Position numbers and translations under genes: made by a program | NCBI GenBank assembly: GCA_016748015.1 | Contig: JAAOMT010000532.1 | Location: forward strand, 3,953 to 48,240 | Source: Geosiphon pyriformis uo1 | Taxonomy: Eukaryota > Fungi > Glomeromycota | Direction of reading: 5' to 3' | DNA: 44,288 bases | In this document: one piece after another, positions 1-44,288 of the stretch | Layout: the number at the start of each line of letters is the position of its first letter | How positions within the stretch are numbered: the stretch's first letter is position 1 | Notes under the pieces: generated by a model | Databases searched by the model: none | The model's input: only the letters and a program-made list of their open reading frames with translations | What the model was told of the DNA's origin: nothing

Positions 1-211
1 AATTTTTGCTATGTTATATGGTTCAGGGTATTGTGTAAATTGATCATCTCAATTTCTATGGTCCAAATCGGGTTATTGATTAAATGATGATAATTGCTAA
101 TTTGATTAAATAATAAGTGAAATTCGAAACGATAATAATATATGCTAATTAATGATAGGAATTATAAAGGAAATTTCATGCTAATTAATAGCTAAAATTC
201 TACTGGTAACA
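1..211 (-). mobile_element. Terminal part of an LTR related to the element D LTR family, inserted into the RT region of element A (rest lies outside the window)
   Basis: Aligns by eye with 10861-11073 and 19735-19944 (gttcagggtattg...gggttatt...tatatgctaattaat...ctggtaaca). It ends in TGGTAACA, after which Gypsy RT coding resumes. Confidence 0.8.
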
Positions 212-2217
212 ACGCCAATCCATCCAATTTCTTGGTCATCTTGTTACAAAAGATGGAATCTTTTCTGACTTAGCTAAAGTTGAGAAAGTTCAAAACATTA
301 GACAACCAATGAATGTTCCTGAACTATGCTTTTTTCTTGGTTTGACCTTTTACTATCCTAAATTTATCAAGGATTTCTCCAAAATTGCCTTTTCCCTCAA
401 TCAATTACTCAAGAAAAATGTCAATTATCACTGGGGCACTTATTAACAAAAAGCTTTTGAATTTCTGAAGGAAAAACTTGTTATTGAACCAATTCTCAAA
501 CAACCTAATCTGGACCAACTTTTTATCCTCTACACTGATGTATCTGATTATGGACTTGGTGCTGTTTTTTTACAAAAAAATGAAAATAGCAGAGAACATG
601 CCATAGCATATGCCAGTAGATCTCTCACACCAGCAAAAAAAAACTATTCAGTTACTAAACAAGAATGTTTAGCAGTAGTTTGGGCTACCAACTACTGGGA
701 TTAATATTTTCTTGGTGCAAAATTTTTAGTGGTAACAGATTATCAAGCCTTGGTTTGGCTGTGCAAGAAAAAAAAGCTGGAACACAAATAAATAACTCAT
801 TGGATACTCCACTTGGATGAATTTGATTATGATATTCAACACCACAAAGGAGCAAATCATCAAAACGCCAACACTCTATCTAAACTTACCATCCAGTGAC
901 AGTACAACCTCTCAAACCAAACCAACTTAATTATTAATAACTTCTTCATAAACAAACACGATAATGGACTTGAACAACTATTCTGCCTTAATGGAATTTT
1001 TGGGTAAAGAACAATACCCACTTGAATACACTTGACAGCAAAGAAAACATTTGCACAAACAATCAAATTTTTATTTGATCTGTCAGAACCAATTATACAA
1101 AAAAAACAGAAAAGATTCTGATTGCCTCCAAAGAGTCATCAGATTTGAAGAAAGAGAAATTGTAATATACAACATGCATATTGACCCATTAGCTGGACAT
1201 TTTGGAAAAACAAAGACAATTCAGAAAACTTTAGCTTGCTATTATTGGCCTACCTTGGAAAAAGACATTGCTGAATACATCAAAACCTGTGACATCTGCC
1301 AAAGAAGAGGCAAACCCAATTGCAAAAAAAATATCTATCCAATCTCTGTTGGTTAACTATTTGACAGAATTGGTATAGATGTTGTTGGACCTTTAACAAT
1401 CACTCCTAATGGCAACAGATATATTATTATAGCTACTGACTATCTTACAAAGTGAGTAGAAGCAAAAGCCACTCCAGACCAAACAGCAGTCTCAATAGCC
1501 AATTTTATTTATAAAGATATCATCTGCTGTCATGGCTGTCCCAAAAAACTTTTATCTAATAGAGGAAGAGCTTTTTTCAGTACACTGGTTGAAGAACTTT
1601 GTAGAAAAATGGGAATACGTCATAAACTTTCCTCCCCTTATCACTCCCAAACAAATGGCCTAGTGGAATGTTTTAATAGAACATTATGTGAAACCCTAGC
1701 CAAAACCAATGAAGAAACAAACTTATGGGACAAAGTACTGCTTTCAGCTTTGTTTGCTTATAGAACTGTGAATCATAACATAACATATTATGAACCTTTT
1801 TATCTGTTCTATGAATGTATAACAACACTACCAATAGAAACTGATATTGAAACAATACCCTTTAAAGAGATCACAATAGGAAATTACAAAGACATTTTGC
1901 AAAAAAGACTTAGTATCATTCTTAACTCCTTGGTAGAAACACAAATAATTGTTTTTGAAAAGATAAAACAGTTTCAAGAAAAGCTTAAGAAAAAGAAAAC
2001 CTATAAAACACTTTCTTTAAGTGTTGGTAACTTGGTACTAGAATATTGTTCAGACAGAAACAATGTTTATGGTGATAAATTCTCTAGCCAGTGGAAAGGA
2101 CTCTTTATAGTCAACAAAGTTTTGAACAATGGTTTTTATATTCTTCAAGATCAATCCAGAATAATCTTCAATGATTGTCTTGTTTATGGTACACAACTTA
2201 AAAAATATTATAAATAA
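212..2217 (+). pseudogene. pol: Gypsy pol fragment (RT-RNase H-integrase) of element A
   Basis: ORF fragments 1051-1356 and 1609-2217 plus stop-containing frames with canonical motifs. Confidence 0.88.
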
Positions 2218-2318
2218 CTTGATTGGCTGCCTGTTGTGGTAATATTGACTCAAATGATTAGCAAAAATCAAGTATAAATAAATGCACCATTCTCAAAACA
2301 AAGGTATCTTCAATTGAC

Positions 2319-2940
2319 ATGAACAATTATTTTCTGGATCAAAACATTCAAAATGCCTTCTATATTCTCCATGAGTATTGGATCAAAAACTATCCAAATG
2401 CTACTCTGACTATTAGAAAACAAACCACTATAACTGATAACAGTAGAATACATACTATTATTAGACCAAAAAAAACTACTACCAGAAGAGAAAGAATTGG
2501 TAATAAAATGGATAAATATCTGTTAGAAAGTATAACAGTAGTTATACTTTTATCTTTTAGCACAATTGGAAAAACACTTCAAGAAATCTTATCTATAGAC
2601 AAAAACTTGTCATATGAAAGGCAATTAGAACTCTATGGTCGCCTTGGTGAAATCATAGAGGATATGAAACTCATGAAGAAAACAACTTCAGAAATACAGG
2701 CAGAAATTTTAGGCATTATACAGTTAGATATTCCAAGAGTTTTAACTATTGCTAAAAGAACCAAAACTCTAATACAAAGATTTGGTCTCTTGGATACAAA
2801 ACTCATTTCATCTCAAATGTTATATATCTTATCCACAAAAGACTTTAACAACTAGTTAGCTTTGAGTTAGATAAAACTCTTTCAATAGATTACACTATAA
2901 ATAACTTGATTTTGTCAGAGCTCAATCTCTTTGAAGAAGA
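2319..2940 (+). pseudogene. Accessory ORF between integrase and 3' LTR of element A (unknown function)
   Basis: 178-aa ORF 2319-2855, probably extending to the PPT. Same position as similar ORFs in B and D. Confidence 0.6.
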
Positions 2941-2943
2941 TGA

Positions 2944-3741
2944 TATTATGGTTAAAACTTATACTTCTTATTAATTATCACATGTATTAGCCACTAATGT
3001 TATATAAATTAGCCACTCTATTTTTAGTAAGTGATCATTGACCTAATCAATGACCTGACCATTGACCTAATCATTGACCTGATTATTGATCTGATCAATG
3101 ACCTGATTATTGACCTGACTATTGACCTGATTATTGATCTAGTTATTGACCTGATCATTAATTACTTTTGACAACTATATAAACAATGAATCTCTTAGCT
3201 GTAGAAAAGCATGTTCAAAATAATCAAGAATAAATAAAATAACAACATTCATCTCAATCATTCTCTTATCGCTAATTTCTCCTTCCCTACTTTCAAGTAT
3301 TTGAACATCTTAAAGATAAAAGATTATTTGTTGGTTATTCCCTATCTTTTTTCTGAAACATGTAATTGCAGCAATTGAAGATTATTGAATAAAACGTAAC
3401 TGAAAAGCACATCTGATACTTGATATTGAATTCTAAGAGCATTAATGTGAGGCATAGAATTATATCAAATGTGATCATTTGTTGACAGTACGAACTATTC
3501 TTCTACTTTCAGATTCCCCAGTTACCTTTGAAAAGTATAGCAACTGAGATATTTTATGAGACTGATCTCGCACATTGAATTCATATTCATTCAATTTGCT
3601 CTTTGAAGTTGAATTCTCTTTGATTATTTCTATTACCCTACAATTCTGTTCTCTCTTGCTATCTATTAGCTTGTTACTCCAACCTGTAACAATATTATTT
3701 GTTGGCATATGGATTTGAGTAATATAATTTTAATCATTACA
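2944..3741 (+). repeat. 3' LTR of element A (boundaries approximate)
   Basis: Follows the purine tract gaagaagatga and ends ...cattaca, where LINE coding sequence begins. Confidence 0.65.
3032..3159. repeat. 12-bp tandem repeat (ATTGACCTGATC-like, ~10-11 copies) inside LTR A
   Basis: Direct reading: cattgacctaat/caatgacctgac/cattgacctaat/cattgacctgat... Confidence 0.9.
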
Positions 3742-4219
3742 AAAATAAAGTTAAAGTTTAGTATTAGACCATAGATTATAGATAAGTTTGATAATGTGAA
3801 GATTTTTATGTCTGGTCTAGACAAAAGTTTTTTTAGTGCTAAAGTGACTATTGTTATAAATAATTTTTTGGCTTATTATGTTTTAAAAGTGAAAGAAGTT
3901 TTTGGTTAGATTATTTTGGTGTGCTTTTTGTTTAAAATTAAACTATCAGTTATGATTTTAGGTTTGTATGCTGATGTTTCTGCTGAAACTAGGTTTGGCC
4001 AAGCTTTAAAAGTCAATTTTTTTATTGTTAAAGCAGTTAATTTTAGTACTTTTGTGGTTTTGGGTGGGAATTTCAATGAAAACAATTTAAAAAAAATGCA
4101 AGTTTCAAGTTTTGTGTGAATTTAGGCTTAATTAACTTATTTAGTAGACATTTATTAGGAAAAGCCCATACTTAAAGCAATTCTAAAAGCATTAAAAAAG
4201 TCATAGATTTTATATTTGT
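3742..4219 (+). mobile_element. LINE (non-LTR retrotransposon), APE endonuclease segment; continues at 25094
   Basis: Degenerate APE motifs ILGLYA, VVLGGNFN (GDFN) and KVIDFIFV. The frame continues across element B. Confidence 0.8.
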
Positions 4220-5025
4220 TGTTACTCATAAAATATAAGAAGTATATTAACATATAAATTAGCCAATCAGAAGTAGCTATAGTAAATGTGAAATTTCAAG
4301 ATTCCTCTCAAAAAGAATTGCAGGATTCCTCTTAAGAAGAATTGCAGGATTCCAGAAATTTCAGGATTCCTAGTGTGAAGAATTGAGGAATTGAGGAATC
4401 TCAATTATGTATATATAACAGTAGTATTAGAAGGAGAAAAAGCAAAATCCTTAGTTAAAAGACCTCCCAGTTTAGATCTGATCTAAGCAACTTTCCATTC
4501 ACAAACATTAATAAATAATTATTCACTATCTTAATCCATTCTTCACTATCAACACTTCATGTTGATAGTAATTGACACTTAATCATATTGGAACAATAGC
4601 TCTTGATTATGGCTATTGATGAAATACTAATATTCATTGCCTTGGCTTATTTTCTTTTTATTTTTTTTTATTTTTGTTGTTATTTCTTTGTTTTACTAAT
4701 TGATTAAAGGATTAAAAGTGCTAAGATAATGACATCATAGGAACTGGTAAAAGATCTGTGAAACAAAAGTAGAACACTCATAGATTTGAGGATAGCTTAC
4801 CAGGAAGATTACTGGCCACTATGCTAAAAAAAAAATTCGACAGAATTGCAATTCTAGGAGGCTACTGAAACCAATTATTAAATCTCTGTCTATTATACAA
4901 AGAACTCCATAATTAAACCTTCAGATCAACAAAACCTTCAGATATTATCAACAATATTATATCAATCAAGCACCAAGTTACGGGTTTGTTATTTGATTTA
5001 AGACCCCAAATAATCATCTGTAACA
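4220..5025 (+). repeat. 5' LTR of element B
   Basis: tgttactcata...ctgtaaca; highly similar to 24254-25093; internal gaattccagga-type short repeats at ~4290-4400. Confidence 0.92.
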
Positions 5026-5027
5026 TT

Positions 5028-5044
5028 TGGTGCTCTCTGTGAGG
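5028..5044 (+). promoter_or_regulatory. Primer-binding site of element B (TGGTGCTCTCTGTGAGG), probably elongator tRNA-Met
   Basis: Starts 2 nt after the LTR with TGG. Its complement CCTCACAGAGAGCACCA resembles eukaryotic elongator Met tRNA 3' ends; the tRNA identity is inferred. Confidence 0.7.
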
Positions 5045-5087
5045 TATAATCTTACAGAAAACCAGCACCAACAGCAATCATCCAAAA

Positions 5088-8000
5088 GTGGCAGAACCAG
5101 AAAACATAGGAGCAAACCATTTAGGATTTGCCAAATCCTTGTTTCAACAGTACAGCCAACAATTAGGATTAAACAATAACTATTTCCCAGTAGAATCAGT
5201 CTTTAATTTCTATGTCAACAATAAAATTACAGACTGCTTAAGAGAAACAGTTAACATTGAATCCACAAAAGAAAATTTCTATACAGAATTATTTCAACAT
5301 ACCAGCTTACCAAGAAACTACAGTTTTACACTAATCATCAAGGAAATCAATCAAACCATTGAAAAGTACACACAACAACAATTCCCTATCACCTATGCAG
5401 ACAAAGGCAAAGGAAAATTGCAAACACCAGCAGTAACACCAAAACAAATACAACCACCCACTTAGAAGAAAACCAGAGTTGAATCACCAACCAACCCATC
5501 ATACTATTATACACCAGAAAGTGCCATCAATATCTCATCAGCAGATGCATCCACATTAAATATGACATCAATATTTGGACGATTTCTATTTCAGAGTAAA
5601 CAAAGAAAAGAAGATCTTCTAGGACCATATGGTGTGTATTTTAAAGGATTTAAGTTACAATTACCAATGCCATCAGGACTTCGATCTCTGCCACTCCAAC
5701 CAGATTTTGGAACCACAAGTTTCTGGGAAATAACAAAATTGGAAGGAGAACAGAAAGAGGAGGAGAAAAAATTTAAAGATCAAGAATTTACTTACCAGAA
5801 TCTGATTCCTGAAAACCCAGAAATTGAAACCCCAAACTTTCAAACTCAGCAAAATCTAAACTTAGAAAATCCGGAAATCAGAACTCCAAATATTTAAGCA
5901 CTGCCAAATCAGAACAATCTAAACCCTGAGTTAATTAATCAGCAAAACTTACCTCCAGTAATTGTCATTGATTAGCCACCAGTTGAACTGATTTAACAGC
6001 AGCAAATACCACTGCAGCGGCCATTACAACAGCTATTTTAACCACTATAACAACCCAACTTAGATCCAATAGCATACACACCAATTGTGAAACTTGAAAA
6101 ATTTACTAGCAAAAAAGATGATGTCCAAGTATGGCTAAACAATGTGGAAAAAACCATTGCAGCCAACAGATAGAATAATGCTAAAGCCATGCAAGCCATT
6201 TCATATTTTCTACAAGACACTATCAACTTATGATACCAAAGCCTAATCAATAAACCTCAAGATTTCAATGCATTCAAAATTGAGTTCTTGAGATATTACA
6301 GCAACAATAACAGCATCAACTGGCTAGAAAACACCTTCACTATCATTAAACAAGAAGAAACCAAAGCTGTTACCACTTACTTAGAACACTTCCACAGGAA
6401 TCTGCACCAGATCCAAGCCATCGATACCAATTATTTCACAGCGGCCCAGATCCTAAACCAATTTATTCGTGGATTACACAATAGCATTCTGCAATGCGTA
6501 TGTCCAATGCATCCAGCCGACCTGCAAGCAGCCGTCACAAATGCCAGAAATTTTGAAGCAGCCAAATTAGAAGCTAACCATGCCCAAGCTGTAAATTTAG
6601 CAATAAATAGATTATCTGAATTGGATTCCAAATTGAAACAATTCAGTAATTCAATTAACCAGAAGCTTGAAGAGTACTTAGCTGACAATTACACAATTTA
6701 CCAGCCACCCCAACAATACAATAATTTAGGAACCACAAATTGCCCACAAAATCAGTCACGTTTTTTATTATTATTCAATTAGATGTGACAGTAAGAGACA
6801 TGTATTTGTCACTACTGTAGTAAACAAGGACATTTAAGAATCAATTGTAGATTAAGAATAGATAATTAATGATTGGGAAACCAATTTCAAAACCCTGATT
6901 GCTGGTTTCAAACTCTGAGATATCAATCCAACCCAGAAATCTATTAAGCAAATTATCTACTAGTGACACAGCAACCAATTTATCAACTACCTGTATATCA
7001 ATCTCCAATTTATCAACTGCAGCCTCAAGTAATATATCAACTGCAGCCACCAGTAATCTATCAACTTCAACAAATTCCAACTCCGCCACTAAATTTGGCT
7101 CAGGTGACATCAGAAAATCCTTAATCTAGAGTCACTCAAAACTGGAGATCAGCAATAGTTGTTCATCAACCAATTCCCAGCTTATTAAACCAGCCATCAG
7201 GATCACACCAGTAAAGTTCAGAGACCAGATATATCCAAAACCCAAGTTCCCAGAACTATTTAAGTTTCCTGGTTATCCCAGAAGACATCTTATTTGATAA
7301 CATGAAAACCAACCAAATACAGCCACTTATTAGCAACATTCTACCAGCTGCCAGTACTGAAGACAAATTACTAGCCGCTATATTCTCTTTTGATCTCAAT
7401 GAAATTATACCAGTTCCATTATTTAGTAGAGCCATTCTTGATACCAAACTGATTACAGCCATATATACTAACACTAAAGTCGATGGTCAACCTATCAAGC
7501 TTATTTTTGATAGTGGATCAGCAAGCAACATAATCACATGACAACTCATGGACCAATTAGGTTACCAAGTTGATCATGCTGCCAGTGCCAGAATTATTAT
7601 AGCTAATAGAGCTACAAAAACTCCCATTGGCGAGATTGATAACTTCTTTTTTGAAGTCAATGGCATTACTATATCAATTAAAGTTTTAGTAATGGAAGCC
7701 ACTCAATACTAGGCATTTGTTAGAAATAATTGGCTATTCAAAACAAATGCAACCCTTGATTGGACCACACAAGAGCTTTAACTGAGCCAGAACAGTCAAC
7801 ACACATATGTACCAGCCATGTGTGGTCACTTCAAAACAACTATCATGCCAGCACTACTAATTGAGCTTAAAGAAAAAAAAAACCTACCTGAGAAGCATAT
7901 CAAGTTTTGTGGACTGACAATGAGCATAACAAATTACCATCAGTGTCTTTATAAGATTACCAAAAAAAGAGAAAGCAAAAAAAAAATCTACCTGGAATAA

Positions 8001-9139
8001 TAATCAAACTTGGGGAACTGACAATGATTAGGACAAACTATCAACAACCTGAGAATAGGAAGAATAATACTAAAGGGAAAGAAAAAGAGAAAAAAAAAAT
8101 TCAACACCAAATCCTACTTACCATATATATACTTACATATTACCACAACCAAACTATCATTGACCAAAGCTTATATGTGGTGATTGCAGCAAGAAATTGT
8201 CATCAATGGGCACATACTGTGGCGACAATGAGGAATACCAAATAGCAACCAAGTTTTATTGTTGCTCATGTGTTATAGAACGTTTTGGAAGACTAAAATG
8301 AGTAAAAAAATGGGATAACAAACTCTGTTTGGCTTGTGGAGAAACTCTTCTAGATAAAAGAATGTAGAACAACATTCTTGGATGAGGAGAAACATGCAAT
8401 GAATTGTGTCAGTACACAATTCTCATAAGTGACTGGATTAGAAAAGAAACATTCATAGATGCTGCTTAGAGACAAGCAGTTAAACACTTGGATGGATGTC
8501 TACATGATAATGACAAAATTTGGTGAATGGCTTTTGCCAAAATCAAAAGAGTGTTACCAGAAGAAATAAAAATAATAAAAAACAATTTACCAAAACCTAT
8601 AGAACTTGACTGGGATCCAGAACCAGTCATAAATATACTGGATCCAGAATAATTCTACAAACACTATCAGAAATTAGCATCCACTAGAGAGGAACAAGAG
8701 CAATGGTTGGAAGAAATCAACACTTGACTATGTAACTATTGTTTGATTCCCTGTGATTTTCAATATTGTAATAAGTGTAACCTTATTTACAATCCACCAC
8801 CACGCATAATCTACACAATTCCAGAGGAAAATGAACCAATCAGCTGCTGTGCATTGGAATTGGGATCAACTTTCAATCTTGATTCAAACTCCAACAATGA
8901 TGATGACAAAAACAATGATTCCAGCTTTGCACAAAATGGCAATGAAAACATTAACAATTCGAATTCTGATTCAAACCCCAAAATATACATTGAACTTTCT
9001 GATCTTACCAAGGAGCAAGTACTGAAATAGTTCAGTGATAATAACAAAGATATTATGCCCAAACACATGCATAATACTGATGTAGGATTTAATCTAAGAT
9101 ATTCAGGAAAAAATGCCATCAAATTGAAACCACATTCAT
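5088..9139 (+). pseudogene. gag-pol: Element B gag (capsid, CCHC knuckle), aspartic protease, Cys-rich region and start of dUTPase
   Basis: Retrotrans-gag-like frames 6060-6780, zinc knuckle CHYCSKQGH at ~6807, protease LIFDSGSASNII at ~7500, dUTPase motif I (DVGFNL) at ~9079. Confidence 0.85.
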
Positions 9140-10090
9140 TGTTACTCATAAAATATAGGAAGCATATTAACATATAAATTAGCCAATCAGAAGTAGACAT
9201 AGTAAATGTGGAATTTCAGGATTTCTCTCAAAGAAATTGCAGGATTCCAGGAATTTCAGGATTCTCGTATGAGGAATTGCAGGATTCCTGAATTCCAGAA
9301 TTCCTCTCAAAGAAATTGCAGAATTCCAGGAATTCCAGGATTTTTGACATGAAGAATTAAGAAATTGAGGAATCTCAAATACATATATATAGCAATAGTA
9401 TTAGAAGTTAGAAAATTAGTCAACGAGACTCAGAGTTAATTGATTTGTAGAGTCAATTAGACTCATAGAATCAATTAGACTTGCAAATCATAATTATTAA
9501 AAATACAAAAAAAAAAAAAACTCTCTTAGTTTAGACCTTTCAGTTTAGATTTAATCTAAGCAACATTCCAGTTCCCAATCATCAAATAAATAATTATTCT
9601 ATATCTCAACCCACTCTTCACTATCAACACTTCATGTTGATAGTAATTAATACTTAACTACGCTGGAACAATAGCTCTTGATCATGGCTATTGACGAGAT
9701 ACTAACAAATTTGCCTTGGCTTATTTTTTCTATTTTCTTTATTTTATTTTCTTTATTTTATTTTTTTTCTTTCTTTGATTTTGTTGTTGTATACTAATTA
9801 ATTAAAAGATTAAGTGCTGAGTTATTGACATCAAGGATAGCCTGGTAAAAGACCCAGAAATAAGGGTAAGATTTTATATATTATCGGATAGCTTACCAGA
9901 AGGGCACAACTGCCAGACTAAATCCGGCCACTACACTAAGAAAGAAATTGGGAAAACTCTTGGAAAAATACATCTACTATCGACACTATTGAATCTCTGT
10001 TCATTATACAAAGAACTCCATCCAAAACCTTCAGATATAACACTTATAGAACATTATCAATGGAGGTAGCTTTTGAGCACCAAGTTACAG

Positions 10091-11073
10091 TGTTACCAGA
10101 GGTTTTTGGTCTCTTTTCTTAAATGTTGTTAATGTTGATTTGTTGTGAATTCATGTTTCCAGGAAGTAGTTGGACCTCCAGTAACTGAATTTATCTTCAA
10201 ATTATCTCCTATAATTTGAACTTGCTGGGCTTATGAGTGGAATGGCCAGTTTCGTGCCAGTTGCTTTATGTAGTTACGTTGTAGTAAATGTCAACTTTTT
10301 TCCAGAAATTGCTCATCTGGAAGCTCACTAAAAATGTGTAGTTACTTTGCTGTGAAAGTCAACTCTTCTACAGGAATCTTGTCTGTAGGCTACCCTAATG
10401 ATTGTAATAAGAAAATAAAAAAAAAATAAAAGAAATGTAAAAGAAATAGAATTCTGTCAAGAGAAACGTTTTCTATCCAGGCCTGGAGTTACTAACAGTT
10501 TATTGAAATTGGTAGCTAATCAATTTCAAAACATCAGTTGGGTTTTTGGGGACTTTCCAAGTACAATAATTAAAAATTTTGGTTTTTTTTGAATTATTTG
10601 ATATTTTTATTTTTTTTTGTGTATAGGAACAGTTTTAAGAGATAAATTTAAAGTAAGATACATTTTCTTGAAGAGAGATGCTCTTTTTTTATACAACTTG
10701 TTGTAACACTATTCTATGAACTTGAACTTTGTTATTTTCTACAATTTCGTTGAACTAAAGATACATTTTGGCAAACTACAAGTTATTTCTGCAAACTATT
10801 AGATATTTCGATGAACTATCAATTATTTCGGCAAATTTCTACAAATTTCGGCAAACTTTTGAATGTTACATAGTTCAGGGTATTGCATAATTTAATCATC
10901 GCAATTAGGTTACATTTGTGTTGTGTACAAATTGGGTTATTAATTAAATGATAATTTCGGATATTTTGCTAATATAATAAGTGATAATTTGAAATAATAA
11001 TATATGCTAATTAATAATAGGATTTATAAGATAATTTTATGCTAAATAATATCTCTAATTTTGTCTGGTAACA
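10091..11073 (-). repeat. 3' LTR of element D
   Basis: tgttaccag...ctggtaaca 9-bp terminal inverted repeat; near-identical to 18973-19944. Confidence 0.93.
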
Positions 11074-11079
11074 TAACCT

Positions 11080-11761
11080 CCTCCTCAAGACTGAGCTCCA
11101 TTGAAGTCCAAGTACTGTTTGTAATTTCCAGATAGTAATCCAAAATTATTGAAGAAATTTGGTCTGAAAATTGTTGAAATTTCAGTTCTGTGAGCTTTTT
11201 AATGTATTGAATCTTCAAAGGTTGTAAAATTGGGTTTTGTAGGACATTTTCACAGGTGTGGAATAGGTCATAAAGTCTAAGAGCAGCTCTGAGCTTGTAG
11301 CGACTGTTTGTTGGTCCAGCTGTTGTCTTGAATTTGATGTGGAGTTGTTTCTAAATAGCTTCTTTTGTGAGATTTGCTGTTGTAAGTTCCAGTTTCCGTT
11401 CGTAGAGTGTTTTTTCGATGTGGAAATATTTATAGATTGGAGCATATTCAGTGTTTTCCTCATTGAGACACAGTTGAAGTCTTTGTTGAATTGTAGCATT
11501 TGGTGGAATACTAATCAGAGTGAGCATTAGGTTTTCTCTTAAAGCAAGCTTTAAAAGTTTTGATAGGTGAATTCCAGAATAACTTCTTGTGTTCTTCTTA
11601 TATGGGTGATATTTTCGTGAATTTGGGGCTAAATTTGTAACTACTTTTGTTTGGGTATAATTAATGTGGTTTCCAGTAACAATAATGAATAATTCAGGTA
11701 TTGTTTTTAAAGCTAACATTAGTTTTTGGGATAATTGTTGAATGTTTTGAGGAATAGTCAT
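11080..11761 (-). pseudogene. Accessory post-integrase ORF of element D (frameshifted)
   Basis: ORF pieces 11351-11761 and adjacent frames; resembles the B ORF at 23571-24240. Confidence 0.6.
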
Positions 11762-11869
11762 TATAAGAGATTTGAAATAAAAGAAAATTATTTTTGGTGT
11801 ATGGGTTTTTATGTTATTTTTGTTTTGATTGTTTCTAAATTATAAGGGACTAACTAGTAAAATTAATTT

Positions 11870-14700
11870 AAGTGTTCAGGTTGGAAGGTTGTTCAATGAC
11901 AACTATTGGTTCTAAGTTTTGGGGAATATCTTCAGAATTGACTAAAGGAGAATGTGTACCAATTTGTCAAATTAATGGTTCAGGATTGTTTCTGAAATAA
12001 TAGTGTTTCAAACGATCTCCATGTGCAACTTTTGCTAGGATTTTGTCATCAAGTCTTAGCTTGTATGATCCGTTGCCTAGGACTTTATGGATAAAGAATG
12101 GTCCATCCCATTTATTTTCAAATTCTCCACTTCATTGTTTTTCAGTTTTAGTTCTGTATAAGAGAACTTTGTTTCCGATTTTAAATTCATTGCTGACTGG
12201 AGGCAATTTGTCATCATGCCGTTCTTTTTGTTGAGCTTGGGAGTGTTCAATATGGGTGGCTGCTATTTGTTATTTTCCTTCCAATGTGCTAAGCAGAGTG
12301 TAGGCTCTTTGCTAAAGCATTTCTTGGAAATTGTTTTCATCGATTGGTTGTGCTGGGTATGTTTCCACTGTGAAACTAATTGGTAATGTTGCTGTTCTTC
12401 CATAAGTTAAATCAAATAGTGTGTGTTTTATGGTATCTTGTTTTAGTGTTCTGTATGCTAGCAACACTGATGGAATAAAGATATCCCACTCTTGCTCAAA
12501 ATCGGTTGAGACTTTGGCTAATGACTCACACAATGTTCTGTTAAAACGTTCCACAAGTCCATTTTTTTGTGGATGGTAGGACGAAGACAGAGGTCTTTTG
12601 ACATTGAATCATTCACAAATTTTTTGTATCAGGTTATTCACAAAGTGTGTTTCCTGATTGGATAAAAGTTCAATTGAACATCCATGTCTACAAATGATGT
12701 CTTCATAGATGAAATTTGCTACTGATTTTGCATCTGCTCATTGAATGGCTCTGGCTTCGGGCCATTTAGTAAAATAGTCTACAGCTACTGCAATATAACG
12801 GTTTCCTTGAGTGGTGATAGATAGTGGTCCGATTAAATTGATACCAACTCAGTCAAAGGGTTGTCCAACTTTGATTAGATTTAATAGTTCAGTAGGGCGT
12901 GTTCCTCCTCTTCTTTGACAACTATCACAAGATTCGACATATTTGTGAATGTTTTTTCTCATTTGAGACCAAAAGTAGTATTCTAGTGTTCTTTGAGTGG
13001 TGCTATCTTTTCCAAAGTGTGCTGATGACAGATTTGAGTGCATGTTGTATAATATGGTTTTTTTTTTCTGTTCTTGTATTAATCCGAGTGGTTTGTTTGG
13101 GTTTTTGAAATTTCAATGATAAATAATGTTGTTGTGTAGAAAATATTGTTTGGCTTGTTGTTGTAGTCAATGTTTTTCATCTGGAGACCAATCTGTTGGG
13201 ATTATTAATGTTTCCAAATATTGTTTGAAATTGTTGTAGTTTTCTGAATTCATTGTTTGTTGGCTCTTTTGGTTGGTTAAGTTGAGTGTTGGTTTTTGTG
13301 TTTTCTAATCTTGTCTTATTCTGAAGAGACAGTCAACATTGGTGTGGAGTTTTTCTGGTTTGTGATGTATTATGTATTGATAGTTTGCTAGAAATTCTGT
13401 TCATCGGGTTTGTTTTGCATTCAGCTGAGTATTTTTATTCTGAAGCCATTTGAGTCCAATATTATCAGTGATAATATCGAATTCTTTAGGCCTGAGATAA
13501 AGGTTGAAGTGGTGTAGGGCCCAAATTACAGCTGCTGTTTCTAGTTCTGTGGTAGGGTAGTTTTTCTCAGCTGGTTTTAATGTTCTGCTAGCATAAGCAA
13601 TTACTTGCTCATTTCCGTTGTCATCTAGTTGTAATAAGATAGTACTAAAGGCAGTATAAGAGGCATTTGTTGCTAATCGGAATCAGTTGCTGAAATCTGG
13701 GTAGGTAAGAATTGGAGCTGTTGTCAGTTTTTCCTTGAGAATTTCAAAAGCTTTTTGGTGTTTGGTAGTCCATTTGTATTCAACATTTTTTGTGGTGAGC
13801 TGGTTGAGGGGTTTTGCAATTTCCGAGAATCCTTTGATAAACTTCTGATAATAGGATGCTAATTCTATGAATCCTCTTAGTTCTGTAGTGTTTTAAGGAG
13901 TTTTGAAGTTTTTGACAACGCTGATTTTTCCAGGGTCTGGTTTGATTCTATCTTTACTAATGATATAACCAAGGAAGGCCAGGCTTGTTTTTCCAAAGTA
14001 GCATTTTTTGATATTGAGTTTTAGTCCTGCTTTTCATAATTGTTGAAAAACTTCTCGCAGGTGTTTTAAGTGTAATTCGAATGATGGAGAATAAACATCA
14101 GTATTGTCAAGATAAATAACTACTGACTTCCAAAGAAGTCCTTGGTATACAACATCCATTAATCTCTGAAACATTGCTGGTGTATTGCATAATCCAAAAG
14201 GCATTACATTAAACTCGTAATTTCCACCTTGAGTAGTGAATGCTGTCTTGGGGCAATCTTTGGGATCCATAACAACTTGCCAGTAACTGCTTTCCAAATC
14301 TAGTGTTGAAAAGTATTTGGATTTCCCAAGGGCATCTAGCATGTCATCAATCCAGAGAAGAGGGTAGGCATCTCCAATTGTAACACTGTTGAGTTGTCCA
14401 TAGTCAACACAAAATCGGATCTTTCCATTTTTCTTTTTAACTAACACTACAAATGAAGCCCAAGGACTCATAGAGGGTTGGATGAGCCCATTGTTCAGCA
14501 TTTGTTGTACTTTTTCTCGGATAAATTGGTGGCTTTCTGGAGCAACTCGATATGCTTGTTGTCTTCTTGGTTTGGCATCTCCTGTATAAATTTGGTGTTA
14601 GACCAAATCGGTTCTTCCTAAGTCATTGTTGTTTTCAGCAAAGATATTAGCAAATTCTGCAATTAGTTCTTTGAGCTGGGTCTGTTGTTGTGGTTTAAGT
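11870..14700 (-). pseudogene. pol: Element D pol: RT, RNase H, integrase
   Basis: SPWASFVVLVKKKNGKIRFCVDY, VMPFGLCN, YLDNT (YxDD), IAYASRTL, HSNLSSAHFG...CDSCQRR, ERFNRTL. Confidence 0.9.
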
Positions 14701-15149
14701 TGTCCCATGTTGATTCGAGATAGTTTTTCCATGACAATATGGTAGTTTTTGGAGCTGGGGTTTGGGTTGATTTTTGGTAGTAAATGTCCAATAATTTCGG
14801 AGAAATTGGGAACTGTTTGGAGTAATTCTTGTTAAAATATATTACTGTAAATAACTTCAATTTTTAAATTATTTAATAAAATTATGGGGTAATTATTGGA
14901 GTTGTAAAAAGTAACTCAGACTTTCTTTGTTCCTTTTGGAATATAAATGTTTGGGATCAAAATATTATGTGCCAAGCAGACTTGTTTATTGGACTCAAAA
15001 ATTTGTTGTGTGGTTGTTGGCTTTGGGCAGATGTAGATTTCTGGATGTTCTCCAAAGGGTGAGATGGTAATTGGTTGTAGAAGTTTAAGAATCTGGTGGG
15101 ATTTGTTCTGTGTGTTAAGAGCTATATTAACTAGAACTGTGAATCATCC

Positions 15150-15560
15150 AGTTGAACCAAAACCTTAGGTTCCTCTATCATTTTTTCTTAATTGTTCTCT
15201 TTGATTGACTAGTTGCAAACCCGAAATGTTGATTAGGGGTAGGTAAATAGCTTGGGCAATTTTTTCAGCATGTTCAATCTTGAATAGTTTGTCAGTTTTA
15301 TTTTGAAGCATCACTGTAATGTTTCTAGTATATCCAGCATTGATTATTCCTCCTCTGACATTGATTCTTTTGCTTGCCAGAGAGGACCGGGAGGTGATTT
15401 GAACCATTGCTCCTGGTGGGATTTCAAGTGCAATTTTGAGGTTAATTTTTGTGAGAGATTTGGGTTTGAGAACAAGAGTATCCTTGCCTGGATATCTTAG
15501 GTCATATCCAGTATCAATTTCGTGTGCTTTTTTGGGTTTTATTTCTTGTCCATTGTTGTT
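15150..15560 (-). pseudogene. dut: dUTPase domain of element D, between protease and RT
   Basis: Motifs I-V: TGYDL, SRSSLA, GGIINAGY, KIAQAIY, RGT*GFGSTG. Confidence 0.9.
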
Positions 15561-15689
15561 GAAGTATTTAAGTTGTAAGGCAGGCTGATTTTCAATAAGA
15601 TAGATGGGTGTTGTTTCAATTTCTTCCGTTGCTTCAGGTTCTCCAAATTCAATTTTGTTCTCATCATTTTTGCTGGGCAAGGGAATACT

Positions 15690-18600
15690 AAGAACATAGC
15701 ATTCAGGACACCACTGTTCATCACAAGGCATAATGCATTTTTCACATAGCCTAATGTTTATTTGCTTTAATCATTGAATTTGAGCTTCTTGGGTTGGATA
15801 GGTGTAACTTGCAATTTGGTGGTAGACTTCTACTTTGTTTTCGTAATCGAATCCAGCTAATTCTATAGTGTATTCAATGTATTCTGCTTCCTTCATTTGA
15901 CAAACATCTTCTTTGGTAGCTCCATTAATTAATGTTATTGCTAGGTCGAAAATCATCTCAGCGTCATGGGGGTAGTAATAAAGTTTGTTGAAAGCACTGT
16001 TGTATGCCGCATTAAAGAGTGTTCCTCTTTTTATTTTTTCTGAAATTGATAAAGCATATTGGCAGGTCTGATCGCAGACTCCTTCTCTCATGGTTACATC
16101 AATCCAATTGTATTCTTCCAGTAGCATATCTCCACAAGTCAAACAAGGGGTGTTGTCCTATTTTCCACTCCTTTTTATTAGATGGCCCTATCATTCTCTG
16201 TGGCAAGTCTTGCAGTAATAACAAGTATGATTTTCATATTCTTCTTCAGATGAAATGCAGGCTCTCATTGATGATAGTTTCTTGTGGCAGTCTTTACATT
16301 TAAGAGGAATATAGGGGCATTGTTTCCTTGGTTTGGGTTTTGAGTAAGGTATATTCCATCCAGAGGTTTCGGGTTCACAGTGTGGGGTAAAATGTTTTTG
16401 TTCTGTTTCATTGGCCCAGTTGGACGTTGATCCAAGAGCCATGAATGTTTCAATGAGAGGTTTTTCCTCTTCCAGTTCGAATTCAAAAGCTGGAGCTTTT
16501 TCAGAGTGTTTGTTGAATGTACCACAAGTGGCAGATACCCGGGCATGTTGTCCTTGGTAGGAGATTGTTAACTCTTGTGTTTCCCAATTCAGATTAGCAT
16601 TGGCTTTTTGGAGCCAATTATTTCCGATGAGAGCTTGGTACTGGAGTGCATCTATTACAAGAACTTTGACTGGAATGGTGATTTCATCAAGAGTGAATGG
16701 AAAACTGTCAATTTCTCCTACTGGGGTCTTTTTCATGCCATCAGCAGTAATGATTACTGTTTGAGCTGGTCAATCAACATTTCTCTTCAACTGTTGCATT
16801 AACTGGTAGGTGATAATGCTTCCAGCAGATCCACTGTCTAGGATCAAGCAAATTGTCTTTCTTTCGACTTCTGCTTCAGTGTACATAGCTGTGATTGCTT
16901 TTTGTTTATTGGCAGCTACATTGCTAAGTAGAAATAGTGATTCATTGGCTTCGAACTCGAAAGGAAAGATATCAGAGAGATTGGCATTTTCAGCAATTTG
17001 GACTGGTAGAATAGTGGTGCGATTATGAAAAAGGTTTTGTTGTTGTGCTGTAGCTCTATCTTCCGAGGGTGCAGTATGGTAAAAATCCTGTTCTTCTGAC
17101 ATTGTTAAATAACTGGGTTGAGTGTGATAATGGTTGGGTCTTGGTTGAGTGGAATTTTGGGAAACCAATTGGTTGTTTGAACTGATTCTATTGTTGTTTA
17201 CTTGGTATCGGTTTTGTGGTGTGAATTGACTTTGTGTACTCAGTCTTCGAGCAGGTACTTGATAATGTTGTGTAAGTGGTTGTTGGTATTGCTGTTGGAT
17301 TGGCTGTGGAGTGGGCTGATAATAGTTATTTTGGTATTGGGGTCTTGGTGGATAGTACACTGGTGGTGGTGGTAGTTGATAATAAGATTGCTGTGGTGGA
17401 AGGTAACATTGATTACTTCTATTTTGTTGGTCTCATTGTAGCTTTCTGCAATCTCTTTTCTAGTGGCCAGAGATTCCACAATAATGACAATTCTGAGGCT
17501 GGTTATTGGAAAGTGGTGCAAAGTTGTTTTGATTTTGTCTTTGAGATGGTTGATATCTTTGGGGTTGCTGTTATTGTTAATTGGTGAAATAGTTTTTAAC
17601 TTTCTTTGTAAGTTGGTCAATTTTTTTCTCAGCTGCTGAGCTGGTTTTTTCAATTGCCAAATTTACAAGTTTTGTGCGATTGGCCTCTTCCATGACCATT
17701 TTATATCTTTTCGCATGCTATATGGCAGAGTTTAAATCTTCTGGCGCATGTGGGCGAACCTTTTTAATTAGTTTATTTTTTAGACCAGCAATAAATTGAT
17801 CCAAGATTTGAGCATCGGAATAATAATTGTTTGTTTTGAGTTGGCAAATTTGTCTGAGAAGTTTGTTGAATTTTCCAATATAAGTCATAACAGATTCAGA
17901 GGGTTCTTGTTTGATATTTCAAAAACGATTGCAAAGAGTGATGGAAGTGTTATTGTCAGTAAACTGTTCAAGAAAGGCTGCTTTAAAAGCGTTCCAATCA
18001 TTGAATGGAGTGGCCAAGTTTTCAAACCATTCTCCTGCTGTTCTTTTAAGAAAGTAGGGAATTGTTCTTAACATTCTGGCAGCATTCCATCCATTTGCAT
18101 TTCCAGCTTTAGTAACTTGGTCGAGCCATTCTTGGAGACTGGTCTCAATGTTTTCTCCATTAAATTCCGGGATTTTTGCGATGTATGTGGTCATTTCGTT
18201 TTCTTCATTTTCACTGTCTATTGATTCTTCTTCAGATATTTCAGGTTTGTTTTTTTTGTTCGCTGCTGTCTCAGAATGTTCACTTTGATTTTCAGCTAGA
18301 AAGTCAAGGAGATTGGAACTAGTTTGAAGGAGTTTTTGTTGTCTAATGGGACTTCTGAATGATGTAAAATCTTTTGGTCTTGCAAATCAATTCAAGAGTG
18401 AATTAGACATTTGTGCTTGTGTAAGTGAAGCTGGAAAAGGTGTGATAGTAAGTGGAAGTTTTGAACTGGTTCTTTGTTCAGGTGTTTGTAAATGTTTGGC
18501 AATTATTTTTGGTAGTGTTGGAGTATTTGGGGTAGTTTTTGAGTATTGCTTCAATTTGTTTTTGTTTTTGTTGCTTGTTTCTGTTTCCAATTCAAAATCA

Positions 18601-18971
18601 ATAGAGTATTGAGACTACACTGGATATGTTTCTTTACAGTATTTGATAATGTTAAAATTAAGTTTGTGAAAGTAAGTGGCAAGTGTTTCGCTGTTAAGGT
18701 CTTTAGTTCTCAACTGTGAATAGTGTGCTAAATTATTGTAAAGGTTGCTTCTAACTTCTGAAATATTGTAATTTCTAAAAAGATAATTGTTGATGCAGTT
18801 TTCAATATATTGGTATACTGATTTCTTGACAACTTCAATTCCATCTGGAATGTTGAATCTTTGCTTGCAGTGGGTGTAAATTGATTGGTAATACTCTAGA
18901 GTTGTTGTGTCTGGTGTGGTCGCCATTTTGAATTTTGTTGTTGCTGTGTTATTTCCGTGGGAGAGCACCAA
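15690..18971 (-). pseudogene. gag-pro: Element D gag (N-terminal domain, capsid, CCHC knuckle), protease and Cys-rich domain
   Basis: IPEFNGE...EWFENL...FKAAFLEQF, CHYCGISGH*KRDC, LILDSGSAGSIIT, ALIGNNWL. Confidence 0.88.
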
Positions 18972-18972
18972 A

Positions 18973-19944
18973 TGTTACTGGAGGTTTTTGGTCTCTTTTC
19001 TTAAATGTTGTTAATATTAATTTGTTGTGAATTCACGTTTTCAGGAAGTAGTTAGACCTCCAGTAACTGAATTTATCTTCAAATTATCTCCTATAATTTG
19101 AACTTGCTGGGCTTATAAGTAGAATGGCCAGTTTTGTGCCAGTTGCTTTATGTAGTTATGTTGTAGTAAACATCAACTCTTTTCCAGAAATTGCTTATCT
19201 GGAAGCTCACTAAAAATGTGTAGTTACTTTGCTGTGAAAGTCAACTCTTCTACAGGAATCTCGTCTGTAGGCTACCCTAATGATTGTAATAAAAAAATAA
19301 AAAAAATGTAAAAAAAATAGAATTCTGTCAAGAAAAACGTTTTCTATCCAGGCCTGAAGTCACTAACAGTTTATTGAAATTGGTAGCTAATCAATTTCAA
19401 AATGTCAGTTGGGTTTTTGGGGACTTTTCAAGTACAATAATTAAAGAATTTGGTTTTTTTCGAATTATTTGATATTTTTATTTCTTTTTGTGTATAAGAA
19501 TGGTTTTAAGAGATAAATCTAAAGTAAGATACATTTTCTCGAAGAGAGATGCTCTTCTTTTATACAATTTGTCATAACACTATTCTATGAACTTGAACTT
19601 TGCTATTTTCTACAATTTCACTGAACTAAAGATACATTTTGGCAAACTACAAGTTATTTCTGTGAACTATTAGATATTTTGGTGAACTATCAATTATTTT
19701 GGCAAATTTCTACAAATTTCGGTGAACTTTTAAATGTTACATAGTTCGGGGTATTGCATGATTTGATCATTGCAATTAAGTTACATTTGTGTTGTGTACA
19801 AATTGGGTTATTAATTAAATGATAATTTCAGACATTTTGCTAATGTAATAAGTAATAATTTGAAACGATAATATATGCTAATTAATAATAGGATTTATAA
19901 GATAATTTTATGCTAAATAATATCTCTAATTTCATCTGGTAACA
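18973..19944 (-). repeat. 5' LTR of element D
   Basis: Partner of 10091-11073; adjacent to the PBS. Confidence 0.93.
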
Positions 19945-19989
19945 ACAGGTTGTTATTTGACTTGAGACTCCAAATATTCATCTGTAATA

Positions 19990-22900
19990 TCATGCATATG
20001 CATTGATCTTAAAGTAGCACTGGAAATCCCTACAAAAACAATGATTCAATTAGCATTTAGGAATAGCTTAGCAAAAAGAGAAATAAATATCAGAAAAGGA
20101 ATAATTAACACAGGATATATAAGAAATATTATTGCTATGCTACAAAATGACTCTGAAAAGGCCTATATTATAGAGCCAAACAAAAAGATAACACAAGCAA
20201 TATTTCTGCTTTTGGTTAAAATAGCCCAATTAGTATTAGTGAGAAATAGGGAAGAATTAAAGATTACAACAAAAGAAATACAGGAATTCAAATTAATAAG
20301 TAAAATAGATATACCAGTTAATATGGCAGAGGAAGAAATTATTAACAAAGGAAAAATTATCTCCATCCATTAACCAATTTTCATTTCACCATATGACCAG
20401 TACATAGTAGTTATAAAGAGAAAAGTAAAGGATCAGGTTCAAATTTTTGAGACAGAAACAACTCTTTGTAAATCAAGAGAGATTGGATTAGTTAATCTAT
20501 ATATACCAGTCAAGAACCACAGTCACATCAAAATTCCCATTTACAACAATATGAGAAATGTCATCAAGATACCAGAAAGAATTACTATTAAATACTTAAC
20601 CACCAAAATTGAAAACCAACTGCCAGACATCATTCCAGACTTTCCACAACTTTGCAAATATGTGGATATTACATCACAAACAATATATGGATGAAATGAA
20701 TATTATGTGCTCTAATCAGAACAATTGAAACAAATGAACATAGGAAACTTAGATCTACTACAATATATGTAGTTCAAAATGTTACTCAACAATTTCAATA
20801 ACATCTTTGCCAGTGAAAATGAATTTGGCAGAACTGACATTATTCAACATCAAATCAAGACTGGAGATGTAATGCCAATTAAACAGAAAGTATACCAAAT
20901 ACCACCAGTTAGCCATAAGATTATTCATCAAGAAATTAATTGAATGCTTGAAAATGGGCTAATTTAGCCATTAATGAGTCTATGGTTATCACCAATGGTA
21001 CTAGTTTAGAAGAAAAATGGAAAGATCTGTTTTTGTGTAGATTATCGAAAACTGAATGGAGTAACTAAAAGTAATAGCTATCTAATGCCAAAAATCCAAA
21101 AGCTGTTTGATGCTTTTGGAGAAAAAAAATGGTTCTCAACTTTGAACTTAGACAGTGATTACTGGCAAATAATTATAAAACCAGAAGACAAAAAAAAATG
21201 GCTTTTACAATGTGAAAAAAAAATTTCAAATTTGAAGTGATACTATTTGGCTTAATGAATGCTCCAACAACATTCCAATGGCTTATAGAAATTGCTTATA
21301 CTAAATTATTGTGGAAATTTATAGTTGTTTACTTAGACAACACAAATATGTTTTATAAAACATTTAATGACCATCTACACCATCTTTAACAAGTGTTTAA
21401 AAGGTTGAGAAGAGTAGGATTGAAGTTGAATGCAAACAAATGTTTCTTTGAAAAAACAGAACTCAAGTTTTTGGAATATGTTGTAAGCAAAGACAGTATC
21501 AAAATGAATTCAGATAAGATTGCAATAGTAAAAAACTTTCCAGTACCAACCAACTTGATGGAACTAAAAGCATTTTTGGAATTTGCAGGCTATTATTACC
21601 ACTTTATCAAGAACTTTTCTAAACTGGCTCAGCCACTTTATTATTTACAAACTAAAAATGTAAAGTATAAATGGACAAAAGCTCAGCAAGAAGTGTTTAA
21701 CACACTGAGAAGAAAGCTCATTCAAACTCCAATGTTGATGTATTCAGATTACAACAAATCATTTATTATCACCACCAATACATCAGGTCAAGCATTGGGA
21801 GCAGTACTATTACAGAGAAGACCAGATGGAAGAGAGCATCCAGTAGCTTATGCCAGTAGAAGCCTAAGTCCAGCTGAAAAAAACTATGGAACCCCAGCAC
21901 TAGAACACTTAGCTATCTATTAGGCTGTTACCAAATGGAAAGAATACTTGAGCCAAAAATTTGATGTGTATACTGACCACAAAAGATTGACTTCAATTCA
22001 AAAGCAAAAATTTGGAGATGATTGCCATGCAAGATAGAAAATAGCACTATTATTATATACATTTACAGTACATTATAAAAAAGGAAAAGACAATGAAAAT
22101 GCTGATGGATTGTCACAAATGAGACAAATCTAAAAACATTTCAACCCAAAAATATAACAAAAAGATGAATATACAAAAATACAAACAACTCCAACATTAT
22201 ATAGATACTCAATTGTTCAAGGAGAAATTATCTCAAAAGAAACAAAACAACATAAAACAGCAATCAAAATATTTTATCAACCATCAAAATACACTTTACC
22301 AGAAAAACAAAAAAAACCCAGATCAACCAATCAGAGTAATTACAGAATCAGAGAAAGAAACAATATTATTTAACATGCACTTGAATTCAATAGTGAGACA
22401 TTTTCATAAAGAAGCAACCATAGAAAGGACCAGAAAAAGATACTATTGATTATCAATGTATTCAGACATCATCCAATATGTTCAAAATTGTAATGCTTGT
22501 CAGAAAAGAGAAAGAACAAAATCCAGTGAACCATTGAAACCAATCAAAGTAAGACAACCATTTGATTGCATTGGAATTGACTTAGTCGAACTATTAACCA
22601 TAACCAGCAGAGACAATAGATATATTGCAGTAGTCATGAATTATCTTACTAAATGGCCAGAAGCAAAAGCCATTCAAAGAGCAGATGCAGAATCCATTGT
22701 CAAATTTATTCATCAAGATTTGATCTGTCACCATGGATGTCTAAAAGAACTATTATCAGATTAAGGAACTTACTTTGTAAATAGAACACTGGCAGAATTA
22801 AGTCAAAGATTTGGGATAAAAAGACCATTATTATCATCATACCATTCACAAACAAATAGACTAGTTAAAAGGTTTAACAGAACATTGTGTGAAGCCATTG

Positions 22901-23430
22901 CCAAAATCAGCCAAGAAAACCAAGATGAATAGGATTTGTTTATACCATCAGTATTATTTGCTTATTGAACAATGAAACAAAACACTACACAAACAACACC
23001 ATTTGAATGGTATATGGTAGAACAGCAACATTACCAGTTGAGATAGAAGTCAAAACATATTCAACAAAACCAATAACAGAAAAAAATTTCCAAAGAACAT
23101 TGTTAAGAAGAACATATAACTTAATAGAAACACTAAAAAACAAATAACAAAAAGCAGCTGATAACATCCAAAAGTTACAAGAGAAACAAAAAGAAAGACA
23201 CAATAACTAACTACCAGATAAACCAGTTGAATTCAAGATTAGAGACAAAGTGCTTTTATATTATACCAAAGTGGAAAAACAATGGAGTGGAAAATTTGAC
23301 CCCAAATAGGATGAACTATTTTACATAGAAGAAATTCTTGAAAATAAAGCTTATAAATTAAGATAGGACAACAAAATTTTAGCCAAAGCAGCACATGGTG
23401 ATCGACTGAAACCATATTACTATATAGTGT
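19990..23430 (+). pseudogene. pol: Element B pol continued: rest of dUTPase, RT, RNase H, integrase
   Basis: LKVALEIP...GIINTGY...ITQAIF, FCVDYRKLN, YLDNT, HPVAYASRSLSPAEKNY, GIDLVELL...YLTKWPEAKAI. Confidence 0.9.
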
Positions 23431-23570
23431 TACCATCTACCAGTAATATTTCACAATTAGGAGCACAGTGAATACTAGTCCAACCAGATAAGATTCCATG
23501 AGATCTGGAACCAATTATAATCATTGGATCAAACATGTAAAATTAAACAATAAAAAGAATATATAAAGAC

Positions 23571-24240
23571 ATGGTAAACACAACAGAAGACTTTAGAAAA
23601 ATAGAAATTACTGACGACATATACTTACTAGCACAACAACTATTTCAACTAATTCAACAACAGAATATGGAAATTACTATCAATCAACAAACTATTTGAT
23701 ACTAATATATCAAGAAAATACCTTGATACAAAGTACAAAAAAAAACAGAAAACACTATTGATAAAATAATTCTAAAAATAAAATTGGCAATAGAGAAGCC
23801 AACAAATGTCACCACATATCAAGAAGTAATTAAAAAAACTTGAATGTGGTGGATACAACAATTTTCAAGAAACTTTTGTTATTTCCACTTGGGATAACAT
23901 TTGAATATTCAGAACTTATATATGGATAAAACAAAGTAATTATTTGACACAACAATATTGCAACAACTAGAACAATTTGTAAGAAAGAACAATTTGACTA
24001 CACAAGCAAGAGCCATATATAGGCTACATACTGGATTTTAAGATAGACCAGAAATCTTACTTAATCCAAAAATAGACTCCATTACAGTTAACCAAATGGG
24101 AAAAATAACTAATGCCCAATTTGAAAAATTACAGAACAAGATAACACAAGTAATTCTCGAAAAAGATGTTCAAAAAATACTCAAAAATGAAGAATTAGAG
24201 TTAGAAGATTTAGGAAATCTCAACAGAGCTCAATATTAAA
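23571..24240 (+). pseudogene. Accessory post-integrase ORF of element B
   Basis: ATG at 23571, stop-interrupted frame running up to the PPT; similar to the D accessory ORF. Confidence 0.6.
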
Positions 24241-24253
24241 AAAGAAGGAATAA

Positions 24254-25093
24254 TGTTACTTATAAAATATAAGAAGTATATTAACATATAAATTAGCCAA
24301 TTAAAAGTAGCTGTAATAAATATAGAATTCCAGGATTTCTCTCAAAAGGAATTACAGGATTTCAAGAAGTTCAGGATTCTTGTATAAGGAATTGCAAGAT
24401 TCCAGAATTCCAAAATTCCTGGTGTGAGGAATTGAAGAATTGAGTAATCTCAATTATATATATATAACAGTAGTATTAGAAGGAGAAAAGCAGAATCCTT
24501 AGTTAGAAGACCTTCCAATTTAGATCTGATCTAAGCAACCTTCCATTCACAAACATTAATAAATAATTATTTACTATCTCAATTCACTCTCTATTATCAA
24601 CACTTTATGTTGATAATAATTGATACTTAACCACACTAGAACAATAGCTCTTAATCATGACTATTGAAAAGATACTAATATTCATTGTCTTGGCTTATTT
24701 TCTTTTATTTTTTTTATTTTTTTTTTATTTTTTTTTTATTTTTGTTGTTATTTTTTTGTTTTACTAATTGATTAAAGGATTAAAAGTGCTGAGATAAAGA
24801 CGTCATAGGGACTGGTAAAAGACCTGTGAAACAAAGGTAAAACACTCATAAATTTGAGGATAGCTTACCAGGAGGATTACCAGCCACCATGCTGAGAAAG
24901 AAATTTGATAGAATTATGATTCTGGAAGGCTACTGAAACCAATTATTGAATCTCTGTCCATTATACAAAGAACTCCACAATTAAATCTTCAGATCAACAA
25001 AACCTTCAAATATTACCAACAACATTATATCAATCAAGCACCAAGTTATGGATTTGTTATTTGATTTGAAACCCCAAATAATTATCTATAACA
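24254..25093 (+). repeat. 3' LTR of element B
   Basis: Preceded by PPT aaagaaggaa; matches 4220-5025. Confidence 0.92.
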
Positions 25094-28000
25094 TTGTAAA
25101 TTGAGTCTGATATCTGTAGTTGCTGATTATAAGATTAATACTGTGTCTGAGTTTTTTGATATTAATTATAAGACAGTTTTTATTGCAGATAGTTTAAATA
25201 GTCTTTTAGATACTTATTTCAATAATAATTATAAACAGACTAATAAAAATAAGTGGAAGTTCAAAATTAAAGATGCTGATGTTAATAAGTAGTTACAGTT
25301 TAAAGAGTGTTTGTTGGGCAAATTCTTGAAAAAAATAGTTAGATTTAATAGTACAAGAGATTATGATAATTTGGATATTATATAAAAGATTCTTAAGAAA
25401 GTAGTGATTAGCTTTACTAATAAAATGTTTTCTAAACTTTGGTTCAGTAAGTTTGAATGTTTAAAAAATAAGCAATCATAAAAGTTTTTCAAGCTAGAAT
25501 TGTTGATGGTTAAAATCATAAAAGGTTTAAGTTCAAATCAAAATTTAAAAACCAATTGTCTTCTTAATATTTGGTTTACTATTAATAAAGAAAAAGCCTT
25601 TAAAATGTGCATTATGATTAATAATAATGAAAGTTTAAAAAAAATTCTATCTTATCTGTTAAAGATCAAAAAAAGTTACTAAAAATCTAAATATTATAAA
25701 TTCAAAATTGCCAAAGATAACTTTATTAAAAAAACTATAAATAAATATATGAAAAACTTTTGTTCTAATAAGGAAAAGATAATTAAAAGTGTTTTAAATT
25801 GACCATTTCGAAAAGTAGTATTTGACTATTTGGTAGTTGATGATGAATTAATTTTGGAGCCATATAAAATTAAATCTATGACCAACAAGATTATAGAAGA
25901 ATAGACAAAAAAACATATGGTGTCCAATACTTGGTTTAATTATTGGTTTAATCAATATGCTCCTTTGAATTATGTCAATAATAATGCTTTTATAAAGGTA
26001 ATGAATGATATCAAGTTTGATAAATTCCTTCAAGTTGTCAAGAATTTGCTTGATAAAAAAACTGTTGGTCTCTTTAATATTCCTAATAAGCTTTAAAAAC
26101 ATGGTAATAAACAAGTGTTAATTGGTCTGTTGGATATTTTCAATGTGTGTTTAGTGTCAAATACAGTTTCTATACAGTAAAAACAAGTCTAAATTTCCAT
26201 AATATCAAAGCTATATAACTGGAAAAAAACTTTTATTAATATTAAACTAATAGCTTTGATTAAAACAGTTCAGAAAATTTTGTCTAAAATTCTTTTAAAT
26301 AAAATTTCTTCAGTCTGCAATAGATTTAATATCTTACATGAAAATAACTTTTCAGTTCTAAAAAGCACATTCACTTAGACTCCGATTTTTATTATTAGTT
26401 TATTAATTAAGAATACACTGGAAAAAAACAGAAAAATGTGGTTGGTTTTTCAAAATATGTAAAAAACATATGATTCTGTTAATTGGTTTCACTTGTAAAA
26501 CAGTTTGATTAAAATCAAAATGTGCTTCTATTTTATTAAATTTTTTGAAAATATACACAACAATAAGGTCAATCAGATAATAACTAATTTTAGGCTTATA
26601 GATAGATATATTGTTTATAATGATTTGAATCAGAAGGAGATCTTTTCATTACTGCTGTAGAGAATTTTTTATGACTTTTTGCTTTGTAAGATCAAAAGAC
26701 ATAAAAATTTATATGGCTACAGATTAAATTCAAAGTTTTTTACAAGAACTGGCAAACTAAATTTTAGGAGTAGCAGAATGTCTTTTTTGATGACTAGAAC
26801 ATTTATAGATAATACTATTTGAATTAGAAATAACATGTCTACTATTCAACATATTTTGAACATAGCTAGCAAATTTTTTCAAATCTATAACATTTTAATT
26901 AACACAAAAAAGATGGTTGTCATACTTATTAATCAGAAAATAGAAATTTTTTAATTGTTAATTAGTGAATCAAGCATTTTATTAGCAAAAAAAGATAAAT
27001 TTTATCAATACTTGGGTATTTTTTTGTTCATAAATGGTTTTTCTAAACCAAGTGTTATCAAAGTTTACTTAAATATTAAGTTTTTTACAAACATAGTTTT
27101 AAAGAAGGCTGTTTTGAACAAGCAATTTTTATATTTGGTCTCTGCAGTTTTTTAGCCCATTATTAATTATAGAATGCACTTTAGTTATACTTTATTAAGT
27201 GTATATAAAAAATAAGACAAAATATTGAAAAAGAAACTAAAACTTAAAGCCAATCTATCCAAGAACTTTTTTAATAAAGTTATTTTCTATTCTGAGTTGT
27301 ATGTCTCAAGTTATTTGGGCAGATGCAAGCTGAAAATTTGTTAGTTAGTTTGGTTACTTTTATTAATTCAAATAGTATTTTTAACAGATTGTTCAAATAC
27401 AGAGTTATAGATCTATAGGCTATTAGTTGGATGCTCCAGCAACTTCTTAGTTTTCTGATTATATTGTTAATCAATCTCATAAACTGTTTTTTGGCTGGTA
27501 TAATTAACATATTAATGTTATGTAATTTGTTTTTGGTTAATAATATACTTAATGTTTTTTGGACTGGTTGCAATATTGCTATTGCAGATATTTTGAATAT
27601 GAAATGCTATTTGAATATAGTAAATTCACTAAGAAGATTTGGTATTGTCTTTACAGATTAACTTTTGGACTGTTATAATATATGTTTTATGTAGAGTATG
27701 TTTTACAAATAGAAAAAATTAGATTTTAAAGATTCTGTTTTTAATTGGTTTAATTTATTAATTTTGTTTATTAAGAGTGACAGTTTGGCTGATAGCAGTA
27801 TTTTGGCTTAATGTTTCATTCTCAGTAGCTGTTTTTGCAATTTTGGCTTTGTTAATAAGTGTTTTGTAGAAAGTGAGTCTAATATTATAGTTGTCTACAC
27901 AAATAAATCAGTCAAGGATTTAAGATCTGTAAATGCTTATAATAATACCACTGTCTATTTTTTAGATGTTGATTTGAGTATTAGAGTTTAAGTCTATGGC

Positions 28001-29319
28001 TTGTTTTCTTGGACTTTTGTAGAATTGCAAGCCATCATTTTTGTTTTGGATTGTGTTTTTGTGTTTAGCTTAGTGGTACTATTTACAGATAGTTAGATGT
28101 TATTAAATGTATATGCTTCAATAGATAAATTTGTCAGTCCCAATTTTTATGATAAGTGTTGGGTTAAAAAAGAACATATTTGTTTAATCATTGTATTTAA
28201 GAATTTGTTAGTTGGTTAGAACAAAGTGAAAAGTTATTTTGGAGTTATTAACAATAAGTATATTAACTTTTTTGCTAATGCTGTCATCATGTCTGAGTTC
28301 GTGTTGCTTATTGAAGTGTCATATTATTTTCTTGTCATTGAGGATAAACCTGTCTCTAAAAATGTCTATTACTTTATAAAATGTCTTTTTAAAGCTGTTA
28401 GTTTTGTTGATTGAAAATTCAAGTGCACAAATAGTGCTGTGAATATAAATTTTTGCAAACTGTTTGATATGTATTAGACTTTTAGTGTTTGGTACTCTAA
28501 TAGTAAAATTTGTTTTGGTTTTACCAGTTTCATTTCTGTAGCATTTCAGTCTTATTTCATAAAAGTTTTATACTATTAACTACTTGTGACCAAGAGAAAA
28601 AGATTATATAAGTCAAGCTATCTTAGTGTATTGTGTATTTAGTGTGGTTTAATTGAAGATTCTGATCATATATTTTTGTGTATTTAAGACATTTACACCA
28701 AAGAAAATTTAATCTCAGTTATTATTAAGGCTTGAACTGATTTATTGAATGCCTATATTGCTAATTACATAATAGTTAATTCTTTCTGAAAAGCAGAATC
28801 TTCTGGTTGTTTATATATAACATTAGCTAAAAGTTTTGTAATAAAAAAATGGATAACTAATATGATAAATTTGTTAGGTGTTTGGTCCAATAAGAGTTTG
28901 TTGATCATTAATTTAGTCTGAAGTTTTGCTGAAAGTTATAAATCTACTATATAATTATCAATTGCCAAATTAAAAGCACATTATAAAAAATGTAGTTTTT
29001 TGCTGTATAATAATATAGTGGTTTTGGATATTTCTGGTTTGGCTTTATTATGGTTTTTTAAAATAATTTGTGATTTTGACATTAGATTAGATATTTATGT
29101 TTGTTTCAGCTTGTATCTTAGTCTAAACAGTATATATTTTAGTTTTTTGTAAAACTTTTCTGTGGTTAATAGTTTAGATATATAGTACTATTTTGATTGG
29201 TCTAAGTGATTAATTATATGTAGAAAAAACATAAGCCACACTTAATGTAAAATTTTATTTGATTGTATAATTTTAGGTAGTAATTAGTCTGTATTTATTA
29301 AATTGTTAATAAAAAAAAA
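25094..29319 (+). mobile_element. LINE continued: RT, RNase H, C-terminal Cys/His knuckle, 3' A-tract; heavily decayed
   Basis: Decayed RT motifs (LIALIKTVQKILSKIL, QNM*KTYDSV, FIDNT for FVDDT), RNase H (VYTNKS, VELQAI, LFTDS), CI*CG..EDSDHIFLC, aataaaaaaaaa at ~29308-29319. Confidence 0.78.
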
Positions 29320-31776
29320 TTTAATTCTAAAAAACAGTTTCATTATTTGATGTTTATTATATTGCAATCAATTATTGATTATAAAATTCAGTTTAATTTT
29401 ATTTTAAAAAAGTGTATATAATAAGTAAAATATTTTAATTAAAAAAATTTAAAAACAAAAACTAATTTGCCAAAAAACTTTTTAAGTAAAATAATTTTTT
29501 TTTTATAATTTAAAGTTTTTTAAGCAAATACAAACAAAAAAAAGTGATTTTAGTAATAAACTTTTTAAATATTAAAAAAGTTTTGATTATTTGTTTAATT
29601 ATAAATTTTTAGATTTATAAGTATTAAGTTAATTGTTTAATTTTTTGTGAAATTAAAAATCAGTTTTGTAAATAGTTTTTTGACAAAAATTATAAAATTT
29701 TTTTAAATATAATTTTTTTTAAAAGCAATTTGTTTACTATATTTGTTTTGTTAATAATATTGAAATATTTGTTGTTTTAGAAAATATGATTTTTTATAAT
29801 ATATTTTATTTATTAAAGTTTAAAATAGTTTTTGTTAAACAATTATTAATTAAAAAAATATGATTTTTGATTAAAAAAGTTTTTAAATAACAGTTAAGTT
29901 TTTAAGTAATAAAGACTAATTTAATTTTAAATATAGTATTAAACACAAAAATAAAGACCATTTATTTTCTAAATATTATTAAAAACAGCATCAGAAAACA
30001 AAAGAAAAAAAGCTAATTTTGTATTTATTTAATCAACCCAATTTTTAATTTTAAATAATTTAATAAGTTAATTAAATAAAAATATATTTAAAAATATGTC
30101 TTGTTTTGTTTTTAAAACTTGTAATAATTTATTAAAAAACATTATATTTGACAATACAATTAGTAATTAATCTTAGTTTATTTTGAAAAATATGTTATTA
30201 TTATTATTATTACTATTTATATTAAAAAGAAAGCTAAATACTATTAAAAAAAATTTATTTAAAATTTTATTTAAAATTACAAAGAAGTTTAGTATAACAA
30301 TAACAAATATAAATAACTGCTGCTGTTTTTCAAAGTTTCTGGTTTTTTTGGCTATTTATAAAATAATAATAATAATAAAGATAAAAACAAAAAAATTATT
30401 TTGTTAATTAGACTTATTATTAAAAACTCTAAAGCTCTTAAAAAAAATAAAAATAATATTAAAATTAATCTAAATATACTTTTTAAAAACAATTTTGATT
30501 AAAAAAAAATATTGCCAAAACATTTTATTTAATTGTTTTAATAATAGAAAATTTTTTTTTGTTAAAAGTTTTATTAATTACTATAAAAAAAGTAATATAT
30601 TTAAAACTTTTTATTTTTTGTTTTAATTATAATTATAAAACTTAAGAAAAAAAAATTTTTTAATTTTGTTTTTTAATTTGTTAAAGAAATTTTGTATTTA
30701 ATTTAAATTAATAGTTAAATTATATTATATTTTTTTATAAAATTAAAATTTATTATTATTAATAAATTTATAAACTTAAATTTTGAAAAGTACAAAAATA
30801 AAAATTTTTTTTAGATAAAAAAAACAAAAAAAACATTATTATTATTTATAATATTAAAATTAAATTGTTTAACTAATTTTTTAATAAAAAAATTTAGTAT
30901 ATGTATTTCTTAAAATTATATTAATAGGTATTAAAATTTTTAATTTTTTATTATTCAAAAAACCAACTTTTTAATATAATATTTTTTTATATTTATATTT
31001 TTTAATTTTTTATTAATATTATTATAATTATTTTTAATATTACTAGCAAAAAAATCCAATATTAAAGTTTTAACTTTAAGTCTTTTGATTTTTTTGTTTA
31101 TTTTACTAAAATTATATGCAAAAATATTTTTTTTAATATTTAAATATTTAAATATTTTAATTATATTAACAATAAAAATACTTATATATTTAGTTTTATA
31201 AATAAAAATGTGTTAAAAAAATAGGTTAAAAAAAAACTAAATTAAAAAAAAGCAACAAATTATTATTTTAATTTTTTTTATTTTTTATAATTTTTATTAT
31301 TTTAAAATATAATTAATACAATATATATATTTTAATTAATAATAATTAATTACTATAAGTTTTAATTTATTTTGTAATTAAATATTTTTTAGAAGTTTTT
31401 AATATTAAAATTAATATATATATATATTATTTATTTTAATAAAATAAAGCAATTATTATATTAAATTTATTAAGTATATAATAAGCTTTTAAATCTTGTT
31501 TATTGTTTTTAATTATAATAATATTTAAAACTTTAAATAATTTTTTTTGTTTATTGTTTTTTTAAAAAACTTAAGATCATTTTTTTTAAAAATATTAAAA
31601 GATATTTTTATATAATTTTGTATTTAATAATTGAATTAAAATATATATAAAGTTGTTATTTTTAGTTAAGTAATAATATTTAAATGTTTAATTAATACAA
31701 ATTTAATAAAATTATCTGTTAATCTTGAATTTAAATTAAATATATATATATTAAAATATTAATATAAAAAAGTTTT
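29320..31776. other. Extremely AT-rich low-complexity tract, probably a fully decayed repeat
   Basis: Roughly 90% A+T by eye, essentially no CpG, no credible ORF. Confidence 0.7.
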
Positions 31777-32236
31777 ATATGATGCATATTACCTTAACTT
31801 TCATATTTTAAGATTTGAATTCAAAATACTAAGGCATTTTATACAATATAAGGAGACAAAAACTATTAAACAAGTTTTTTTAAGCTGCTTTTAAGGATTA
31901 AAACTTGTTTCTTCTTTTAATAATTAAACAAATATTAATAAAGTTATAGTATTTTAAAATTACTTTCTTTTATATGGCTAATAAACAAATTGGATTTTTT
32001 ATTATAAATCATATAAAAAGGTCATGTGTATATTATCTTGTGTAATTGGTCAAAAATATAGATATATATTGTACATATTTTGAATAATACAATAATTTTA
32101 TCTTTTTTCATATCAATAGCTTTCTAAATACAAAATGCCTCATTTGTATGTATATATTAACATTTCTTTTTGTATAATTTTATATTTATGTGTTGATTAT
32201 TTTTATTTATTTGATTAGAAATAAAAAAACTCAAAA

Positions 32237-34336
32237 TATGAAAAAAAGACAGAAAGAATTAAAAGTAAAGACAACATTACAACTATCACATTGTGAAGAT
32301 AAACAACTAGATAAAAGTGAAGATATAATTTCAAATGCAGAACTTGATTCTTTGATTTATGAAAATGAACAGAAACTCTTGAAATGAGAAGATTTAGCTG
32401 GATATTATCTAAGGAAGACATACACAAGTGAATCTCAAAGCAGTCTAAAGTGCAAAAAAAGAATAGAAAGAGAGTGTATGCAAATTGCAAAAACATGCAA
32501 GCCAATTACCACTTTTTTTGCTCCCATAATCTCTTATCAAGACAAAGAACCAGAATCAAATAGCGATTATGAAGAAAAAAAAGATGAAGCCGACTGCAAT
32601 ATGAAAAAAAAGCTTTGTTTTTTGCAAGAAAAACTTAGTGTTTTACATAATGAACGAAAATGTCAAGCTTTATCCTTAAGCACTTTTGATTATTTTCGTA
32701 TGCAGTGCTTAATCTTATACTTTACAGATATATTAAATGGAGAAGGCAACGTCAAGAGTAGCAGTCATACTGTACTTTCTGTTCTTGGAAAGCAAAAAAA
32801 TCAGGGAAATGAATGGGCTGCTTGTTACGCAAATGGGCAGACTAATTTCTTTTTTATGGCCAACTTCCTCCAAAATTTCAAGGCAAGCATATCAAGCATA
32901 CTTCATTGCTCATGAATGAAGACATTAAAAAAACATGCTTAAAATGGCTTCACAATGCAAAATTTGAGGCCTGAAAAGTATTATTGTTACAAGTCTTTCT
33001 TCGTGACAAAATCATTTCACAATACTTTAATATCAATAATTATTATGTTCCAGAATCTACTATAATTCGATATATGTGAAAATGGGGTTATATATTTCAC
33101 AGAGATGGGCAAGACATTTATTATAATGGGCATGAATGGGAGGATATTATAGCATATCGCCAAATATTTGCAACAAAAATGATGCAATATGCTCATTTTA
33201 TGAAGTCATTTGAACCAGGGAATGAGGAATTAATAATACTACCAATTTTAGATCCGCTTATTGACTCTACAGAACATGTTCTAGTCACTCATGATGAGAC
33301 ATACTTTTATGCCTTTGACGACCAACCCAGTGTATAGCTCATGGAAGGAGAAACACGCATCAGAAAAAAAGGCGAGGATCAAGCCTTAATGGTCTCTGAT
33401 TTTATGTGCCCATGTCATAGAGCATTGCATATTAGTGATAACAATAGCAAAAAACTGAATCTTCCAACAAGAGCCAGAGTTATTATTAAGCCAAGAGCAT
33501 CCCAAGATGGCTGGTGGAAGAGTGACGATATGGTCAACCAGCTAGTACAGAAAGCAATTCCCCTTTTTGAATATCTTCATCCCAACTGTAAAAGAATATT
33601 TTGCTTCGATCAATCATCCAATCATAATGCCTATGCAAGTGACGCTTTGATTTTGACAAGACTGAATCTTAAAGGAAAAGGCAAACAACGAAAGTGCTAC
33701 ACAACATGGTTTATTCAAGATGAAATGAATATCAGCCAAGATATGCAAGATAAGAATGATGAGCCAAAAGGATTACGCTGCATCCTACAAGAACGAAATT
33801 TGTGGATCGATGGCCTGTGCCTTACGTGTGCAAAGAAGCAATCCAAAGAAGATGAGAATCCAGATAGCAATTGTGATTATAATGAAGCTGAAAAATCACC
33901 TATTTTATCTGAAGTCGATTCTCTTCCTGTATGCTGTGCCCGGCATCGTATTGCAAGCCAACCAGACTTTTTGGCTGAGAAAACGCGATTGCAACAAGCC
34001 GTGGAAGCAACTGGCAGGCATGAGTTCTTGCTGTATCCCAAGTTCCATTGTGAATGTAATTTCATTGAGCGGGTTTGGGGAGAGGCAAAACGGGAAGCTC
34101 GAGCAAGCTGCGACTACAAATTTGCCTCATTGGAGAAAAGAGTTCCAGAAATTCTGGATAATATTCCCATCAAGCATGTTCAAGCCTATTTACAAAAGGC
34201 TTTCCGTTATATCTCTGCATATAGCCTCGGCTACAATAGATCTAATACATTCAAAATTGTTAAGAAGTATAAATCTCACAGGCGTGCTCCTGCTTTGTTA
34301 GATGAACAAGTTATAGTATTTTTGAATGGAAAGTAG
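32237..34336 (+). pseudogene. DDE transposase; 5' half disrupted, 3' half still open (33341-34336)
   Basis: THDETYFY (D1), FCFDQSSNH (D2), YPKFHCECNFIERVWG (E); stops such as TGG>TAG at ~33335 and frameshifts upstream. Confidence 0.85.
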
Positions 34337-34615
34337 GCATTGATATAATATTAGCATGTATCTATGTCTAGTCGGCACAATATAACAAATTTCAGCCAAA
34401 CGGCAACCACTTGCCACTTGGAATATCACTAATGTCAGCAGCACCTTTGGCTGTATATATGTGTGTGTGTGCATGCGTGCGTGTTTCTGCTATTAGATAA
34501 ACAAGTTATAATATCTTTGAATAAAAAGTAGGCATTGATATAACATTATATCCGGCGGGCACTATAGAACAAATTTCGGCCAAATGGAACGTTGCTGTAT
34601 GTGTGTACGCGTGCC
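34290..34615 (+). repeat. Imperfect ~195-bp tandem duplication covering the transposase stop and 3' UTR
   Basis: gatgaacaagttatagtatttttgaatggaaagtaggcattgatataa (34301) recurs as gataaacaagttataatatctttgaataaaaagtaggcattgatataa (34496). Confidence 0.8.
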
Positions 34616-34766
34616 TGCATGTCACCTGCAAATCACTTAATTAGATCACGTGAAACGGCTTGAAAAAAATTGGAAAATGTGTGAGTTAAGGTGACATGCA
34701 CCATAGTAACATTTTTATTTTTAATTTAAAACTTTTTTTTTAAAAAATAAAACCACTATATCAGAT

Positions 34767-35100
34767 TATAAATACATAAAATTATTTGTTTTATAGTATT
34801 ACCAAAAAAATAAATATGTTATAAAAACATATTGCTACTGGTTTTTACATATCTTAGAAATACTGATTCAAAAAACCAGAACTTTATAATTACATAAAAT
34901 CAGTTGCTTTATAACATTACCAGAAAATAAATATGCTTTAAAGACATATTGTTGCTAATCTTTATATGCCTTGGAAATACTGATTTAAAAAACACTAACT
35001 CAAAGAACCAGAACTTTATGATTGCATAAAATCAGTTGTTTTATAACACCACCAAAAAATAAATATGCTCTAAAGACATATTGCTGCTGGTCTTTGCATC
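34767..35100. repeat. Minisatellite, ~117-132-bp unit, ~2.6 copies
   Basis: Recurrent cataaaatcagttg.tttataac...aaataaatatgct.taaagacatattg...gaaatactgatt. Confidence 0.85.
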
Positions 35101-35426
35101 TAATTCAACACACAAAAAAGAAATCAAAAACACGATACAAACTAGGTGATTGATTAAATTAAAATTGGTAACGGTGTTTAAACACAAATTTTTAATTTTT
35201 TTTTGAATTAGCAAAACAATAATCGGTTTTTAATATGATATTGTTGCAGTGTATTACTCTACGATCAGAAACTATAATAGTGAAAACCTCCTTTTTGTCA
35301 TGTATCTTTTTATCATCCCCAAAAGACAATCTTTTTGCCAAATGACTCTGTTTTAATTGAATTCTGCGTTTTTAATTTTGACCATCTAACATTATTTTCA
35401 GTGCAATGAATGATAAACCCATCAAT

Positions 35427-38400
35427 TTAGAGCCACATTGAAAGCTCGTATCTTTCGTAGTTGTTACGCTCATCATCTTCTATACGAGAGTAATAAGGAA
35501 TCAAAGCATCTTGAGCACCAATATACAATTGGTTATAAATCTTCCAGTATATTTCGCGCACCTTGCGAGCAGGATGAAAAAGCCCCTTGAATTTATTAAT
35601 TTATGGTGAGCCAAAACACAAAGTCTTTACAATTATCCGGGATATAATTGATTATCATACCTGTAAAACATATTGCAATACCGTAGAAGGCCCGAGCGCC
35701 ACACGCAAACCTTCAATTGCTTCCATAACTGCATTAATGACATGTGGTGAAGTTTCAAAAATGTTTGGCCAGACGTAATTCAAGAGATGAAGAAGAGCGT
35801 CTTCACATCCTAGTCCAAACACACCGAGCGACATATCTTTTGTAAGAAAATGTGCGAAGCAAACAAAAAATGTATCAGGGAAGCAGATCAATTGTTTTTC
35901 AAGAATATAAGATTCAAAATGATTAAAAAATAATAATTTACGTTTCACCGTAGTACATGCGGTCTGTCGATGGACCAAATCTCGATCCATCAAAGCATCT
36001 TCTAATAATGGGGTAACCGCATATATATAATCTTTACCCATTTCACCTATATACTCAAATAGAAAAGAAAGAGACTAAAGAATATACGAGATGGAGTCAA
36101 ATTAATAGTCACATGGTAAGGAAATAATAATACTGCATTCTGGATGAACACAGAATTGAGTATTGTACCTTCAGGACTCCATTCTGAACATTCAGTTCTG
36201 GGACACGATATTCATTCATTAACGCAGGTAGAACAGTAAACGGGGCACAAGTTTCAGCCACAATAGCTAAAATTTAATGAAGAAATGGTAAGAAAAGCTA
36301 ATTACAAAATTAACAGTGTTTTAGAAGTTCTTTTGATACGCACCTATAGCGACAGTGGTACAAACCCTGTTTTGGCGCTCTTGAACCTTTAAATTATTTA
36401 ATAAAGTAGCCAGAACGTCTTGTGGGCCAATTGCCTTGGCAATATATCCAAAAGTGTTAACAGTTGCCCGGCGAATACCCTTTTTGTGGGCCTTCAACAT
36501 ATCCAATAATTCAAAGCAAATACGCATCCACTCCCTAGCAGAAACAAACTCTGCCCCCCGATCAGCAATACGACCAACCAAATCAATACAATTATGAACA
36601 ACAACACCGTTTGCTAAGAAAGACTCGAAAACTGGCACAGAGATATCATATACTGGTTCTCTTCCGTTTTTGCAAATATCTATAACTTTTAGGCGCATAG
36701 TAGGGAAGCTTTTGAGAGCCTTGTCTAAGAGAAACTGCGAAGGTTGTTGGTCCGATTGAGAGTTCGCAAACCATGACGAAGCATTTATTTCTGCGAGGAA
36801 AGCCAGATGCCCCGGTAGACAGCGTTTTTGATCATAATGAGAGATAAAATTCTTGCTTATAATACTTTTTTGGTGAAGTTTTGATTGACGGCGCCAATAT
36901 ACGCTGGCCGCTGATAAGCGAAGTTCTTTTACGATAGAGTATCGGAATCCAATGTTTTCAGCAAAATCGAGATTGCTAGTCACCTCAAAATGTATAAGGG
37001 TCAAACCAGAAGATAAATTGTTCCCTAACGAATTAAAGGAGACACAAGTTGTTTGAATACCGAACATTCGTAGTAAGTGTTTAACATCCTTCATATATTT
37101 CGTCGTAGCAGAGATGTTTTCAGCTTGAGTACACTCTGACAAAATAACGTGAGATATAGAGTCGGTTTGGCAGCATGGCGCAACCGCTTTTCCGCCAAAA
37201 TGCCCAGCAATGAATTCTCGGAGTACGGCTTTGGGACAATCTTTCTCTTTAACAAATGAAGGTAATAGGAAGCTTTGGTATGAAGAACCAAATGAAAGGT
37301 TTATCATTGCCTCAGCTAAATCAATAGGAATTTGAATTATCCAATCTTTATCTTCAAGAAAACCGATTTCAGGCCGTGTCCCGGTCAATAATTCGATATC
37401 GTCAACTAAACGTTCTGCATCGTATTCATAAAAACCTCGGGCAAATATTTGAGAATTTCTCGAGTGCCAATTGCTTTTGCTTGTCACATATCCAAATAGA
37501 CGAGCAAAAGCCAAGAGTTCCTCACGCTTGTTAGCGGTCGTGGCATCGAAGGAATATTTCCCACAATTTAAGATATAGTCATGCTCATCAACCTCAGGCT
37601 GATCGACCGGCCCTTCCATCCCGATAGATAAATAAGTTTTATTAGCCAAAAGATTTCGGGCCTCGACCCAGTCTCCAGAATCAGTCAGCAGCCTATGATC
37701 AGGAGTACATTTTATGACCCGACCATCGCTTAAAGTGATTTTTAGAGTTTCTTTGATGCCTTGATCAAGCCAACGGGATTGTTTTCCAACTCCCAAGGCA
37801 GCTTCCTGAGCAATCCATGTGTAAACTTTTACATTCATGGCTTTAAGGTTATCAATTCGACGGGATATTCCACATTTGAGTAATACAGGCATATCCCCAG
37901 TTAAGCAAGATTCCTAAAGTTAGTTAATTCAATATATTAATGTTTAAACAGGATATTTAAAGGTTTGAGAGGAAAAATATTACTGCGACATTGGAACTCA
38001 TGATATCCAAATCTTTATTTATTTAAAGCCATCTATGCTGTTAAAATAATTACAAAATTAAAATGAAGAAGAATACATACCTCGACTTTTTCATGCCGAT
38101 TTTTAAGAATTGGAGTAAGCCGAGGAAGCAAATCTTTAATTGGAGGAGTCATGCTTGACATTCCAATAACATTAACGATTGATTTTAAGCCACCTAAAAT
38201 GGATCCAAGGACTTCTGGATACTCCTCTCCAAGGTACTCGTATAGTACGACACCAAGATGGCCCATTAGTTTTTCCTCACCGCAGTTTTTCATCACGACC
38301 GCAATTCGTGAAATCAGATCCGCAGCTTGTTGACGAACTTTAGCTGATTTATTATTAAGACGCCACAGAATTGTGGAGGTGATTTGTTGAAGATAAGGCT

Positions 38401-41134
38401 TTACTCTAAGGCCCAAAGCATTAACTACAGTGCCAAATCCGTTGAGCATGACAATATCTTCAACCGTTTGTTCTTGAAAAGCATAGAGGATACCATCGAT
38501 CAGTACTTCTTCAAGACGAGTATCGATATCGGCAGCTCCTAATTGACTGACTACCTTCTCAACTGTTTCCATAACCATTTTACGATAGGGTTCTGATTCA
38601 TCTTTGAGATCTTCAACAATACGACCAACGATTTCGGTGACGCCTACTTTTTGAGCCAGCTCTACAGTGGTTTCAACAACCTGTCTATAGTTACGTCGAT
38701 CAAGGGCCATACGACGAACCCAGAAGTTTTTAAAGAATTCAGGCAATATTTCTTCTTTAATGTATTGTGGTTGAACCCCATCGGTCGCAGCGCATTGCTT
38801 AACAACTTTTAAGACAATTTTCTTCATCTCTTCGTCAGGCGATTGAAATTCACGTATCAAAATAATCATAACCTCTTTAGTGTAATAATTGGCATATTCG
38901 GCATCCATCAAGGGTATGATGTAGCCTATGGCTTTTAAAAAGGCAGCAAGCCCTTTTCCACGATGCTTTCTGATTCCAGTCCATAGGGGTTTCAGTACAG
39001 AGTCGAAGGATTCAATGCCGTAAGGTGCCGCAGCTTCGGCTAGAGCTGCGATTGCCAAGGCTGTAATAGTACGGACCTTTTGTTGTTCGTCCTAATGTAA
39101 AAATAAAATAGAAAATGAGTAGATGCATAAACAACTGACTGATAGATTGGATTACAGAGGGACAAAGAACTAAAATAATATACCGACATACCTCTAGACC
39201 ATGAGCAATGGCTTCGACAAGGTTTTTCAAATGGGGCAAGACTGCACAACCCATTAGTATTGCAATTTGTTGAACTATTTTTATACCAGTATGCCTAGCC
39301 TGCCATGATTTTTTACTTTTACACACAGCTTTTAAGAAAGGAAGTAGAGCGGGAATCCCGTGCGCCGATGCTACAACTGAAAAGGCTCGAGCAGTAGTAT
39401 TACGCACATATTCATCCACGTGATCGATATCTAATAAGAGAGCCATGATTGTATTATAAATAGGTTCTCAACAAAAAAGTGTAAAAACAAGCAATACAAT
39501 CGTGAAAAAATATTACCTGGTCTCATTGTAGCTATCATTGTGGGTAGCCCAGCGGCTTTGCTTAGATTACTAATGATTTCACGACCCTCTGTAAAAATGA
39601 GTAGTGATTAGAATAAACATTTGCTGTCCTAAGATAGGATCGAACCAAGCAATAATATTTTAGGCTTCAAAAATATGTAGATAATACTTGCCGCATCTAG
39701 CGAAATAATCTTCATCAATCAAAAGGGGCTCGATTACAACTAAAATTTTATGGACATAAGGACGAACCAATGCGTCCAATTTATATAATATACGATCAAT
39801 AACCTTAACAAGCAAGTGTCTTTCCTGATCTTCAAGATTTTGTGACATTAATAGAGGAAGAATCTGATTGAATAAAGGCCCTGCGCCAAAGTCCCTCGCC
39901 TTATCAGTAATTTGTCGCAAAGCGGTTTTTCTCATTGGTGGCGTTCCATTTTTAATCTTGAGCAAAAGACGCATTATTTTGCGCTCTTTAAGCTCTTCAA
40001 CAGATAATTCGCTTTCATCTTTATCATCAAGCAATTTTCCAAAATGTTGCATATCTTCTTGTTTAAAGAAGGGTAAATTCCCTACGCCAGGTATTTCGGC
40101 GGGCAAATCATAAGTTTGGTTTCGATCTTCTTCTAGCATCACAAATCCCTCAGAGGCCATTGGAGTAGGTGTAGCCATAAGTTTGCGGGCAGCAGTACGG
40201 ATTGGAACATATCCGGATGGAGGATCAAGAATTTTGTAACCACTTGGGGGGAACATGGCATCCAGTTCTTCATCGGTGAGAGGCCTGTTACGCGCATCTA
40301 AATCCTTTTCCCAGCGTTGAGCTGAGGTAATATTTTGATTAGATTTGATTGCATTTTTTTTTAATACTTTGGCGTTTTAGTTAGATAGACAAAATATACC
40401 TTCAGGAGTCATTGGAGCCAAATGGCCTGGTGTTGGCGTGATTAAACCAAGGTTTCCAACGGGAGTGACACCAAATTGAGAATTGCCATTTGCCGGGGTC
40501 TCATCCCATCGAGATTTCTTTGATGAAACCATCGGAGTAACATCCCATCGGCTCCTTTTCCTAGGAGTTTCTACCGCAACATCAGCAGATGCTTTGGGTG
40601 TTTCATCCCATCGAGTTTTTGCATTTAATGCTTCATCATCTGGTTTTGCCCAATCAGAAGTGGGTTTGGGTTCAACAGTTGTTTCCATGTCCCAGCGCCT
40701 TTTTTTTTGGGAGGAGGCTTGTTCGATAGCAGCATCCTTAGCTTCTTTCTTTTTTTCTTCAAGTTTGAGCAAAATTCTTTTCTGTTCTCGTTCAAGCTCA
40801 GCTTCTCTCATGACATCAGCGTAGGAACGGGATTCATCGTTCGCGTCTTCTTCAGCGAATGGGTCGTGACGTTCCGGAGAAATTACCCTGTTCAATCTAC
40901 GTGCATGATAATCACTTTCTCGGTCTACTATTCTTCGGGAAGTATTTTTTTGAGCAAAAGGGTCTAACTCCTCGCCGTCACTAGCTGCTAGATCATTATA
41001 AATTTCCTCAGGCGCTGTGTAGGAGGCTAGACGTTTTGTCCTTTGTTCAAGTTCCTCTGAAAATGAATTTTTTTTAGGTTAAATTGTGAAAATTCTTAAA
41101 CCATGAATTTATGGACACAACCTTTAGCTGACAT
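35427..41134 (-). CDS. SF3B1: Splicing factor 3B subunit 1 (SF3B1/Hsh155/Prp10), intein-containing. Exons: 41134-41122, 41056-40400, 40321-39692, 39588-39517, 39430-39192, 39091-38081, 37913-36344, 36266-36169, 36074-35942, 35836-35661, 35585-35427. Precursor 1585 aa, ~1146 aa after intein removal.
   Basis: ULM repeats (RWDETP, RWDVTP), [72 protein letters not shown]. My manual splice join gives one open frame of 4758 nt. The 13-nt first exon is the least certain. Confidence 0.96.
36591..37907 (-). mobile_element. 439-aa intein in SF3B1 with a LAGLIDADG-type homing endonuclease remnant
   Basis: In-frame 1317-nt insertion between RHEKVEES and [12 protein letters not shown]. Block [14 protein letters not shown], block [12 protein letters not shown], block F EPVYDISV, block [11 protein letters not shown], +1 Cys. 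Confidence 0.96.
39589..39691 (-). other. GC-AG spliceosomal intron in SF3B1
   Basis: Donor G|GCAAGT and acceptor TTTTACAG| restore the conserved DEDYFAR(C)EGREIISNL. Confidence 0.8.
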
Positions 41135-41656
41135 GGTAGATGTTCAAGAGCCTGTAAGTTTTATGCCGTCACTTAAACTTTTTGCTCTTATTTATGCTTT
41201 CCTTTATGATCAGTGATTAGCAGACCAATCACACAAATATAGCTGACATATAGACGTAATGCAATTATGATGACAGCAACCAGCAATGATTTACAATTCA
41301 TGTGAAATATTATCAACTCAATAAATGAAATTAATTTTATTTGATCGTGTATATAAAACTAAAGGATATACAATAATGAAACATAAAGTTTCAAATGGAT
41401 TTTATACCAATCTTTCTCGGTTTTAATCAGGCCATTTACTACTCAATCTCATAAGCCGGAACCTGTTTGGTAAAGGATATTGTGACAAATAATGTTGATA
41501 ATTTTTAAAGCGCCAGAAGAAAACATCAACAAAAAACCAAGTACCTTTGAAATGATCCCCTTTATTTAAATCACCTACAATTCGCACACAACTGAAAAAG
41601 CAGCATCAGGCATCATAAGCACGACAGTTTCAATCTGCAATCTTATGTGTGGTTAA

Positions 41657-43274
41657 TTATTTCGATGCCGACGGCAAGGCCAACCCTTTGGTTTCATTTT
41701 CTTCGGTCGGTAAAATGAATGGGTTGGTCAAACGGTAATCCTCTCTCTCCTTAATTAAATCCCCATATTCATCTTGGGGTAGTTCGAAAATTTTCTTTTT
41801 AGTCAATATAGGTGGGATTTTTACCCCAAATACCAATGCGGAGCGAGAGCTTTTTCGATATCCGGTAGGTCTTGAAATGTTCAGTCGAATAAAGGTTTTA
41901 ATCCCTGAATGTCTCCCATAGAAATTGTTAGGAGTATTATTGAGGGAATCATTAATCGTTGTCGAATTATCCTTGTATAATCTTTGGTTTTTATTAGAAA
42001 ATTCAATGGCTCTATTAGGATCTTCCTTCTTGGCTCCCTTTGAGCTGATTTTGACTTTCATCTTGCGTTTTAAAGATCCCTCTGTAGCCTTATTATCTGT
42101 ATAATAATCTTCGTTATGCTTTGCAGCAAAAGGAGTAACGGAAATGACTGGTTTTTCCTGATTATCGCTATTTGAATATGCAGAAAATCCAGCAGAATCA
42201 TGGGACGAAATTACAGAATTTGCGTTTTCTGAACTTGAAACGCTGTCCCCACGTTTCCTACGTGGCTTCTTCGTATCCACCCCATATTTTCTATTATCGC
42301 TTTCGCTAGTTTCGCCACTGGTTGTTGTCATTTCTGCCTTTCTCTTCTTTCCTAATCCCAGACCTAATTCATCATATCTCTTAAGAGTGTCTTCCGCCTC
42401 TCTAAGTAGCTTCTTATGCATTAATTCTAGTCCATTTGCATTGATGGAGGAAGACTCTTTATCACTTCGTAAAGCTGCAACTGGTATTAATCGATTCATT
42501 TCCATATTACGAAGCTTTTCAACAGCAAGTTTTTGTTGATATCTCTCGTAAGTTAGTCGTTCAAGTTCACGATTTTTGAGCTTCTTTTCTGCAAGCTCAT
42601 GTTTGCGATGCTGCTTCTCGTATTTGGCTGAAAATATCTCCTCCTATGTATTTTTGATACAGTAATATGAATTCATACCTGAAACTTATTTTCTTTATAT
42701 AGAGTGATTGATCAGCCGCCAAGCCGTGTATAAAAATGATAATTTAAAATATTACCTCTTGTGACTTACTACGCAACCCACTTTCCAGGTCTTCAGTGAA
42801 AAGCGCGAAGGATGCATTCAGTGGTTCTTTATTTTGTATCTGATTTTCGTTCTCAAAACTCTTTGCCTCTCCCTCCCCCTCTTCCTCACTAGTTTTATCC
42901 TCTTCAATTAACTCGCAATCGTGGAGTTCTTGTTCTTCAGGGCTGATCAGGACGATATCTACGCCTGAAAACAAGGTCCTAGTAGCTGCATCTTTGAAGT
43001 AAAAGGTTGAAAATGTAACAGAAAACTTCTCAAGTTGAAGGGTAATGAAATTCAAGTAAAAAAAGACCTTACTGGTTTCTTCAGTTGTTATGTCCAAGGC
43101 CTCCGCCAGTGGACCAAATTTGCGAGGCGGCAGAAATCTTTTTTTATTTGTAGTGACATGGCGTCGCTCACCAGGACTATTGGTTGAATTCATGTTTGCT
43201 TCTCTTGAAGAAGCTTCCTGCTGGGTGAGTATATTTTTGTTCACCAAGTCTGTGGCCGTAGAGTTGTTTTCCAT
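41657..43274 (-). CDS. Intron-containing, probably nuclear protein, possibly with a Sas4-like domain (internal exon boundaries at 42640-43070 unresolved)
   Basis: Open exon frames ~43274-43070, ~42991-42756 and ~42643-41657. YEKQHRKHELAEKKLKNRELERLTYERYQQKLAVEKL and LREAEDTLKRYDEL recall the SAS4 helical domain; basic NLS-like runs; CpG retained as in host genes. Confidence 0.6.
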
Positions 43275-43379
43275 CACTAATAGGCTATAGTTGAGAAAAA
43301 GCGGAATTGTATAAAATTTTGGCACTTATTTACACCTAAAAAAGATATGTCAATATATTATATAATGTGGTTCATGTCA

Positions 43380-44288
43380 CAAATTAACCAATCCCAGGGT
43401 TTTTTTTTGCTTTATACATTTATAAAAGAACACATTAAAAAGACAATAACAATATTACATTTGTGTTAATGTAATTAAGAAAATGCTTTTAAAAAAAATC
43501 AAATTGACTTTTTTCTTATAAAATGTAATAATATTTGTAACATATCAACTTAACAAAATTAAACAATGGTTTTTTTATTAAGTATAATTCAATTATTATT
43601 TATTAAAACCAATTTTGTACATAAACTTAATATTAATAAATACTTTTTACATATATTTATTAATTTAAATCAACTATGTATTTTATTTAATGAATGCAGC
43701 CCAACCACTATCTAATACAAAGAAATAAATTAAATAATCTTAATTAAATATGGCTTATGTACTTACTATATGTAACTAGTTGGGTCAATTAAAACAATAT
43801 TATATACTTATACAAATCTTTATATTATTGTTTATACTTAAAAAAAACAAATAAGCTCTATACAACCCAAAATTAATGGCAAATAATTCAATAATACTAA
43901 ACAAATAAATTATTTTAGCCAATAGAAAATTAAGCAGACTATAAGAAACATTAGACAATACTTTTTTATCACTTACCAGACTATTTTTTTATATTTATTT
44001 TAAATTTAAACTTAAATATTTATAACTTACTGTAATGTTTTTTGGTTAAACCATAAACAAAATTAATTACCACTAATATAGTCTTTTTATTATTATTAAA
44101 AATCAATATTGTTTTATCTATTTAATTTTTAAAAACAAAATTTTTGTACAAGATTACATAAATATTAATATTTAAGATTTTCAAATAAAAAGTATATAAT
44201 ATTAAAAAAAATACTAGAAAATAACCTCTTATTAAAAATTTTTACAGCTTAATATGACCAAACAAAATCTCAAATTATACAAAAGTAT
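43380..44288. other. AT-rich intergenic or decayed-repeat sequence
   Basis: Very low GC, no ORF. Confidence 0.55.

Follow-up and report, generated by a model that had tools for sequence, protein, structure and literature searches.

A predicted class-1 intein with a probably inactive endonuclease domain in the SF3B1 gene of Geosiphon pyriformis

Introduction

How can a cell make SF3B1, an essential U2 snRNP protein, from a gene in which 439 extra codons interrupt the conserved HEAT-repeat region? Such a gene occurs in Geosiphon pyriformis, a Glomeromycotina fungus of the arbuscular-mycorrhizal type, in a 44,288-nt stretch of one contig (the window, to whose positions all coordinates refer). 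An initial annotation read the insertion as an intein, proposed SF3B1 as a new intein host, and suggested that the spliceosome had been invaded independently for a second time. The precedent is Prp8, whose inteins (in fungi, Bathycoccus and others) likewise occupy a highly conserved site of a nuclear-encoded, essential core spliceosomal protein. In both cases protein splicing would be a precondition for RNA splicing, although Prp8 belongs to the U5 snRNP and SF3B1 to the U2 snRNP. Prp8 inteins are widespread, with 104 recorded at 7 sites (PMC5784728, PMC6805012).

Results

The interrupted gene is SF3B1 (Hsh155/Prp10), as first proposed. It lies on the minus strand and was searched exon by exon, not as a joined spliced model. 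The upstream exons (39660..40895) match the SF3b1 N-terminal domain profile PF08920, HEAT families are also matched, and the gene is 99% identical to an SF3B1 fragment of Funneliformis caledonium. A large N-extein exon of HEAT repeats (38081..39058) ends ...NRHEKVE; its frame is open from 39058 and its tblastn match reaches ~39091, so the upstream exon boundary is approximate. It is followed by a 167-nt intron (37914..38080; GTATGT...CTAAC...TAG; GC 0.24), placed by consensus signals and frame, that ends 6 nt upstream of the insertion. This intron has one match in the genome, and we rejected the idea that it is a repeat or an introner. The C-extein part of the intein exon (36344..36590) comprises 82 codons plus 1 nt, its end at 36344 taken from a spliced transcript contig, and 77 of the 82 residues are identical to human SF3B1 (aligned to 5ife_C 1035-1116). 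Downstream exons at 36169-36266, 35942-36074, 35660-35836 and 35427-35584, the last including the stop codon (35427-35429), complete the gene. Tracked exon by exon, the frame is open from the intein exon to this stop.

RNA from the SF3B1 gene shows that it is expressed and that the exons after the insertion are joined in frame. A transcript contig, 99%+ identical to the gene, covers these exons with four introns removed in frame (36267-36343, 36075-36168, 35837-35941 and 35585-35659). It derives from the one RNA run that holds part of the stretch and ends at 36551, 40 nt downstream of the insertion, where it carries 11 unmatched, cDNA-adaptor-like letters. Across the RNA data searched, in which that run alone holds part of the stretch, no reads or contigs cross the insertion.

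The insertion itself occupies 36591-37907 on the minus strand, exactly the interval first annotated, and translates as 439 stop-free codons (1317 nt). A plus-strand reading of the same interval was dropped, as that frame contains stops throughout. Two N-extein codons, GAA TCT (Glu-Ser; 37908..37913), stand between the upstream intron and Cys1 (37907-37905), and the N-extein thus reads RHEKVEES (exon end ...AAA GTC GAG, joined to GAA TCT after the intron). From Cys1 the translation runs CLTGD...VVVHN to Asn439 (36593-36591) and continues into the C-extein segment that begins CIDLVGR. The first residue of this segment, Cys+1 (TGT, 36588..36590), is the counterpart of Cys1035 in human SF3B1 and of residue ~704 in yeast Hsh155. 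The reading frame is unbroken at both junctions, and the translation agrees with the split of RHEKVEES from this segment as originally described. Every class-1 splicing residue then named is present: Cys1, TPDH (T68, H71), the Asp of VYDISV (D421), the penultimate His (H438), the terminal Asn (N439) and Cys+1. T68 and H71 (block B, TxxH) and D421 (block F) are invariant in a 21-sequence intein alignment.

Could the insert instead be removed as RNA, either as a long intron or because the upstream intron uses an alternative 3' splice site? The closeness of that intron's end, only 6 nt away, would fit, and the available RNA stops at 36551, before the insert is reached. However, the insert starts TGCTTA and finishes CATAAT, so the terminal GT and AG are both lacking, and it measures 1317 nt against 75-167 nt for the introns of this gene. 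Its GC (0.41) and GC3 (0.35) equal those of the exteins, whereas the introns fall at 0.24-0.32, and its codon use correlates with that of the host exons (r = 0.84). The chance of 439 open codons at this base composition is 7e-13, and the frame was open in 0 of 20,000 shuffles. Given also that the insert encodes an intein that is well folded in the structural model below, we consider removal at the RNA level extremely unlikely.

A search with the Intein_splicing profile (PF14890), proposed in the initial annotation, returned a match with an E-value of 2.5e-12 and 47.3 bits, above the curated cut-off of 35.8. An AF2 model of the insert (pLDDT 87.5, pTM 0.89) contains a HINT splicing domain (~residues 1-110 and 396-439) and a LAGLIDADG-type domain (~residues 111-395). 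The top Foldseek matches are TliVMA, PI-PfuI and PI-SceI (the VMA1 intein), which share this two-domain HINT and LAGLIDADG organization. They are 11-16% identical to the SF3B1 intein, retain their acidic residues and have endonuclease activity; since their domains are arranged differently, the overall TM-score is only ~0.3. Mini-inteins superpose on the HINT part at 1.2-2.1 Å rmsd over about 98 residues, and the LAGLIDADG part matches I-DmoI and WhiA LAGLIDADG domains. Judged from sequence and predicted fold, the SF3B1 insert is a genuine class-1 intein.

A representative protein search recovered 1526 homologues of the intein. Intein_splicing was found in 10 of the 10 top homologues scanned, 7 of them with RNR, DNA polymerase B or RPB2 as host, and Prp8 was the host of none of the 20 top homologues for which the host was checked. 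The best sequence relatives, 27-37% identical over the full 439 aa, are inteins of giant-virus and protist RNR, DNA polymerase B and RPB2. They share with the SF3B1 intein the motifs CTPDH, LAFARxLGY, REFLGGxFGG, IGFRYC and SFxANGxVVHN, and differ in their host proteins and in that the SF3B1 intein has Lys for the endonuclease catalytic Asp. Giant-virus-rich IMG/VR contigs carry 227 relatives, and the nearest relatives lie on virus-like metagenome contigs. In a tree, the SF3B1 intein is placed weakly beside two RNR inteins, on a long branch. Neither the 1.84 billion representative proteins nor the JGI metagenomes yielded a relative above 37% identity, and an exact-sequence look-up of the 523-aa ORF returned no record. 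Peptide patterns from the intein matched 68 times in JGI metagenomes, with 0 relatives among the matches, and a degenerate DNA pattern for His-Asn/CIDLVGR gave 3 metagenome matches, all by chance and in bacterial-like DNA.

The insertion site is uninterrupted in F. caledonium, also of Glomeromycotina, which reads RHEKVQES/CIDLVGR without an intein. There the codons GAA TCA stand where Geosiphon has GAA TCT, and the neighbouring 167-nt intron is absent. None of the 127 database SF3B1 fragments that span the site contains an intein; all are contiguous.

Does the element still move? Its two LAGLIDADG helices are recognizable, with motifs of 10 and 11 residues that align with those of the relatives. 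At each motif end the acidic metal-binding residue is absent: in motif 1 (LFGYVTSKS) the catalytic Asp position, as set by the alignment of relatives, is Lys144 (37476..37478, minus strand), and in the second motif (HFGGKA) it is Lys240 (37188-37190, minus strand). Asp occupies these columns in 13 and 8 of the 21 aligned sequences, respectively. The homing endonuclease is probably dead, because Lys takes the place of the catalytic Asp in each of its two LAGLIDADG motifs. An active endonuclease and a currently mobile element would be consistent with the full length and predicted folding of the domain, and with the empty target site that the related F. caledonium offers. Yet beyond the two lysines, the SF3B1 intein sequence itself has no Pfam LAGLIDADG match, close relatives were not found in the proteins and metagenomes searched, and the host-like composition speaks for long residence. 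We therefore think it quite improbable that the element is mobile today.

SF3B1 is single-copy, with one intact gene in the 128-Mb assembly, and the N-extein exon has one match in the whole genome. Part of the gene recurs on contig C404, as a decayed partial duplicate that runs from intein sequence through the C-extein into downstream exons and introns. It contains stops and many deletions, lacks the N-extein, and has lost to a 30-nt deletion the junction codons between intein and C-extein. A processed retrocopy would prove that the intein is present in mRNA, but this reading was rejected; because intron sequence is retained, the C404 copy is a DNA-level duplicate. That a duplicate with intein sequence has had time to decay suggests a long residence of the intein in this genome.

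The second SF3B1-like stretch raises the possibility that the intein no longer splices and that the interrupted gene is dead, its function carried by another copy. However, the C404 fragment is broken by stops and deletions and has no N-extein, and an intact intein-free paralog, the case in which the initial annotation would have failed, is absent from the 128-Mb assembly. The N-extein exon occurs once, all splicing residues of the interrupted gene are intact, and RNA shows that gene to be expressed, with correct splicing of its downstream exons; we judge a dead gene to be very unlikely. The duplicate bears also on a further doubt, that the assembly is chimeric at the junctions or that the insert is contaminating DNA, for example from a virus. 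Although the virus-like setting of the nearest relatives would fit contamination, the insert resembles the host exons in composition and codon use, the frame passes through both junctions without a break, and an independent, diverged copy runs from intein to C-extein, its 30-nt deletion at the junction codons aside. We give this reading almost no weight.

We conclude that the locus very probably holds a class-1 intein with a degenerate LAGLIDADG domain, in the single-copy SF3B1 of a Glomeromycotina fungus, inserted where the human protein has Asn1034/Cys1035. The proposal that an essential U2 snRNP protein has to protein-splice is upheld as a prediction: with a genuine class-1 intein and no second intact copy, SF3B1 must be spliced as protein.

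Discussion

We infer that the insert stays in the SF3B1 mRNA, is translated with the rest of the protein and then excises itself. Excision would proceed by an N-S acyl shift at Cys1, trans-thioesterification to Cys+1, cyclisation of Asn439 and an S-N shift, and the ligated product would be a contiguous ...RHEKVEES-CIDLVGR... HEAT repeat. With both catalytic aspartates lost, the element would no longer home. It may persist because a frameshift, a stop or a failure to splice would inactivate a gene that the cell cannot do without. The intein may have entered the lineage after the split from the F. caledonium lineage, or have been lost in F. caledonium. The most likely source is a large family of inteins often present in the RNR, DNA polymerase B and RPB2 genes of giant viruses.

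Might the host also make use of the intein? SF3B1 would be functional only once protein splicing has proceeded, and an immobile intein could have been kept as a gate on U2 snRNP biogenesis, co-opted as a redox- or stress-dependent switch of assembly. The intein has been retained although its endonuclease is probably dead, and its site lies ~36-43 residues before K1071/R1074/V1078, in a critical HEAT region. We take these three residues, from established structural work on SF3B1, to form the branch-point pocket. Conditional splicing has already been raised for Prp8 inteins (PMC5784728, PMC6805012). However, the lethal cost of imprecise loss fully explains retention, and nothing in the sequence points specifically to regulation. 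We regard both the switch and the gate as unlikely. If true, protein splicing would be coupled to RNA splicing, including that of SF3B1's own multi-intron pre-mRNA.

Is SF3B1 a new intein host, as the initial annotation claimed? It is not: Additional file 1 of Green, Novikova and Belfort (2018) contains the entry 'SF3b, KOG0213, 1, Heterokonta' (PMC5784728). The entry concerns UniProt M4BK12 of Hyaloperonospora arabidopsidis, with a 150-aa HEN(-) mini-intein in SF3b subunit 1 (PMC5784728, Additional files 1, 2 and 5), and the C-extein of M4BK12 starts CIDLVGR, which is the same insertion site (PMC5784728). This earlier oomycete record equally removes the novelty of a second independent spliceosome invasion; the initial annotation had itself listed a previously reported SF3B1 intein as a finding that would overturn the novelty and nothing else. 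The Geosiphon SF3B1 intein is a new example, not a new kind. As far as we found, it is the first SF3B1 intein in a fungus and the first with an endonuclease domain, and in the literature searched no main-text paper links an intein to SF3B1, Hsh155 or Prp10.

The two inteins share the host protein, the site, Cys1, the block B sequence CTPDHRLL, the ...VHN end and Cys+1. They differ in that the oomycete intein has 150 aa and lacks an endonuclease domain, whereas the Geosiphon intein has 439 aa, a degenerate LAGLIDADG domain and a fungal host. Compared by eye, their splicing blocks are ~30% identical, no closer than the Geosiphon intein is to RNR and RPB2 inteins (36% to P0008), and CTPDHRLL also occurs in five inteins of unrelated hosts. 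Common descent and independent invasion would both fit these features. On a more speculative reading, the full-length Geosiphon element and the oomycete mini-intein would descend from one SF3B1-specific homing intein that crossed kingdoms, perhaps via giant viruses. When the related intein P0040 was used in a region search, 34 inteins were recovered, in hosts that include aconitase, kinases, PP1 and RPB2, and none of them in SF3B1.

With a second natural SF3B1 intein, what had been a lone entry in a supplementary table becomes a site that is targeted repeatedly, and SF3B1 joins Prp8 as a core spliceosomal protein with such a site. The Asn1034/Cys1035-equivalent site shared by an oomycete and a Glomeromycotina fungus is a test case for cross-kingdom or viral transfer versus independent invasion, and the empty site of F. 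caledonium offers a natural target sequence for homing and endonuclease assays. As with Prp8 inteins, the predicted dependence of an essential protein on protein splicing is a possible handle for selective inhibition or control of the organism.

The Geosiphon genome contains a second intein, in HMG-CoA reductase. Intragenomic spread between the two was considered and rejected: the HMG-CoA reductase intein is only 26% identical to that of SF3B1 and branches as a distant outlier in the tree.

An intein in the HEAT repeats of SF3B1

The 439-residue insert in SF3B1 occupies exactly 36591-37907, as the initial annotation had it, and lies on the minus strand. Stops break the plus-strand frame throughout, and the reverse complement gives 439 open codons that begin with CLTGD and end in ANGVVVHN, with the C-extein directly after. 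Given the base composition of the insert, 439 codons would be free of stops by chance with a probability of ~7e-13, and 0 of 20,000 shuffles were open. A large HEAT-repeat exon of the N-extein ends with ...NRHEKVE at 38081 (minus strand) and is followed by a 167-nt intron with fungal-type consensus signals (38080..37914, minus strand; GTATGT ... CTAAC ... TAG). The exon after this intron starts with GAA TCT (Glu-Ser), then Cys1, and the first two codons supply the Glu-Ser of the extein context proposed initially, RHEKVEES / intein / CIDLVGR, which stands.

The upstream exons encode the SF3b1 domain (PF08920), and those flanking the intein encode HEAT repeats. The C-extein part of the intein exon (82 residues) is identical to human SF3B1 1035-1116 at 77/82 positions, which places Cys+1, the first C-extein residue, at human Cys1035, or about residue 704 of yeast Hsh155. 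Established SF3B1 structures put the insertion site ~36-43 residues before K1071/R1074/V1078 of the pocket for the branch-point adenosine and pladienolide. Tracked exon by exon, the frame is open from the intein exon through the downstream exons to a stop at 35427-35429, preceded by a canonical SF3B1 C-terminus.

The insert matches the Pfam Intein_splicing profile (E 2.5e-12, 47.3 bits versus a cut-off of 35.8), so the profile check suggested at the outset bears out its identity. HMMER, run exhaustively against 1.84 billion representative proteins, returned 1526 relatives at E <= 0.001. All ten of the top relatives scanned are long proteins with Intein_splicing; seven have ribonucleotide reductase (RNR), family-B DNA polymerase or RNA polymerase Rpb2 as host, and one an SNF2 helicase. 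The splicing residues originally called are likewise conserved: in a 21-sequence alignment, T68 and H71 of block B (TPDH) and D421 of block F are invariant, and most of the sequences share Cys1, His438 and Asn439. The AlphaFold2 model built on this alignment is confident (mean pLDDT 87.5, pTM 0.89). In Foldseek comparisons the whole model ranks with the TliVMA, PI-PfuI and PI-SceI inteins, its HINT part superimposes on the DnaB, DnaE and RecA mini-inteins at 1.2-2.1 A rmsd, and its middle domain matches the LAGLIDADG proteins I-DmoI and WhiA. Mini-inteins are also the PDB matches at the sequence level. The insert is almost certainly a real, in-frame and translated intein.

Transcription, copy number and age

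It is very unlikely that the insert is removed at the RNA level. Its ends are TGCTTA... and ...CATAAT, not GT..AG, and it is 8-17 times as long as the introns of the SF3B1 gene. Its GC and GC3 (0.41 and 0.35) match those of the extein exons (0.42/0.35 and 0.43/0.38) and not the intron GC of 0.24-0.32, and its relative codon use correlates with that of the exteins (r = 0.84). Only one public RNA run (X1) contains part of the stretch, as a 912-nt contig of 99%+ identity from which four GT..AG introns have been removed (36267-36343, 36075-36168, 35837-35941 and 35585-35659, minus strand). The gene is therefore transcribed, and the 3' end of the intein exon is fixed at 36344. The contig stops 40 nt before it would reach the intein, at 36551, and thus speaks neither for nor against retention of the intein in mRNA. 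At that end it carries 11 unmatched letters (TCTCGGCCGGG in mRNA sense) resembling the 3' end of a cDNA-library adaptor, so the contig end probably reflects a cDNA truncated at its 5' side, not a genuine end of the transcript.

An intein-free SF3B1 paralogue carrying the function, raised initially as a possible refutation, was looked for in the 128-Mb, 792-contig assembly and none was found: the N-extein exon has a single match and the C-extein one intact copy plus one decayed fragment. The fragment belongs to a partial duplicate of the 3' half of the gene on another contig (G000:C404:458447-459309, plus strand; 6448-7310 of the surrounding stretch L009). It spans the intein from about residue 229, the intein C-terminus, the C-extein, and the downstream exons and introns to the 3' end, at 70-93% nucleotide identity, lies in DNA of 25% GC and contains several stops and numerous deletions; one of these deletions, of 30 nt, takes out the codons of the intein/C-extein junction. 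We considered and rejected a retrocopy, as intron sequence is kept; the duplicate arose at the DNA level and is uninformative on the mRNA. Because it runs from intein into extein, the two were contiguous in the G. pyriformis genome long ago. This duplicate and the host-like composition of the insert argue against chimeric assembly as the source of the junctions, and likewise against recent acquisition.

Distribution and precedent

Among named sequences, the N-extein exon is best matched by a partial SF3B1 of Funneliformis caledonium (99% amino-acid identity). Its contig (CAJVPQ010009547.1, GCA_910591825.1) is 81-83% identical to the window in nucleotides, and the alignment skips from 38085 straight to 36590: the site reads ...CAT GAG AAA GTT CAA GAA TCA / TGT ATT GAT CTT... 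(RHEKVQES/CIDLVGR) and lacks both the intein and the 167-nt intron. The intein is therefore lineage-restricted within Glomeromycotina, in a host lineage not very close to F. caledonium. Among 127 database SF3B1 fragments spanning CIDLVGR, none has an intein, and RHEKVQEN precedes the Cys in 118. No protein more than 37% identical to the intein was found in a 15-billion-protein collection (1.84 billion representatives searched), and two metagenome scans found nothing with the intein peptides or the His-Asn/CIDLVGR junction pattern. Outside G. pyriformis, the SF3B1 intein is rare or absent.

Full-text literature searches for inteins with SF3B1, SF3b, Hsh155 or Prp10 returned no main-text report. 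However, the supplement of Green, Novikova and Belfort 2018 (Mob DNA 9:4, PMC5784728) lists 'SF3b, KOG0213, 1 intein, Heterokonta', and catalogues splicing factor 3B subunit 1 of Hyaloperonospora arabidopsidis (UniProt M4BK12) as an intein host, its C-extein likewise starting with CIDLVGR. With the same host and insertion point already on record, the claim of a new intein host and a second invasion of the spliceosome is not new. The M4BK12 intein (CIAEGT...CTPDHRLL...AAGVAVHN) is 150 aa and HEN(-), whereas that of G. pyriformis is 439 aa with an endonuclease domain; their splicing blocks are ~30% identical, judged by eye. CTPDHRLL, common to both, is shared with five inteins from other hosts as well. 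For Rhizophagus irregularis, the same catalogue has only eIF5B and SRP-alpha inteins. As far as our searches reach, a fungal host and a full-length form with an endonuclease domain are new for SF3B1 inteins.

Origin and retention

Both LAGLIDADG motifs are recognisable, with LFGYVTSKS at the first and HFGGKA at the second. Metal-binding Asp is present in 13/21 and 8/21 aligned sequences at the two motif positions, where the SF3B1 intein has Lys144 and Lys240, and the intein itself has no Pfam LAGLIDADG match. The endonuclease is probably dead, and from the Lys substitutions and missing profile match we infer that the intein no longer homes.

In the tree, the intein sits on a long branch, weakly grouped with two RNR inteins (support 86/38), in a clade that also contains Rpb2 inteins. 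Its best relatives are on gene-dense metagenome contigs without introns. IMG/VR holds 227 relatives with 23-31% identity across the full length, many of them from giant-virus MAGs. The intein may plausibly have arrived by a viral route. The family also occurs in a striking range of eukaryote-type metagenome hosts (database proteins P0040, P0071, P0136 and P0151-P0179), including aconitase (~11 proteins), protein kinases, PP1 phosphatase, SNF2 helicase, PI3K/FATC kinase and zf-4CXXC proteins. This host range suggests one or more intein-rich eukaryotes, similar to the Anaeramoeba case (PMC10710043).

SF3B1 would be made as a precursor with a 439-aa insert inside a HEAT repeat near the branch-site pocket, and would become functional only after canonical class-1 protein splicing. 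The intein is most likely old, immobilised and still splicing. It very probably splices efficiently and is simply a fixed parasite, retained because imprecise loss would be lethal; a regulatory role is conceivable, though nothing here supports it.

A second intein in HMG-CoA reductase

The genome carries another intein, of 549 aa, in HMG-CoA reductase (G000:C639:1184479-1185879, minus strand; 826-2472 of the stretch L003 around the gene), located by genome search and Pfam between ...ISLSGNY and CTDKKPAAINWIEGRGKS. This stretch matches HMG-CoA_red and Intein_splicing (E 1.4e-16). At 26% identity to the SF3B1 intein and as a far outlier in the tree, it represents a separate acquisition. HMG-CoA reductase is absent from the 2018 catalogue (PMC5784728), and literature searches found no paper on it as a natural intein host. 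A short intron (GTAAG...TAG, L003 ~750-825, minus strand) falls exactly between the terminal Asn of the intein (CAT AAT) and the Cys+1 codon (TGC). In SF3B1 the neighbouring intron ends 6 nt before Cys1, so each of the genome's two inteins has a spliceosomal intron right at its insertion site or beside it. The two kinds of element may possibly be linked, for example if endonuclease-induced breaks led to intron gain or if an intron disrupted the homing site.
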